This document shows, in pieces, positions 1-64,000 of a DNA stretch of 64,000 nucleotides. The notes beneath the pieces are model-generated. The model was not told where the DNA came from. It saw only the letters and a program-made list of their open reading frames with translations, and ran no database searches. Where the stretch lies: positions 32,001 to 96,000 of the forward strand of contig CAWCAG010000001.1 of the NCBI GenBank assembly GCA_963793425.1, read 5' to 3'. This DNA is from an uncultured cyanobacterium (GTDB taxonomy: Bacteria; Cyanobacteriota; Cyanobacteriia; Cyanobacteriales; CAWCAG01). A program made the translations under genes and the position numbers. Within the stretch, counting starts at the first letter, position 1; each line of letters starts with the position of its first letter.

Positions 1-165
1 ATTCAGCTTAAGAGTGAAGAGGCTGTTGAGGCTAAGCAAGAGATTGCTGAGGCTAAGCAAGAGGCTACTGAGGCCAAGCAAGAGGCTACTGAAGCTAAAC
101 AGAGGGCAGAACAGTTGGCTGCAAAACTGCGTGAGTTAGGAGTGAATCCAGAGGATTTAGATTAG
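1..165 (+). CDS. 3' end of a probable Uma2 (DUF820) family endonuclease, partial
   Basis: Frame 1 reads IQLKSEEAVEAKQEIAEAKQEATEAKQEATEAKQRAEQLAAKLRELGVNPEDLD*. RAEQLAAKLRELGV.P is the typical tail of cyanobacterial Uma2 proteins. Not in the ORF track. Confidence 0.7.
   Translation: MQLKSEEAVEAKQEIAEAKQEATEAKQEATEAKQRAEQLAAKLRELGVNPEDLD
28..102 (+). repeat. Coding 21-bp tandem repeat (heptad EAKQEAT), about 3.5 copies
   Basis: gaggctaagcaagagattgct / gaggctaagcaagaggctact / gaggccaagcaagaggctact / gaagctaaacag. Confidence 0.85.
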
Positions 166-211
166 GGGATAAAATTCTTTCTGATAGCGACAACAAAAAG
201 AATCTCTACTG

Positions 212-658
212 TTAATCTGAGGTATTACTCTCAGTTTTAGGTGAAATTAAAATTAAGGCTTGCTCAATAATAGTCTTTTGGTCAACCATTTTTTCTAAAG
301 TAGCCGTATCGTAAATTCCTTCTGCTACTTCTAAAGAGGCACGATCAATGGCCATCGGATAAGCAACTTCCAGAATCTGGTATAACTCTTCTCCTTTTAG
401 GTAATAACCTCCGGCTTTGCGACGTTTGTTCTTTTCCTGAATTTCCCTAGTGCTGTTGCGGATGGAGACATCCCAAGAACGGGTTGTACGGTTTTCGGCT
501 TGTTGTTTAATTAAATGGAGGAGCAAGATTTTTGCGTAACTGCGAATATTATTGATTTTGTCATCACGACTCATTTCTTCGAGTTCTTCTACAATAACTA
601 ATGCCCCAGAGATGTCGCCGTCTAACAATAAGCTTTTGAGTTCGAGGAGTTCTTCCAT
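212..658 (-). CDS. DUF29 family protein
   Basis: EELEEMSR..KI...LLHLIK.Q.....SW..SI...R pattern typical of DUF29. Confidence 0.85.
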   Translation of the reverse strand: MEELLELKSLLLDGDISGALVIVEELEEMSRDDKINNIRSYAKILLLHLIKQQAENRTTRSWDVSIRNSTREIQEKNKRRKAGGYYLKGEELYQILEVAYPMAIDRASLEVAEGIYDTATLEKMVDQKTIIEQALILISPKTESNTSD

Positions 659-788
659 AATTGATACCTCAGATTAGGTACTTCTTTATTTTAGGGGCAT
701 TTAAACATCAGCTATCTAATCTAATGGATAATGATAGTGTTTAAAAGAAAAGGTTGTAGGAGAAGTAACAAGCTCAAGGAGATTAAGT

Positions 789-1103
789 ATGGCTACTAGC
801 TTTCAAAATTGGAACCAAGTTGCGCCTTTACAGGTGAAATTTGCTCTCTCAGTTAAAAATATTCCTAAGTCAGTACAAGAAGTTGCTCTAGCTAGAGCAA
901 AAGAAGCGTATATAATAGCTTTGTTAAAAGCTGGTGAGATTAGTAGCGGTAAAGCAGCAAGTTTGCTGAATATTCCTCGTACTGAGGTAATTGAATCTAT
1001 GGGCAAATGGGGAATTTCTTTATTTGACGATTCCTTAGAGCTTGAAGATTTAGCACGGGAAGTCAAGCAGGCAAATATCTCATTGGATGATGATTCTGCA
1101 TGA
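789..1103 (+). CDS. UPF0175 family antitoxin-like protein
   Basis: GEISSGKAASLLNI HTH motif; AAGGAG RBS; ATGA overlap with the downstream PIN gene. Confidence 0.8.
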   Translation: MATSFQNWNQVAPLQVKFALSVKNIPKSVQEVALARAKEAYIIALLKAGEISSGKAASLLNIPRTEVIESMGKWGISLFDDSLELEDLAREVKQANISLDDDSA

Positions 1104-1465
1104 TTGTTGTGTCTGATACTACTCCAATCAGTGAGCTAACAAAAGTAGGACATCTAAACTTGCTCCACGATCTGTTTGGACAAGTTGTGATCACAAAAGA
1201 GGTTTATTCTGAACTGACCACAGGTAATCATCCTGCCACAAGAATCGTACCACAAGTAAATTGGCTAGAAATTCGAGAAGTTGCTGATTCCCAGCAAATC
1301 AGAGTTTTGCAGTTACAATCTAATCTAGACTTGGGTGAGGTGTCTGCAATTCTCTTAGCAGAAGAACTTGAAGCTGACCAATTGTTGATAGACGAAAGAG
1401 CCGCACGACAAGTTGCTTTAGCACGCCAGTTACCTGTAAAAAGTACTCAAACAATCATGCAATGA
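1100..1465 (+). pseudogene. DUF3368 / PIN-domain toxin, 3'-truncated at the TnpB element
   Basis: MIVVSDTTPI...LDLGE...IDERAARQVA..LPV motifs. The expected continuation (about IGTLG...) is absent and does not resume after the element. Confidence 0.75.
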
Positions 1466-2682
1466 AAGCACGGTACAAATACAGATTCTATCCAACTATT
1501 GAGCAAAAGAACTTCCTTGCTCAACTGTTTGGCTGTACTCGTGTAGTGTGGAACGATGCACTAGCATTATGCAAAAGTATAGGCAAAGCAATCAACTACA
1601 ACAAACTATCTAGCCAATTAACCGAAGCTAAACAAACGGAAGATAGAAAATGGCTAAAGGATGTCTCCTCAGTCCCCTTACAACAATCATTGAAAAACCT
1701 AAGCCAAGCCTATAAGAATTTCTTTGACTCGGTGCAAGGAAAAAGAAAAGGTAAAAAACTCAGACCACCAAAATTCAAAAAACGGCATAACAAGCAAGCA
1801 GCTACCTTCACCAAAGCAGGATTCCAAGTCAAAGGGAGTAAAGTCTACCTAGCTAAAATAGGCGACATCTCACCTGTATGGTCTAGGGAGTTACCATCTG
1901 CCCCTAGTTCAGTAACAGTAATCAAAGACAGTGCCGAGAGATACTTTATAAGCTTTGTCGTAGAAATCAACCCAAAGAAACTACCAGACAACGGTAAATC
2001 AACAGGAATTGACTTGGGAATAACAGACTTTGCCACATTAAGTAATGGAGAGAAAATTAAAGCGCCAAAACCTCTCAAGGAAAAGCTCAAAAAATTAAGG
2101 AAGCTACAACGTAACTTAGCTAGAAAGACCAAAGGTAGCAAAAGGAGAGACAAAGCGAGGAAAAGAGTAGCTAAGCTTAACGCCAAAATCAAAGACACCA
2201 GAGGTGATTTTCTACACAAACTATCAACTAAGATAATTCGCGAAAACCAAACAATTGTCTTAGAAGACTTAAACGTATCGGGAATGATTAGAAACAGAAA
2301 ACTATCTCGTGCTATTAGCGATTTAGGTTGGTATAGTTTTAGGACTATGATTGAGGCCAAAGCGCTAATGTATGGAAGAGAGTTTAGGGTTATAGATAGA
2401 TGGGAACCTACCAGCCAAAAATGCTCTAATTGTGGGTTCAAGGGTGGCAAAAAGGAACTATCTGTCAGGGAGTGGACTTGCTTAAACTGCGGTGCAGTAC
2501 ATGATAGAGATGTCAATGCTGCTGTAAATATCTTAGTCGCGGGGGGACACCCTGAGACTTTAAACGAACGTGGAGGGAGGCATAAGACTACCAAGCTAGC
2601 AGCACCCGTAGAAGCGTTAACCATCCAGTTAGAATTGTTCTAGTTGGAATCCCCGTACCTTCTAGGTCGGGGAGGATGTCAA
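1439..2682 (+). mobile_element. IS200/IS605-family element remnant (tnpB plus right end; no tnpA or left-end hairpin seen)
   Basis: tnpB followed by hairpin TCCCCG-TACCT-TCT-AGGT-CGGGGA (2650-2673) and terminal GGATGTCAA ending at 2682. Left boundary is approximate. Confidence 0.8.
1462..2643 (+). CDS. tnpB: RNA-guided endonuclease TnpB
   Basis: N-terminal KYRFYP...FGCTRVVWN; RuvC-I GIDLG; RuvC-II VLEDL; Zn finger CSNCG...CLNCG; RuvC-III DRDVNAA. Confidence 0.95.
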   Translation: MKARYKYRFYPTIEQKNFLAQLFGCTRVVWNDALALCKSIGKAINYNKLSSQLTEAKQTEDRKWLKDVSSVPLQQSLKNLSQAYKNFFDSVQGKRKGKKLRPPKFKKRHNKQAATFTKAGFQVKGSKVYLAKIGDISPVWSRELPSAPSSVTVIKDSAERYFISFVVEINPKKLPDNGKSTGIDLGITDFATLSNGEKIKAPKPLKEKLKKLRKLQRNLARKTKGSKRRDKARKRVAKLNAKIKDTRGDFLHKLSTKIIRENQTIVLEDLNVSGMIRNRKLSRAISDLGWYSFRTMIEAKALMYGREFRVIDRWEPTSQKCSNCGFKGGKKELSVREWTCLNCGAVHDRDVNAAVNILVAGGHPETLNERGGRHKTTKLAAPVEALTIQLELF

Positions 2683-2700
2683 TTTGTTACCGAGTGCAGA
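2530..2700 (+). ncRNA. Predicted TnpB omegaRNA (right-end scaffold plus flanking guide)
   Basis: Established for TnpB: the RNA overlaps the tnpB 3' end and right end, and the guide is the flank after TCAA (here TTTGTTACCGAGTGCAGA). The 5' boundary is a guess. Confidence 0.55.
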
Positions 2701-3653
2701 GTTTCTGCCAGACCTTGATCTACTGTATAGAGAGGTTGCCAGTTTAGGGTTGTACGAATGTGGCTATTATCAACGACTAAAGAACCCAATAGGCGATCAA
2801 TGGTAGGGGAGTTTATTGGTAATGGTCTTTTCAGGATAGGTTCTAATTTATCTCCTAGTTTACCGGAGATTCTGAGGAGATTAGGAGGGATTGGTAGTAG
2901 GTGAGAGGGGAGTTGTAAATGATGGGAGATTTTTTTTATTAGTTCTAGTGTGGAGAGGTTTTCACCATCGCTGACTATGAAGGTTTGATTCCTGGCATGG
3001 GGATGAGAGAGGCAGGTGATGATTGCATCTACTAGATTACCAACGTAGAGGAAGCTACGGCTATTTTTTACTGCGCCAAAGGGGAGGGGTAAGCCTAGTT
3101 TTATGAGTTGGATGAGGCGTGCCATGTTGCCTGGGTTGCCTGGGCCATATACTAAGGTGGGGCGGAGTATTGTCCAAGTCATGTTGCTATTGCTAGCTAG
3201 GTTAATCAGGGCTTGTTCGGCTTGGAGTTTGCTTTTGCCGTAGGGAGTGTCAGGGTTGCAGGGGGAGTTTTCGTTGAGGGTTTGTGGGCTTAGGGTAGCC
3301 ATTGCACCGATAGAACTGATGAAGATGAAGTGTTTTACTCCTGCGGCGATTGATTGTTTGACTAGGTTGGCTGTACCTTGGGTGTTGACTTTGTGGAATT
3401 CTTGTTCGGGGTTGGGGGTGTCGTCTTGTAGGATGTGGGCGCGGGCTGCTAGATGGATTACTGTGTCGATGTTTGTTAGGGCTTCTTGCCATTGAGTTGA
3501 ACCGTTAATGTTGCCTACATTTGTGGTGGGTACTTCAAGCTCATTTGTCTGATTACGAATAGCTGCTCTTACGGAGTAATCTTGTTGTAGAAGCGATGGT
3601 ATAAGGTTGCTGGCGATAAATCCTGTTGAACCAGTGACTAAAGCAGATTTCAT
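2679..3653 (-). CDS. NAD-dependent epimerase/dehydratase (extended SDR)
   Basis: VTGSTGFIA, HLAA and YGKSK motifs. Confidence 0.92.
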   Translation of the reverse strand: MKSALVTGSTGFIASNLIPSLLQQDYSVRAAIRNQTNELEVPTTNVGNINGSTQWQEALTNIDTVIHLAARAHILQDDTPNPEQEFHKVNTQGTANLVKQSIAAGVKHFIFISSIGAMATLSPQTLNENSPCNPDTPYGKSKLQAEQALINLASNSNMTWTILRPTLVYGPGNPGNMARLIQLIKLGLPLPFGAVKNSRSFLYVGNLVDAIITCLSHPHARNQTFIVSDGENLSTLELIKKISHHLQLPSHLLPIPPNLLRISGKLGDKLEPILKRPLPINSPTIDRLLGSLVVDNSHIRTTLNWQPLYTVDQGLAETLHSVTN

Positions 3654-3841
3654 CTAGTTTGCTTTCCAATTAAAGTCTTCACGAAGCCTGCTCTGTGGTA
3701 AGCTAAGTGGGCGAATACTAAGCTCACAGTAGCAATAATAATTTCTTTTTGTACTTTAACCAATTAAAGGAATAATTTAAAATCGTGAGACATCGGCTCT
3801 AATTGTCTAGCATCCGTCCAGTAGATAATCTGAGAGAAAAC

Positions 3842-5164
3842 ATGGAGAATAAAAAGAAAATTGCCATTTTAGGTGGAGGGGTCACCGGAGTTGTTTTAGC
3901 TGGTGAGCTATCTACTAGCCCTTCTTTTGAAGTGGAGTTAATAGAAAAAGCCCCAGTTTTAGGAGGTCTTCACCGTAACTTCACTACGGATAACCTAAAT
4001 TATGATATTGGAGCTTTTGTACTTCCTATAGATCATAGCCTGTTCACAACCTTCCCTAGTCTCAAAGATTTGTGTTTACAAATCAAGAATCGGATGGGTT
4101 CTTTAACTCCAGGAGGAAGTGTAGATAAATATCCCTGTACTCTGAAAGGCTATATCCAAGATAACGGTTTGGTTAACTTTGTTTATGCTTGTTTAGATTT
4201 AGCTTACTGTAAACTTAGATACTGGAACCAAGAAAGTGTACCAGCCTTCGTTAAGTATTACATCGGAACAAACGTTTACCAAAAAAGCGGGCTGAAAAGT
4301 TACATAGAGCGTCTTTATGGAATTAAGGATGAAGAAATAGACCTTGAATTTGCTACAAAAAGGTTAGGGGAGATTGGCAAAGCTGCTTCGTTAAGAGCGA
4401 TCGCTTCTAAACTATTCCAGGGTGGAAATACTGCTTTAGTAGAGCCTCCAACTATGAAGGAAGTTGTGGTAAGACCACCAGAAGGTTTTCAGAAAATATA
4501 TGAGGCGGCTAAAGAGGTTTTGTTGTCTCAAGGAGTAAAAGTTTCGACTAACTGCGAAATGAAAGCAATTACTCGTGAAGGTGATGGCTTTGAGATAGAG
4601 TTTTCCGAAGGCAAGAGATATTATGACAGAGTGGTTTCTACTATTCCGATTGCAGCAATATCTCGGTTAATTGGTAAACCTCTAGAAAAAGACTTGGAGT
4701 ATAGGAAGTTGTTGTCTCTTTTCTATCGGTTTAACGGGGAGTTGGGATATGGTGATAATATTCTTCACAACTTTACTACTCAAGAAGCATGGAAGAGAAT
4801 TACAACTTTCTCCAAGTACTATGGAACCCATGAAGGAGATGACTATTTTGTCGTCGAGATTACTTTAGATAAGGATACTCAACCAGATATTTCTCAACAA
4901 CAAGAGGATTTTGAAAGTCACGTTCAGAGTTTGGGTTTGTTTAAAGGGAAACTAAAGTATCAAGGTAGTTTGGTGATACCCAATGCTTATCCAGTTTATC
5001 GGCGCGATCGCCTTAATGAGGTGATAGAAGCGAAACAAAGTTTGCAGGAATGGGGACTGGATTTGGCAGGTCGCCAAGGAGATTTTGACTACATTTCTTC
5101 CTATGATGCTGCTGCTAATGCTAGAAGTCTCGCTGAGAAAATCAGGGCAGATTATTGCAGCTAG
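3842..5164 (+). CDS. FAD-dependent oxidoreductase (protoporphyrinogen oxidase/Glf-like fold)
   Basis: ILGGGVTG...IEK...GG dinucleotide-binding motif, AYP and GRQG C-terminal motifs. ATG at 3842 preferred over TTG at 3803. Confidence 0.8.
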   Translation: MENKKKIAILGGGVTGVVLAGELSTSPSFEVELIEKAPVLGGLHRNFTTDNLNYDIGAFVLPIDHSLFTTFPSLKDLCLQIKNRMGSLTPGGSVDKYPCTLKGYIQDNGLVNFVYACLDLAYCKLRYWNQESVPAFVKYYIGTNVYQKSGLKSYIERLYGIKDEEIDLEFATKRLGEIGKAASLRAIASKLFQGGNTALVEPPTMKEVVVRPPEGFQKIYEAAKEVLLSQGVKVSTNCEMKAITREGDGFEIEFSEGKRYYDRVVSTIPIAAISRLIGKPLEKDLEYRKLLSLFYRFNGELGYGDNILHNFTTQEAWKRITTFSKYYGTHEGDDYFVVEITLDKDTQPDISQQQEDFESHVQSLGLFKGKLKYQGSLVIPNAYPVYRRDRLNEVIEAKQSLQEWGLDLAGRQGDFDYISSYDAAANARSLAEKIRADYCS

Positions 5165-5188
5165 ATATTGGGAGATATTAGGTGTAGC

Positions 5189-6352
5189 ATGAGCGGCATT
5201 GTTCATATAATTACGGCTTTAGAAAGGGGAGGGGCGCAGCGCAATACCCTGGAAACTGTAGCACAGCTACATTGCCCTGAAAGACCGCAATGGCTGATTG
5301 TTGGTAGTTTGGGTGATGCTAATTTAATAGAGGAAGCGAAAGAGCGCCTTGGTGAAAGGCTGATTGTTATTCCTACTTTAAACCGTCCCATCAAACCTTG
5401 GCAAGATGGACGTGCTTTTCTGGACTTGTACCAATGTTTACAGCAATTACGTAACTCCTTGGGAGAGCCTCTTGTGGTTCACACTCATAGCAGTAAAGCA
5501 GGAGTCTTGGGTAGATTAGCGGCTCGTGCTGTAGGTAATTGTCATATCGTTCATACTGTGCATGGTTTCGGATTTGGAGTTGCTACTTCCTATTCCCAAT
5601 GGCTGCTAAAAACCGCAGAGCGTATTGCGGGGAAAGTAACAGATGTGCTTATTTTTGTTAGTGAGGCTGATCGGGATTTTGCTCAACAACTCAAGTTAGC
5701 CCCGCAAGCAGTCTATAAAGTAATTCGCTCTGGTATTGATCCTGCTCCTTTTGCAGCTATGAGGGGAGATTTAGTAATGCGTAATAAGGCTCGTCGTCAG
5801 TGGAATATTCCTGAAGATGTTCCATTGGTGGTAACTGTTGCTAACTGCAAGCCCCAAAAAGATCCTTTGTTTCATATTGAAGTATTTAGGGAGTTTTTGA
5901 AGCTTGAGCCAGAAGCTTGGTTTCTTTTTGTAGGGGATGGGGTTTTGAAACCTGCTTTAGTAAGTCGTATTGCAGAGCTAGGACTGACTGAAAAAGTTGT
6001 CTTACCTGGGTTTATCCCTGACTCCAGGTTAGCTTTGGCAGCAGGTGATGTCTTTTTGTTAGCTAGTCGTTGGGAGGGACTGCCTCGCTCTGTATTAGAA
6101 GCAGTTACTAGTGGTTTGCCTGTTGTGGTAAAAAACTCTGGTTGGGTAAGAGATATTGCTTGGGCTGGAAATATCATTCATACTTTAGATACAAATTCTT
6201 CCTCTACAGCTTTTGCTGAAGTACTTGGAAAGACTCTTACTAAAAAAGGAATAGATTTTCATACTACTTGTAGTGACTTGCCGGAAGAGTTTAATCTTTC
6301 TGGTATGCTATGTAAACTAGAAAATGTCTATAAAAGGCTTTTGCCATCCTAG
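5189..6352 (+). CDS. Glycosyltransferase family 4
   Basis: GGAQ, HTHSSKAG, HTVHG and SRWEGLPRSVLEA motifs. ATG at 5189 preferred. Confidence 0.9.
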   Translation: MSGIVHIITALERGGAQRNTLETVAQLHCPERPQWLIVGSLGDANLIEEAKERLGERLIVIPTLNRPIKPWQDGRAFLDLYQCLQQLRNSLGEPLVVHTHSSKAGVLGRLAARAVGNCHIVHTVHGFGFGVATSYSQWLLKTAERIAGKVTDVLIFVSEADRDFAQQLKLAPQAVYKVIRSGIDPAPFAAMRGDLVMRNKARRQWNIPEDVPLVVTVANCKPQKDPLFHIEVFREFLKLEPEAWFLFVGDGVLKPALVSRIAELGLTEKVVLPGFIPDSRLALAAGDVFLLASRWEGLPRSVLEAVTSGLPVVVKNSGWVRDIAWAGNIIHTLDTNSSSTAFAEVLGKTLTKKGIDFHTTCSDLPEEFNLSGMLCKLENVYKRLLPS

Positions 6353-6404
6353 CTATTAGGAAACTTTCAAGAAGTTTAAAGACACAACAAGTTTCTTAAA
6401 TTGA

Positions 6405-7325
6405 TTAAAGAGGTATTCGTTTGTAGCCGTATTTCTTTAGTAAAGGTAGCGTTAGTAAAGATAGAAGTTTTATCTTTATGGGTGATTTTGTCTTCCATTC
6501 CTCATCTTTGTTGAGATGTATCGATCCTTTTCTACGCATACGATTACCGGCAACTCCGTGACCAGGATTGAAGTCTGCATTAGCTTCTACAAGGTCAACT
6601 AAGTCTTTGGTATCAATCTTAATAAAGTTTTCAATTCTTGAAATTTGACTGCTAGGGTCAGAAACAATATCTTCATACCTTAAAAACAATAAATCAGAGA
6701 GATTTATTTCGGATTTCATTCTCTCAATATAACTATTAACTACAACCCAACCAATCAGTCCTCTGACAACACCACCGAATATCTTTGCTGGTGAACCTGC
6801 CTCAAGTCGGCGGTTAGAGCCTCTATTTATTGACCACATAACGGCTCTTGGATCACGAACTAAATGGATTATTTTGATATTGAAAGAACTACTTTGCATT
6901 AGAAGTAAAACTCTGTTGAAGGTCTCTCTTGAGGTTTTAGAAGAATCCACAATTATTCTCTTATCGCTTACTTCAATAATGGACTGAAGTGTAATTTGCC
7001 AGAGTTTTTCGTAGCTAACCGGGTGTCTAAATGGAAAATGTAATTTTTCTGTGCTTCTAGTTAAGTAAGCAGCATCATTAGCATTCATATCAGGAAACGC
7101 AGTGTATACTTTACCTAAAACTTGAGACCAGAAATTACAATCTTGATACCGTTTTCCACAGGAGCAATTCGAGTTTTCTGCTACTTGTCTAAAAAGAAAA
7201 GATAATTCACCTGCTCCAAAGATCGCCTCATGATTGTTGAGTATAGTATCTACCAAAGTAGAGCCGCTACGACCATAACCTACTACATAAACTATTGTTG
7301 GTTTGATATTATCTGAATCTACCAT
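6405..7325 (-). CDS. Sulfotransferase
   Basis: GYGRSGST (5'-PSB), DSSK, LVRDPRAV..S (3'-PB) and RYED motifs. Confidence 0.9.
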   Translation of the reverse strand: MVDSDNIKPTIVYVVGYGRSGSTLVDTILNNHEAIFGAGELSFLFRQVAENSNCSCGKRYQDCNFWSQVLGKVYTAFPDMNANDAAYLTRSTEKLHFPFRHPVSYEKLWQITLQSIIEVSDKRIIVDSSKTSRETFNRVLLLMQSSSFNIKIIHLVRDPRAVMWSINRGSNRRLEAGSPAKIFGGVVRGLIGWVVVNSYIERMKSEINLSDLLFLRYEDIVSDPSSQISRIENFIKIDTKDLVDLVEANADFNPGHGVAGNRMRRKGSIHLNKDEEWKTKSPIKIKLLSLLTLPLLKKYGYKRIPL

Positions 7326-7354
7326 ATTTATTCATGTTTTTTTATTATATGTTG

Positions 7355-8527
7355 TCAAAGATTTTCTATAGATTGATTAGAATTACAAAGTTTTTTATAT
7401 AGTTTACTATAGCTTTTGTGCATCCGCATGAGAGAAAAGTTTTGTTCAACAACTGCTCTGTTTTGTTGTCCTAGCTTTTCTAGTGTCCCTTTTGGTTCTA
7501 AACTCAGTTCTCTAATCGCTGTTGCCCATTCAGAAATATTCAGATCAAGTACTTTCACCCCATTTTTACTATGTTTAGCGATTTCCTGATATGGACTTAT
7601 TTTTGACAAAATTACGGGAAGTTTCAATGCCATTGCTTCTAGCACCGCATTGCCAAGTCCTTCCCAAATGGAGCTTGAGATGTAGATATCTGAGTTGAAA
7701 ACTTCTTTATATACGTCTTCGCGTTTAAGAAGACCAGTGAAAAAAACTCGATTGCTGAGATTTAGTTTTTCTGCTTCACTTTGCAAGCTCATCAGTAGAG
7801 GTCCATCACCCACTAGGGTCAGAGTAAAATGGTGCGGTAATTGCGTAAGGACTTCTAATAGAAACGATAAATTTTTCTGTTTGACGGCTCTATTCACAGA
7901 GACCAGTTTAAACTGTCTATTATCACTATTAGTAATGGAAAAAGATTCTTTTGCCACAGAGTCTATTGCATTGATATCTATGCCGTTATAAATCACAGAA
8001 GATTTGCTTTTTATAATTTGTCTAATTCTATATGGCGTTGCTTTGTAACTTGAGTAACTATTAAAACCAACTATATGACTCAAGAGAATATTTAACACCG
8101 TTCCTATTTTGTTAAGTGAACTATATCTATTATAAACATTGTGAACAGTGTATAGTTTCGGGATATCAAATCTACTTCTTAACAGAAGTAGCAGAGACAG
8201 AAACTGAAATATACAAGCTATTTTTGGATGATGTAAGTGGCACAATAAAGGTTGTTTTCGCTCAATAGTATCTTCAATAAGACGAAATATATTTTGGTAA
8301 AATATTCTTAATTTTTTATTGCACTCAACTAAACTGATGTTATATGCAGCTAACCGAGACTCATAGAGGTATTTAATCTCCTTAGCTATAGGAAAAAACA
8401 CAATCACAAAGTGCTTTTCTTCTGGATATATCTTAGCTCTATACAAGACAAATTCATTAAGAGGCATACTAGTCGGATCGATATCGTTAACTATATTAAT
8501 AACTACTCGTGATTGCTTTTTGGACAT
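7355..8527 (-). CDS. Glycosyltransferase family 4
   Basis: YNGID, KQKN, VGDG and SIWEGLGNAVLEAMA motifs. Confidence 0.9.
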   Translation of the reverse strand: MSKKQSRVVINIVNDIDPTSMPLNEFVLYRAKIYPEEKHFVIVFFPIAKEIKYLYESRLAAYNISLVECNKKLRIFYQNIFRLIEDTIERKQPLLCHLHHPKIACIFQFLSLLLLLRSRFDIPKLYTVHNVYNRYSSLNKIGTVLNILLSHIVGFNSYSSYKATPYRIRQIIKSKSSVIYNGIDINAIDSVAKESFSITNSDNRQFKLVSVNRAVKQKNLSFLLEVLTQLPHHFTLTLVGDGPLLMSLQSEAEKLNLSNRVFFTGLLKREDVYKEVFNSDIYISSSIWEGLGNAVLEAMALKLPVILSKISPYQEIAKHSKNGVKVLDLNISEWATAIRELSLEPKGTLEKLGQQNRAVVEQNFSLMRMHKSYSKLYKKLCNSNQSIENL

Positions 8528-9773
8528 ACTTTTTCTGTTGTTCGCTGTACGTATTAAAAATGATCAGAAGTATCCAGAGGAAAGGATGATAAAAAGTTGA
8601 GATAATGAATAGGTGCATAGTTCCTGACAGAAATCCTGTCAGGAACCATAGTTTTCCTGGTAATTGTGACACTGTTATCCTGTACAAAGAAAGGCATAAA
8701 AACAAAGCAATCGGTAAGAAAGAAACTAATCCACCCTCAAGTATTAAAAATAAGTACCAGTTTAGTGAGCTATCTAAATTATTGCTTGATTGAGAGCCTA
8801 CCCCCTTACCAAGCAAAGGAGCTTTTGGTATATTCTTGAGACTAGCTTCCCAAGCTGCTAGTCTCGTTTGTGCGCTTCCGTCTTGCTGAAGAGTGACTTT
8901 TGTCCAGATAGGGAACGTATATTTTTTTATAATAGATTGTGTTTGGAAAATATCCAAGACAATAGTAGTAGATAGCAAAATAATTACTAACAAAGTTAAG
9001 ATTATTTTTGCTATATATTTGCGAGAAAGATTGATTGAGTAATTATGTGAGCATATTAATAATGTTGTAATTAGGAAGCCTATAGGCAAAAATACCATAG
9101 CTGCTGAAAATGTAGTCAACCAGGCAAAAACCACAAGCAAAGTTATAGAACTTTTTATTAGGTTAGAGATAGTAACAGTAAATTTACAAATACTCTTCCC
9201 TTTCCATAAAGTCCACAAAGCAATAGGAGTAAGTGTGTTCAGGTAAAATGCTAATATAGTTGGCTCATGTGCTAAACCATAGCTTCTAGAAAATTGACCT
9301 AAATAAGTTGCTCTAGCTACATTTTCTCTAGGTATAAGTGTTTGAATATCAAAGTTAGTCAAAAGCTCTATCAGAAACTCAGATGCTGTAAAAAAGCTAA
9401 TGAAAATTACAGCAATTGTATTAATTTTAAGTAGAGCATAATAGCTAGCATTTTTATAAGCAATACCTTTTAATACTAAATATCCTAAAATCAATACACA
9501 GAAGTAGGCTAATATGTAACTTAGCGTCTTTTCATTCCAATTGGCAATTCCTGACAAACATACTCCTATGAAGCAGGCAATAACAAACAAATCCTCTGTC
9601 TTGTATATATGATGAGAGATTTTTCGCTTACCAACAATAGACGCGAAATATATTCCTATTATAACCAATAGTATTAAAATACTTATAGGTAGATTAGGAG
9701 CTAAAGAATAGGCATCTGTCCAGCTTACAAAGAAAATATAGCTGCAAATTAATGTTTGCAAAATTGACTTCAT
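8496..9773 (-). CDS. Wzy polymerase / O-antigen ligase family membrane protein
   Basis: About 10-11 hydrophobic segments; S...R...W.......PLLGKG.G and EGG motifs; polysaccharide cluster context. Confidence 0.75.
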   Translation of the reverse strand: MKSILQTLICSYIFFVSWTDAYSLAPNLPISILILLVIIGIYFASIVGKRKISHHIYKTEDLFVIACFIGVCLSGIANWNEKTLSYILAYFCVLILGYLVLKGIAYKNASYYALLKINTIAVIFISFFTASEFLIELLTNFDIQTLIPRENVARATYLGQFSRSYGLAHEPTILAFYLNTLTPIALWTLWKGKSICKFTVTISNLIKSSITLLVVFAWLTTFSAAMVFLPIGFLITTLLICSHNYSINLSRKYIAKIILTLLVIILLSTTIVLDIFQTQSIIKKYTFPIWTKVTLQQDGSAQTRLAAWEASLKNIPKAPLLGKGVGSQSSNNLDSSLNWYLFLILEGGLVSFLPIALFLCLSLYRITVSQLPGKLWFLTGFLSGTMHLFIISTFYHPFLWILLIIFNTYSEQQKKYVQKAITSSY

Positions 9774-10612
9774 TTTTTATCTCTAAAGTTTTTATCTAGA
9801 GTTAAAGTAGTGCGCCCCTGCTTTAGCTTAACTCTTTCATACAAATGAAAGGTATCCAAAATTGTTTTTGTAATATCTCTAATTAATCTGTAGACAATAC
9901 CTAAAACTATGCGTGGAAGAGTATATTTATTTTTTTGAAGAACTCTAAATATTTCTACAACAGGTGCAATTTTCATAGAACTAGTAATACCCACCTTTCT
10001 GAAATGAGTTATTATTTCATTGATATAAACAGTTTTCACACTTTCTGAATGGTAAGCTTGCAACATAAAGTCATAATCAGCAGAAGTTTCAAAGCTTGAG
10101 TCGAAAAAACCAACCTTTGAATAATATACTCTTCTTCGTACAAAACAAGTAGGATGACTAAATGGTGCTTTTTCTACAAAAGAAAATCGGCTTTTTCTAA
10201 AGCCACAAATACTTTCTACTGCACCTTTATAATCACAATTTGCCATTGCACCGTGTACAATATCTAAGTTCTCATCATTGAGAAAAAGCTTAATAGCTTT
10301 CTCTACAGCAGAATGACTGTACCAATCATCACTGTTTAAAATACCAATAATCTTGCCACTTGCCGTTTTAATTCCTTTATTCATAGCATCGTAAATACCT
10401 TCGTCTGGTTCAGATATAAAACGAATTTTTTGAGGGGATTTAGATTCGTATTTTTTAATAATAGATAATGTATTATCTGTAGACTTACCATCTACGAAAA
10501 TATACTCAATATTTGTGTAAGTCTGATTCAAAACTGATTCTATTGCTTCTTTAAGATATTTTTCGCTATTGAGACAAACAGTAATCACTGACACTAATGG
10601 TTGTTCTTTCAT
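9770..10612 (-). CDS. Glycosyltransferase family 2
   Basis: VSVIT..LN, VDGKSTD, GIYDAMNKG and LNSDD motifs. Confidence 0.92.
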   Translation of the reverse strand: MKEQPLVSVITVCLNSEKYLKEAIESVLNQTYTNIEYIFVDGKSTDNTLSIIKKYESKSPQKIRFISEPDEGIYDAMNKGIKTASGKIIGILNSDDWYSHSAVEKAIKLFLNDENLDIVHGAMANCDYKGAVESICGFRKSRFSFVEKAPFSHPTCFVRRRVYYSKVGFFDSSFETSADYDFMLQAYHSESVKTVYINEIITHFRKVGITSSMKIAPVVEIFRVLQKNKYTLPRIVLGIVYRLIRDITKTILDTFHLYERVKLKQGRTTLTLDKNFRDKK

Positions 10613-10622
10613 ATCGATACTC

Positions 10623-11540
10623 TTATTTAACTCGCTCTAACCAAAAGCATCCAGGCCATCCGTCATCTCGATTACTCAAACCAACTAGAGATTCTTCCAT
10701 CAATTTAGGGTATTTTCTGTACATATAATTACCAGCAAATAGAACTCTAAAGCTGTTGTTGTAAGTTAGAAACATCTGAAGTAAATATTGTTCATTCCAA
10801 AATTTCTTTCCCTTGATTAGCCACTCTTTAGGATATTCGTATGGGAAACAGATGTCATGTATATGTACTATTGTTCCTACTGGCACTCTTGATAGTAATT
10901 TGAGGTAAATAAAATGCACATCATTACCACATTTAGCAACATGAGATGAATCAATAAATAATATATCTCCACTACTTATATGCTCAAGAAGTTTATCACC
11001 TAACTTCTCTGCTTTCATTTGAAGAAGTTCTACATTGTTACTTTGTTTAACAAGTTCGAGAAGAAAGGCATTGGGATATGGCTCAATTGAACTTACTTTT
11101 CCATAATGCCCTTCTTCTTCGTTCCTCTTTAAGGCAGTTGACGAAACTTTAGTAGAAGAACCTGCTCCTATTTCCACTATTCGCTTCGGTTTATATTCTC
11201 TAAGCATACCGTACAAAACTGAGCCATCGCCATTTGACTCATAACCGGAGTGAGTGTAAAGACTAGAATACTCTTCTACATACCTAGTTATTTCACCCAA
11301 CAAATTAAGCATAGCTTGATCATCAAAATTAATCCCTTCCAAAGGAAATATTTCACTGAAGTCATAGCTTTTCAAATCTGCTGTATCTGGGATAGGCCAA
11401 TAGAAATGATTGGGAGAAATGTGGACTCCTAATTTTTCCCACAAAGTCCAAGTTTTTATACAAAATTTCCTAATCCCTTTTTCTGTCAAAGTATTTAAGT
11501 TTATCATTTTGTAGCTTTTACCTCCTGATAACTTCTTCAA
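10623..11540 (-). CDS. Class I SAM-dependent methyltransferase (Methyltransf_24-like)
   Basis: VEIGAGSST, LFIDSSH, HIHDI and WNEQY motifs. Start could be ATG at 11507. Confidence 0.85.
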   Translation of the reverse strand: MKKLSGGKSYKMINLNTLTEKGIRKFCIKTWTLWEKLGVHISPNHFYWPIPDTADLKSYDFSEIFPLEGINFDDQAMLNLLGEITRYVEEYSSLYTHSGYESNGDGSVLYGMLREYKPKRIVEIGAGSSTKVSSTALKRNEEEGHYGKVSSIEPYPNAFLLELVKQSNNVELLQMKAEKLGDKLLEHISSGDILFIDSSHVAKCGNDVHFIYLKLLSRVPVGTIVHIHDICFPYEYPKEWLIKGKKFWNEQYLLQMFLTYNNSFRVLFAGNYMYRKYPKLMEESLVGLSNRDDGWPGCFWLERVK

Positions 11541-11552
11541 TAAATATCATAA

Positions 11553-12296
11553 TCACTCTTTTACAAAAATACTGTCTTCCTGTAATATTCGACCACTTTT
11601 ACGACTACGTAAATCTTCAAGTGAGCCTGCGTAAGTAAAGCCCCAATTTACCAGTTGCTTATATATATCGTTGAATAGCGGCTGAGATTTGTATAATTCC
11701 TCAAATGAAGTTTCTAAGATAATAACTTTGGCTCTTTTGATAGTCTTTTCACCACCTCGCAAAACTTTATCTTCATAACCTTGAACATCTACTTTAATCA
11801 AAAGAGAATCGATAATAGTGAGCTTATCAGCAATAGTATCCAGCCTTTCAACCGTTATACTGATAGGTTTGCTGTTGCTAGTTTTGGGAAATTCTGTCTT
11901 GTGCAAGTTAGTCATCTCTAGTAGAGATGAAGATGGTGTAAAGTCATTCCATTCAATTATTGAATCTCTGCACTCATCTCCTAGTGCTATATTGAACCCT
12001 GTGAAGTTTTTCACGTTTGCCATTCTTCTCTGTAACTTCTCAAAGCATTTTGGCAAAGGTTCAAATGAGTAAATTTGTGCTTGTGGAAAAATAGCATTGA
12101 TGGTAACCGCAGATATACCAGCATGAGCGCCTATGTCAATTACAGTTCTAATGTTAAGTGATTTAAGCCAGGGCTGATCGAGTGAGATGAATTTGTTAAT
12201 CGAACCTCCCTTGCGTTTCAACAGTAAAAGCTTTGGGTTTTCAATTATATGAGTTACTATTTGGATTCGATAAGCTATTTTTGAGAGTAAAGCCAT
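11553..12296 (-). CDS. FkbM family methyltransferase
   Basis: IDIGAHAG, SFEP and IKVDVQGYE motifs. Confidence 0.9.
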   Translation of the reverse strand: MALLSKIAYRIQIVTHIIENPKLLLLKRKGGSINKFISLDQPWLKSLNIRTVIDIGAHAGISAVTINAIFPQAQIYSFEPLPKCFEKLQRRMANVKNFTGFNIALGDECRDSIIEWNDFTPSSSLLEMTNLHKTEFPKTSNSKPISITVERLDTIADKLTIIDSLLIKVDVQGYEDKVLRGGEKTIKRAKVIILETSFEELYKSQPLFNDIYKQLVNWGFTYAGSLEDLRSRKSGRILQEDSIFVKE

Positions 12297-12305
12297 GTAT
12301 TGTTC

Positions 12306-13248
12306 TTATGTTAGTTTCTGTTTTGTGGCTATAAAATTATAAATTTTCTTACCAAAGTTGTTACGGTAATCTTTGATTTTGACTAAAAGGTTTGCTTTAT
12401 CAAAATAGTATAGCAGTTCTCAATCACATGAGGTACACTAGCATTTTCTAATGCTCCCTACTCCCTCAAACCAAGGTCTTTTGTACCTAACTAGTACGAG
12501 AATTGCTATATAAGTTTATTCCCAAGTTCATTAGTTCTTCTAGCAAATCTTTAACTGAATAAGCAAAGCCAATTGTATTTAGGTCAGAAGCTTCAAAGAT
12601 AATTAATAATTTTTCATTAGAAAATAAAACATTTTTTAGTCCTTCAAAAACAAGTTTCTCTGCACCCTCTACATCTATCTTTATGCAATCTACTTTATTT
12701 ACCTTATAATCTTCTGCAAACTTATCTATGCTAACTGTTGGGACAGAACACCATTCCTCTATCTGTTGCAACGGATGATTGTTTTTAGCCATAGAGTTCA
12801 TAGCACCATCTTCAGAAATTGCAAACTTAGCCGTACCATTTTTGTTACTGACAGCAGACTCTATAACTGTTACATTAGTCAGATGATTAATCGCAATATT
12901 ATGGTGAAGTAATTTCAATTCTCGTTGTCCTGGTTCAAAAGCGTAGACATGACCAGTTATTCCTACTTGCTTTGCTGCTATAACTGTAAAAAAACCAGCA
13001 TTAGCACCTACATCAAGAAAAATATCGCCAGGCTTTAACAAATTTAGCAAAAACTTAGCTTCAACAGTTTCAAAGCCTCCACAGAATAAGGCACAGCCAA
13101 TAGCAGTTTTCAGTGGATAGTCAAAGCGAGAGCCATCAATCAAAGAGAAAGTGCTAACTTCATCTACTGGCAAAATACATCTTGCCTTAAATACATATAA
13201 CAAAAAGCGACGGCGAACCCTAGACAATAAATTACTAATAGTCAACAT
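12306..13248 (-). pseudogene. FkbM family methyltransferase interrupted near its 3' end by a MITE
   Basis: LDVGANAG, AFEP and IKIDVEGAE motifs. The ORF now stops at 12487 inside the MITE. Removing the MITE restores ...INLYYFDKANLLVKIKDYRNNFGKKIYNFIATKQKLT* ending at 12306. Confidence 0.88.
12411..12508. mobile_element. 98-bp MITE with TA target duplication (IS630/Tc1-like)
   Basis: Imperfect 27-bp terminal inverted repeats TAGCAGTTCTCAATCACATGAGGTACA / TAGCAATTCTCGTACTAGTTAGGTACA; TA at 12409-10 and 12509-10. Confidence 0.88.
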
Positions 13249-14708
13249 TTTTTAGTCAAACTCTGAATTAGATCCTGGAGGTTGATTCCTCTCACTGAAT
13301 TAAACCAAGCCAAAACAATAATAACTTGCACTACAAGGATCAATACTCTATAGACCAGTGAATCAGGAGAAATTATACTGATAAATGTAATCAATAAAAA
13401 CCAAGCTACTGGTACTTTCAGCCAATGTAACCATAATTTGGTACGAATGGTCAATTTTTTCATCGCAAAAAATGTTAGTAACCAGACGAACAAGTAACCA
13501 GCATTTCCTACAGTTGCTCCTAACAAACCAAAATTATATGAACCAATAGTTATAAAAATAAGCGATATGCTTCCACTAATAAACTGAATGGCCGTGAAAC
13601 TTCTTGCAAAGCCTAAACCAAGAAGAATGTAGTAACCAACTGCGTTAAGAGAATAAAATGAATAAATTACTGTGGCAAAGTAAAATGCTAGTGTGTATGC
13701 AGCAGTATACTTGCCCGGAATCATAACTTCTACTACTTGAGGCGCAAGTGCCATAAGTATTGCACCTGTTCCCAAAGCAAATACACAATTTATCTCTAAT
13801 GATTGTTTCACTTGCCTTTGCAGGACTAGCTTATCGAATTTCCCTTGAGCAGTCTGCTTGCTTATTGCTGGAAGTAAGGGTTGAATAGCCAAAGCAGAGA
13901 GTGAATTAATTTGTACTGTTATATTAGTAATCGCTGCATAAACTCCTAACAAGGTAGTTCCTAATGAAGCTCCAACCAATATCCGATCAACTCTGCTGAA
14001 GAGTGCGCCCCCTAGTGAGCCTAACCAGGTTGTCAAGCTATATTTAGCAATAGTTAATCCTTTATTTCTATCCCAAGTTGGGCGTATTTTCATACCTCTA
14101 AAAAGCAACCAGACAACCAAACAATGGGCAATTAAAATTCCTATGCTTGTTACTGCGTGCCACTGCATTAGCTCTTCTGTTTTTCCACCAAGCCAAGCAA
14201 CCACTAACATACCGAAGTTAATAAAAACTATCTGGATTGTATTAATAATATTGATTAATGCGTACTTTTGATAAGCCTGTTCAACTCCAATAAAAACTCT
14301 TTGGAGTAATTGTGTCCAGACTACTACTGCACCAACCTGTAGAGCTTTCACAATAGGTGAATGCTGACTTTGAGGTAGTCTAGGTAATAATTCTACTAGC
14401 TCCGGAGCAATAATCAATAAGCAAATAGCTGCTGAGGTTGCCAACAGTAACATAGTGCCTAATGCTACTGTTAGCGTCTGAGAGATACCATCAACATCCT
14501 TATTAGCTAAATCCCTAGATAAAAAGACAGTGGTAGATACAGAAAGACCAGCTTCTGCTAAACCGACAATTCCAACCATAGTTGAAGCCAGCGTCCATAC
14601 ACCATATTCTTCAATACCAATGAGGCGTATAAGTAGCGGAATAGTCAGTGTAGACAATCCTATACGAATTACTGCACCTAAAACATTATAAAGCCCATTT
14701 TTTAGCAC
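13242..14708 (-). CDS. wzx: Oligosaccharide flippase (Wzx family)
   Basis: About 12-14 TM segments; P.LIRLIG.EEYG and DRILVG...G...LGVY motifs. Confidence 0.85.
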   Translation of the reverse strand: MLKNGLYNVLGAVIRIGLSTLTIPLLIRLIGIEEYGVWTLASTMVGIVGLAEAGLSVSTTVFLSRDLANKDVDGISQTLTVALGTMLLLATSAAICLLIIAPELVELLPRLPQSQHSPIVKALQVGAVVVWTQLLQRVFIGVEQAYQKYALINIINTIQIVFINFGMLVVAWLGGKTEELMQWHAVTSIGILIAHCLVVWLLFRGMKIRPTWDRNKGLTIAKYSLTTWLGSLGGALFSRVDRILVGASLGTTLLGVYAAITNITVQINSLSALAIQPLLPAISKQTAQGKFDKLVLQRQVKQSLEINCVFALGTGAILMALAPQVVEVMIPGKYTAAYTLAFYFATVIYSFYSLNAVGYYILLGLGFARSFTAIQFISGSISLIFITIGSYNFGLLGATVGNAGYLFVWLLTFFAMKKLTIRTKLWLHWLKVPVAWFLLITFISIISPDSLVYRVLILVVQVIIVLAWFNSVRGINLQDLIQSLTKKC

Positions 14709-14809
14709 TTATACGTTTTCATAACTCCTAGTAAGCTTTTCTGGTATTGACACTTGATCAAGGATTATTTGAAGGGTTATGATTCTAATTTCATAAGTTG
14801 CTATCATAA

Positions 14810-15541
14810 CTACTTTGGCAATTCTCCAAAAACTTCCCGATAACGCTCCAACTCAGCCTCCAACTCTAAAACCCTTCGCCGCTCCCCCTCCGCAATCGTA
14901 GGAAGCCAACTTCCCTCCCCATCAAACCAACGCAACCAAAGCCGCTCAATGCCATCATACCTCCCCTGCCATAATCCCAACCCTAACTCTAGACTAGGAA
15001 TCCAGAAACGAGACTCAGAAAGCTCAATAGAAATGTAACGGTCAGCTTGAAGAGTAAAAACTTGCAACTCATCGTTGTAGCGGTCAAAAACAACATAATA
15101 AGGAACACGCAAAACCTGTTCATAAACCTCCCACTTCGTAGATGGTTGATTAACCTCCCGCAAAGTTTGCCCCAAATCCTCCTTCTCCGTCCCTGGTGAC
15201 AGCAACTCCACCACAATAAAGGGATTAACCCCTTCTTGCCAAACCACATAACTCAACCGCAAGTCTCGCTCTTCATATAACCGGGAAACCCCCAACACAG
15301 CAAACCAATCCGGACGCTTATACCATTGGCTATGGCGGGGGTCATAGTAAAGATTGAGGTCAGTCCCTGTAAAAATCTGGTCAGGAGAATAACCCACCGG
15401 GCGAAAAGTCTCCCGTAAAAGCTGGGGTTGCAAGTTGTGAAATTCGTCCGGCAAACCAGGCTCTTCTGGATCTTCGCTCTTGAGATCATACATTGTCGGT
15501 AAAACTTCTTTTGGGGGTTTGGGAGGGTTGGTTTGGTACAT
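14810..15541 (-). CDS. Uma2 family endonuclease
   Basis: LPTMYDL.SE...GLPDEFH, RPDWF, VELLSP and VPYY motifs. ATG at 15541 preferred. Confidence 0.9.
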   Translation of the reverse strand: MYQTNPPKPPKEVLPTMYDLKSEDPEEPGLPDEFHNLQPQLLRETFRPVGYSPDQIFTGTDLNLYYDPRHSQWYKRPDWFAVLGVSRLYEERDLRLSYVVWQEGVNPFIVVELLSPGTEKEDLGQTLREVNQPSTKWEVYEQVLRVPYYVVFDRYNDELQVFTLQADRYISIELSESRFWIPSLELGLGLWQGRYDGIERLWLRWFDGEGSWLPTIAEGERRRVLELEAELERYREVFGELPK

Positions 15542-15603
15542 TGTTATAGCGAGTAGTAGTCTGTCAATTTCCAATTGACGGTTAAAGGGTAAGGGGGAAA
15601 GCG

Positions 15604-15644
15604 CCGAGACCCCGCGTCGGCGTAAGACGCAAGGGAATGCTCGG
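15604..15644. repeat. GC-rich palindromic element within heptamer-like repeats
   Basis: CCGAG..CCC.GCGTC-ggcgtaa-GACGC..GGG..CTCGG, flanked by ggttaaa/gggtaag units. Confidence 0.5.
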
Positions 15645-15736
15645 TAAGACAGGGTAAGGGTAGTACACTTGATACTTAAGTTATACCCAAATTCAAGGTA
15701 ACTTCCATAAGCTGCTCCTAGTTTTTACTGAAGATA

Positions 15737-16186
15737 TTACATAGATTTTAAATCAGGCAGAAAACTTCTCTCCAAAATCTCCCCTAACTCAAAAGGACAA
15801 GACAAGGGAAACACTTCCTCAGAAAGACCAGTTTCTCTAGAAGCATCCCGCACCGCCTTCGGGTAAACCATCTCCAGCCCTGCCTCTAACTTCCCCCGCA
15901 AACTAGGACTATCCAACAACAACGCTTCAATTTCATCCCTCTGATGCTCAATTGTTACCAACCAACTCTTGCTTTGCTTTTCCGGTTGGTATTGCCATTT
16001 GAGGAGGTGCATCACTAAAACTTGTAAGCGGCTACGCAGTTGACGCAGATCAAGCTTCCCCATACTTTCTAATTCTTCAGCAATATGCTCACCATCAATT
16101 TCTGTCAGACGACCATCTCGTAACAACTCCACATTTTTATTCAGCCAAGCATGGAAATCTAGATCGTATTCAGCCTGTAAATCCAT
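15737..16186 (-). CDS. DUF29 family protein
   Basis: YDLDFHAW, EELESMG, HLLKWQYQ, DSPSL and FPLSCPF motifs. Confidence 0.92.
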   Translation of the reverse strand: MDLQAEYDLDFHAWLNKNVELLRDGRLTEIDGEHIAEELESMGKLDLRQLRSRLQVLVMHLLKWQYQPEKQSKSWLVTIEHQRDEIEALLLDSPSLRGKLEAGLEMVYPKAVRDASRETGLSEEVFPLSCPFELGEILERSFLPDLKSM

Positions 16187-16221
16187 CGTCCCTCATGCTC
16201 CTATCTCAAACTAGAAACCAT

Positions 16222-16932
16222 TTATCCATTACTAGGTAAATTATTGGGATCTATACCTAAAGTACGCAAATATTCTGCTAACTGTTCCGCTCTTTGTTTT
16301 TCCTGAAGGGCAACTTCTTCTGGCAGCAAGTAGCGATCGCCAAATTCATCATACCAAGATAGAAACTCCTGTTCAATTCCACCAATAACCCCTTGATGTC
16401 TGCCTATTCCCAAACCAACTTCCGCCAGCCATAAAGGTTCGCCTATTTGTAGCTGATAATTACCCTCGACCAATTTATAAACTTCCAGAGGTTGATGTTG
16501 ATCCCGTTGCCAATATTCGGGGTTATAAATGATGTAATAAAGTACCCCTAATTTTTGATAAATTGCTAACTTTTCCTCATATTCGTTCCCTGGAGTGTAG
16601 GATACTATCTCTAACGTCAGAATTGGTACTACTTCCTTCTCTTCCCAAACAACATAGCTTCTGCGGGATTTGCCACCTTTTTTACGTTCTACCCCCAAGC
16701 TAAGAAATCCATCTGGGACTATAGGCACTCTAGGATTAAGACCTGTTGTATGGTAAATTCCCATATCTACACCGAAAAACCAATCAGTACGGTTAGTCCA
16801 GATTGAGTTCAGCAAAAATAGGAGAATATTAGGCAGAAAATTCTGGTCTTCATTGTCCACTGGTATATCATCCGAACAAGCTAATTCCTCGCTACTGGGT
16901 AAATCTATAAGCTTAAGTTGATCTAAGGACAT
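16222..16932 (-). CDS. Uma2 family endonuclease
   Basis: SDDIPVDNEDQ, VPDGFLS, LEIVS and K...Y..LGVLYY motifs. Confidence 0.9.
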   Translation of the reverse strand: MSLDQLKLIDLPSSEELACSDDIPVDNEDQNFLPNILLFLLNSIWTNRTDWFFGVDMGIYHTTGLNPRVPIVPDGFLSLGVERKKGGKSRRSYVVWEEKEVVPILTLEIVSYTPGNEYEEKLAIYQKLGVLYYIIYNPEYWQRDQHQPLEVYKLVEGNYQLQIGEPLWLAEVGLGIGRHQGVIGGIEQEFLSWYDEFGDRYLLPEEVALQEKQRAEQLAEYLRTLGIDPNNLPSNG

Positions 16933-17008
16933 AAGCTGTTAGGGTAAGGTGATATTTAATTGTAGCGATTGTCTTAAATGTCAAGGTAAAAATCAAAAAA
17001 TCAGCCTT

Positions 17009-17132
17009 GTAGGGTGCTGTTAGCCGAAGGCGTAACGCACCATGTTTTTTGGGATTAACTTTGGTGCGTTACGGCGCGAACTCACTGAATGGGTTTGAGG
17101 TTAAAGTTAAATGCGCCCCTAACACACCCTAC
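17009..17132. repeat. GTAG-type REP/REPIN-like element
   Basis: GTAGGGTGCTGTTAGCCGAAGGCGTAACGCACC ... GGTGCGTTACGGCGC ... GCGCCCCTAACACACCCTAC: inverted pair bounded by GTAG/CTAC. Confidence 0.75.
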
Positions 17133-17162
17133 TAAAAACCCAAGTAGGGGCAAAAGATAAGA

Positions 17163-17639
17163 TCAGCCGACAATATCACTAATAATTGCCCCTGCTAAGG
17201 GATTGTCGAAACTACTATGGCGGAATAACCAATTAATTAATTGAGGCTCTATATTAAATACTTCTGCCGAAACTTTACCTTCTAAAAATAGCAAAACTAA
17301 TTCAAGTTGTAAGGTGATTTTGTTTCCTTGGGCATCGTAGATATTTATTCTGGAAAACTCTTGGGGATATTCGTTAATATCGTCGCCAAAATCTTGGAAA
17401 TAAGCATCAACTCCTAGATTTTCAGGGACAATAGATTTTAGCTTCGTAAAGAAATCTGCAACGTTATTTTCAAACAAATTAGGCTTAAGTGTTCCTTTGA
17501 AATTATTATCATCAAAGTTCAGATCAAATAGCTCTAAATTAAATCTTTCATCAATCAACTGTTTCAGTTGCTGAGTCGTTAATGTTGAGTTTTTAGTTTC
17601 AAAGCTTTTAACTACACCAAGTCCATAATAAGTTCCCAT
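17163..17639 (-). CDS. Hypothetical protein
   Basis: 158-aa ORF with GGAGG RBS upstream of ATG at 17639; no recognisable motif. Confidence 0.7.
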   Translation of the reverse strand: MGTYYGLGVVKSFETKNSTLTTQQLKQLIDERFNLELFDLNFDDNNFKGTLKPNLFENNVADFFTKLKSIVPENLGVDAYFQDFGDDINEYPQEFSRINIYDAQGNKITLQLELVLLFLEGKVSAEVFNIEPQLINWLFRHSSFDNPLAGAIISDIVG

Positions 17640-17710
17640 TTTAGACCTCCCTAGTCGCAACTACTCTAAATGATGATATTAAATTAATGTAATCTTGAAA
17701 AAGGTTTGAT

Positions 17711-18034
17711 ATGAGTGGACATCAAAAATTCTCTAACCTAACTCAAAGTTTTTCGACCCAAAGGAAAGCAAAAATAGCGGCGAAAAAAACACAGCTATAT
17801 GAAGAAGTAGTCCTTGATGAATTGCGCCAAGCCTTAAAAATATCTCAGACAGAACTCGCAGCAAAACTAAAAGTCAAACAACCTGCTATTTCACTGTTGG
17901 AAAAGCGTACCGATATGTATGTTAGTCATTTGCGTCAAGTAATCCAAGCAATGGGAGGTGAGCTAGAAATAGTAGCACGTTTTAGGGATAGTGAGGTGAA
18001 AATTGAAAACTTCAGTGAGTTTACATCGAAATAG
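17711..18034 (+). CDS. XRE-family HTH protein (HigA-like antitoxin)
   Basis: LRQALKISQTELAAKLKVKQPAISLLEKR.D...S.L...I.AMGG.LEI.A.F. Confidence 0.85.
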   Translation: MSGHQKFSNLTQSFSTQRKAKIAAKKTQLYEEVVLDELRQALKISQTELAAKLKVKQPAISLLEKRTDMYVSHLRQVIQAMGGELEIVARFRDSEVKIENFSEFTSK

Positions 18035-18152
18035 CTTTCCATTAGAGCAAATCTACAACGCTTCTGGCTTACGACACAAAGTTTTTATAATGTGAGTATG
18101 TCTCAATTTTACTGCCTTAAGTAGCGCCATTTCTTAGATGGAAACCTTGACC

Positions 18153-18779
18153 CTACTGTCTTTCCAGTTTACCCAACATAATTAAGCTTTCTAAATCTTC
18201 TGTGGCACTATCTAAATATTGTTCAACTACTTCCCTTACCTTTCCTAATTGCGAGTCTGTCGCCCCTCCTAACATACGGCTAATATCTGCTAAATCCTGG
18301 CTTCTTCCTGCCAATAATTTCATCAATACTAAATAGGGCAAATCTATAATCGGTAGACCATCAGGGGCATAATTAGGATTAGTTATCGCTTCTTTTGCCC
18401 AGGCTTCCCCCACCTCCAAAACATCTAAAGCTGTCCCATCTGTTAATTGCCATTGACTTCCTGCAATACTCAACTCGCCTATTTTTTGATTTCCTCCTTG
18501 TTCAAGATCCTCATAAACAAGTGCGGCATCTTCCAACTTTACTAAAATATCCAAATCCAACGTCATTCTTTCCGGCATATAAAGCCTAGTAGCAACCCCA
18601 CCAACCACCACAAAAGGAGCTTGTTTGATGATTTCATTCAGATTAGTCACAGCATGATTCCAAGTCCTTCGGTTTAAGAAATTTATACTACTTCCTGTTC
18701 CTGGCTGAACTCGTTTTTTAACTAAACGAATAAAATATTTGCGTCTTTCACTATGAGGATCAGCAATTGGTTGCTTCAT
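18153..18779 (-). CDS. Nucleotidyltransferase-fold protein (AbiEii-like)
   Basis: VVGGVA...Y.PERMT.DLD, MK..AGR.QD..D motifs. Confidence 0.65.
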   Translation of the reverse strand: MKQPIADPHSERRKYFIRLVKKRVQPGTGSSINFLNRRTWNHAVTNLNEIIKQAPFVVVGGVATRLYMPERMTLDLDILVKLEDAALVYEDLEQGGNQKIGELSIAGSQWQLTDGTALDVLEVGEAWAKEAITNPNYAPDGLPIIDLPYLVLMKLLAGRSQDLADISRMLGGATDSQLGKVREVVEQYLDSATEDLESLIMLGKLERQ

Positions 18780-18782
18780 AAA

Positions 18783-19361
18783 TTATCCCATAGCCTGGAG
18801 AAATTCTGTTACCGCGTCATATTGGTCAGCATACATAATATACCGACTCAGTAGAGCAATATCTAACTTAGGCAACAATTCACTGTGGTTAACCTGCTCA
18901 TACTCTTCTCGTAAACAAAATATTTTTAGTAAGCCATCTTCCCAAAACCAAACTTCAGGAACACCTATTCGTTTATAAAACTGTAGCTTATCTATTCCTC
19001 CACTAGTAAAAATAACTTCAACTACCAAATCGGGAATCGCTTTTTTAGTTTCCAGGTTGTAGGATTCATCAGGTTCCTTTCTAGAATTTTGTTCTTTGCT
19101 TCCTAAAGTAGGACTACCTCTGCCGTAAAAACGTATGCCTTTATGCCTCATGTAAGCTTCAAGCAGCAAACCTATTGTTTTCTTCGCCTCCTCATGTTCT
19201 GGACTAGTAACCATAATCTCTAAAACGCCATCTAGGTAAGCTAGCTTTACTCCTGCTATCTTCTCAAACGCCGTTTCAATTAGCTCTAACTGTGACCAAC
19301 TAATTCCTGAAAAAGTAAGACACTGTTGTTGATTTTCTGGTGTAACTAGAGCTACCGTCAT
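18783..19361 (-). CDS. Uma2 family endonuclease
   Basis: SW, EPDESY, PDLVVEV and GVPEVWFW motifs. Confidence 0.9.
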   Translation of the reverse strand: MTVALVTPENQQQCLTFSGISWSQLELIETAFEKIAGVKLAYLDGVLEIMVTSPEHEEAKKTIGLLLEAYMRHKGIRFYGRGSPTLGSKEQNSRKEPDESYNLETKKAIPDLVVEVIFTSGGIDKLQFYKRIGVPEVWFWEDGLLKIFCLREEYEQVNHSELLPKLDIALLSRYIMYADQYDAVTEFLQAMG

Positions 19362-19380
19362 AAGCTACAAATATTTAATC

Positions 19381-19815
19381 TTAACCCATTGCCCCAAACT
19401 TCCTGATACCACATCCTATACGAGCTTGGCGACGGGTGAATTCCCCTACGGATGGGTTTCCTTCCGGATGAATCACCCCCATAGCTTGATGCCATAAATT
19501 TGGTGGCACAGGCTGAACTTCATATTCCCGCTCACCCTTCCTACAAATATGATACCACCGCGTTTCCTGACATAAAGGACACCAAAAGGCTTCTAGCCAC
19601 TCTCCATCTAAACGTATTGCTGTACGACTAGCTACCAACATCAGAGCCGATAAACGATTCATCCCTCGTGCGCGTAATATTTCTGCTGATTCTGTATAAA
19701 GAGAATACTTTTGGCTAACACTATCTAAAAAACAACCATGTTCTGGGCAGTAAATCCTTCGTCGCTGGGAGCGTTTCCGATTTCGGACACACTTCTTCTG
19801 CACTTCGGCCTCCAA
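19381..19815 (-). CDS. Hypothetical protein with Cys/His motifs (possible Zn binding)
   Basis: CPEHGC and WCPLCQ motifs, basic N-terminus, GNPSVGEFTRRQ tail. Start uncertain. Confidence 0.7.
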   Translation of the reverse strand: MEAEVQKKCVRNRKRSQRRRIYCPEHGCFLDSVSQKYSLYTESAEILRARGMNRLSALMLVASRTAIRLDGEWLEAFWCPLCQETRWYHICRKGEREYEVQPVPPNLWHQAMGVIHPEGNPSVGEFTRRQARIGCGIRKFGAMG

Positions 19816-19992
19816 TAAAATACCTCAATTCTGGACGAGTATTAAAATAAGAAGGTTGCGGCGAAGAGACTGAGATCAATAAGACCATCGAAGCCCACTT
19901 CAATTAATCTGAATAATGAATTTTCCTTTAGTACCATACACCATAATTCTAGTTTTGTGTTAATTAAATTCTCCAAGATGGGCTATGGCCCC

Positions 19993-20601
19993 CTATGAGG
20001 AGACAGAAGTAAGAAAACTACGTAGTATTCCCAGGATTTTCTCTAGATTTTTCAAAAAATATTCATCTAAATCCACTTCTATGCTTTTATCCGTTAAACG
20101 CATAAACTGCCATAAGCTTCCTGTAGTAACACTTCCATATATGGTTGTTATGTTTTTCCCTCTCGCTTCATTAAACATCTGAGCAGCAATCATCTCTGCC
20201 ATACATTGCCCTAAACCAGAGTTAAGATTATCATTTTTGACTTCAACCAAAATTGTCACGGGGGCTTCAATTATCAACTGAGAGGGAGAATTACTAATTA
20301 AGAAATCGCAAAATCCCGTCAAGCCCTTTTGTGCATTGACATTAAACTCCTTACCAGAAAAAATACTAACTTGGTCTTGGAGTTGTTTTTTGATTTCGAT
20401 GAGTATAGGTAAAATAATTGCTTCTGATTTGACTTTTTCCGTTGCGATCGCCAAAGCCAGAGGAATATTATATTTTAAAGTCTCTGCTAAAAAATCGCTA
20501 TATTGAACTTCTGGTACTTCGGCAAAAAGTCCAACTTTTTCTTGAATAGTAACGCTAAAGTCTTGTTGAACTTTTTCGAGGCTAAATTGGCTATAAGGCA
20601 T
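19993..20601 (-). CDS. Conserved cyanobacterial PD-(D/E)XK-like hypothetical protein
   Basis: MPYSQFSL start, G.CDFL, VEVK, GLGQC.AEM.AAQ.FN and YG.VTTG..WQF motifs. Confidence 0.75.
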   Translation of the reverse strand: MPYSQFSLEKVQQDFSVTIQEKVGLFAEVPEVQYSDFLAETLKYNIPLALAIATEKVKSEAIILPILIEIKKQLQDQVSIFSGKEFNVNAQKGLTGFCDFLISNSPSQLIIEAPVTILVEVKNDNLNSGLGQCMAEMIAAQMFNEARGKNITTIYGSVTTGSLWQFMRLTDKSIEVDLDEYFLKNLEKILGILRSFLTSVSS

Positions 20602-20603
20602 GA

Positions 20604-21380
20604 CTAACGCAGTAGTTTCTCTCGCAACAATCCATCTGCCCAAACTTGGTCTTCTCCTTTCAAAGGGGGTATTGCTTCAATGGTGTAATTTAAAGTAAGA
20701 TCGAAGCTAGCCCTTTCGTAAACTTGTTCTAAGACGGTTTGCAAATTTACCAAAGGTTCTTGGTCTTCTGAACGTAATGGCAGTGGAAAAGAAGGAATTT
20801 CTTCCCGGACACCAAACAAATAAAGTTCAGCAAAGGGTCGTTTGTTACTACGACTTATTAAAATACTATAATCTCCAGGTGACCTCTGTTCCAAAATTTC
20901 CATTGGCTTTCCCCTTCGGAGTAGATCAATCTCAATTAAATGGGTTAAGCTACCTAATACTTCTAAGCGTTTTCTTTCATAGGTTGCTCGTCCTACTCCT
21001 GGACGCTTGTTCTTCGGTGATAAAATTTCTATGGCTGTTACCACTGCTTCTGTACTAATTTCTCGAATTTCCAGGTAACTTTCCCGAAACTCCTCTGGCA
21101 TTGGTGTTCTAACTGTTATAGCTTTAGTCTCTTGCAAAAGAGTTGTTGAAGATGGCTCTTTTTCAGTTACCTTTTTAGAAGAGATAGTAACATCAGGCAA
21201 ACCAATTAAAGCTGACTCAGCCCTGTCAATATAGGTTCGTTTCTCTACCGCCACTCGATACTTTGGCCGTAATTGGGGCCCAAGAATATCTGCTAGGTTA
21301 ACAATAAGGCGATTATGAACTTCTGACCACAATTGGGGATGTTCTAAATAAGGATTCATGCCAGGAAAAGGATAAGGCAT
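20604..21380 (-). CDS. DUF4058 family protein
   Basis: PFPGMNPYLE, IEILSPKNK and HLIEIDLLR motifs. Confidence 0.88.
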   Translation of the reverse strand: MPYPFPGMNPYLEHPQLWSEVHNRLIVNLADILGPQLRPKYRVAVEKRTYIDRAESALIGLPDVTISSKKVTEKEPSSTTLLQETKAITVRTPMPEEFRESYLEIREISTEAVVTAIEILSPKNKRPGVGRATYERKRLEVLGSLTHLIEIDLLRRGKPMEILEQRSPGDYSILISRSNKRPFAELYLFGVREEIPSFPLPLRSEDQEPLVNLQTVLEQVYERASFDLTLNYTIEAIPPLKGEDQVWADGLLREKLLR

Positions 21381-21441
21381 ATTCAAAATATTTTTTCTCA
21401 ATTAAAAGCCCTCACTTATCCTAACAAAATTACCGGGCAAA

Positions 21442-22143
21442 CTAGTCTTTTCCATTACCCGCAATCTTGTCAACAAAAGCCTGATGTTCTTCTGAATTTA
21501 AGCCTTCTTGCAGTACAGTTAAAACTTGCTGCATTTCTCCTTTTAAAAGTGCCTGTACATCCAAATTTAAACCAGGAAAAACTGAACTAGTTAAGATACC
21601 AGAAGTATTGGTTGGCTGTTGTTGATATTCCCCTTCTTTTAAAACATACCAACGGAACTGCTTTTCTGGCACAATCCAAACCAGATATTCCTGTACACCA
21701 TTACGACGATAGACTTGCAATTTATCATACAAATCATAAGAAGCACTACTAGCGGCCACCTCAACAATTAACTCTGGTGCGCCTTCTATGTAATCATCTT
21801 CATCAATTCGAGATTGTCCCCCACAAGCCTCATTTAAGCGCAGCAAAGCATCTGGCTGGGGTTCATTGTCTAAATCTAAGCGCACTGTGGCATTATCTGC
21901 TAATTCAACCCCAGGTGTAGCAACTTTATAAGTACCTAGCCAAATCATTATGTCTGCATGGGGTTCAGCATGACGCTTGATTCTCACAGGTGATGCCACG
22001 TAAACAACTCCTTCTATTAATTCTGCTTTTTTCTGGTGAGGCATAAGCTGATAAAGCCGCTCAAATTCTTTGCGACTTAGGCGATCGCCATTTTCAAAAG
22101 CAGTATTTTGGGGTGAAAGAGTCAGATTAGAGTTCATTTCCAA
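21442..22143 (-). CDS. Uma2 family endonuclease
   Basis: ENGDRL, AELIEGVV, QPDA, PELIVEVA and GVQEYLVW motifs. Confidence 0.92.
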   Translation of the reverse strand: MEMNSNLTLSPQNTAFENGDRLSRKEFERLYQLMPHQKKAELIEGVVYVASPVRIKRHAEPHADIMIWLGTYKVATPGVELADNATVRLDLDNEPQPDALLRLNEACGGQSRIDEDDYIEGAPELIVEVAASSASYDLYDKLQVYRRNGVQEYLVWIVPEKQFRWYVLKEGEYQQQPTNTSGILTSSVFPGLNLDVQALLKGEMQQVLTVLQEGLNSEEHQAFVDKIAGNGKD

Positions 22144-22706
22144 ACCTCCGTTAAATCCAAAATAAAACCAGGTAAAACATCTTCTCCGGAGACACTTTGA
22201 GGATGTTCTAATACTTCCTTATCAACGCCAGGGCGGTAAATTTCTACTCTCCGGTTTTTCCTATCTAACAACAAACCCAAACGAGTACCATTGTCAAGAT
22301 ACTCCTGCATTTTTTCTTGTAATTTCTTTAGGCTATCTGAAGACGAACGTAATTCAATAACAAAATCAGGACACAAAGGAGCAAAACCTTCTTGCTGTTC
22401 TAAGGTAAGATTGTCCCATCTTGGCTGACTTACCCAAGCCGCATCAGGGGCGCGAATTGCACCATTAGGGAGCGTAAAGCCGCTTGAAGAATTAAACGCC
22501 TTACCTAACTGGTTTTGACGATTCCATAACCATAGTTGCCCTTCAATATCTAAGTTGCGATTGCCGGTAATACTTCCCGTTGGTGGCATAACTACTAACT
22601 CTCCTGTGGCTGTTAATTCTAACTGCCAATCTCGATTAACCCTTGCTAATTGGGCAAATTGTTCATGGGTTATTTTAAAGGTTTCAGGGATTGTTAAATT
22701 AACCAT
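22134..22706 (-). CDS. Uma2 family endonuclease
   Basis: GELVVMPP, SSSGF.LPNGA, PDAAW and CPDFVIELRS motifs. Confidence 0.92.
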   Translation of the reverse strand: MVNLTIPETFKITHEQFAQLARVNRDWQLELTATGELVVMPPTGSITGNRNLDIEGQLWLWNRQNQLGKAFNSSSGFTLPNGAIRAPDAAWVSQPRWDNLTLEQQEGFAPLCPDFVIELRSSSDSLKKLQEKMQEYLDNGTRLGLLLDRKNRRVEIYRPGVDKEVLEHPQSVSGEDVLPGFILDLTEVWK

Positions 22707-22842
22707 GTTAAACGAAGTTCTTTAGGTTTCAAGCAAAACGAAATAAGAGGTAAACGTTACTTTTACTGTATCTTAGGCTAACGAAAAGTGAAAAAAGAAA
22801 ACCCAGAGAGAAGGAAAAGTAAATTTGGTGAAATAGAAGTTT

Positions 22843-24456
22843 TTACCATTCCCGAAAAGAAGAATTCCTTTTCTCCCAATCATCTTCTACCCTTTCCAAT
22901 TCAACTTCAATTTCCGCTTCTAATTCGTTTTCAATAGGAAGATGATCTTTGAGAGGTTTAACTACTTTAACGATGGCATCCTGAACAAAAGACTTAAGAA
23001 ATTCATCCTTGCGAGAAAGCTGAAATTGCCTTTGTACAACCTCGGTTATGCCCCCGTCTCCCCAATCTTGATCGTGGCGAAAATATTCAATGAAACTTTT
23101 GCCGGCGATGCGAGTTAAATAAGCGGCGGTTACTCCTTGAATCGCTTTACCAATTAGGTAGGTAGCTACGTTTAATTGTAAAACCCTCGCAATTAATTCC
23201 GTTGCCCCTTTAACTACCCCCAAACTAACTAAAGTTTTACCTAAAGAAAGGGCTAATTCTCTTCCCCTTTCTACATTTAATTCACAACCATAAATGCGAC
23301 CAATTTCTACTACCATTTGGGCATTAACAGCAGCGGTGGCTAACATATCAATTACTGGTAAAGGAGTAACAGCAATCACCCCTGCCCCAATCCACTGAAA
23401 GCGTTCGATAATTTTATCTGCTTGCTTGCGACGCTGTTTGTCAATAAGCTTGCGGGCTTCTTCTCCTAAACGCTGGGATTGTAAGAGGATGTTATCTGCA
23501 ACTAAGTCTTCTCCTTCAGCCCGTAAGACCGCTGCAAGGCGTTTAATGAGGGGCATTACTTCTGACTCTGGTTTGACTATTTCTCCGCTTTCTAAGGGAA
23601 TAGGTTGAGGGTTCGCGGCGATCGCCACTAAATCTGAAGCGGCGATGAAACCTTTGATTCTTTCCCTTAATCTTGCTAAAATCACTTCTTGATCTTGTTG
23701 GGAATAGAGGTCAGTTTTGTTTAAAACTAATAGCGATCGCTTACCAATTTCTGCTAAAGCTTTTAAGGGTTGATATTCTGATTGACGTAAGTCGTTATCA
23801 ACAATAAATAATAGTAAGTCTGCTTCTGTGGCTAACTGTCTGGCTAACTCTTCTCGTTCCGTTCCGGCAATGCCTGCTTCTAATATACCTGGTGTATCTG
23901 TAACTAAAATATCTCGACTCAAACCGCGCATTTTCATGCAATAGGTTTCCCCCACTTGGGTAGTTCCCATGGGGGCATTAACTTCCCCAACTACCCTACC
24001 AATTAAACTATTTACCACAGAAGTTTTACCCGCCGAACCTGTACCAAAAACAACAACCCGTAACTCTCCCCTAGCCAAATTTGCTTCAATTTCCCGTGAA
24101 CGACTTAACAAAGCTTGGCGAGTTACTTCGTCTTGAACTTGCGTTACTTGCTGTTGAATCGCTTTTAAATTTTCTTCTGCTGCTTCGGTTTTTTGTTCCG
24201 GCAATCTGGCGGCAATACGTCGCATCTGTTGCTTTTTACTGGAACGTCGATTAGGAGAAGCATAGAAGTAGTAAATAAATACCCCAACTAACAGCCCCAA
24301 CAAAGTGATTATTAGCAATAACAGCAGAAAAGCGAGAAATGGTGAGGTGAAAGAAGCTTGCCAATAAAGTCGATGCAGGGCAATAATCAGCCAAATAACC
24401 AGCCCCAAAATGAGACTGAGGCCAATAATTAAAGTGAGTAAACGAGACAGGGGCAT
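22843..24456 (-). CDS. Membrane-anchored GTP-binding protein with DUF697 (YcjF-like) domain
   Basis: Two N-terminal TM helices; G1 GTGSAGKT, G3 DTPG, G4 NKTD; C-terminal TPLPVID motif. Confidence 0.88.
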   Translation of the reverse strand: MPLSRLLTLIIGLSLILGLVIWLIIALHRLYWQASFTSPFLAFLLLLLIITLLGLLVGVFIYYFYASPNRRSSKKQQMRRIAARLPEQKTEAAEENLKAIQQQVTQVQDEVTRQALLSRSREIEANLARGELRVVVFGTGSAGKTSVVNSLIGRVVGEVNAPMGTTQVGETYCMKMRGLSRDILVTDTPGILEAGIAGTEREELARQLATEADLLLFIVDNDLRQSEYQPLKALAEIGKRSLLVLNKTDLYSQQDQEVILARLRERIKGFIAASDLVAIAANPQPIPLESGEIVKPESEVMPLIKRLAAVLRAEGEDLVADNILLQSQRLGEEARKLIDKQRRKQADKIIERFQWIGAGVIAVTPLPVIDMLATAAVNAQMVVEIGRIYGCELNVERGRELALSLGKTLVSLGVVKGATELIARVLQLNVATYLIGKAIQGVTAAYLTRIAGKSFIEYFRHDQDWGDGGITEVVQRQFQLSRKDEFLKSFVQDAIVKVVKPLKDHLPIENELEAEIEVELERVEDDWEKRNSSFREW

Positions 24457-24512
24457 TACACTAAATTTAGCTTTGCTTGCATGGGTTATTGATGGGGGTA
24501 GGGAAAGAGCAA

Positions 24513-24544
24513 AAGTAATAAGTAATAAGTAATAAGTAATAAGT
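24513..24544. repeat. STRR-type heptamer tandem repeat (AAGTAAT) x 4.5
   Basis: Perfect tandem copies in the intergenic region. Confidence 0.9.
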
Positions 24545-24576
24545 TCGACATATATACAATCATGATAAATTGATGA

Positions 24577-27102
24577 TTGATAATTGATTTCGGGTGCATC
24601 GTGTTTTCTAAAGTATTTACTCCTTTGCTAAGTTTAGGTTTAGCTAGTATTAGCTATGGGGCGATCGCAAATCCTCTTAATCCGACAGTAGTTAATGGTA
24701 GGGTTGAGTTTCAGGGTTTGGGGACAGAAAATTTACAGATTACTAATTCTCCTGGGGCGATTATTAATTGGCAAGACTTTTCCATTAACAATGGGGAAAT
24801 AACTCGCTTTTTACAAGAAAACTCTCAAAGTGCCATTCTCAACCGCGTTACTGGAATTAATCCTTCTCAGATTTTTGGTACTTTACAATCGAATGGGGCA
24901 GTCTTTTTAATTAATGGTAACGGTATTTTGGTGGGCAGTGGGGCAGTAGTTGATCTACAAAGTTTAGTTCTTTCTACTTTAAATATAAGTGATCAAGATT
25001 TTCTCAACGGTAATTATCAGTTTAACCAGATTGGTAATGGTAGTCCGATTGTGGTAGAAAATGGGGCGCAAATTACGACGGTTAATGGGGGTCAGGTTTG
25101 GTTATTAGCAAAAACCATTAATCACCAAGGACAGATTACCACCCCCACAGGACAAACTATTTTAGCAGCGGGGACTCAGGTAAAAGTATCCGAGTCTGCT
25201 TTGGGGAGAATGGTTTTCAACCTGACAACTGATGGTAGCAACAGTGTTGAACAGTTAGGAGAAATTGCCGTACAACAGGGAGTTGTGGCACTATTCGCTG
25301 ATCATATTGCTGTAGAGGATAACGCGAGAATTAGTGCTGATGGTATTGGGAATAGCAATGGTGGACAGGTAATTATTCAAGCAGCCAACCAGTTAACCAT
25401 TGCTGGGCAAGCAGAAGTATCTGCTGATGGAGGCTTAAGCGGGGGCGATGGCGGTACTGTTACTTTAACCGCTTATGATTTGCAAGTATCCCCTGTTGCC
25501 AATAGTTATAGCAATGTTCGTGCCAACCGTCGCCACAGTAGCGGGGCTAATGGTACGGTGAGTTTAACGGAGACGGGAAGCCATGATTTAATTCCTGTAG
25601 GTGGCGAATTTGCTGTTAATACTTTTACCGATGAAGGGCAAGATACCGCCGATGTTACCGCTTTAAAGGATGGTGGTTTTGTGGTGGTCTGGGAAAGTGA
25701 AGATCAAGATGGTAGTGTTCAAGGGGTTTATGGGCAGATTTATGATCAGCAAAATAGTAAGGTGGGAGGAGAGTTTCAAATCAACACAGCTACTACTAAC
25801 TCCCAAGAAGATCCTCATGTTACTGCTTTGAGGGATGGTAATTTTGTAGTGGTTTGGGAAAGTAATAATCAAGATGGCAACAATCGCGGGGTTTATGGAC
25901 AGATTTATGATAGTCAAGGTAGTAAGGTGGCAGGGGAGTTTCAAATTAATACCACTACTAACAACTCCCAGGAAAATCCTAGTGTAACCAACTTAGCTGA
26001 CGGCGGATTTATGGTTACTTGGGAAAGTCGGGGGCAGGATGGTGATGGAGATGGTATTTATGGACAGCGTTACAACAGCAACGGCAATGTGATTGGTAAT
26101 GAATTTCCGATTAACACCACTACTAACAATGATCAAACTGTTCCTACGGTAGTTGGTTTAGGCGATGGTGGTTTTGTTACTATTTGGGTTAGCAGAGATC
26201 AAGATGGTAGCGGAGAGGGAATTTACACTCAACGTTTTGATGGGAGTAGTAATCCTGTCGGGAATGAGTTACAGGTTAATACAGAAACCATTAATGCCCA
26301 AAGAGATCCTCATATCACTGGTTTAAACGATGGTAGCTTTGTTGTTACCTGGGAAAGCAATGATCAAGATGGTGATGGTAAAGGGGTTTATGCCCAAGTT
26401 TATGATCTTAACAGCAACACTATCAGCAACGAAATTCAAGTTAATTCCTTCATCACCCAAAGCCAAGAAAACCCCAAAGCTACAGCCTTAGCAGATGGTG
26501 GTTTTGTGATCGCTTGGGAAAGTTTAGGACAAGATGGTAGCAGTGATGGGGTTTATGGGCAACGTTATGATCGCCAAGGAAATAAAATTGGTAGCGAGTT
26601 TGCCATCAACACCACTACTAACGATGCCCAAACTAACCCTTCCCTAATTGGTTTAGCTAATGGGGGCTTGGTGGTAGTTTGGGCAAGCAAGGAACAAGAT
26701 GGTAGTAGTACAGGAATTTATGGGCAAAGCTTCAGTAAAAATGTTGTGATCGCCCCTCTTGGGGCAACTCTAACCAGGGAGTTGGGGCAGTTTCCTAATT
26801 TTGATACTATTGCTGATACTAGTGATAATGTTTTGATTGTTCCTATGATGCCGACAATTCCGACAGGACAATCTTTACCCACTATCATACCAACAATTCC
26901 CGTAACAAACTTATCACCTAACTCGTCTCCTAGCTTGCCAGAAACAACCAACTTAGTTGCCCCCTTCTGTTTTGACTTCAACCTGGCACAACCCAGTTTT
27001 CGCCCCGAATATTGTCAAATCAACAGAGTTTGGTATCACTCTTCAGGTTCAACCCAGCGATCATCAGCTTTAATCAAACTAATCAACTCTTTTACCCCCT
27101 GA
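24577..27102 (+). CDS. Filamentous haemagglutinin N-terminal (TpsA-type) secreted protein with 7 x 55-aa repeats
   Basis: Signal-like N-terminus; [31 protein letters not shown] secretion domain; 165-bp periodic repeats from 25600. Start may be GTG at 24601. Confidence 0.85.
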
Positions 27103-28256
27103 TCCTCTGGTACTTTCTTAATCTCTTCTCGCCCTCGATATAGAGATATATAACCTGGTTGCTTGCCAACATAACCATAATCTGCATCAGCCATTTCTCC
27201 TGGCCCATTCACGATACAACCCATCACCGCAATATCTAAACCAGTCAGATGTTTAGTTGCTTCGCGAACCTTAGCTAAAACTTCTTCGAGGTTAAATAAA
27301 GTTCTACCACAAGAAGGACAAGCAACATACTCAACCATCGTCTTCCGTAAGCCCAAAGCTTGGAGAATGCTGTAACAAACAGGAATCTCTTTTTCTGGGG
27401 CTTCTGTTAAGGAAACGCGGATTGTATCACCGATACCTTCTGCTAATAAAGTACCAATTCCCGCCGTAGATTTGATCCTTCCATATTCCCCATCCCCTGC
27501 TTCTGTAACTCCTAAATGGAGAGGATAAGCCATACCCAACTCATTCATTCGCTTAACCATTAAGCGATAAGCTGCTAGCATAACAGGAACTCGCGAAGCT
27601 TTAAGAGAAAGAACTAAATTATAAAAATCTAGTGACTCACAAATTTTAATAAATTCTAGGGCGGATTCTACCATTCCTTCTGGAGTATCGCCGTAGGTAA
27701 ACAACATTCTTTCAGCTAAAGAGCCATGGTTAACCCCAATACGCATAGCTTTCCCTTGATCCCGTAAAGAAATTACCAAAGGTTCTAAGGTTTGACGAAT
27801 CTTCTGCCCAATTTCATTAAATTCGGCTTCAGTATATTCGTTGCGATCTGTCTTTGGTTTCTCAAAGACATAGAGTCCTGGATTAATCCGCACCTTATCA
27901 ACGTGCTTAGCCACCTCCAAGGCAATTTTCATGCCGTTGTGGTGGACATCAGCTACCAAAGGAACTGTTTGATAAGTTTGGGTTAATTTTGCCCTAATTT
28001 CCCTTAAAGCCTTAGCATGAGCCATGCTAGGTACGGTAACACGGACAATTTCGCAACCAATCTCATGAAGACGGCGTATAGCGGCAACGGAGCCATCTAT
28101 ATCTAAGGTATCTTCATTAATCATTGATTGCACCACTACTGGATTTCCGCCGCCAATAGTAATGTCACCCACTCTTACCGGATGAGTTTTGCGCCGTACA
28201 ATAGCGGTATCGATGGGAGCGGTGATAATAGTTTGAGGATTTTCGAGAGTTTGCAT
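27036..28256 (-). CDS. ispG: (E)-4-hydroxy-3-methylbut-2-enyl-diphosphate synthase
   Basis: [32 protein letters not shown] and [10 protein letters not shown] motifs. Confidence 0.97.
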
Positions 28257-28405
28257 AACCTGTAGGCTGAATTTTCCTTTAAAAGTATCAGCTATGTTTT
28301 TTCTTTATTGTCTCAGGTTGCTGACTTGCTTGCAGAGATTTTGACAAAATTCATACTAAAGCGGCCCCTTGTTGACTTCCAGATTTATTGTTAATTATTA
28401 GCCAG

Positions 28406-29227
28406 TCATAAAGAGCTAGAATCTAGACTTTCGGCTTCATCAAAGGTTTGGGGTAAATGAATGCCGCATTCTTGCTTAAGCCCTTGGAAACGGGTATCCC
28501 TTTCGTGTCCGTCGTCTGGGGTAAAGGGGCGGCTAGAGTGCCAATCGCCCACGGTAGTATAGCCTTGGTCAAAGAAGGGGTGATAAGGCATATCATTAGT
28601 AGTCAGGTATTGATACACATCCTTGGCATTCCAGTCAAGTATAGGTAAAATTTTGTAGATATCTGATTGGATGCCCACAAAAGGTAGATTTTTGCGGTGA
28701 TCGGTTTGGTGGCTTCTTAATCCTGCTAACCAAGCTGTAGCCCCTAATTCCTTTAAAGCCCTTTGCATTGGCTCTACTTTGCGGATTTGATCGTAGAGAT
28801 TGAAAGCTTCTACAGTCCCTTTTTCCCAAAGACGGCCATAAATAGCTTCCATACGGGCTGGACTAATAGAGGATTGATAAACCTTTAAGTTTAAGTTGAG
28901 GCGTTTGCTTAACTCTTCAGCAAATTTGTAGGTTTCTGGGGGGAGATAGCCTGTATCGACCCAGATGATGGGAATATTGGGTACTATCCTCGTGACGAGA
29001 TGCAACATAACCGCTGCTTGAATGCCAAAGCTTGTGGTCATGACTAACCCATCACCAAAAGTATCTGTAGCCCACTGAACTATTTGATGAGCATCAGCTC
29101 CAGCAAACTGTTTGTTGATAAAATCTATGTCTATTTCTGTAGGGTTTGACTCCATGGAAGTAGTCGATTCTCGGTGGTTTGATCGCCTCTGGCTGGGGTC
29201 AGAAATGCTTAGATTTAGTTGTGGCAT
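28406..29227 (-). CDS. cysH: Phosphoadenylyl-sulfate (PAPS) reductase
   Basis: TSFG, DTGY, RKVEP and ECGIH motifs; no Fe-S CC motif. Confidence 0.93.
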
Positions 29228-29502
29228 AATTTTTCTTCTGGTTCAGTTGCAAAGAAATTTGCGATCGCCTGGTTAGTCTATGTTCCAGAGCATTTTTAGC
29301 TCAATATTTGTTGGAGTAGTTGCACTTTCTTTGATTTAGTTTAATTTCTCAACAAATTACAGCAACTTAGCTAATTTTAATTAGTTCAAGATAAATAAGT
29401 AAAATTTAATAATACTTGATGACTACTCCAAACTTATCAAAGAATACTTTACCAGTTTGTAAGTTATTAATAGAGTAAATTAAGATTGTTTTTCTTGATT
29501 AA

Positions 29503-30099
29503 TTATAATTTATTTTGGAACGAACGGTTAGATAAGACTGCTAAAGTCACCTCAACAATATCTTGCAAAACTTGAGTATCAGGTTTTGCCTTGGCCATAA
29601 CGCTTAAACCATTGGCACTGCTAGTCAAATAACGAGCGATCGCTCTTAAATTCAGACTTGGCTCAATTTCTCCTTTTGCTTGCCCATAAATCAAAGCTTG
29701 ATAAAAAGCATCTTCCATTTGTTGAAGATGAGCAGTAATTTTAGTTGCTGTATCTTGGTCATGAAGTGCCAACTCCACTAAGGTATTGGTCATTAAGCAA
29801 CCTTTACACTCTTTTTTGGTGGTGTAATATCTCAGAAGATTAGCAAAAAAGTTTCGGATAGCCGTAATTCCTTGAGGAGATGTCGCTAACTTTTTTAGGG
29901 CTAAACCATCGCCATAACGATCTAAAGCAGCGAGAAAGAGGCGGTGCTTATCACCAAAGGTATCATAGAGACTAGCTCGATTGATGCCCATATGCTCAAC
30001 CAAATCACTAATAGAAGTTGCTTCATAACCTTTGTACCAAAACAACTCCATCGCTTTTTTTAGTACTTCGTCCCGATCAAATTCTTTCTGTCTGGCCAT
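29503..30099 (-). CDS. TetR/AcrR family transcriptional regulator
   Basis: MARQKEFD...LF...GYEATS..DL...MGI.RASLY..FGDK HTH; GCL motif. Confidence 0.93.
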   Translation of the reverse strand: MARQKEFDRDEVLKKAMELFWYKGYEATSISDLVEHMGINRASLYDTFGDKHRLFLAALDRYGDGLALKKLATSPQGITAIRNFFANLLRYYTTKKECKGCLMTNTLVELALHDQDTATKITAHLQQMEDAFYQALIYGQAKGEIEPSLNLRAIARYLTSSANGLSVMAKAKPDTQVLQDIVEVTLAVLSNRSFQNKL

Positions 30100-30305
30100 T
30101 TATTGCTTTTTGCTACGCCTCTATCCCCTATTTAAGTAGGAAATCTCTGAATTATCTAGCTAAAGCTACAATAATCAAGTGAAAAATGCTCCCTACTCTA
30201 ACAAATTAAGCCATGCAACAAAGGCAGATTTTGTATAACATGATGCAAAGATTTAGTTAAACCCCGGTTAAGATAAACTTAATAGACAAACTTCGGTTAG
30301 AAAAA

Positions 30306-31619
30306 TTGCAGACACTAACTTCGCAAGTTAACCAAACAGATTTTCCTGCCAGTATCTTCAAATTGGATAACGGTTTAACAGTTATCCATCAACAAATAGC
30401 TGCAACTCCTGTGGTAGTAGCAGATGTTTGGGTAAAGGCAGGGGCAATTAGAGAACCCTTAGAATGGTCAGGAATGGCTCATTTTCTGGAGCATATGGTT
30501 TTTAAAGGAACTAAACGTATTGCTCCGGGAATGTTTGACCAAATAATTGAAAGTCGCGGCGGTATAACGAATGCAGCAACAGGCCACGACTATGCCCATT
30601 TCTATTTGACCACAGCATCTACTTACCTAGGCGATACCTTACCTCATTTAGGAGAAATTCTTCTCCAAGCAGAAATTCATGAGGTCGAATTTATGCGGGA
30701 ACGTGAGGTGGTAATAGAAGAAATGTACTCTTGTTACGATGATCCAGATTGGTTGGGTTTCCAGGCTTTATGTAGCACCCTTTACCAACAACATCCCTAC
30801 GGACGTTCTATTTTAGGGGAAGAAGAACAGTTAAAAGGTTATACCCCCAACCAAATGCGTTGTTTTCATGCTTCCCACTATCAACCGGAGAATATAACTG
30901 TTTCTCTTGTTGGTGGAGTTTGCCAAGAAGAAGCTTTGTCCTTAGCAACAGAGGCTTTTGGCAACTTCAAAACCCGTTCAGAATCTCCTCCTTGCTTAGT
31001 AGAAGCAGAACCACCCTTAACGGAAAATCGCCGTAGAGAACTGCACCTACCTCGCTTAGAACAGGCAAGGCTGTTAATGGCTTGGATAGGGCCTGGCATC
31101 GGAGAAACTGTTGGTAGCTTAATCGATATTAAAGCACAATCTCCCCTGAAAGATGCTTATAGTTTAGACCTTTTAGCTGCCATCTTAGCTAGCGGTCGTT
31201 CCTCAAGATTGGTACGGGAACTGCGGGAAGAAAAACGCCTCATCCAAGATATTAGCTGTGATTTTTCTCTCCAGCAAGATTCTAGCCTCTTCACCATCAG
31301 CGCCTGGTTAGATGCTGAAAACTTAGAAGAAGTAGAAACCATTATCCGGAATCGCCTCCAAGAATTACAAACAACTCCCGTTAAACCAGAAGAATTAAAT
31401 CGCAGCAAACGCCTACTCTGCAATGACTACGCCTTTTCCACCGAAACCCCAAGCCAACTAGCAGGTTTATACGGTTACTACAACACTGTAGCCACAGCCG
31501 AATTATCTGTGGTCTATCCCTTCGGTATCCAAAGAACAACTGAGTTAGATTTACAACGCATCGCCAATCAATATCTTTCACCAGAACGATATGCAGTTAC
31601 AGTAGTAGTTGGTTGTTAA
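30306..31619 (+). CDS. M16 family peptidase, catalytic subunit
   Basis: HFLEH inverted zincin motif. Confidence 0.92.
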   Translation: MQTLTSQVNQTDFPASIFKLDNGLTVIHQQIAATPVVVADVWVKAGAIREPLEWSGMAHFLEHMVFKGTKRIAPGMFDQIIESRGGITNAATGHDYAHFYLTTASTYLGDTLPHLGEILLQAEIHEVEFMREREVVIEEMYSCYDDPDWLGFQALCSTLYQQHPYGRSILGEEEQLKGYTPNQMRCFHASHYQPENITVSLVGGVCQEEALSLATEAFGNFKTRSESPPCLVEAEPPLTENRRRELHLPRLEQARLLMAWIGPGIGETVGSLIDIKAQSPLKDAYSLDLLAAILASGRSSRLVRELREEKRLIQDISCDFSLQQDSSLFTISAWLDAENLEEVETIIRNRLQELQTTPVKPEELNRSKRLLCNDYAFSTETPSQLAGLYGYYNTVATAELSVVYPFGIQRTTELDLQRIANQYLSPERYAVTVVVGC

Positions 31620-31637
31620 ATAACTGATGATTAGATA

Positions 31638-32891
31638 ATGCCTGTCGAGCAAACTCAGAAGATTCATAGTGAAGTTTTAGCTAACGGTATCAAAATACTA
31701 TTTGTAGAAAATCCTGCTGCGGATATTATTTCTGGTCGGATTTTTTTTAAAGATGCTGGCATGAGGGCAATACCCCAAAAAAAGGCAGGACTAACTCATT
31801 TATTAGCCTCTGTAATCACCAAAGGAACTCAAGGATTATCCTCTGCCCAAATAGCGGAACGGATTGAATCTGTGGGGGCAAGTTTAGGGGCAGATGCCGC
31901 AGCAGATTACTTTTTAATCAGTCTTAAAACTGTTTCTAAAGACTTCTCGGCTATTTTCCAACTTGCAGGAGAAATTCTGCGATCGCCAAGCTTTCCTCAA
32001 GAAGAGTTTGAACTAGAACAAGGCTTAACCCTACAAGATATTCGTTCTCAGCAAGAACAACCTTTTAATGTCGCTTATAACCAACTGCGACAGTTCATGT
32101 ATAAGCAACATCCCTACGGAGTTTCAGTCTTAGGGACACAAGAAACCGTTTCTCAATTAACGCGCCAGGACTTACAAGAGTTTCACCAAAATTTTTTCCA
32201 GCCTAGTAAAATGGTAGTAAGTATTTCCGGTCGCCTGAAACCGGAAGCAGCTTTTAAATTAGTACAAGAAACCTTCGGAGATTGGCAAGTTTCCTCAAAG
32301 TCCCCTTCGCCTCACGAAATCCCTAATCTTGAATCTCAACCAGAAGCCGGAACCATAACTCAAGATACCCAACAAAGTATTGTTATCTTAGGCTATCTCG
32401 CTTCATCTGTTTATCAACCTGACTTTTTTGCCCTCAAACTCCTCAACACCTATTTAGGCAATGGTTTGTCAAGTCGTTTATTTGTAGAATTGCGAGAAAA
32501 GCGAGGCTTAGCCTATGATGTCTCCTCTTTCTATCCTACCAGAGTTGATCATTCTCAATTTGTAGTTTATATAGGAACAGCGCCAGAAAATACGGAAATT
32601 GCCTTAACAGGTTTACGTCAAGAAACAAAACGTTTATGCGAAACTGAGTTAACCTCAGAAGAGTTACAAACAGCTAAAAACAAGTTGTTAGGGCAATATG
32701 CGTTAGGGAAACAAACCAACTCAGAAATAGCCCAAATCTATGGTTGGTATGAAACCCTTAATTTAGGAGTTGATTTTGACGTTCAGTTTCAAGAAGAAAT
32801 TGCCAAAGTAACTCCTCAACTTGGCCAAGAAACGGCTTGTCGCTATTTCGGTGAACCCTATGTATCTATAGTTGGGCCGGTGGGAGAATAA
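31638..32891 (+). CDS. M16 family peptidase, non-catalytic subunit
   Basis: M16 motifs (HPYG, SSRLF.ELREKRGLAY) but HxxEH is replaced by HLLAS. Confidence 0.9.
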   Translation: MPVEQTQKIHSEVLANGIKILFVENPAADIISGRIFFKDAGMRAIPQKKAGLTHLLASVITKGTQGLSSAQIAERIESVGASLGADAAADYFLISLKTVSKDFSAIFQLAGEILRSPSFPQEEFELEQGLTLQDIRSQQEQPFNVAYNQLRQFMYKQHPYGVSVLGTQETVSQLTRQDLQEFHQNFFQPSKMVVSISGRLKPEAAFKLVQETFGDWQVSSKSPSPHEIPNLESQPEAGTITQDTQQSIVILGYLASSVYQPDFFALKLLNTYLGNGLSSRLFVELREKRGLAYDVSSFYPTRVDHSQFVVYIGTAPENTEIALTGLRQETKRLCETELTSEELQTAKNKLLGQYALGKQTNSEIAQIYGWYETLNLGVDFDVQFQEEIAKVTPQLGQETACRYFGEPYVSIVGPVGE

Positions 32892-32941
32892 GTAATAGGT
32901 AATAAATTAATAACTGTAGGGCTTGCCCTTGCCCTTAGACA

Positions 32942-33991
32942 TCATTGATTATATAGAAAGTCTTTTAAACTTAACTGAATAGGTTCAAAAAAACTAGCAG
33001 TATACTCACTATAAACTTCTGGTAAAAATGATTTATTACTATTAATAAATAAAGTATCTCCTAAAACTTGCAAAGCCCTTTCATTAAGAGATTCGATTAA
33101 TACTTCTGGCATAGTAGCTTGACGATCTGCTATTTGTCTTAAAGCCACTTCATCCCCTGAGACAATTGCCTTAAATACGCTACGTTGTTCTTCATTAAGG
33201 CTAAGATTAAATTCTTGCCACTCTAACCATTCCTTTGGTATATAGCTTTCTCTATTTTCTGGCTCTTCTTTAATTATAGGCTGAGACTGGGGTTCTTTTT
33301 CCTGAACTAAAGTTTGAGTTTGAGTTTGAGGACTATTAAAACCAGACTCCAACTGCTTTTTATAACTAGCTAAATTATGAAGATATTCATTGATTTGGTT
33401 ACGTTGTTTTTGCTTTTCAGAAATTTGTTTACGTAGTCTCTCTAACTCCCCTCGCGATTGGTTGAGGCGGTTTTCTAACTCCCTAATTTGGCCATTTCTC
33501 ACTGTAAGGGATAAAGTCATTTCTGAACCAAGCTTTTCAAGCTGTTGTACTTGCTCCTGGCGCTGCCGTAGACTTGTTTCAAGCTCTTGCTTTTGTTGCT
33601 GAATGTAGCCAAGCTCTTGATAGAGAGTGTTACGTTGGTTGTGTAATTCTGAAACCCTACTTAGTAAATGATTTGATTCAGTGTGTAGAGCATAGTTTCT
33701 CGCTTCTACTTCTTGAATAATTTCTGTAGCCGCTGATAAAGATTGTTGTATTTGAACTTCTTCTGCTTCTAGTTCTTGAATTTCGTCATAAAGATGGAAA
33801 CGAAGCTGTTTTTCTTGTCTGATCCGGTTCTGTTTCGCAATTATGACTCCTAAATAAGCAGAAGGAACGGTTATTATCCCGGTTAAAAGCGCTTTAGCAA
33901 AGTCACGTTGAAGGAATAATCCTAGTCCAAAACTTACACCGAAGGCAACCGAACCTAAAACGAGCTGATTAACTGGCTTGCTGAATCTCAT
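32942..33991 (-). CDS. Membrane-anchored coiled-coil protein with TerB C-terminal domain
   Basis: Two TM helices, long Q/E-rich coiled coil, MPEVLIESLNERAL..LGD motif. Confidence 0.7.
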   Translation of the reverse strand: MRFSKPVNQLVLGSVAFGVSFGLGLFLQRDFAKALLTGIITVPSAYLGVIIAKQNRIRQEKQLRFHLYDEIQELEAEEVQIQQSLSAATEIIQEVEARNYALHTESNHLLSRVSELHNQRNTLYQELGYIQQQKQELETSLRQRQEQVQQLEKLGSEMTLSLTVRNGQIRELENRLNQSRGELERLRKQISEKQKQRNQINEYLHNLASYKKQLESGFNSPQTQTQTLVQEKEPQSQPIIKEEPENRESYIPKEWLEWQEFNLSLNEEQRSVFKAIVSGDEVALRQIADRQATMPEVLIESLNERALQVLGDTLFINSNKSFLPEVYSEYTASFFEPIQLSLKDFLYNQ

Positions 33992-34233
33992 ATTTCAGAC
34001 AGAGCAATGATCCCTAAAAATGGTGTCTATGTGCTGAATTTATCTTATTGTTGCCTATTACCCTTATTATTTTGCCACAGGAGAGCAAACTAAGTAGCAA
34101 GGAGGAGGCTTTTTATCCATCGCAGAACTTAATTAGTCATGGTTTGATGACTAAGTATTCCCTAGCCTCAAGTTCTGAAAAAATACTGGTTGTTTGTTGC
34201 TAAGGAACGTAAAAGGGACTTATTGACAGAATT

Positions 34234-34272
34234 ATAGCGCCATACCTACTTTAATCGTAGATACGGCGCTAT
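34234..34272. terminator. Stem-loop downstream of yqeG (terminator or end of a small RNA)
   Basis: ATAGCGCC-ATAC-CTAC-tttaatc-GTAG-ATAC-GGCGCTAT. Confidence 0.5.
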
Positions 34273-34417
34273 TAAAATTGTTTTTATTATGTTTAGGGTC
34301 TTTATATTGGCTGACCCCATTTGAAGCACTCTTTGATTTTGCCAGCAATTAAGCTGTTTTCCTGGATTTATTAATAATTTCTTTATATTTCATTTGATTA
34401 AATTTCGTTATTTAAGG

Positions 34418-34945
34418 TTAATTTTTACTAATTTGCTGAAGTGAGACCCCTAATGCCTTAGATAGCCAAACCTCAAAAGAACGGATAGGATAAGAACGAG
34501 CAACAATCGCAGGATCAACCATCGGTTCAACCAAGATAGTAAACATACCCTGGCGATTTCCGGCCAAAACATCTGTAAACAAGCGATCGCCTACCATTGC
34601 AACTTGCTTGACTGGCAAGCCCATTTCTTGGGCAGCTTGCTTTAATTTACGTCGAGAGGGCTTTTTCGCAGCCAGCAAATAGGGCAAATCAAGTTCTTTG
34701 GCAATATTACCGATTCGAGTTTCACTAAGGTTATTGCTTACTAACCAGATTTGTGCCAATTTCCTCGTTTCTTCGATCCACAGGGCAACATCAGGGGAAA
34801 CCTGCTTGATTTTAATGGGAACGAGGGTTTCATCTACATCTAAAATTAGACCCTTAAGATTGTACTGTTGGAGTATATCTGGAGTAATACCAATTACCGG
34901 ACCTTCTAGAACTAAGTCAGGTTGTAAGTTTGATGCCCAAGCCAT
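34418..34945 (-). CDS. yqeG: YqeG family HAD IIIA phosphatase
   Basis: DVDETL, SNN, KP and GDRLFTDV motifs. Confidence 0.9.
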   Translation of the reverse strand: MAWASNLQPDLVLEGPVIGITPDILQQYNLKGLILDVDETLVPIKIKQVSPDVALWIEETRKLAQIWLVSNNLSETRIGNIAKELDLPYLLAAKKPSRRKLKQAAQEMGLPVKQVAMVGDRLFTDVLAGNRQGMFTILVEPMVDPAIVARSYPIRSFEVWLSKALGVSLQQISKN

Positions 34946-35001
34946 AGTTTTTTTAGTTATTTTGAGAGTGATAATTTGTTATGGATTACTAACAACTTAA
35001 C

Positions 35002-36075
35002 CTACTGCTGGGCCTCTCTTTGTTGGCGAATAGCATTTTTAGCGGCTTCATGTTCTTGCACAGTTTTACTAAAAAAGTGAGTTCCATCGTAGCGGGCGAC
35101 AAAATAGAGATAAGGGGTGTCTTCAGGATTAAGGGCAGCTTTGAGACTAGCTGAACCAGGATTAGCAATAGGAGTAGGAGGAAGACCAGGATTAAGATAG
35201 GTATTATAGGGAGAAGGAGTCTTAACTTGAGCAAAGCTTAGGGGTTGATCAGCGGTTTGTTGAATATTCAAACCGTATTCAACGGTAGGATCAGTTTCTA
35301 GTTTCATACCTTGCCGTAAACGGTTAATAAAGACTCCGGCAATAGTAGAACGTTCTTCATCTATTACTGCTTCTTTTTCGACAATACTGGCTAGACTGAG
35401 CCATTGATAAAAAGTTAGTCTCTTGCTTTCCCCTTGTTGATATATAGGTAAAGCCACCTCTTCAAAGCGCTTTAACATCATCTCAATAACTTGTTCAGGA
35501 GTGACGCGATCGCTAGCTAATTGATAGGTATCTGGATATAAAAAACCTTCTAAATGGGGTATATCCTGGGGTAACCAAGCATATTCTGCTTGAGGATTTT
35601 GTCTGGTGGCGCTAACAAAATCCTCCGAAGGAAAATAGCCGAGGGATTCAAAATAGCTAGCCATTTGCTTGATTGTCCAACCTTCAGGGATAGTAAACTT
35701 AAGTTGAATTACATCCCCCTGCCAAATAGTACGAGCAATTTTGGGTAAAGATTCTGTGGGAGAAACCTTATAAGTACCAGCTTTGAAATGCCCTGTTGGT
35801 TCTTTTAATTTCATTTGCCATGCCCACAACTGCCAAGCCTGACTAGATTTAATTAAATCAGCAGCTTGTAAATCTTGGCCAATTTGTTTAGTGGCAGTTC
35901 CAGCAGGAACATTTATTTGGACTGTTTCATCTGCTTCAGTGGTTTGGGAATTAGACTGAGTTTTAGCAAAAGTTGGGGAAATAGCCCAACTAAACCAACT
36001 CCAACCTTGCAAAGCACAAAAACTCAAGAAAATGGGCAAAACAATTAAATAATAAAACCATTTAAAAACTTTCAT
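35002..36075 (-). CDS. mltG: Endolytic transglycosylase MltG
   Basis: TIPEG, LEGFLYPDTY, ASIVEKE, SPYNTY and GLPPTPI motifs. Confidence 0.95.
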   Translation of the reverse strand: MKVFKWFYYLIVLPIFLSFCALQGWSWFSWAISPTFAKTQSNSQTTEADETVQINVPAGTATKQIGQDLQAADLIKSSQAWQLWAWQMKLKEPTGHFKAGTYKVSPTESLPKIARTIWQGDVIQLKFTIPEGWTIKQMASYFESLGYFPSEDFVSATRQNPQAEYAWLPQDIPHLEGFLYPDTYQLASDRVTPEQVIEMMLKRFEEVALPIYQQGESKRLTFYQWLSLASIVEKEAVIDEERSTIAGVFINRLRQGMKLETDPTVEYGLNIQQTADQPLSFAQVKTPSPYNTYLNPGLPPTPIANPGSASLKAALNPEDTPYLYFVARYDGTHFFSKTVQEHEAAKNAIRQQREAQQ

Positions 36076-36173
36076 TTCCTAGCCAGTTAAAAGTAAACTA
36101 CTGCCATTGAATCAAAGATTACTGTTGTGGACTCTAACTTAAGAAATAAATACAAGCTTAAGTTACCGAGGAA

Positions 36174-36746
36174 TTAATCCATGCCTTCAAAAAGCAATTC
36201 CTCAAGAAATGGTTGCAATAGTTTAAACTCTTCTGGTGAAGTCAACTCTAGTTGATTACCATAGGTAGTTTTAGCAAAAAACAGTAAAGGAGCCAAGGGA
36301 GTATAGATTTCGTATTCCTTACCATGATGATAAAAAGTTGCTAAGAACTGGTATTCCTCAGCTTCTGAGTCACCTTCCTCTTCTTCAATTTCTAGGATAA
36401 GGATATCATCTTCGGAGGTTGAAGGTAGTTCTCCAGTCGCTGTTAAAGTAAAGGCACTGTGTTGAAGAGTTAAGTTATGTTCAGCTAATACTGCTTTGGC
36501 ATCTCCAAAAATTTCTTTAATTTCTGCCTCATCTTCCAGCCAGACAGCGCCAGAGTCTTCGTGATCATTGTCCCAAGCAATAATTGTTACTGCTGCAGCT
36601 ATGGGCATAAGCATTAAATAAGTTGAGCCTTCGATTTCAAAAGAACGCTCTACATAACAATCAAGTGATCGCTCATCTTCATCAATTAGGGTGACAATTT
36701 CCGTGTCAGATTGATCGTTCTCATTGGGAAATTGGGACAGGGACAT
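36174..36746 (-). CDS. DUF3727 family protein
   Basis: Acidic protein with L.CY.E, AKAVLAE..L.L...A.TLT..G and YTPL.P motifs; usual neighbour of mltG. ATG at 36746 preferred. Confidence 0.8.
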   Translation of the reverse strand: MSLSQFPNENDQSDTEIVTLIDEDERSLDCYVERSFEIEGSTYLMLMPIAAAVTIIAWDNDHEDSGAVWLEDEAEIKEIFGDAKAVLAEHNLTLQHSAFTLTATGELPSTSEDDILILEIEEEEGDSEAEEYQFLATFYHHGKEYEIYTPLAPLLFFAKTTYGNQLELTSPEEFKLLQPFLEELLFEGMD

Positions 36747-36919
36747 ACTTTCAATAAATATTATGCTGTGGGTAGCTAACAATCTAATTAAGTTGCTAGA
36801 CAGTTAAATGTTTAATCTTATCATGTCGAAGCCTACCTGATAGCTAGTTAAGTTTTATGAGTATAAAGAATTGGCTGGGGAGCTGGGGGGCTGGGGAGAA
36901 AACTAATGGCAACTAGCAA

Positions 36920-39900
36920 CTAGCCACGACAAAGATTATCCCGCAAACTCTTTTCTTGCTGTTTAACTGCTGCTAATAGTTCGGCGTGTTGAATAATTAC
37001 CCCAGCTTGGGAGTTGAAAATATCCATATACTTTTCATCATTTTGGTCAAAGCTTGTACATAAATATTCCGGTATCTCTTCGTTGCCTTCCCTGTAGGGT
37101 TCAGCATAGTCTCCAAAGAGTTTCTTATTAACCAATTGAGTGACCCCAATCAAATCCCCATCAGGATTCCAAACCGGAGTACAAAGTAAGCTACAGGTAC
37201 GATAACCAGTCTTGCTATCGGTCTTTTTGGCAATTTCCGATTGGGGATGGGTGTACAAATCAAAGGGGATATTCAAAGACTCTTTGGTTCGAGCAACAGA
37301 ACCGGCATAACCAACTCCCACTTTAATCCGTAATTCTTTGAGAGAACCATCTTCAAAAGGAATTTTCGTCCACAATTCATTGCTACGGAGATCCAATAAC
37401 CAAAGGGTGCTGCGGTCAGAGTTAATTAATTCTTTCGCTGCTTCCATAACTCGCTTGAGTATATCCTCTGGTTCTAGGGTACTTTGGTTAACAGAACGAG
37501 TAGCAGCCATTAAAGCAGCGGCTACCCTCTGCCCCCTAGCTGTTTTGTGGTAGGAACGGAAGCTTTCTAAAATCATTTGGATGAGGGGAACTTGGGAGGC
37601 AAAACGTTCTTCATCTTTAGGAGTGAATCCCTCTTGGTCAATTCTTGCTTCTAAAGGGGCATTTTGATCACTAAAACGTTTCAGTTTGTTGAGACATTGA
37701 ACAACAGCAAATAAATCTCCTTGCTCGTTTAAAAGAGGGAAATTTAGCATACTGTAGGTACGATAGCCATTTTTACGATCTTGTTCTTTGGCTGTGAGGG
37801 AACGGGGGTCGTCGTAAAAATCGTAGGGAATATTCATAACTTTCTTGCTAGCAGCCACTTCCCCCACAATACCTTTGGTGATGGGAATGCGAATTTCTAG
37901 GGAGCGATCGCCTTCTGCTTGGGCGACAATTGACCAAAATTCATCTCTTTCTTCATCAAGGAGGAAAATACTGGTACGATCTGCTTCAACAGATTTACCA
38001 AGTTTTTGAGAAATGGAACGCAAAGTAGAGTCCATAACTTCATCGAAACCCTGACTTTCCATTACTTGGGTTAACATGGCTAAGGTTTGACTAACCACAT
38101 TTTGGGGATTACCTTCTGCTTGTTCTTTCATGGCAGCGAATTTTTTGGCGTTTTGAATAGCGACCCCAACTTGAGAATTGAATATTTGCATATATTTTTG
38201 GGAGTTGGCATCGAAGCTTGCTTGAAAACATTCCGGTGCTTCTGGCCAGTCAACAGGATTATATGTAGGAAAATTTCCTGGTTTCCTTTTATTTACGAGT
38301 TGAGTAACGCCAATTAGTTCCCCATCAGGACTCCAAACAGGCATACACAAGAGGCTACAGGTGCGATAACCGGTTTTTTGGTCGGTTTCTTGGGCTGTTT
38401 CGGAGTCTATATGGTTGTAGAGGTCAAAACCAATGTTTAAAGGCTCTTCTGTGGCAGCAACTTTCCCGGCATAACCTTGACCTACTTGTACTTCTAATTC
38501 CTTGACGCTACCATCTTCAAAAAGAATTTTTGTCCATAATTTGTCAGCTTCCCTGTCTAATAACCATAAAGTGCTACGGTCGGCATTCATCAATTTTTTA
38601 GCCGCATTCATAACATTGTGAATCACCTCATCGGAGTCGAGACTACTTTGGGAAACGACTCGGGTAGCAAAGGTGAGGGCTTCGGAGGCTTGTAATCTTT
38701 GGGTTAATTTATAGCAGTATTGACATCTTTCAATGATTCGTAAAAGTTCTGGTGCATATTCACTAAATTGCTTTTGGTCAGCTTCGTTAAAACCTTCGCG
38801 ATCAATACGATTAATTAAGGATTCAGTGGGATGATTGTTTTCTTCTAACTTGTTAATTAAGTTAACAACTGCAACTAATTTATTATGTTTATTTAATAAA
38901 GGGACAGCTAAAAGAGTATAGGTGGGATAACCTGTTTGTAAATCGACATTTTCCGGTTTTTCAAAGTTACTATCTTGGGCATAACCAAAAGGCACTTTGA
39001 CCATCTCTTTTAAACTTGTAACCAAATCAACAATTTCGCGATTAGCACTAACTTCTACTTCAGAGCCAAAATAGTTACTTTGATTCCGGGCAATAATTGA
39101 CCAAATTTCACTTTTTTCTTCATCAATTAAATAGATGTTAATGCGATCAACACAAAGCAAATCGCTCATTTTTAAGGTAATAGAACCTAAAATTTCATCG
39201 AGGATATAATCAAAGCCTTTCCCTTCCATAAAGTTAAGCATGGAGAGGAGTTTTTGCTCTTGTTTGGCTACTACTTGCATAAAGTCAGCGTGCAAATTAG
39301 CTAAAGCTTTATTAACCCAATTCCAATTGAATACAGCAGCATAAATGCGATTATAAATACTTAAAATAGGGGTGGACTCTTTCTTCCCTAACCATCTTTT
39401 AACCACCAAACCAGAAAGCCGTAATTCCATTTGTTCAGGAGTTTCTTCAGCAGGAATTTCTCCTAAATTACTTTCTTCGGTAGCAGATTGGGCAGAAAGT
39501 AAAATTTGCTGATAAAGCTGCAAAAGAGGGCCACTCCTTTGACCAATTCTTAAGATGCGATCGCGGATAGTTTTCAAATGAGGCGGATCATCAGTGGCTT
39601 CCCAGTTATCAATGATGCGTCTGCGGACGATATCTTCTACCCACCTAGCAATATCACGACCATAAACATCTCCTTCATTTTCTACTTCTTGTAAGATTAA
39701 ATAACAAATTTTTTGGGTTAAAAAAGGTTGTCCTCCAGTCCAATATAAAACCGCTTCTAATACTTCCTGGGGCTGACTAACTTTTCCTTCTAAACCTTTA
39801 GCTAAAGGTTGGGCTTCTGCTAAGTTGAAGCCATTTAATTCAATGCCACGACCAATATTAAAAGGAGTACAAGTTTTATCTTGAATCAAATCCGAAGGAG

Positions 39901-40450
39901 TTGCTACCCCTAATAAAGCAAAAGTAAGGCGTTGATATTCAATACAAGCGCGGATAAAAGCAAAAAAATCATCAGTACTAAAATTTAAGCTGAGAATACT
40001 ATCAATTTCATCAATAAAAATAACAATTTTGCCCGGTACAGATTCTAATAAAACCTGTTCAATAAACTCGCTTAAACGCTGTACCGGGGGGAGAAATTCT
40101 CTTTCTTTTAGCCAACGTTGCAGTTTGATGCGATCAGCTAATTTAAAATTCATGACTAAGCGTCGCATCACCCCGGCATACCATTGTTCTGGGGTAATAT
40201 CCTGGGAACCAATTTTAGTTAAATCAACAGCCCCACAAGCTACACCTTCTGCTTGCAAGCGGTGCATCGTCCTCACCCGCAAGCTAGTTTTACCCATTTG
40301 TCGCGAATTAAGAACGTAGCAAAATTCCCCTGCTTTTAACCCTTGATATAATTCCTGATCCGCTTGGCGTACCACATAAGTAGGAGCATCTAAATGTAGA
40401 TGTCCACCAACTTTGTAGCTATAATTTAAGGTTCGCTCTTGACTTATCAT
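36920..40450 (-). CDS. AAA_35 ATPase fused to four GAF domains, with no catalytic output domain
   Basis: [16 protein letters not shown] (Walker A), IFIDEID (Walker B), [10 protein letters not shown]; then two tandem GAF pairs ([23 protein letters not shown]...F..DE). Confidence 0.88.
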
Positions 40451-40598
40451 GGGTCATTTATCATTGTTGGCGTTTCGCGTAGTCTGGCGACAATGCTCCG
40501 CAAACGTGTAAACGTTGTCGTATTTACTATGCGTTGCCGTAGGCTAGCCTTGCGCCCTGGCTACATTAAACATTAAACGTTAAACATTTATCAATTAA

Positions 40599-42431
40599 TT
40601 AATTTCCTAGGCGATCACTAAAATATTGACGATATAATTCAAAGCGGGGTGTTACCTCATTTCCTTTTAAGTGGACTAAGCCGAGACTGTGTAACTTAAA
40701 TGCTAGTACAGATTCCAACTCCACGGGTTTTCTCATTGTTACTACTTGACTTAAAGCCAGTGCCAACTCTGGATGTTGTTGTAAGTTCCAAAGGTGGCGA
40801 CGCAAGTGATCTCCATAAATACCTGCTTCTGTAGGAGCAGTTTCTGATAGCTTTTTTAGGCTAAGCTGATGTTTAACTAGATGATAGAGAGCGACCTGTA
40901 CTAGATAGGGATGTCCTCCCACAATATTCATCAACTGTTCCACTTGCTCTGAGTGCCAGTTAAGTCCGTAACGTTGAGCAAGATCAGCCACTTGAGGGTT
41001 AGTAAATTCCCTTAATTCAATGGGTAATCCTACATTAAAGGGGGATTGATTAACATTCAAGGGTAGATATACCTCTGTTGAATGTACTACCACTAACCTC
41101 AGCTTCTCCCAGAGATCGCTGTCACCATAACCATAGCCAGCCTCTTCGTACCAAGCCCTTAAAAGTCCGAAAAAGTCATCGGCTACTTTAGGATATTGAA
41201 AAACTCGGTCAACTTCATCTAAGCCTAAGACTAAAGGGCTATCAGCTTCTGGTAAAAGTAGATCCTCAAAAATGGCCGTGCAGTTATCTTTGCTGCCGTA
41301 GGTATCTGTCCAGTAATCATCTACTTTATAGGGTAAACGCAATTTACGGCAAATTTTAGTACAAAACCAGCGTAGAAGCTGATTGAGGTTGGTGAATACT
41401 CCCTTATCTGCGTGTTGGAAGCTTAAGGGGACGGTACGATAGCCTTGTTCTTTGGCTTGGTAAAGAATTCTGGCCATTAAGGAAGTCTTACCCATTTGGC
41501 GTGGTGCTTTGAGGCGTATTAAAGCCCCTGGTTTAACAATTTCCTGGTAACATTGTTCTTCTCCAGGAACCCTTTTGACATAAAAAGCAGAAGCTAGGCG
41601 TACTTGTCCTTTGGGCAATTCTGGTTCAGCGACAGGTAAAGGAGGAGGAGTAGGAGTAGGGCTGAGATGATAAGTTGGAGTTGCTTCATCAATTAGGGGG
41701 AGACACCATCCCCCCTGACCAGACAAAATATTGCTAATCTCTTGGATAATACCAGGAGTATCTTCTGGCGATCGCCAATCTCTTTGATAAGTCCCTTGAA
41801 GGTATCTACGGAGGTCGTGGTTAAGGGGAACTGTAGGGGGACAGTTGATTCTTACGGTAAGGATAATCGGTTTAGTTTGTAAATCTTTGTCTTTAGCTTG
41901 TCTCAACTCCTCAATTAACATTTCGCTTGTTGCTGCTTGGGGAGAAAGAAGGAGTAAAAAGTAATCACACTGTTCTAATTCTGAATCAATTTGTGCTAAC
42001 CAGTTTTCCTCCGTTAAACCGACACTAGCCCTAAAAGCTTGGTGTCCTGCTGTTTCTAGGGCAGTGGCTAATTGGGTAGCTAGTTCATGATCTGGTTCTT
42101 GGTGCAAATAACTAAGGAATACTCGCTTAATCTTCTGGCTGGTTTCTTCCCTGCCCTCTTCTCCTTCCTCTTCCTGGCGTTTTAAAGCCCGTTCTAAGGC
42201 CCCTCTGATTCTCTTTTTTGTTACCTTTTCCCCCAAAGCATTGGAGAGTTTTTGCCATAATTTATAACCCACATACTTTTCGATGTATTGGGGATTGAGG
42301 GGGTAAATCTCTTCATAGGTTCGTCCTTGGCACGAACCGATAAAGACTTCCCTTTCGAGGTCATTAAGATGTTTACCAACTTTTTGATAAACTAAGCGAT
42401 CTACTAATTCTAAACCTTGATCAAAATCCAT
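40599..42431 (-). CDS. HTH - TIR - AAA_35 ATPase protein
   Basis: N-terminal wHTH (LNDLE...G.TYEEI...LWQKLS.ALGEKVTK); TIR (VFLSY, CDYFLLLLSP, SEMLIEEL); [25 protein letters not shown] at 42431 preferred. Confidence 0.88.
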   Translation of the reverse strand: MDFDQGLELVDRLVYQKVGKHLNDLEREVFIGSCQGRTYEEIYPLNPQYIEKYVGYKLWQKLSNALGEKVTKKRIRGALERALKRQEEEGEEGREETSQKIKRVFLSYLHQEPDHELATQLATALETAGHQAFRASVGLTEENWLAQIDSELEQCDYFLLLLSPQAATSEMLIEELRQAKDKDLQTKPIILTVRINCPPTVPLNHDLRRYLQGTYQRDWRSPEDTPGIIQEISNILSGQGGWCLPLIDEATPTYHLSPTPTPPPLPVAEPELPKGQVRLASAFYVKRVPGEEQCYQEIVKPGALIRLKAPRQMGKTSLMARILYQAKEQGYRTVPLSFQHADKGVFTNLNQLLRWFCTKICRKLRLPYKVDDYWTDTYGSKDNCTAIFEDLLLPEADSPLVLGLDEVDRVFQYPKVADDFFGLLRAWYEEAGYGYGDSDLWEKLRLVVVHSTEVYLPLNVNQSPFNVGLPIELREFTNPQVADLAQRYGLNWHSEQVEQLMNIVGGHPYLVQVALYHLVKHQLSLKKLSETAPTEAGIYGDHLRRHLWNLQQHPELALALSQVVTMRKPVELESVLAFKLHSLGLVHLKGNEVTPRFELYRQYFSDRLGN

Positions 42432-42609
42432 ATATATACTGATAAGACTATGATTGATTTTAATCTGAAATTCAAGATGAGGTAAGGGGTAAAGCAAGAA
42501 TCAAGAGTAAGTTTTCTAGAGTTTTTACTTAAAAAAAATGAACATAATTACTAATTGAATTAAGTGTTTATTCTTGAATTAATATTTTGGTTATCAGATC
42601 CTTTAAAAT

Positions 42610-42625
42610 ACTGATTCAGATCACA
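42610..42625. promoter_or_regulatory. Candidate CRP (SyCRP1-type) binding site
   Basis: ACTGA-TTCAGA-TCACA matches TGTGA-N6-TCACA at 8 of 10 positions, in a divergent promoter region. Confidence 0.4.
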
Positions 42626-42957
42626 GCCAAGATACAGTTAATTATTTATTTTTTAGATATAGACTTTGGGGATATAAGTGCTTTCCTTAAGTTATTTTTT
42701 ATTAAGTAGTAGCTAGTATGGGGTTTTATGAGGTCTGGAATAAAGATGGTTTTTGAGATGATTTTATAGCATTAACAAGAACTAAGAAACTTATGGTATT
42801 TCCTGGTTCTCCTCCCTCAAGTATTTAGTTAAAATTATATAAAGTAAGCAATATTCAATCGTTGTTTAATTAATTAAGAAAAAACTGAAATAGTCAGAAT
42901 CAACTTAGCTATTTCAACTGGATTGAAACAAAAGTAAAGTCCACCAGGTAAACAGAA

Positions 42958-43950
42958 ATGTTTAACTTAACTCAAGAAAGAATCGATAGCTGTGTGCGGC
43001 GTTTGCAAGGTGGTTACTTCCGTATTTACGGTAGTTCCAGGGCTGAATATGCTGAATTAATTGCTAGTGTAGCGAGGATTGGTTTAGACAATATTGCTCG
43101 TAGTGATGCTGCCTATCATGATGTAGATCATACTATTCTTGTTACCTTAGCCGGACAAGAAATATTGCGAGGTAAACACATTCGCGAGGGTAATGTTTCT
43201 TGCGATAATTGGTTCCATTCGATTATTTCTTTGTTATGCCATGATATTGGTTATATAAAAGGAATTTGTCGTCAAGATAACCCTCAAGAAAAGTTGTTTG
43301 TCACAGGGAAAGATAGGGAAGCAATCACCTTAAAACCAGGGGCTACCGACGCGGCTTTGACTGATTACCATGTAGACAGGGGCAAACTATTTGTTGAAGA
43401 GAACTTTTCTGGTTATAAACTAATTGACATAGAAGTTATCAATGAAAACATTGAAATGACTCGTTTTCCTATTCCCCAAGCAGGAAAATATCAACAAACT
43501 AGTACCTATGCAGGCTTAGCTAGGGCGGCTGATTTAATCGGTCAATTGGCAGATCCTCACTACTTGCAAAAAATGCCAGCTTTATTTTACGAGTTCTGGG
43601 AAAATGGTACTAGTGAAAAGCTAGGTCATCACCATCCAGGGGAGTTGCGTTCTGCTTATCCTAACTTCTTCAAAACTGTGGTTAGTCGCTATATTCAAGA
43701 GGCTTTGCATCACTTAGAAGTTACCAGACAAGGGCGAGAAATTATTGCTAGTTTGTATGAAAATGTTTGGGTTGTGGAAAATGAGTTAGAGAACAAAGGT
43801 GGTAACAGTTTGGGGCAACTCCCTCGAACCCTACCTTCTATACCTTCTGTAACCGATGTCGGTTCTATTCCGACCAAAGCTAACTTTTTCTCCAGTCAGG
43901 GCGGGCTGGGAAGCTGGTTGCATAAGTCCTTGCGTATTAGTCATGCCTGA
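42958..43950 (+). CDS. HD-domain metal-dependent phosphohydrolase (Npun_R2479-like)
   Basis: YHDVDH, CHDIGY, YHVDR and RAADLIGQL motifs. Confidence 0.85.
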   Translation: MFNLTQERIDSCVRRLQGGYFRIYGSSRAEYAELIASVARIGLDNIARSDAAYHDVDHTILVTLAGQEILRGKHIREGNVSCDNWFHSIISLLCHDIGYIKGICRQDNPQEKLFVTGKDREAITLKPGATDAALTDYHVDRGKLFVEENFSGYKLIDIEVINENIEMTRFPIPQAGKYQQTSTYAGLARAADLIGQLADPHYLQKMPALFYEFWENGTSEKLGHHHPGELRSAYPNFFKTVVSRYIQEALHHLEVTRQGREIIASLYENVWVVENELENKGGNSLGQLPRTLPSIPSVTDVGSIPTKANFFSSQGGLGSWLHKSLRISHA

Positions 43951-43965
43951 TGGTAAATAACCGTT

Positions 43966-44610
43966 ATGAAGACTACCCTTGATTTCAATCCCCATAAATA
44001 TGGTTTCGCCCTCCATAGTACTAGTCCTCAATTAGGATTAGCCCTCAGTAACTTTACTAATCCCTCTCTATGTCAAACTTTTGCATTGGGGAGGGATTTA
44101 TCATCCCAGCTACATCTACAAATATTAGAGTTTCTCCAGCCCTATTGTTGGCAAGATTTAGCTTTTATCAGCGTGGCGAAAGGCCCTGGTAGCTTTACGA
44201 GTACTCGCATTGGTATGGTGACAGCTCGTACCCTCGCCCAGCAGTTAAATATTCCCCTCTTTGTCTTTTCTAGCCTTGCTGCGATCGCTTGGTTAGAAGC
44301 AGATAAACACTCGCAAAAACCTATTGCCATAGAAATGCCAGCCCGACGCAACCAATTATTTGTCGGTATCTATCAAGCTTCCACCGATGGTTTGGTGCAG
44401 ATATTGCCGGATACCACCACAGAAGCGGCATCATGGCAAAATATTCTTAATGGTTTAGATAGTTATAAATTAATTCAAACCCCAGCTAATCTCGGCTACA
44501 CAGTTACTAGCCTCCTGGAGTTAGCCCTATTAAGTTGGCAACAAGGAAACCAACCCCATTGGCAGAGTGCTTTACCCTTTTACGGCCAACATCCTGTAAG
44601 CAATTGCTAA
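43966..44610 (+). CDS. tsaB: tRNA threonylcarbamoyladenosine biosynthesis protein TsaB
   Basis: GPGSFTSTRIG...ARTLAQQL motif. Confidence 0.92.
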   Translation: MKTTLDFNPHKYGFALHSTSPQLGLALSNFTNPSLCQTFALGRDLSSQLHLQILEFLQPYCWQDLAFISVAKGPGSFTSTRIGMVTARTLAQQLNIPLFVFSSLAAIAWLEADKHSQKPIAIEMPARRNQLFVGIYQASTDGLVQILPDTTTEAASWQNILNGLDSYKLIQTPANLGYTVTSLLELALLSWQQGNQPHWQSALPFYGQHPVSNC

Positions 44611-44630
44611 ACTGTAGAGTAATTCTCTAA

Positions 44631-45197
44631 GTGAAACTCTTTAGTTTTCTTGCTTTTAAGTTGTATCTTTCCTTGCTATCAATACTCAGAAAATTGTGGC
44701 ATACAGTGGCACAATTCCAGTTTGTTTCTTCTCAACCTCCCCCAGGTAAGTCTGGGCTGTTGAGGTATTATCGTTATTGGTTGAAGCGTTTTTCTCGCTT
44801 AAAAGATAGTCCCAGGAGAATTGCACGGGGTTTGGCAGCAGGAGTGTTTACAGGTTGCTTTCCCCTGTTAGGTTTGCAAACTATTTTAGGTATTTTGGTA
44901 GCTTGGTTAATTAGAGGCAATAAAATTGCTGCCGCTGCGGGAACTTGGATTAGCAATCCTTTTACTTATTTTCCTATTTTTACCTTCAATTTTAGTATCG
45001 GTAGAATTATGACCAGGGGAGAAGATTTATCTTTAACTGATGTTCATTGGGAAAACTGGTCAGAGTTATTAGATTTGGGGGCAACTTTTATTGCAACTTT
45101 AATGATTGGGTCTTTGTTAGTGGGTTTAATTGTTTCAATTTGTGCTTATTTTTTGAGTTTGTGGTTGTTGGTTAAGCTGCGAAAATCTGAAGATTAA
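44631..45197 (+). CDS. DUF2062 family membrane protein
   Basis: SP..IARGLA.GVF.G.FP..G.Q and WISNP.T motifs. Start uncertain. Confidence 0.85.
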   Translation: MKLFSFLAFKLYLSLLSILRKLWHTVAQFQFVSSQPPPGKSGLLRYYRYWLKRFSRLKDSPRRIARGLAAGVFTGCFPLLGLQTILGILVAWLIRGNKIAAAAGTWISNPFTYFPIFTFNFSIGRIMTRGEDLSLTDVHWENWSELLDLGATFIATLMIGSLLVGLIVSICAYFLSLWLLVKLRKSED

Positions 45198-45511
45198 ATA
45201 TTATTTGTCATTGATCATCAAACGGATATTCCCAGGTATCTTATCTATCGTAGATAGTAATTTTGCCAAATTTTGAGAAAGTCAAGAAATCATTAAAGCT
45301 GTATTTTGTCAATGGGGGATAAAATTCAGTTCTCAAAAAAATAATTGTAACATAGCTTGTAGCATGGAAAAATCTCTTCACTTGAGCTACTTAATGTAAG
45401 ACAAAGCCCACTATACGGTGGTTTTGCTCGTTTAAAGATTATTTTGGGTACAAAAAACCTACATTATCATTATTTATAAATCTTGATTAATTCTATTACA
45501 AAAGAAACTCC

Positions 45512-45563
45512 TTTCAATGCCTTATTAAATTGTTCTTAACATAACTTTATAAAGGCATTGAAA
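45512..45563. terminator. 12-bp perfect inverted repeat between convergent genes
   Basis: TTTCAATGCCTT-N28-AAGGCATTGAAA. Confidence 0.45.
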
Positions 45564-45706
45564 AAGTGCTAATGTTTAAATTATTTAAACTTTGAACAGA
45601 GAAACAGAAAGTTTTGCTTATTAATATTAGCTGGTGCAAAACTCTCTCCCCATTTCCCTACTCCCCATCAATCCCAACAAGTAAATTAAATGCGGTGACA
45701 GCTTAC

Positions 45707-46120
45707 TTATTGCTTATTACTTATTAGTTGTTCTCCCCCCTGACAACATAGCTTAATCAAATCATCAATCTTTTTTAACTTAGGATCTCCTGCTAAATAA
45801 CCAATACCACGATGTAAATGTAAGCGAAATTGACGGGCGAGAGTTTCTTGATCTGTACCTAAACCATCTTGATAGCAGCGTTGTTTTAAGGCCAAAATAA
45901 AAATATCAGACATTTGCCCAGAAAAGACTTGCCAAGTTAATTCGATATTACTATCAGCAGGAATTGGTATGGGAGAAGGAATGCTTGCCTCAGCCAGGGA
46001 ACGACAAAAGCCCCAGCGACATAAGACATTCCAATGTTCAATTTTAGTAATACGTTTGAGTTTAATTAATTGATCTCTAGCGGTATTTGATAATTTGATG
46101 TTGTTGAGAGGAGGTTTCAT
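45707..46120 (-). CDS. dndE: DNA sulfur modification protein DndE
   Basis: IKLS..A.DQL.KLKR.T.I..WN.LCRW.FC.SL and FRLHLHRGI.YL motifs. Confidence 0.9.
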   Translation of the reverse strand: MKPPLNNIKLSNTARDQLIKLKRITKIEHWNVLCRWGFCRSLAEASIPSPIPIPADSNIELTWQVFSGQMSDIFILALKQRCYQDGLGTDQETLARQFRLHLHRGIGYLAGDPKLKKIDDLIKLCCQGGEQLISNKQ

Positions 46121-46137
46121 TTAAGTAATGGGTAAGC

Positions 46138-46251
46138 TAAGCTGTCAGGTATTTAGATTGTATTGCTAGGGTAGGGGAAACCGGAGCAGTAAAGACATCG
46201 GGAGAAATTTAGTTAAGGCAAAAAATCCCAGTTTAAATGCGTCTTAGCTTG
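46138..46251. mobile_element. MITE-like element with degenerate 23-bp terminal inverted repeats
   Basis: Left TAAGCTGTCAGGTATTTAGATTG versus right (reverse complement) CAAGCTAAGACGCATTTAAACTG, 15 of 23 identical. A related end lies at 45686-45705. Confidence 0.55.
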
Positions 46252-46258
46252 ATGGGTA

Positions 46259-48316
46259 TTAGCTATTTGCCAAACCCAAACGGTCTAATAAAAAAGCATA
46301 CTCAAAAGCTGTTTCTTGCAAAGAGTCATAACGCCCCGATGCACCGCCGTGACCTGCTCCCATGTTGGTTTTGAGCAATAAGAGGTTCTCATCTGTTTTC
46401 ATCTCCCTTAACTTTGCTGTCCATTTGGCTGGTTCCCAATATTTAACGCGAGAATCATTTAATCCGGCGATTATTAACAGATCCGGGTAAGCTTTTGCTT
46501 CTACATTGTCGTAGGGAGAATAGGACTTCATGTAGTCGTAGTAAACTTTATCATTGGGGTTGCCCCATTCTTCCCATTCCATAAAAGATAAAGGTAGGGA
46601 AGTATCCAAAATTGTGGTCACTACATCAACAAAAGGAACACTGGCGATTCCAACTTTGAAAAGATCAGGACGAAGGTTTAACACCGCCCCCATTAATAAT
46701 CCTCCTGCACTACCCCCAGAAATAGCTAGGCGATCGCAACTTGTCCAGTTCTCTGCAATTAAATGTTCAGCGCAGGCAATAAAATCTGTGAAGGTGTTTT
46801 TTTTCTTAAGGAATTTCCCCTCCTCATACCATTTACGGCCCATTTCTCCGCCGCCACGAATATGTGCCAAAGCGCAGACTATGCCCCTATCTAATAAAGA
46901 AAGACGAATGGAAGAAAAGTAAGCCCAGTAAGGATAACCGTAGGAACCATAACCAGTTAGGAAAAGGGGATTTTCACCTTCAGTTTTAATTCCTTTTTTA
47001 TAGACCAAGGAAATAGGAATTTCCGTACCATCTTCAGCAGTGGCAAAAACTCTTTGGGAAGTATATTGGGTAGGATCATAACCACCAAGAACTTCCGTTT
47101 CCTTTTTTAATTCCCTTTTTTTAGTATCAAGGTTGTAATCAAATACTGAAGAGGGAGTAATAAAAGAACTATAACCAAACCGCCAAACATTGGTATCAAA
47201 TTCAGCATTGCTACCTTCATAAACAGCATAGGTAGGTTCAGGAAAACTAAGATAATGTTCTGCCTCAGTAGCAAGTTGGCGAATCCGTACCGCCGGGAGT
47301 CCTGCTTTTCTCTCAAAAATAATCAAATGATTAATAAAAGCACTCACTCCCGAAACCATAGCATCTTCGCTATGGGGAATTACTGTTTGCCAATTCTCTT
47401 TACTAGGGGCCGTTACAGGGGCTACCATTAACTTAAAATTAATCGCTTCATCGTTAGTAACAATATAAAAACGATCGCTGTGGTGTTCGATCTCATATTC
47501 CATCCCTTGCTGGCGAGGATGAATTACCTGAAAAGAACCAGTAGGATGATTAGCATCTAAATAATGGACTTCTGAAGTTATTTTACTATCCAAACTTAAA
47601 ATTAAATAGGCTTCACTGCGGGTTTTGCCAACAGAAAGGAAGTAGGATTCATCCCCTTCTTCATAAACTAAAATATCCTCTTCTACCTTTGTTCCTAAAG
47701 TATGTCGCCATAATTGATAAGGACGGTTAGTACTATCAACTTTGGTATAAAATACAGTGCGGTTATCATTGCCCCAAGCAAAAGAATAATAGGTATCTTG
47801 AATAGACTCAGAATAAACTTTTTTAGTAGTTAAATCTAAAAAGTAAAGGATATATCGTTCTGCACCACTATAATCTACAGAATAAGCAAGAAGTTGGTGA
47901 TTAGGACTAACGCTAACAACCCCTAATTCACAAAACTCTTTCCCTTCTGCTAACTGATTTTGATCAAGAATTATTTCTTCAGGGGCATCCAAATTTCCTT
48001 GTTTGCGGCATTCAATAGAGTAGGGCTTGCCTTCTTCTGTGCGGGAATAATAAAAATATGCTCCTTCACGATAAGGTACAGAAAGATCAGTTTCTTTAAT
48101 CCGCCCCAACATCTCTTTGTAAAGGGTTTGCTGCAATTCAACAGTATGGGCCATCACTTTTTCTGTATAGGCATTCTCCGCCTCCAAATAAGCAATAGTT
48201 TCCGCTTGTTGAGCATGGCGCAACCAAAAGTAATTATCTATCCGTTTGTCACCATGATTTACCAATTCTTCAGGGTGCTTTTTGGCTTGAGGAACTTCTG
48301 CTTTTTGGTTCACCAC
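46259..48316 (-). CDS. ptrB: Oligopeptidase B (S9A family)
   Basis: D.Y.WLR, GYGSYG, GGSAGG, DSRV and GHGG catalytic motifs. Confidence 0.93.
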   Translation of the reverse strand: MVNQKAEVPQAKKHPEELVNHGDKRIDNYFWLRHAQQAETIAYLEAENAYTEKVMAHTVELQQTLYKEMLGRIKETDLSVPYREGAYFYYSRTEEGKPYSIECRKQGNLDAPEEIILDQNQLAEGKEFCELGVVSVSPNHQLLAYSVDYSGAERYILYFLDLTTKKVYSESIQDTYYSFAWGNDNRTVFYTKVDSTNRPYQLWRHTLGTKVEEDILVYEEGDESYFLSVGKTRSEAYLILSLDSKITSEVHYLDANHPTGSFQVIHPRQQGMEYEIEHHSDRFYIVTNDEAINFKLMVAPVTAPSKENWQTVIPHSEDAMVSGVSAFINHLIIFERKAGLPAVRIRQLATEAEHYLSFPEPTYAVYEGSNAEFDTNVWRFGYSSFITPSSVFDYNLDTKKRELKKETEVLGGYDPTQYTSQRVFATAEDGTEIPISLVYKKGIKTEGENPLFLTGYGSYGYPYWAYFSSIRLSLLDRGIVCALAHIRGGGEMGRKWYEEGKFLKKKNTFTDFIACAEHLIAENWTSCDRLAISGGSAGGLLMGAVLNLRPDLFKVGIASVPFVDVVTTILDTSLPLSFMEWEEWGNPNDKVYYDYMKSYSPYDNVEAKAYPDLLIIAGLNDSRVKYWEPAKWTAKLREMKTDENLLLLKTNMGAGHGGASGRYDSLQETAFEYAFLLDRLGLANS

Positions 48317-48424
48317 GGTTATACTACCTCTGCTAATTACCAGTTGTTGAGTTATTAATTCAGTCTACGGCAAAGGCTACGCTGTATGGCTGCCAGCTTC
48401 AGAAAGAAACACTAGAACAAGGAA

Positions 48425-49933
48425 ATGATTAAACAAGCAATTTTATGTGTCGATGACGAACAAATTATTCTCACTAGTCTTAGAGAACAACTTAAACGTC
48501 ACTTCGGGACAAATTATTATGTAGAAGTTGCTAGTAGTGGTGAAGAGGCCCTGGAAATTATGGCAGAATTGCTAGCTGAAGAAGTTGAAATACCTTTAGT
48601 AATTTCTGATGAAATTATGCCTTTTATGAAAGGGGATGAACTTTTAATTAAAATTCATCACCAATATCCTCAAACTTTAAAAATACTTTTAACAGGGCAA
48701 GCTACTACCGAAGCGATTGGCAATGCGGTTAATCAAGCGGCTCTCTATCATTATATTTCTAAACCTTGGCAGGAAACTAATCTTTTGCTAACGGTAGGTG
48801 AAGCCTTAGAACGTTATAATTTACAACAAGAACTAACTAAGCGCAATCAAGAATTAGCTCAACTTAATGCTTCATTGGAACAAAAAGTTAGTGATCGCAC
48901 TCAAGAACTACAAAAAGCCAAAGAAGCTGCTGAAGTCGCCAGCGAAGCAAAAAGTACTTTCATCGCTACAGTAAGTCACGAGTTACGCACCCCCCTCAAT
49001 GCAATTCTGGGCTTTTCTCAAATCCTCAAACGTAGTCCTCAACTTTCTGCCCAAGATCAGGAAAATGTAAATATTATTAGCCGCAGCGGAGAAAATTTAC
49101 TAGCAACGATTAATCAGGTTTTAGATTTTGCTAAAATTGAAGCAGGTAGAATGACTCTCCACCTTAATAGCTTCGATCTTTATTATCTACTTCTTGAAGT
49201 AGATAATATTTTCCATCTTAAAGCATTTAAAAAAGGGCTAGAACTAACTTTTCATTGCCAAGAGCAAGTTCCCCAATATATTAAAACTGATGCTGTCAAA
49301 CTGCGTCAAATTTTATTTAATCTCATTGAAAATGCCATTAAGTTTACTCAAAAAGGGCAAATAACAGTGAGGCTAGAAACTCAACAAGAAAATTCGGACT
49401 ACCTTACTTTAATAGTAGAAGATACTGGGACAGGAATTACACCAAAAGAAATGGATGATCTTTTTGCTCCTTTTATCCAGACACAAACAGGAAGAGAATC
49501 CCAACAAGGAACAGGCTTAGGCTTACCCATAACTCGCCAATATTTGCAATTAATGGGAGGAGATATCATCGTTACTAGTTCCCCCCAAGGTAGCCAGTTT
49601 ACCTGTCAATTCCCTGTTGAAATTGCCAACCCTGAAGAGATTAAAGAAAAACCACAAGAAGCAATAAAGATAGAGCAGGAGAAGCCGATTAAGTTTCCTA
49701 AAAAAATGCTATTAGAGCAATTGGGGCAAATGCCCCAAACTTGGAGAGAAAAACTAAGTAAGGCAACCATATCCGGTTCAGATCACCAGATCCTAGAACT
49801 AGTTAAGCAAATCCCCCCAACCAGCACTCCTTTAGCCGAAACTTTGATAACTTGGACTGAAGATTTTTATTTTGAGCAAATTTTTGACTTACTCCAAGAG
49901 CTAAGAAAATGGGATAATTTCGATCAGACCTAA
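48425..49933 (+). CDS. Hybrid sensor histidine kinase (REC-HisKA-HATPase)
   Basis: CVDDE...ISD..MP...[20 protein letters not shown] and GTGLGL motifs. Confidence 0.92.
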
Positions 49934-49954
49934 TCTTGAAGCGTGGGGTAGTAA

Positions 49955-51523
49955 ATGACTTATCGGCGGTTAATTTTAATTATATTGACCTTTTTTGCGA
50001 TCACGAAGGTGCTTCTTTCTTTAGGGGATAGTTTAGGGCAACCTCAAGTTCAGAGTCGCTTAGAACTTTATCAAACCAATTTAGTACTTCATAGTGCAGA
50101 GTATCAAGTTGAAGGAGAAAATAGTAACTTAACTACCTCTTTAAAAGCTATAATCGGCGAAAATCCTTATGCTACAGCCCAAAAGCAGTATGAAAAAGCC
50201 CAAGAATTTGCTCAAACCAGTTTAACTAGCTTAAAAGAACAACTCTCACAAGGAAATAAAACCAATACCTCAGCCCCTAACCAAGAACAAAACACGGTTC
50301 CACCTCAACAAACTCTTTCCCCCCAAGAAAAAGCCTTACGCCGAGAAATCTCAGCTATAGATGAGTTTATCGATAATCTTAATTTACATTTAGGTATACT
50401 CCAAGCTCAATTAGGAGAGCCTCAAAAAGCGCAACAAACCTGGCAGAATTCAATCAAAAATAACCACAATTCTACTAATGTCCAAACCGCCCAAACCTTA
50501 ATCAATCTCTGGGATAAATCCCAAAAAGTAAACCCCAACAGCGAATCTCAATTAGAAAAAAACTTAGATAGCTGGTTTCGCTACCGTAGCTTAAGCAAAT
50601 TGTACGAAGTACAAAACAAACCAGAAGCCTTAACCCAACTACGAAAACAAGAACAAAAAAGAGCAGAACAAGCTTTAATTAAATTAGCTGTAATTAGTGG
50701 ACTACCAGCTTTAGGGGGAATCTTAGGAGTAACCCTAATTATCTTTTTATTAGTACAACTAGCTACTAAAGGTCAACAATCCCTCCTCGCCACTAATCAT
50801 AATTTAGCTTGGAATACTCCTTGGGATTGGGAAATTACTTGGCAAGTATTAATTGTCGGCTTCTTTGCCATTAGCCAATTGCTGTTACCTCTGTTACTGC
50901 CCCTACTTTTCAGCCTCTTAGGAATTAACCCCGCAACTTTTAGTCTCCGTGCCAAAGCTTTCTACGTTCTAACTAGCTATTTATTAATGGCTGGGGGTGG
51001 GTTTTTAGTACTTTATTTATCCCTGAAAAAATACTTCCCCCTGCCAGAAGATTGGTTTCGTTTACGGTGGTTAAATAATTGGTTTCTGTGGGGCTTAGGA
51101 GGCTATTTAGTTGCCCTTCCCATTGTGGTCATAGTCTCTTTGGTCAATCAACAAATTTGGCAAGGGCAAGGGGGCAGCAACCCCATAATCCTTTTAGCCC
51201 TCCAATCCCAAGATAAACTAGCTTTGGTCATCTTTTTCTTCACTGCTTCCATTGCAGCACCTATCTTTGAAGAAATCATCTTTAGAGGCTTCCTGCTACC
51301 TTCTTTAACTCGCTATATTCCCGTTTGGACAGCAATTGTCGTGAGTAGCTTAATCTTCTCCATTGCCCACCTCAGCCTCTCAGAAGTATTGCCCCTAACT
51401 GCATTAGGTATGGTTTTAGGTTTTGTTTACTCGCGATCGCGCAATCTCCTTGCCCCCATGTTGCTTCATGGTTTATGGAATGGCGGCACTCTGTTGAGTC
51501 TGTTTGTCTTAGGTAGTGGTTGA
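49955..51523 (+). CDS. CPBP (Abi/CAAX) family intramembrane protease
   Basis: FEEIIFRG, FSIAH and HGLWN motifs. Confidence 0.92.
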   Translation: MTYRRLILIILTFFAITKVLLSLGDSLGQPQVQSRLELYQTNLVLHSAEYQVEGENSNLTTSLKAIIGENPYATAQKQYEKAQEFAQTSLTSLKEQLSQGNKTNTSAPNQEQNTVPPQQTLSPQEKALRREISAIDEFIDNLNLHLGILQAQLGEPQKAQQTWQNSIKNNHNSTNVQTAQTLINLWDKSQKVNPNSESQLEKNLDSWFRYRSLSKLYEVQNKPEALTQLRKQEQKRAEQALIKLAVISGLPALGGILGVTLIIFLLVQLATKGQQSLLATNHNLAWNTPWDWEITWQVLIVGFFAISQLLLPLLLPLLFSLLGINPATFSLRAKAFYVLTSYLLMAGGGFLVLYLSLKKYFPLPEDWFRLRWLNNWFLWGLGGYLVALPIVVIVSLVNQQIWQGQGGSNPIILLALQSQDKLALVIFFFTASIAAPIFEEIIFRGFLLPSLTRYIPVWTAIVVSSLIFSIAHLSLSEVLPLTALGMVLGFVYSRSRNLLAPMLLHGLWNGGTLLSLFVLGSG

Positions 51524-51543
51524 AGAAAGTCACAAGTTAAACA

Positions 51544-52089
51544 TTAATGCCATAACAATTTTGCTAAAATCCGAGCAATATTTCCGGCATCATCTACTCC
51601 ACGATGGTGAGTACCTTGTAGAGGTAGGTCAAGTATTTCCAAAGCTTGAGCCATACCGACTTCTTTTGCTAAGCGCCTTTGCAAAGCTAATAAAGTTTTG
51701 ACGTTAATATGCCTAGTACCAAAAGGATATTTGACCCCACGAGACTTACATTGTTTAGTAAATTGCTGGCGGTCATATTCCCCATAACTCGCCCAAACTT
51801 GTTGCCTTGACTGATACTTATCTTGCAAAATACCACAAGCTTCAGCAAAGGGAATTCCTTGGTCAACTTGTTCTTGAGTTAAAGTGGTTAACTCAGTACA
51901 AAAATCGCTAACTGTAGAGCATTGCGGCTTAACCAAAATGCCATCTTTTTCTAAAGGCTTGCCTAACCTAATATCAACAGGACAAATACCTATTTCAATA
52001 ATTTCGTTTTCCTGTCCAGGCGGTGGTTTACTACTCCAGCAAGTTGCTTCTATATCAATAACAAGGATTTGGTCTAATTTTCTAGTCAT
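51544..52089 (-). CDS. DEDDh 3'-5' exonuclease (KapD/ERI1-like)
   Basis: DIEATC, EIIEIG, FC.ELT and HRGVDDA motifs. Confidence 0.9.
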   Translation of the reverse strand: MTRKLDQILVIDIEATCWSSKPPPGQENEIIEIGICPVDIRLGKPLEKDGILVKPQCSTVSDFCTELTTLTQEQVDQGIPFAEACGILQDKYQSRQQVWASYGEYDRQQFTKQCKSRGVKYPFGTRHINVKTLLALQRRLAKEVGMAQALEILDLPLQGTHHRGVDDAGNIARILAKLLWH

Positions 52090-52160
52090 AGTTGGATAGG
52101 TACAGCTACAATTATCTGTAGGGTAAGTTTGTTTAGTTTAAGACAAAATTAAATCAAGTT

Positions 52161-52469
52161 ATGAAACAACTTCTTAAACGATACAAGTTCCCACTCTTAG
52201 TAATTCTTTCTAGTGTGCTATTTGGTTTTTTGCCAATAATATCAGTAATCTTGGCTAGCATAATTGCTAATATTGGCGACTGTACTTTACATGAAGGTTA
52301 TACCAACCCTTGTGAGATTGGCCCATTTGATTTAGGTGAAACTTTATACAGTATGTTTGTGGCTGGTTGGTTTATTTTCCTCTCTTTGCCGATAGGATTG
52401 TTGGGATTCGCAATTGGCACAGTTTTTTTGTTTGTTAAAGTAACTGCTGAGGTAAATGAAAAATCATGA
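52161..52469 (+). CDS. Hypothetical membrane protein
   Basis: Two hydrophobic segments with a C.LHEG...PC loop. Confidence 0.7.
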   Translation: MKQLLKRYKFPLLVILSSVLFGFLPIISVILASIIANIGDCTLHEGYTNPCEIGPFDLGETLYSMFVAGWFIFLSLPIGLLGFAIGTVFLFVKVTAEVNEKS

Positions 52470-52522
52470 TCTGTAAGCTTGTAGGGAAAATAGCTCAACT
52501 TAAAGGTTTTGAAATACAAGAT

Positions 52523-53149
52523 TTACCCAGGCTTAACACCAACCAATAAAGCCATTTCTAACCATTTCCAGTAGCAGTCTACATCAACAAAACCAATTTC
52601 AGTCAACCAACCAAGTTGAGTTTCTACATCCAGAAGAATATTAGAAGGATCTTCGGTTTTTGGAGTACAACCCAGAGTATGGAGAAACTTCTCGTGGAGG
52701 TTTGCAGTAGGAGAAGAAACGTGTTCTAAGTTAGCAAAAACTCCCCCTGGTTTAAGGATATTAAAAATTTCGCTATAGAGCGATCGCTTACGTTGGTTAG
52801 AGAGATGATGAATAGCAAAGCTAGAAACTATGGCCTCAAAAGAGCCTAATTCAGGCAAAGCTTCCTCAAGATTATGGCTAACTATATCTACTTTTGTATC
52901 TTCTGCAAATCTATTTTTAACTATCTCTAACATAGTTGGCGAAAAGTCCAGGGCTACACTCTCAACTTGAGGACGATCAATTTTCAGTAGCCCCAGTAAA
53001 CGACCATCTCCTGTACCTAAGTCAAGAATACGCTCAACTTTAGTGGGAATCTGCTCTAGCAGTACAGCTTCTCCTTCTGTACGATGAGGTAAGCTATCTG
53101 CCTTGGTTAGATAATCTAGAGCATGGCCGGCACAAGTCCATTGGTTCAT
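52523..53149 (-). CDS. Class I SAM-dependent methyltransferase
   Basis: LDLGTGDG, DFSP, SSFAIHH and LKPGG motifs. Confidence 0.9.
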   Translation of the reverse strand: MNQWTCAGHALDYLTKADSLPHRTEGEAVLLEQIPTKVERILDLGTGDGRLLGLLKIDRPQVESVALDFSPTMLEIVKNRFAEDTKVDIVSHNLEEALPELGSFEAIVSSFAIHHLSNQRKRSLYSEIFNILKPGGVFANLEHVSSPTANLHEKFLHTLGCTPKTEDPSNILLDVETQLGWLTEIGFVDVDCYWKWLEMALLVGVKPG

Positions 53150-53162
53150 TTTTTTGTTGCTC

Positions 53163-54461
53163 TTAATCTTCTTGAGTTCTAAACTTTACCGAGTCACCAT
53201 GGGAAGGTAAACCTTCAGCCTCAGCAAGTAGTTGAATCGCCCTAGACATTTTATTCAAAGCCGTAGGGGAATATTGAATCAAGCTAGAGTGCTTCAAAAA
53301 AGTTTCTACTCCTAAAGCAGAAGCGTAACGGGCTGCTCCCGAAGTTGGCAAAGTGTGGTTGGGGCCGGCTAAATAATCTCCCACCGCTTCAGGAGTTGAA
53401 CTACCTAGGAAGATTGCTCCTGCGTGGCGAATATATTCTAAAGTTGCCCAAGGATCTTTAACTTCTAACTCCAAATGTTCTGGGGCAAATAAATTAGAAA
53501 GTTCAGCAGCTTCTTCAATAGAACCCACCACCACAATCAAACCATAATTAGCGATCGCCTTTTCTGTATACAGACGACGAGGATGATCCTGGAGTTGTCG
53601 CTTAACTTCTGCTTGAACTTTGGTTGCTAATTCTGTTTCTGTAGTTAAAAGGATCGCAGCAGCCATGGGGTCATGTTCTGCTTGGGCTAACATATCTGTA
53701 GCCACATAAACTGGCTTAGCACTGCGGTCTGCAATAATTAGCACTTCTGAAGGCCCAGCTAAAGAATCAATACCCACTGTGCCGTAAACCATTTTCTTAG
53801 CCAAGGTGACATAAATATTACCCGGTCCAGTAATAATATCTACCTTGGGAATAGTTTCCGTTCCATAGGCTAAGGCAGCGATCGCTTGGGAACCACCAAC
53901 ACGATAAATTTCCTCAACTCCAGCCTCCGTAGCTGCTACCAACACAGCAGAATTAATTCTGCCCTCTGCCCCTGGCGGCGTTACCATCACCAAGCGAGGA
54001 ACTCCAGCTACTTTCGCCGGAATAGCGTTCATCAATACAGTACTAGGATAAGAAGCTTTGCCCCCAGGTACGTAGATGCCTGCCTTATCCACAGGAGTAT
54101 AGCGCTTACCTAAAACCACCTCATCTTCAGCAAAATGCACCCAAGACTGGGGAATTCTTTGGCGATGAAAATCTTCTATACGCTTAGATGCTAACCCAAT
54201 AGCATCTATTAATTCTTTATTAACTTGCTGATAAGCAGCATCAATTTCTGAACCGCTAACCCGGAGTTGTTCAGGCTTTAAAACTTGCCGATCAAACTTC
54301 GCTGTGTAATCTAGAAGACCTCTGTCTCCTTGAAGCTTGACAGTTCGTAGGACTTCGCGAACAACTTCCTCTTTCGAGTGGATCTCGAAATCAAAATTGC
54401 GATCGCAGATTCGCCGCAGTTCAGTTTTTGCCTCAGCCTGCTGAGTGATAATTCGCAGCAT
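53163..54461 (-). CDS. hisD: Histidinol dehydrogenase
   Basis: YVPGG, GPGN, AGPSE, QAEHD, APEHL and NHTLPT motifs. Confidence 0.97.
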   Translation of the reverse strand: MLRIITQQAEAKTELRRICDRNFDFEIHSKEEVVREVLRTVKLQGDRGLLDYTAKFDRQVLKPEQLRVSGSEIDAAYQQVNKELIDAIGLASKRIEDFHRQRIPQSWVHFAEDEVVLGKRYTPVDKAGIYVPGGKASYPSTVLMNAIPAKVAGVPRLVMVTPPGAEGRINSAVLVAATEAGVEEIYRVGGSQAIAALAYGTETIPKVDIITGPGNIYVTLAKKMVYGTVGIDSLAGPSEVLIIADRSAKPVYVATDMLAQAEHDPMAAAILLTTETELATKVQAEVKRQLQDHPRRLYTEKAIANYGLIVVVGSIEEAAELSNLFAPEHLELEVKDPWATLEYIRHAGAIFLGSSTPEAVGDYLAGPNHTLPTSGAARYASALGVETFLKHSSLIQYSPTALNKMSRAIQLLAEAEGLPSHGDSVKFRTQED

Positions 54462-54626
54462 GGAGTCAATAGTGCCAATTCTAGCGATTAACCAATGAAT
54501 GTGAGAAAGGCTTTATGTAGAACAAAATTCTACTTTTGCTTTAACCCACTTCTATAGCTTAACTCGGATTTTTTAGTGCTTGCACTTCTAGAGCAATAAT
54601 ATCCTTGAATTAAATTGCCACAGAAA

Positions 54627-54635
54627 TGTTATACT
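54627..54635 (+). promoter_or_regulatory. Extended -10 promoter element upstream of rpsT
   Basis: TGTTATACT about 43 bp upstream of the start; TTGAAT at 54605. Confidence 0.5.
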
Positions 54636-54677
54636 GTTCGCTCTAAGTAACTACAAAAACTTTTTGTCTAGACAACA

Positions 54678-54968
54678 GTGGCCAACAGTAAGTCAGCAAT
54701 CAAACGTATCCAAATCTCCGAAAGGAACAGACAGCGCAACAAAGCCTATAAGTCAGCGGTGAGAACTCTGATGAAAAAATGCTTTAGCGCAACTCAAGAA
54801 TATGCCACCAATCCTAGCTCCGAAGCTCAGGAAAAGGTACAGCAAACCATGTCCGAGGCCTACCAAAAAATAGATAAAGCTGTTAAGCGCAAAGTTTTAC
54901 ACGCTAATAACGGGGCCCGCAAAAAGTCTCGTCTCGCCAAAGCTGTCAAACAAGCAACAGCATCATAA
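54678..54968 (+). CDS. rpsT: 30S ribosomal protein S20
   Basis: ANSKSAIKR...N...KS...[19 protein letters not shown]. Confidence 0.97.
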
Positions 54969-55010
54969 AAGCACAATTCCCTTGAAGTTTTTAGGTGGGA
55001 ACCAGTAAAA

Positions 55011-55793
55011 ATGCAGCTAATAGATAGCCATGTTCACATCAACTTTGATGTTTTTCAGGAGGATTTAGATGAGCTGCAAAAACGTTGGCAAGAAGCGGGA
55101 GTAGTACATCTAGTTCACTCCTGCGTCGAGCCAAAGGAATTTTCTAGTATTCAAGCTTTAGCCAATCGCTTTGAAGAACTTTCCTTTGCTGTGGGGTTGC
55201 ACCCCCTTGACGCTGAACAATGGAATAACCAAACAGCGGAGCAAATCCAGACTTTAGCCAAAAGTGATAACCGAGTTGTAGCAATTGGGGAAATGGGACT
55301 CGATTTTTACAAAGCGGAGAATCAGCAACAGCAAAAGTTGGTATTGGAAGAACAACTGAAAATTGCCCTCAAATTAGACAAACCCGTGATTATTCATTGT
55401 CGAGATGCTGCTGTTACCATGAGGGGGATTTTGCAGGATTACAAGCAGCAAAATAGTTCTTTACAAGGAGTAATGCACTGCTGGGGGGGAACAAAAGAAG
55501 AAACAAAATGGTTTTTGGACTTAGGCTTTTACATCAGTTTCAGCGGCATTATCACCTTTAAAAATGCTAAACAAGTCCAAGAATCAGCCCAACAAGTTCC
55601 GAGCGATCGCCTATTAGTTGAAACAGATTGTCCTTTTCTGGCTCCAGTTCCCCGCAGAGGGAAGCGTAACGAACCAGCTTTGGTACGTTATGTTGCTGAA
55701 TACTTAGCCCAACTGCGCCAAGTATCCCTAGAAACCCTCGCCAATCAGACCACAGCTAATGCCTGCGAGCTATTTGGTATTGCTCTAAATTAA
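55011..55793 (+). CDS. tatD: TatD family hydrolase
   Basis: DSHVH, GLHP, GEMGLD, IHCRDA and ETDCPFL motifs. Confidence 0.95.
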
Positions 55794-56132
55794 TTGAAAA
55801 CTTCCTGTTTTGCTCTTGAATTTTAAGTCATAATAGTTAAAGGAGTAACTAGCAAGAAAATCAAGCTAGTGGATGATGGGAAAATTTCGCCCCTAACAAC
55901 ATCTAACCGAAGAAAATGAGAGCAGCTCTACTTCACTACATAAACTAACCGTAAGTGAAAACGCAACATCAAAAAACTGCAAGCAAAAAAGTTGAAGATA
56001 TCAACTAAAATCAACCATTGGTAATCAGTCTCCTGTCTAAAGATTGATTGCTTTTTGCTGCTGTTAGGGACAACATAATAAAAAAATTCCTAACCCCCTT
56101 GCCCCTCAAGATATATAACTGCCAAAAAACCT

Positions 56133-59100
56133 ATGACTAATCTAACTGATAATTTGCTCCCCGACCTAATTGACATTCAGCGCTCCAGCTTTCGCTGGTT
56201 TTTAAAAGAAGGATTAATCGAAGAATTAAATAGTTTTTCTCCTATTACCGACTATACAGGAAAATTAGAATTGCATTTTATTGGGGCTGAGTACAAACTC
56301 AAGCGACCAAAATATGATGTTGATGAAGCGAAGCGCCGGGACAGTACCTATGCAGTACAAATGTATGTCCCCACCCGCTTAATTAATAAAGAAACTGGAG
56401 AAATTAAAGAACAGGAAGTTTTTATCGGTGATTTACCCCTAATGACAGATAGGGGAACCTTCATCATCAACGGAGCAGAGCGAGTCATCGTCAACCAAAT
56501 CGTGCGATCGCCTGGGGTTTACTACAAAGGAGAAACAGATAAAAACGGTCGCCGTACCTATTCTGCTTCTTTAATTCCTAACCGAGGGGCATGGTTAAAA
56601 TTTGAAACCGATAAAAATGATTTAGTTTGGGTTCGCATCGACAAAACCCGCAAACTTTCAGCCCAAGTACTCCTCAAAGCCTTGGGTTTAGCTGATAGCG
56701 AAATAATGGACGCATTGCGCCATCCCGACTATTACTACAAAACCTTAGAAAAAGAAGGTAATCCCACCGAAGAGGATGCCTTAATGGAGTTATATCGTAA
56801 ACTTCGTCCTGGAGAACCTCCCACAGTCAACGGGGGTAAGGCGTTATTGGAATCACGCTTTTTTGATCCCAAACGCTATGATTTAGGGCGAGTAGGGCGA
56901 TACAAACTCAACAAAAAGCTACGCCTTAATGTACCTGATACCATGCGGGTACTGACCTCCACCGATATTCTTTCTGCCATTGATTATCTCATCAACTTAG
57001 AATTTGACATTGGTAGCACCGACGACATTGACCACTTAGGCAATCGCCGAGTCCGTTCTGTAGGAGAATTACTCCAAAACCAAGTTAGGGTAGGACTAAA
57101 TCGCCTAGAGCGCATCATCCGGGAGCGTATGACAGTATCAGAAGCAGATTCCCTTACCCCAGCTTCTTTGGTTAACCCCAAACCCTTAGTAGCTGCCATT
57201 AAGGAATTTTTTGGTTCCTCTCAACTCTCCCAGTTCATGGATCAAACCAATCCCCTCGCTGAGTTAACCCATAAGCGTCGTCTTAGTGCCTTAGGCCCAG
57301 GAGGCTTAACCAGGGAAAGGGCTGGATTTGCTGTCCGAGATATTCATCCTTCACACTACGGCCGTATTTGTCCTGTAGAAACTCCTGAAGGTCCCAATGC
57401 TGGCTTAATTGGTTCTTTAGCTACTTACGCTAGGGTTAACCAATACGGCTTTATTGAAACTCCTTACTTCAGAGCCGTTGATGGGCGGGTGCTTAAAGAC
57501 GAACCAGTAGCCTTTTTAACCGCTGACCAGGAAGACGATCAGAGGGTTGCTCCTGGAGATGTAGCTACAGACGAGGAAGGTTATATTTTGGGGGAAACCA
57601 TTCCTGTACGCTATCGTCAAGAATTCTCCACCACCAGCCCAGAGCAAGTGGATTACATAGCAGTTTCTCCCATGCAAATTGTCTCTGTAGCTACTAGCTT
57701 AATTCCTTTTTTAGAACACGACGATGCCAACCGAGCCTTAATGGGTTCTAATATGCAACGCCAAGCTGTTCCTTTACTACGGCCAGAAAGACCTTTAGTC
57801 GGAACGGGATTGGAAGCCCAAGCAGCGAGAGACTCTGGAATGGTAGTGGTTTCTCGCACCCATGGCATTGTCACTCATTTAGATGCTGAACGAGTTAAGG
57901 TTAGGGTAACTCAACCAAATGGAGAACCTTTACCTCCTAATGAATCTCCTCAAGAACTAGAATATATCCTGCAAAAATACCAACGTTCTAACCAAGATAC
58001 CTGCTTAAATCAGCGTCCTTTAGTTTATGAAGGAGAAGATGTCGTACCAGGACAGGTACTGGCTGATGGTTCCTCTACTGAAGGAGGGGAACTAGCTTTA
58101 GGGCAGAACGTACTAGTAGCCTATATGCCTTGGGAAGGTTACAACTACGAAGATGCCATCCTGATTTCTGAACGTCTAGTGTACGACGATGTCTATACCA
58201 GCATTCACATCGAAAAGTACGAAATTGAGGCACGGCAGACCAAGCTAGGGCCAGAAGAAATAACCAGAGAAATTCCCAACGTCGGGGAAGATGGACTGCG
58301 CCACTTAGATGAGCGGGGGATCATTCGCATTGGCGCTTGGGTAGAAGCAGGAGATATTTTAGTTGGAAAAGTAACTCCGAAAGGAGAATCAGACCAGCCT
58401 CCAGAAGAAAAACTCCTCAGAGCAATCTTTGGAGAAAAAGCTAGGGATGTGAGGGATAATTCCTTAAGAGTACCTAACGGTGAAAAAGGTCGCGTTGTAG
58501 ACGTGCGGGTCTTTACTAGGGAACAAGGAGACGAACTGCCTCCTGGAGCCAACATGGTGGTACGAGTTTATGTAGCCCAGAAACGAAAAATCCAAGTGGG
58601 AGACAAAATGGCAGGTCGCCACGGCAACAAAGGAATTATTTCCCGCATCCTTCCCATCGAAGATATGCCCTATCTCCCTGATGGCAAGCCCTTAGATATT
58701 GTTCTTAACCCATTAGGTGTACCTAGCCGTATGAATGTTGGCCAGGTCTTTGAATGTCTCCTCGGTTGGGCGGGAGACAATTTAGGAGTCCGCTTTAAAA
58801 TAACTCCCTTTGATGAGATGTATGGGGAAGAAGCTTCCCGCAATAGCGTCCATGGCAAACTTGCTGAAGCTACTAAAAGGCCGGGACGGGATTGGGTTTT
58901 TGACCCTGAAGAGCCAGGTAAAATCCAAGTTTACGATGGACGTACAGGAGAAGCATTTGATCGCCCTGTAACCGTCGGTCGAGCTTATATGTTGAAATTA
59001 GTTCACCTCGTAGATGATAAGATCCACGCCCGTTCCACCGGTCCTTATTCCTTAGTCACTCAACAACCTTTGGGAGGTAAAGCTCAACAAGGGGGTCAGC

Positions 59101-59459
59101 GCTTTGGAGAAATGGAAGTATGGGCATTAGAAGCCTATGGAGCCGCATATACCTTGCAGGAACTATTAACAGTTAAATCTGATGATATGCAAGGTCGTAA
59201 CGAAGCCCTTAACTCCATCGTTAAAGGTAAACCAATTCCCCGTCCGGGTACCCCAGAATCTTTCAAAGTCTTGATGCGAGAATTACAATCTTTAGGACTA
59301 GATATTGCAGTACATAAAGTAGAAACTGCCGAAGACGGAACCAGCCGCGATGTAGAAGTCGATCTTATGTCTGACTCAGAACGCCGCCGCGCCCCTAATC
59401 GTCCGACCTACGAATCCTTAACCAGGGAAGATATGCAAGAAGAAGGGGTAGATAGCTAA
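56133..59459 (+). CDS. rpoB: DNA-directed RNA polymerase subunit beta
   Basis: [30 protein letters not shown] and GQRFGEME motifs. Confidence 0.99.
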
Positions 59460-59545
59460 AAGCAAGTTGAAGAGTGGGAGGTTTTGGCGCTTATTAATCT
59501 CCCACCCCCAGTTACTAAATAACTAAACCACTAGTCACTAAAAGA

Positions 59546-61423
59546 ATGAGAAACCAAGTAGAACAAAAATTCGACTATGTAAAAATTGGTATCGCTTCTC
59601 CAGAAAGAATTAGGCAATGGGGAGAGCGAACTTTACCTAATGGTCAAGTAGTGGGGGAAGTTACCAAACCAGAAACCATTAATTACCGGACATTAAAACC
59701 AGAAATGGACGGACTCTTTTGTGAGCGCATTTTTGGCCCAGCTAAAGATTGGGAATGTCACTGCGGTAAATATAAACGGGTACGCCACCGAGGTATTGTT
59801 TGTGAACGTTGTGGTGTAGAAGTGACTGAAAGCCGGGTACGTCGCCATCGCATGGGCTACATCAAGCTAGCGGCCCCTGTTACCCACGTTTGGTATCTTA
59901 AAGGCATTCCTAGCTACCTAAGTATTCTCCTCGATATGCCCCTGCGAGATGTGGAGCAGATAGTTTATTTTAATGCTTATGTTGTACTAGATCCTGGTAA
60001 TGCTAACAATCTTAACCACAAACAACTATTGACCGAAGACCAGTGGTTAGAAATAGAAGAACAACTCTATGCTGAAGAAACTGAATTAGAAGGTATTGAA
60101 GTTGGCATTGGAGCCGAAGCAATTCAACGACTCTTAGAAGAAGTAAAACTTGAAGAAGTTGCTGAACAACTTAGAGAAGATATTGCCAACGCCAAAGGAC
60201 AAAAACGAGCTAAATTAATCAAGCGGTTGCGAGTAATCGATAACTTTGTGGCCACAGGCGCTCGTCCGGAATCAATGGTTCTTACCTACATTCCGGTCAT
60301 TCCTCCCGATTTGCGTCCTATGGTGCAGTTAGATGGGGGCCGCTTTGCTACCTCTGACCTTAACGATTTGTATCGGCGGGTTATCAACCGGAATAATCGC
60401 TTGGCAAGGTTGCAAGAAATTCTTGCTCCGGAAATTATTGTCCGTAACGAAAAGCGGATGTTACAAGAGGCGGTAGATGCTCTCATTGATAATGGTCGTC
60501 GTGGTCGTACTGTAGTGGGAGCCAATAACCGCCCCTTAAAATCTCTCTCAGATATCATCGAAGGTAAGCAAGGGCGCTTCCGCCAAAACCTCTTAGGTAA
60601 AAGGGTAGATTACTCTGGTCGTTCCGTAATTGTGGTGGGACCAAAGCTAAAAATTTACCAATGTGGTTTGCCAAGGGAAATGGCTATCGAGTTATTCCAA
60701 CCCTTCGTCATCCATCGTTTAATTCGTAGTGGGTTGGTTAACAACATCAAAGCAGCCAAAAAACTGATCCAAAGGGGTGATCCTAGTGTTTGGGATGTCC
60801 TTGAAGAAGTAATTGCTGGACACCCAGTACTCCTTAACCGCGCTCCTACCTTACACCGTCTGGGTATTCAATCCTTTGAACCGATCATCGTTGAAGGTCG
60901 AGCAATTCAACTCCATCCTTTAGTTTGTCCAGCTTTCAACGCTGACTTCGATGGAGACCAAATGGCTGTTCACGTTCCCCTCTCCTTAGAATCTCAAGCT
61001 GAGGCCAGACTACTGATGCTGGCTTGTCATAATATTCTCTCTCCTGCTACAGGAAGGCCCATTGTTGCACCTTCCCAAGATATGGTACTTGGTTGCTACT
61101 ATCTCACGGCGGACAATCCTCAGTCCCAGAAAGGTGAAGGAAGCTATTATGGCAGCTTAGAAGATACTTTAAGGGCTTTTGAACAAGGAATTGTCCATAT
61201 TCATGCCTATGTCTGGGTTCGCTACCAAGGGAAAGTGCAAACTGCTCAACCGGACGACGAGGTTGTCTCTTCGGAAAAATTAGCCGATGGTACTGTGATG
61301 AAACATTATCGAGAAAGGCGAGTACGAGAAACAGCATCAGGAGAACAGTTATCCCAATTTATCCGCACAACCCCTGGTCGAATTATTTACAACAAAACAA
61401 TCCAAGAAGCCTTAGCTGTTTAA
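59546..61423 (+). CDS. rpoC1: DNA-directed RNA polymerase subunit gamma
   Basis: Zn finger CHCGK...CERC; NADFDGD. Confidence 0.99.
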
Positions 61424-61493
61424 GTCCTTCAGGTTTCTAGGAAAGAGTTTTAGACAAAGCGATCGCCACCTAAATTTTGATAACCGAAAAAAA

Positions 61494-64000
61494 ATGAGTA
61501 AAGAACAAGTCTTTTTCAATCGTATTGTTGATAAGAAGCAACTCAAAAACTTAATGGCCTGGGCTTATACAAATTATGGTAGTGCTAGCTCAGCTCAAAT
61601 GGCAGACCTGCTAAAAGAAATGGGTTTTCGCTATGCTACCCGTGCAGGGGTATCTATTAGTATTGATGATTTGCAAGTACCGCCAGTTAAACGGAAGATG
61701 CTTGAAGAAGCTGAGGCGGAAATCAAAGTTACTGAATCTCGCTATTCTAAAGGGGAAATAACCGAAGTAGAGCGATTCCAAAAAGTAATTGATACTTGGA
61801 ATAGTACTAGTGAAGCCCTTAAAGATGAAGTGGTAACCAACTTCCGTACCACTGATCCTCTTAACTCTGTCTATATGATGGCCTTCTCTGGGGCGCGGGG
61901 CAATCTTTCCCAAGTGCGTCAGCTTGTGGGTATGCGAGGATTGATGGCAGATCCCCAAGGAGAAATCATTGACCTCCCCATTAAAACCAACTTCAGAGAA
62001 GGGCTAACGGTAACAGAATATATTATCTCTTCCTACGGCGCTCGCAAAGGTTTAGTGGATACGGCTCTACGTACTGCGGATTCTGGTTATTTGACCCGAC
62101 GTTTAGTAGATGTATCTCAAGACGTAATTGTCAGGGAAATTGACTGCGGCACTCAACGAAGCATTGAAGCCACTAGTATGCGGGATGGTGAGAGGGTTTT
62201 GATCCCCCTTGGTCACAGACTCTTAGGTCGAGTTCTGGCTGAGGATGTAGTAGACCCTGAAACAGGAGAGGTAATTGCTAAACGGAACAAAATCATCGAC
62301 CAAGACTTATCAGAGAAAATTGGTGCTGTTACTGACGATGTGATGGTACGTTCTCCTTTAACCTGCGAAGCAGCTAGGTCTGTTTGCCAAACCTGTTATG
62401 GTTGGAGCCTAGCCCACGGCTACCCAGTGAATTTAGGAGAAGCCGTAGGGATTATTGCGGCTCAATCCATTGGTGAACCAGGTACTCAGCTAACTATGCG
62501 TACCTTCCATACAGGAGGAGTATTCACAGGAGAAGTGGCTCAACAAATTCGCGCTCCTTTCTCTGGGAAAGTAGAAATTGGTAAAAAACTGCGTACCAGG
62601 GTAGTTCGTACTAACCATGGAGATGAGCGAGAGCAAGTAGAAGTGGCCGGAGATTTGACAATCAAGCCTAGCTCTGGTGGCAAATCTGCTTCTAAAATAT
62701 ATAACTTAACCCCTGGCTCTAGGATTTGGGTCAAACATGGAGATACTGTTACTGAAGGGCAAATGCTAGTAGAACTAGCCGCCGGGAAAAAAGCTCGTTC
62801 TACCGAAAGAGCCGCTAAGAATGTAGCCTCCGACATGACAGGAGAAGTTCTCTTTGACAAACTCGCTGTAGAAGAAAAAACTGACCGCCAAGGCAATACA
62901 ACCCGTAATGTGGTTAGAGGTGGCTTGCTTTGGGTATTGTCTGGAGAAGTATATAACTTGCCTACTGGAGCAGAACCTGTAGTTAAAAATGGTGATGAAA
63001 TCAATCCAGAAACGGTTATTGCTGAAACCAAGCTTTCCAGTGTAGCTGGGGGCATAGTACGCCTTTCTAAGGAAGAAGACAATCGTAATATCGAAATTGT
63101 CAACTCCTCAGTTCAACTCGACGACGGTATTGTCCGACGAGAAAGTAATGGTGGTCGAGAGCAATATGTCATTGAAACAGAGGATGGTCAGCGCTATCTC
63201 CTCAAAGCTACTCCAGGAGCCAAAATTGCTGATCAGCAAATTATCGGCGAACTCATTGACGAACGCTACCATACCAATACCGGAGGTATGGTCAAATACG
63301 CAGGTATAGAGGTAGGGAAGAAAAGCAAAGGCAAGCCAGGCTATGAAGTCATTCAAGGGGGAACTTTAGTTTGGATACCGGAAGAGTGTCACGAAGTTAA
63401 CAAAGATATCTCCCTATTGCAAGTTGAAGATGGTCAGTATGTAGAAGGAGGAACTGAAGTAGTTAAAGATGTCTTTTGTCAAACCTCTGGAGTCGTTGAG
63501 GTTGTTCAAAAAAATGATATTCTTCGGGAAATTGTCATTAAACCAGGGGATCTTCATCTCATTGAAGGGGACATACCCAGCGATGCTGAACCTAGATTAG
63601 TTCAAGCGGGAGAAGAGGTTATTCCTGGGGTTGTATCATCGGAATTACGTTATGCAGACTACCTGGAAACTCCATCAGGAGCAGCCTTACTCTTACGTCC
63701 GGTAGTAGAATATACTATCACCAATGAACCGGAAACTCCCAAAACCAGCTCCCTCAACCAACAAGTTAATCGAGAAATTCAACTAGCTGCTGTACAACGG
63801 CTATTCTACAAAGATGGAGAACGGGTCAAGTCTGTAGAAGGTTTAGAGCTAATGCGGACTCAGCTAGTCTTAGAAATTGGGCATCAGGAAAACGAAGAAA
63901 AACTAGACCGCGCCAACCTTGCTGCGGACTTAGAATTAGTCCCTATTAGTGACAATGAGGAAGATATAGACCAATACAGCTTACAGCTAGTTTGTATAGA
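61494..64000 (+). CDS. rpoC2: DNA-directed RNA polymerase subunit beta' (RpoC2), partial, runs off the window end
   Basis: ATG at 61494 gives [45 protein letters not shown] and [18 protein letters not shown] motifs. Not in the ORF track because no stop codon is in the window. Confidence 0.97.

Follow-up and report, generated by a model that had tools for sequence, protein, structure and literature searches.

A conserved cyanobacterial three-gene locus with a probable cAMP-sensing switch of two ATPases controlling a phosphodiesterase-like HD gene

The locus and the question it raises

What do two AAA_35 ATPases, one bearing a TIR domain and the other four GAF domains, do beside a divergent HD phosphohydrolase gene: do they defend the cell, or do they regulate their neighbor? 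The window, i.e., the whole 64,000-nucleotide stretch of DNA that was analyzed, carries all three ORFs (A, B, and HD) intact at the positions that a sequence-only reading had assigned to them, with HD transcribed divergently from the A/B pair (Table 1). ORFs, Pfam, and ortholog alignments agree with that reading on a co-oriented AAA_35 pair with intact Walker A and B motifs and a divergent HD gene. The locus is best read as a split, MalT-like transcription switch that is gated by cAMP and acts on cAMP-metabolism genes, and not as an NLR-like defense system.

Table 1. Positions of the three genes, their domains, and the candidate operator within the window
Feature	Position	Strand	Evidence
Gene A, HTH(VMAP-M9)-TIR-AAA_35, 610 aa	40599..42431	-	ORF; ATG at 42431
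A HTH domain, N-terminal, helical, residues 1-93 from M23	42153..42431	-	Atlas PF26355, model helices
A TIR domain, residues ~103-236 from M23	41724..42125	-	TIR_2, Foldseek
A NTPase module, canonical AAA_35	40617..41615	-	Walker A RQMGKTS, Walker B LGLDEVD
Gene B, divergent AAA_35 + four GAF domains, 1176 aa	36920..40450	-	ORF, Pfam
B NTPase module, residues 1-390	39281..40450	-	Walker A G53-K54-T55-S56; Walker B D147-E148..D150
B first GAF-A/GAF-B tandem, residues ~401-787	38090..39250	-	1ykd alignment
B second GAF-A/GAF-B tandem, residues ~788-1176	36923..38089	-	1ykd alignment
A-HD divergent intergenic region, 526 bp, 27% G+C	42432..42957	.	
Two weak box copies, 10 bp apart, candidate operator	42713..42739	+	Matrix scoring
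HD gene, Npun_R2479-family metal-dependent phosphohydrolase, class-I-PDE-like fold	42958..43950	+	NF045583, structure model

Conservation of the linkage

The three genes recur together in other genomes, as had been anticipated. In the window, as in each of the seven full-length orthologous loci first examined, the full trio is unbroken; only the same-genus genome shares the flanks that the trio has in the window. Twenty-one further loci from other genera comprise 13 with the full trio, two cut by a contig end, one with A and B only, and five in which B stands alone, separate from A. In four of these five, HD lies divergent from A on another contig, so HD adjoins A in 25 of 26 resolvable cases. 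HD-A neighbors span many genera while their housekeeping flanks vary. Exceptions to the arrangement include genus g78, where HD is divergent from B and A is absent, and one genome (G301) in which HD lies 790 kb from A and B. HD, A, and B are a conserved module.

A sister group of six loci has a related layout without a TIR domain: a GAF-tandem gene divergent from an HTH-AAA_35 gene, followed by AAA_35-GAFx4. Per Pfam, the GAF-tandem gene is a GAF-GAF-PAS-cyclase in five of these loci; the sixth gave tblastn GAF hits only. In the window's own genome, one cyclase is of CyaB type (62% identical over 845 aa), and there are more than 30 further cyclase-domain matches.

Gene B carries two adenylate-cyclase-type GAF tandems

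Pfam recognizes a divergent AAA_35 copy in B, limited to residues 16-255 (3.8e-22), and GAF over four stretches (1.4e-47) with no domain beyond them, which agrees with the earlier statement that this ATPase ends in GAF domains with no enzyme after. The Walker A (RQMGKTS) and Walker B (DE.D) motifs are invariant in B orthologs (A5 alignment, 12 sequences). Each genome holds dozens of paralogs of this NTPase module that continue into other C-terminal parts. Near-full-length relatives of B are found in 83 of 401 genomes and 39 of 142 genera.

The GAF region is internally duplicated by tblastn, and reading of the sequence finds NK...F..DE-like strings, of the kind labeled "NKFDE", in the third and fourth GAF. 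The GAFs had been predicted to be of the cyclic-nucleotide-binding kind, and comparison with PDB 1ykd by phmmer narrows this to the adenylate-cyclase type: the whole-protein match (E 1e-168) covers both tandems, with residues 613-781 aligned ungapped to chain residues 222-390 (234.7 bits) and residues 784-1075 aligned to 9-296 (340.9 bits). When CyaB2 residues taken from excerpts of PMC4411481 are mapped onto the first tandem (a hand count with an offset of 57), T293, I308, and D356 recur as T627, I642, and D690, and N359 becomes T693; the second tandem has T1015 for T293 and I1030 for I308 and retains the counterpart of D356. According to the same excerpts, I308A reduces the cAMP affinity of CyaB2, and cAMP on the GAFs activates the attached output. 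By sequence, then, B's GAFs are two copies of the 1ykd tandem, and B is probably a cAMP sensor that binds cAMP through them. That the GAFs might instead respond to a product of the TIR, as had been suggested, is unlikely in view of their closeness to the cAMP-binding 1ykd GAFs. In contrast to Anabaena CyaB1/CyaB2, the tandem is doubled in B and sits on an AAA_35 ATPase instead of a PAS-cyclase.

The HD protein has a class-I-phosphodiesterase-like fold

HD scores 426.4 bits, above the cut-off of 400, against NCBIfam NF045583, "Npun_R2479 family HD domain-containing metalloprotein", and is matched by no local Pfam model, PF00233 included. Y53, H54, H58, H95, D96, and D192 are invariant across 37 family members. 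The core comprises residues 1-283; the tail, residues 284-330, is unconserved, with pLDDT below 50. The top Foldseek matches of the structure model (pLDDT 86.5) are all PDE10, PDE1B, PDE5, or PDE6 (E ~1e-3, TM ~0.5). A structure search by means other than Foldseek over 48,161 chains returned class I phosphodiesterases in all top 17 places, with 225-259 residues aligned at Z 14.7-17.0, to be read against the tool's warning that common arrangements in all-helical folds such as this one can give Z up to ~14. Generic HD proteins rank below them (Z<=13.4, ~172 residues aligned). The model thus indicates a class-I-PDE-like fold, in which the H..H/HD/D set is intact. The likeness of HD to class I phosphodiesterases holds for the fold but not for the sequence, since neither PF00233 nor the Prosite class I signature (pattern as quoted in PMC5617230) is matched: HDIGY... 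places Tyr at the required His.

These mismatches favor an alternative that we judge unlikely, namely that A and B form a cAMP-responsive regulator and HD is not a cAMP/cGMP phosphodiesterase. Its substrate would be some other phosphoester, such as an alarmone, a nucleotide in linear or 2',3'-cyclic form, or an ADPR product derived from the TIR; cAMP would then be just the input and HD an ordinary regulated target. The HD-superfamily alarmone hydrolases SpoT, RelH, and Mesh1 and the SidE-type PDE domains also match the model (Z 9-12), and HEAT-repeat fusions of the family show no nucleotide link. Among 40 annotated paralog copies, no general link to nucleotide signaling was seen: 12 lie beside an OppC-type permease, as the main HD clade does, and the remainder are in mixed, unrelated contexts. 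Trio-linked HDs cluster in a quick tree without forming a single clade, which speaks against the feedback switch proposed below. Against this alternative, class I phosphodiesterases are all of the best fold matches over the whole 280-residue core, and one fusion cluster (30 sequences) joins the HD family to cNMP_binding and SpoIIE. Moreover, it is a cAMP synthase that the sister group would control, so that cAMP metabolism emerges as the shared theme.

Gene A combines an HTH domain with a TIR domain of variable catalytic residues

The longest ORF of A (40599-42497, minus strand) begins at a TTG at 42497. Ortholog alignments place the true start at the ATG at 42431, orthologs starting at this Met (MDF...). 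Pfam finds TIR_2 (3e-15) and AAA_35 (8.5e-150, 498.6 bits), and the Walker A (RQMGKTS) and Walker B (DE.D) motifs are invariant in A orthologs (A1 alignment, 8 sequences). In none of 23 orthologs does the local Pfam copy recognize the N-terminal ~95 residues (E<=1). In the ESM Atlas they fall into PF26355, HTH_VMAP-M9, with a feature score of 0.87 and a structural TM of 0.81-0.94. Both the HTH and the TIR proposed for this ATPase are recovered. Helices are modeled at residues 3-18, 24-34, 39-42, 47-66, and 75-93, and 22 columns of the domain are invariant across the 23 orthologs. We propose that A is the DNA-binding output.

The TIR domain raises the possibility of an NLR-like defense or cell-death module, in which the GAFs would bind cAMP or another alarm nucleotide, an A/B oligomer would gather TIRs whose activity breaks down NAD+ or yields an ADPR-type signal, and HD would reset or buffer the signal, preventing self-harm. 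The fold itself is confirmed, with TIR_2 matched in 23/23 orthologs and NADase TIRs as the best structural matches (Foldseek: SPARTA TIR-APAZ, SARM1, RPS4/RRS1, RUN1, and Cat1). S169, E170, and E174 are invariant in the 23 orthologs, and the canonical catalytic position, E175, is Glu in the window's A and in 14 of 23 orthologs, so NADase activity of the window's A is possible. HTH_VMAP-M9 also heads NB-ARC and NACHT proteins in the ESM Atlas, the A/B family is hugely expanded, a frequent trait of conflict systems, and at some loci A and B are separated by inserted DUF4058 and AbiGi-like genes. Consulted sections of the conflict-system paper that named VMAP count TIR, GAF, and HTH among effector modules (PMC7159879). 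A TIR N-terminal to an oligomerizing NTPase is likewise found in plant TNLs (Roq1, RPP1) and in bacterial TIR-bearing Avs/NLR-like proteins, and a cyclic mononucleotide as possible trigger recalls the cNMP-activated TIR effector of the Pucsar preprint (10.64898/2026.08.12.744502, in the part consulted).

Nevertheless, we consider the defense interpretation improbable. In nine of 23 orthologs, T, I, V, K, A, or M takes the place of the catalytic Glu, and the motif Trp is missing in all 23, unlike in TIR-STAND receptors and the Pucsar effector. PADLOC matched no model beyond weak TIR hits (best E 1.1e-6), the flanks of the trio are housekeeping genes, the composition is even, the sister group uses the same sensor without a TIR, and the sensor is closely akin to a housekeeping cAMP receptor. 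The conserved candidate operator in front of HD, described below, argues for a transcriptional output instead. The Pucsar effector also differs as to the sensor, which is a GAF here; the main text of the preprint has 0 occurrences of "GAF" (10.64898/2026.08.12.744502). The TIR of A is most likely an oligomerization or scaffold domain, not a conserved NADase.

The two ATPase modules are predicted to pair

A complex model of the A and B ATPase modules scored 0.71, versus 0.00 for the best of three controls; among solved complexes, 116 of 157 attain that mark, as do 2 of 215 mismatched pairs, counts that hold only roughly because our own alignments were used. The model runs have at least 87% of contacts in common, with partner pLDDT of at least 82, and the predicted interface involves B residues 78-96 and A residues 375-382, among others. 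Type A and type B genes also lie side by side in many paralogous cassettes. The hetero-oligomer suggested previously is thus supported as a predicted binding of the modules, which may show mere AAA_35 packing rather than hetero-specificity because A and B are paralogs.

A direct-repeat box array precedes HD

A strand-specific direct-repeat box array precedes HD: copies of the consensus GTTTTATGAGGTTTTAT lie 10 bp apart upstream of the gene on its own strand. The discovery set yielded 13 sense and 0 antisense sites in seven loci (0.1 expected). In the independent set, boxes were present at 13/13 loci; 31 sites were sense and none antisense (0.22 expected). No relaxed-pattern site was found at discovery locus L018 or split locus L092. 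A scan of 401 genomes places the two-box tandem at 55 loci, spread over 53 genomes, versus ~12 hits for a reversed control; an HD-family gene is directly downstream at 30 of the 55, and 24 have no HD nearby. Upstream distances of the boxes from the HD start codon are 120-335 bp, with 473 bp at one split locus. In the window the two weak copies lie 245 and 235 bp before it and, by a matrix built from 31 sites of other genomes, score 9.0 and 9.8 bits, the best two intergenic positions, compared with at least 15.3 for the matrix-source sites and with four chance matches of at least 11 bits elsewhere in the window. An operator upstream of HD had not been foreseen in the sequence-only reading.

This conserved candidate operator makes HD the likely regulated target. 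It is very unlikely, in our view, that the array is instead an HD promoter/UTR element for another factor or an RNA element, with A and B acting after transcription or on other targets. A transcribed leader element would accord with the strict strand bias and the upstream position, and boxes precede HD without an adjacent A in three genomes (G015, L133; G301, L164; G366, L165). But G015 and G301, which were checked, encode A elsewhere, genus g78 lacks both A and box, and the sister group's HTH (only 31-35% identical to that of A) is accompanied by a different, analogous array, (A/C)TGAATTTT, on the cyclase-sense strand with its own period before another enzyme's gene, the pattern to be expected of a box that co-varies with its HTH.

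A proposed cAMP feedback switch

From the sequence-only reading, the linkage, the predicted ATPase pairing, the cyclic-nucleotide kind of GAF, and the HD fold stand, while NLR-like defense does not. E. coli MalT binds repeated MalT boxes. As in MalT/LAL-type STAND activators, a P-loop signal-transduction ATPase would link a small-molecule sensor to an HTH, and the active oligomer would bind asymmetric direct-repeat boxes upstream of its targets. Unlike in MalT, the sensor and the DNA-binding output are on two paralogous ATPase proteins of AAA_35 type, the HTH of A is N-terminal and of VMAP-M9 type with a TIR between it and the ATPase, and the ligand would be cAMP. In eukaryotic PDE2, 5, 6, 10, and 11, a cyclic-nucleotide-binding GAF tandem is likewise functionally coupled to a catalytic domain that shares the overall fold of HD and has an H..H/HD/D metal site; here, GAFs and HD are on separate genes, the proposed link is transcriptional, not allosteric, and the phosphodiesterase role of HD, which misses PS00126, is putative. 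Literature searches found no printed account of the HTH-TIR-AAA_35, AAA_35-GAFx4, and HD layout, in line with the earlier statement that it lacks a characterized precedent, and the three-gene feedback circuit looks to be undescribed.

In the switch that we propose, cAMP would bind B through its GAF tandems, and the ATPase modules of B and A would pair into a nucleotide-dependent hetero-oligomer that sets several HTH domains of A on boxes one helical turn apart. Occupancy of these boxes, by analogy with MalT boxes, would switch HD transcription. Whether cAMP turns HD on (negative feedback) or represses it is a guess, in which we lean only slightly toward the former. The ATPase pair probably senses cAMP and controls the neighboring PDE-like HD gene. 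We put at about even the chances of the proposal as a whole, namely that a split, STAND-like ATPase switch underlies a cAMP feedback module conserved in cyanobacteria; in it, HD would hydrolyze cAMP or a closely related cyclic nucleotide, and the loop would therefore set the cAMP level.

The three genes and their linkage

All three ORFs of 36920-43950 are intact in the ORF analysis of the window, and Pfam and NCBIfam assign to them the domains that the sequence-only reading had described: a TIR-AAA_35 ATPase (gene A), a second AAA_35 ATPase with four GAF domains (gene B), and an HD hydrolase encoded divergently from the pair (gene HD). Pfam finds no domain in B beyond AAA_35 and the four GAFs, and the Walker A and Walker B motifs are invariant in the ortholog alignments of both A and B. 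The start of A is probably the ATG at 42431, because a matching methionine begins every ortholog. The base composition of the region is even, and the neighbours of the trio, read from translations, are ispG-, cysH-, M16 peptidase-, mltG-, tsaB- and oligopeptidase B-like genes, which we take to be housekeeping genes. With these findings and the PADLOC result reported under the TIR domain, the three-gene observation is confirmed. Elsewhere in the window, an 841-aa ORF carries, past its N-terminal region, about eight tandem repeats of ~45 residues with the recurring unit '...DGGFVV.WES..QDG...G.YGQ...' (translation only).

Coordinates of the genes, putative operator sites and additional loci
Feature	Location	Strand	Remarks
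Gene A	40599-42497	minus	TIR_2 3e-15, canonical AAA_35 8.5e-150 (Pfam)
Gene B	36920-40450	minus	divergent AAA_35 3.8e-22 (residues 16-255), four GAF stretches 1.4e-47 (Pfam)
HD gene	42958-43950	plus	NCBIfam NF045583, 426.4 bits; divergent from A
Two best box positions of the window	42713, 42723		10 bp apart; 245 and 235 bp before the HD start codon
Tandem-repeat ORF of the window	24577-27102	plus	841 aa
DUF4058 insertions between A and B	L014:11515-13124, L057:1150-2046, L060:9888-10667, L061:4958-5737, L067:4007-4783		gene of ~259 aa
OppC-linked HD loci	L097, L099, L101, L102, L103, L110, L111, L113, L114, L116, L117, L021		L021 in the window's own genome
Second HD paralog, own genome	G000:C9:122754-123620 (L022:7755-8621)		outside the window
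Three further AAA_35 genes, own genome	G000:C9:811311-827915		outside the window; within 17 kb
Sister-group loci with divergent GAF-tandem gene	L081, L082, L084, L085, L087, L089		

A search of 41 related genomes returned full-length B orthologs in 7 genomes other than the window's own and one more ortholog truncated by a 4.4-kb contig. The HD-A-B arrangement is identical in all seven full-length ortholog loci, among which the housekeeping flanks are common to the window and the same-genus genome only. Across the order, AAA_35-GAFx4 proteins occur in 83 of 401 genomes and 39 of 142 genera and split into the closer relatives of B (group 1, ~59-71% identity) and a sister group (group 2, 43-55%). 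Among 21 further group-1 loci, all from other genera, 13 carry the full trio, 2 are cut by a contig end, 1 has A and B without HD (genome G301), and 5 have B alone. Four of the five B-alone genomes carry an A ortholog (63-69% identity) on a different contig, with HD divergent from it; in the fifth, G184, a search for a close A ortholog found none. Since the split genomes keep HD beside A, the linkage of HD to A is tighter than that of A to B. The neighbourhood survey bears out the proposed co-occurrence of the three genes, which form one module: HD adjoins A in 25 of the 26 cases that can be resolved.

The spacer between A and B holds a DUF4058 gene in five loci, and two of these additionally have an AbiGi-like gene (L014) or a gene for a ClpP-like SDH protease (L057); the genes in this spacer look like optional insertions. 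In two loci of genus g78 (L074 and L075), A is missing and the AAA_35-GAFx4 gene is itself the divergent neighbour of HD; the 495-545-bp spacer between them has no copy of the repeat motif (the box, described below).

An HD enzyme with the predicted fold of class I phosphodiesterases

The HD protein matches NF045583, the 'Npun_R2479 family HD domain-containing metalloprotein', at 426.4 bits (cut-off 400) over positions 1-275 of the 275-position profile, and no Pfam family at E<=0.01, PF00233 (PDEase_I) included. This family comprises 4,697 proteins at E<=1e-5, named in their sources only 'metal-dependent phosphohydrolase' or 'Npun_R2479 family', and occurs in 20 of the 41 related genomes with 1-5 copies each. 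The window's own genome has three, of which the trio-linked copy scores lowest on NF045583. Residues H54, H58, H95, D96 and D192 are invariant in 37 HD-family sequences, and these H..H/HD/D residues may be the counterparts of the metal ligands of phosphodiesterases (PDEs). The profile match and the invariant residues uphold the description of this gene as a metallo-phosphohydrolase divergent from the pair.

From an alignment of 37 sequences, AlphaFold2 generated a model of HD with a mean pLDDT of 86.5 and a disordered tail at residues 284-330. The top Foldseek matches of this model in the PDB are all class I PDE catalytic domains (PDE10, PDE1B, PDE5 and PDE6; ~310 aligned columns, E ~1e-3, TM ~0.5). 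In a second fold search by a method other than Foldseek, class I PDEs likewise fill the first 17 places among 48,161 chains. They come from animals, kinetoplastids, yeast and a choanoflagellate and align over 225-259 residues at Z 14.7-17.0 and rmsd 3.3-4.8, ahead of generic HD hydrolases (Z<=13.4, ~172 residues aligned); all of these matches are to be read with the caveat that the model is all-helical. As modelled, HD has the class I PDE catalytic-domain fold. The sequence gives another answer. The class I Prosite signature PS00126 appears in a passage of PMC5617230 as H-D-[LIVMFY]-x-H-x-[AG]-x(2)-[NQ]-x-[LIVMFY], and the corresponding H95-D96-I-G-Y99-I-K-G-I-C of HD departs from it at positions 5, 7 and 10, with Y99, at the place of a signature His, nearly invariant in the HD family. 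Because PF00233 is unmatched and the signature fails, HD is not a class I PDE as judged at the sequence level. The class I likeness raised by the sequence-only reading therefore stands for the fold, on the top 17 chains, and falls for PS00126 and PF00233.

Other evidence on the substrate of HD is thin. Searches of PDB sequences returned nothing of use, whether the query was HD, A or the TIR region on its own. Among longer proteins with the HD domain only four fusions were found, including P0126 (700 aa, from a cluster of 30 sequences), in which an HD domain 41% identical to that of the window is joined to a cNMP_binding domain and a SpoIIE/PP2C phosphatase. We abandoned a general tie of the HD family to nucleotide-signalling genes: a neighbour survey annotated 40 of the 44 non-trio copies and showed mixed contexts, with an OppC-type permease next to 12, an AI-2E transporter next to 2, a patatin gene next to 2, and unrelated contexts for the rest. 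A quick tree clusters the trio-linked copies (5 label changes, where shuffles average 13.6 and 0 of 500 are as low) without making them one clade, and the OppC-linked copies form one group with a support of 93. The best-scoring HD clade is conserved beside a co-oriented OppC-type ABC permease gene (BPD_transp_1 + OppC_N). The general role of the family may not concern cAMP. A second HD paralog of the window's own genome is divergent from a patatin gene and a CD-NTase gene (SMODS + AGS_C), a CBASS-like pair; this adjacency seems incidental, because the same-genus copy (L130) is without the pair.

A proposed GAF sensor of the CyaB2 type

The GAF region of B matches the tandem GAF of an adenylate cyclase, PDB 1ykd, at E 1e-168. 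Two separate stretches of B align to this structure, residues 784-1075 to chain positions 9-296 (340.9 bits) and residues 613-781 to positions 222-390 (234.7 bits), so that B contains two GAF-A/GAF-B tandems. Passages of PMC4411481 identify 1ykd as Anabaena CyaB2, state that CyaB2 is activated via these GAFs by cAMP and not by cGMP, and name T293, I308, D356 and N359 in GAF-B, with I308A lowering the affinity for cAMP. All four named residues are reproduced if the 1ykd chain index and the CyaB2 numbering are offset by 57. On this mapping, both GAF-B-type domains of B retain T293, I308 and D356 (as T627/I642/D690 and T1015/I1030/D) and have Thr at the N359 position, leaving three of the four ligand-contact residues. 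Because these T/I/D contacts are retained in GAFs of the 1ykd type, cAMP is most likely the ligand of B. The window's own genome encodes a CyaB-type cyclase with 62% identity over 845 aa to the cyclase of L081, a sister-group locus. It also has a second cyclase, 41% identical, and over 30 additional matches to the cyclase portion of the query.

A predicted complex of paired AAA_35 ATPases

The A/B pair is one variant of a heavily copied cassette. The first ~390 residues of B have dozens of paralogs per genome with other C-terminal parts (frames of 420 to >2000 aa), the AAA_35 module of A matches many ~450-aa proteins, and A-type and B-type genes are repeatedly adjacent (e.g., G012:C173, G008:C1 at ~5.08 Mb and G013:C1 at ~4.60 Mb). 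One of three further AAA_35 genes clustered elsewhere in the window's own genome is a TIR-AAA_35 paralog with 56% identity to A over residues 124-630.

The interaction of the two ATPases proposed by the sequence-only reading receives support from structure prediction. With A residues 265-610 and B residues 1-400 as input, the predicted complex scored 0.71 (0.70-0.72 in three runs), against 0.00 for the best control. Of 157 solved complexes, 116 attain that mark, as do 2 of 215 mismatched pairs; these counts are only rough here because custom alignments served as input. The runs have at least 87% of contacts in common, with a partner pLDDT of at least 82, and the confident interface joins A 375-382 to B 78-96, segments that are invariant within each family. 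This model supports binding of A to B, and, A and B being paralogous, its score may merely show the general packing of AAA_35 modules. In MalT-like STAND regulators, sensor and effector lie on one chain, whereas here the GAFs (B) and the HTH (A) are on two proteins; by analogy, the A/B pair may work like a STAND regulator without the single-chain architecture.

The TIR domain and the question of defence

The TIR domain of A is recognised by Pfam (TIR_2, 3e-15), and its model (pLDDT 80.5) has SPARTA TIR-APAZ, SARM1, RPS4/RRS1, RUN1 and Cat1 as best Foldseek matches, which confirms the TIR fold at the level of the model. Profile alignments to Cat1 (E 0.05) and Roq1 (E 0.7), weak by their E-values and mutually consistent, set 'S-E-M-x-x-E174-E175-L' of A opposite 'SDWCWDEL' of Cat1 and 'STWCLEEL' of Roq1. 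By our own count on the alignment, E175 lies opposite Roq1 E86, presumably the catalytic residue. This position is Glu in the window's A and in 14 of 23 orthologs and otherwise T, I, V, K, A or M, and the Trp position of W-x-x-x-E is M, I or L in all 23 orthologs; S169, E170 and E174 are invariant. Because E175 varies among the orthologs and the Trp is absent from all of them, a conserved NADase role appears unlikely, though the window's own copy may be active, and we read the TIR of A as an assembly domain. Of the earlier suggestion of a signal-producing TIR, the fold holds and a conserved enzymatic role is unlikely (Glu in 14/23, Trp in 0/23).

The suggestion that the locus could be a defence circuit finds no support in PADLOC-DB v2, none of whose system models was matched: B and HD hit 0 families, and A had matches in its TIR region only (best E 1.1e-6). 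Nor does the locus match Thoeris (ThsA + ThsB): A has weak matches to ThsB models (E 3e-4 and 1.4e-3 only; NF058526 25.7 bits against a cut-off of 220), and no ThsA-like gene was seen among the trio's neighbours.

A box array in front of HD

A repeat search found direct repeats spaced by 10 bp in several HD-A intergenic regions, which share a single exact 8-mer among them. The relaxed box pattern T[TC][ACT]TGAG[CGT]T[TC]T gives 13 HD-sense and 0 antisense sites in a discovery set of 7 non-redundant loci (3,794 bp), against 0.1 expected from dinucleotide shuffles and a genome background of 0.019 per kb per strand, a count that is circular because the pattern came from those loci. The independent set of 13 new trio loci (7,069 bp) has 31 sense and 0 antisense sites, with 0.22 expected, and all 13 loci have at least one. 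The consensus of these 31 sites is GTTTTATGAGGTTTTAT. Two or three copies lie exactly 10 bp apart, with one copy ~55-95 bp nearer HD; in the independent set, sites are 120-335 bp upstream of the HD start codon. The distance from box to A is ~60-390 bp in 12 loci and ~1 kb in L052.

A genome-wide scan with the two-box pattern TGAGBTTTYMTGAGBTTT returned 60 places, equal to 55 loci, in 53 of 401 genomes, and a reversed-pattern control returned ~12 matches in 11 genomes (our own count of the table). In 30 of the 55 loci, the gene immediately downstream of the boxes, on their strand, belongs to the HD family (14 assigned by coordinates in known loci and 16 among 40 newly examined; G100 was left out). 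In another 24, no HD, A or B lies within 3 kb, and the downstream genes are mixed (12 of 16 sense ORFs scanned). The box is retained in G301, where HD is 790 kb away from A and B, and in G015 it lies 231 bp upstream of a second HD paralog with no adjacent A. The window's own boxes are degenerate: on the 31-site matrix they reach 9.0 and 9.8 bits, whereas no reference site scores below 15.3, and four chance sites in other parts of the window outscore them. At the remaining AAA_35 and HD loci of the same genome, the boxes show no clustering, and a promoter consensus scan fell below shuffle expectation (10 found, 17.0 expected). We regard the box array as a putative conserved operator in front of HD.

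Two further occurrences of the box were noted. In five g37 genomes (L138-L142), a tandem box, CCTGAGCTTTCCTGAGCTTTTCTG, is conserved ~640-665 bp ahead of a gene for a ~445-aa protein that matches no Pfam family and lies far from the trio of the same genomes. In genus g71 (L150 and L151), four or more boxes lie 214 bp upstream of a 111-aa ORF, with a weak H_lectin match in one ORF and no HD, A or B within 3 kb.

The HTH of A and a cyclase-linked sister group

The N-terminal regions of 23 A orthologs match no HTH or DNA-binding Pfam family at E<=1. In the ESM Atlas, residues 1-95 of A are assigned to PF26355 (HTH_VMAP-M9), an N-terminal domain of cyanobacterial AAA_35, NB-ARC and NACHT ATPases; its strong conservation shows in 22 invariant columns among the 23 orthologs. 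The Atlas also holds a 71-member cluster with AAA_35, TIR_2 and HTH_VMAP-M9, so the architecture is already known through automatic cataloguing. AAA_35 is one of the accessory domains that a sigma-factor survey (PMC11119718) gives for sigma-70-family proteins, and the conflict-system paper of Kaur et al. treats HTH, GAF and TIR as effector modules (in part of PMC7159879), with 0 occurrences of 'AAA_35' in its main text.

In group 2, 6 of 19 sampled loci have a GAF-tandem gene divergent from an HTH-AAA_35 gene without TIR, which is followed by AAA_35-GAFx4. By Pfam, the divergent gene encodes a GAF-GAF-PAS-adenylate cyclase in five of the six; in L084 it is recognised by tblastn GAF matches only. 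Two of three group-2 A proteins scanned (L082 and L087) end in their own class III cyclase domain. The conserved partner of the GAFx4 ATPase is therefore either a PDE-like enzyme or a synthase of cAMP. On the cyclase-sense strand, the group-2 intergenic regions contain (A/C)TGAATTTT boxes in tandem, repeated every 9 bp (our own count), and one further copy downstream, and the group-2 HTH is 31-35% identical to that of the window. With boxes that differ between the groups, the box varies together with the HTH.

Interpretation

The observed gene linkage, domain identities, fold resemblance and operator statistics are most economically read as a cAMP-gated, two-protein, MalT-like switch whose HTH subunit would control a divergent gene of cAMP metabolism, in the window's version that of the PDE-like HD enzyme. 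B would bind cAMP and assemble with A, A would bind DNA, and it is within this scheme that we infer the sign of the regulation and the substrate of HD. The statement that the layout has no characterised precedent agrees with our literature search, which found no description of the trio system; most subscription journals lay outside its coverage.

A wider proposal is tentative, and we think it rather doubtful as a whole: the Npun_R2479 HD family would be the bacterial counterpart, and possibly the evolutionary source, of eukaryotic class I PDEs and might be an unrecognised cyanobacterial cAMP phosphodiesterase. Its trio members would stand under a heteromeric, split STAND-like ATPase in which the four-GAF cAMP sensor licenses the TIR-HTH protein onto phased boxes, and the same type of switch would act on a CyaB-type cyclase elsewhere, making one receptor architecture for both the synthesis and the breakdown of cAMP.

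All steps of the trio model are open to standard biochemistry. If true, it would single out a specific gene as candidate for a cyclic-nucleotide phosphodiesterase of cyanobacteria, an enzyme that has the fold of the PDEs targeted by drugs in animals and also their partnership with GAF domains, exerted via transcription and not allostery. It would also give the paired-AAA_35 ATPases, a large and uncharacterised family of multicellular cyanobacteria, a first ligand, target gene and DNA operator. Finally, a TIR domain would be embedded in an apparent housekeeping regulator, which bears on the reuse of immune-type domains.
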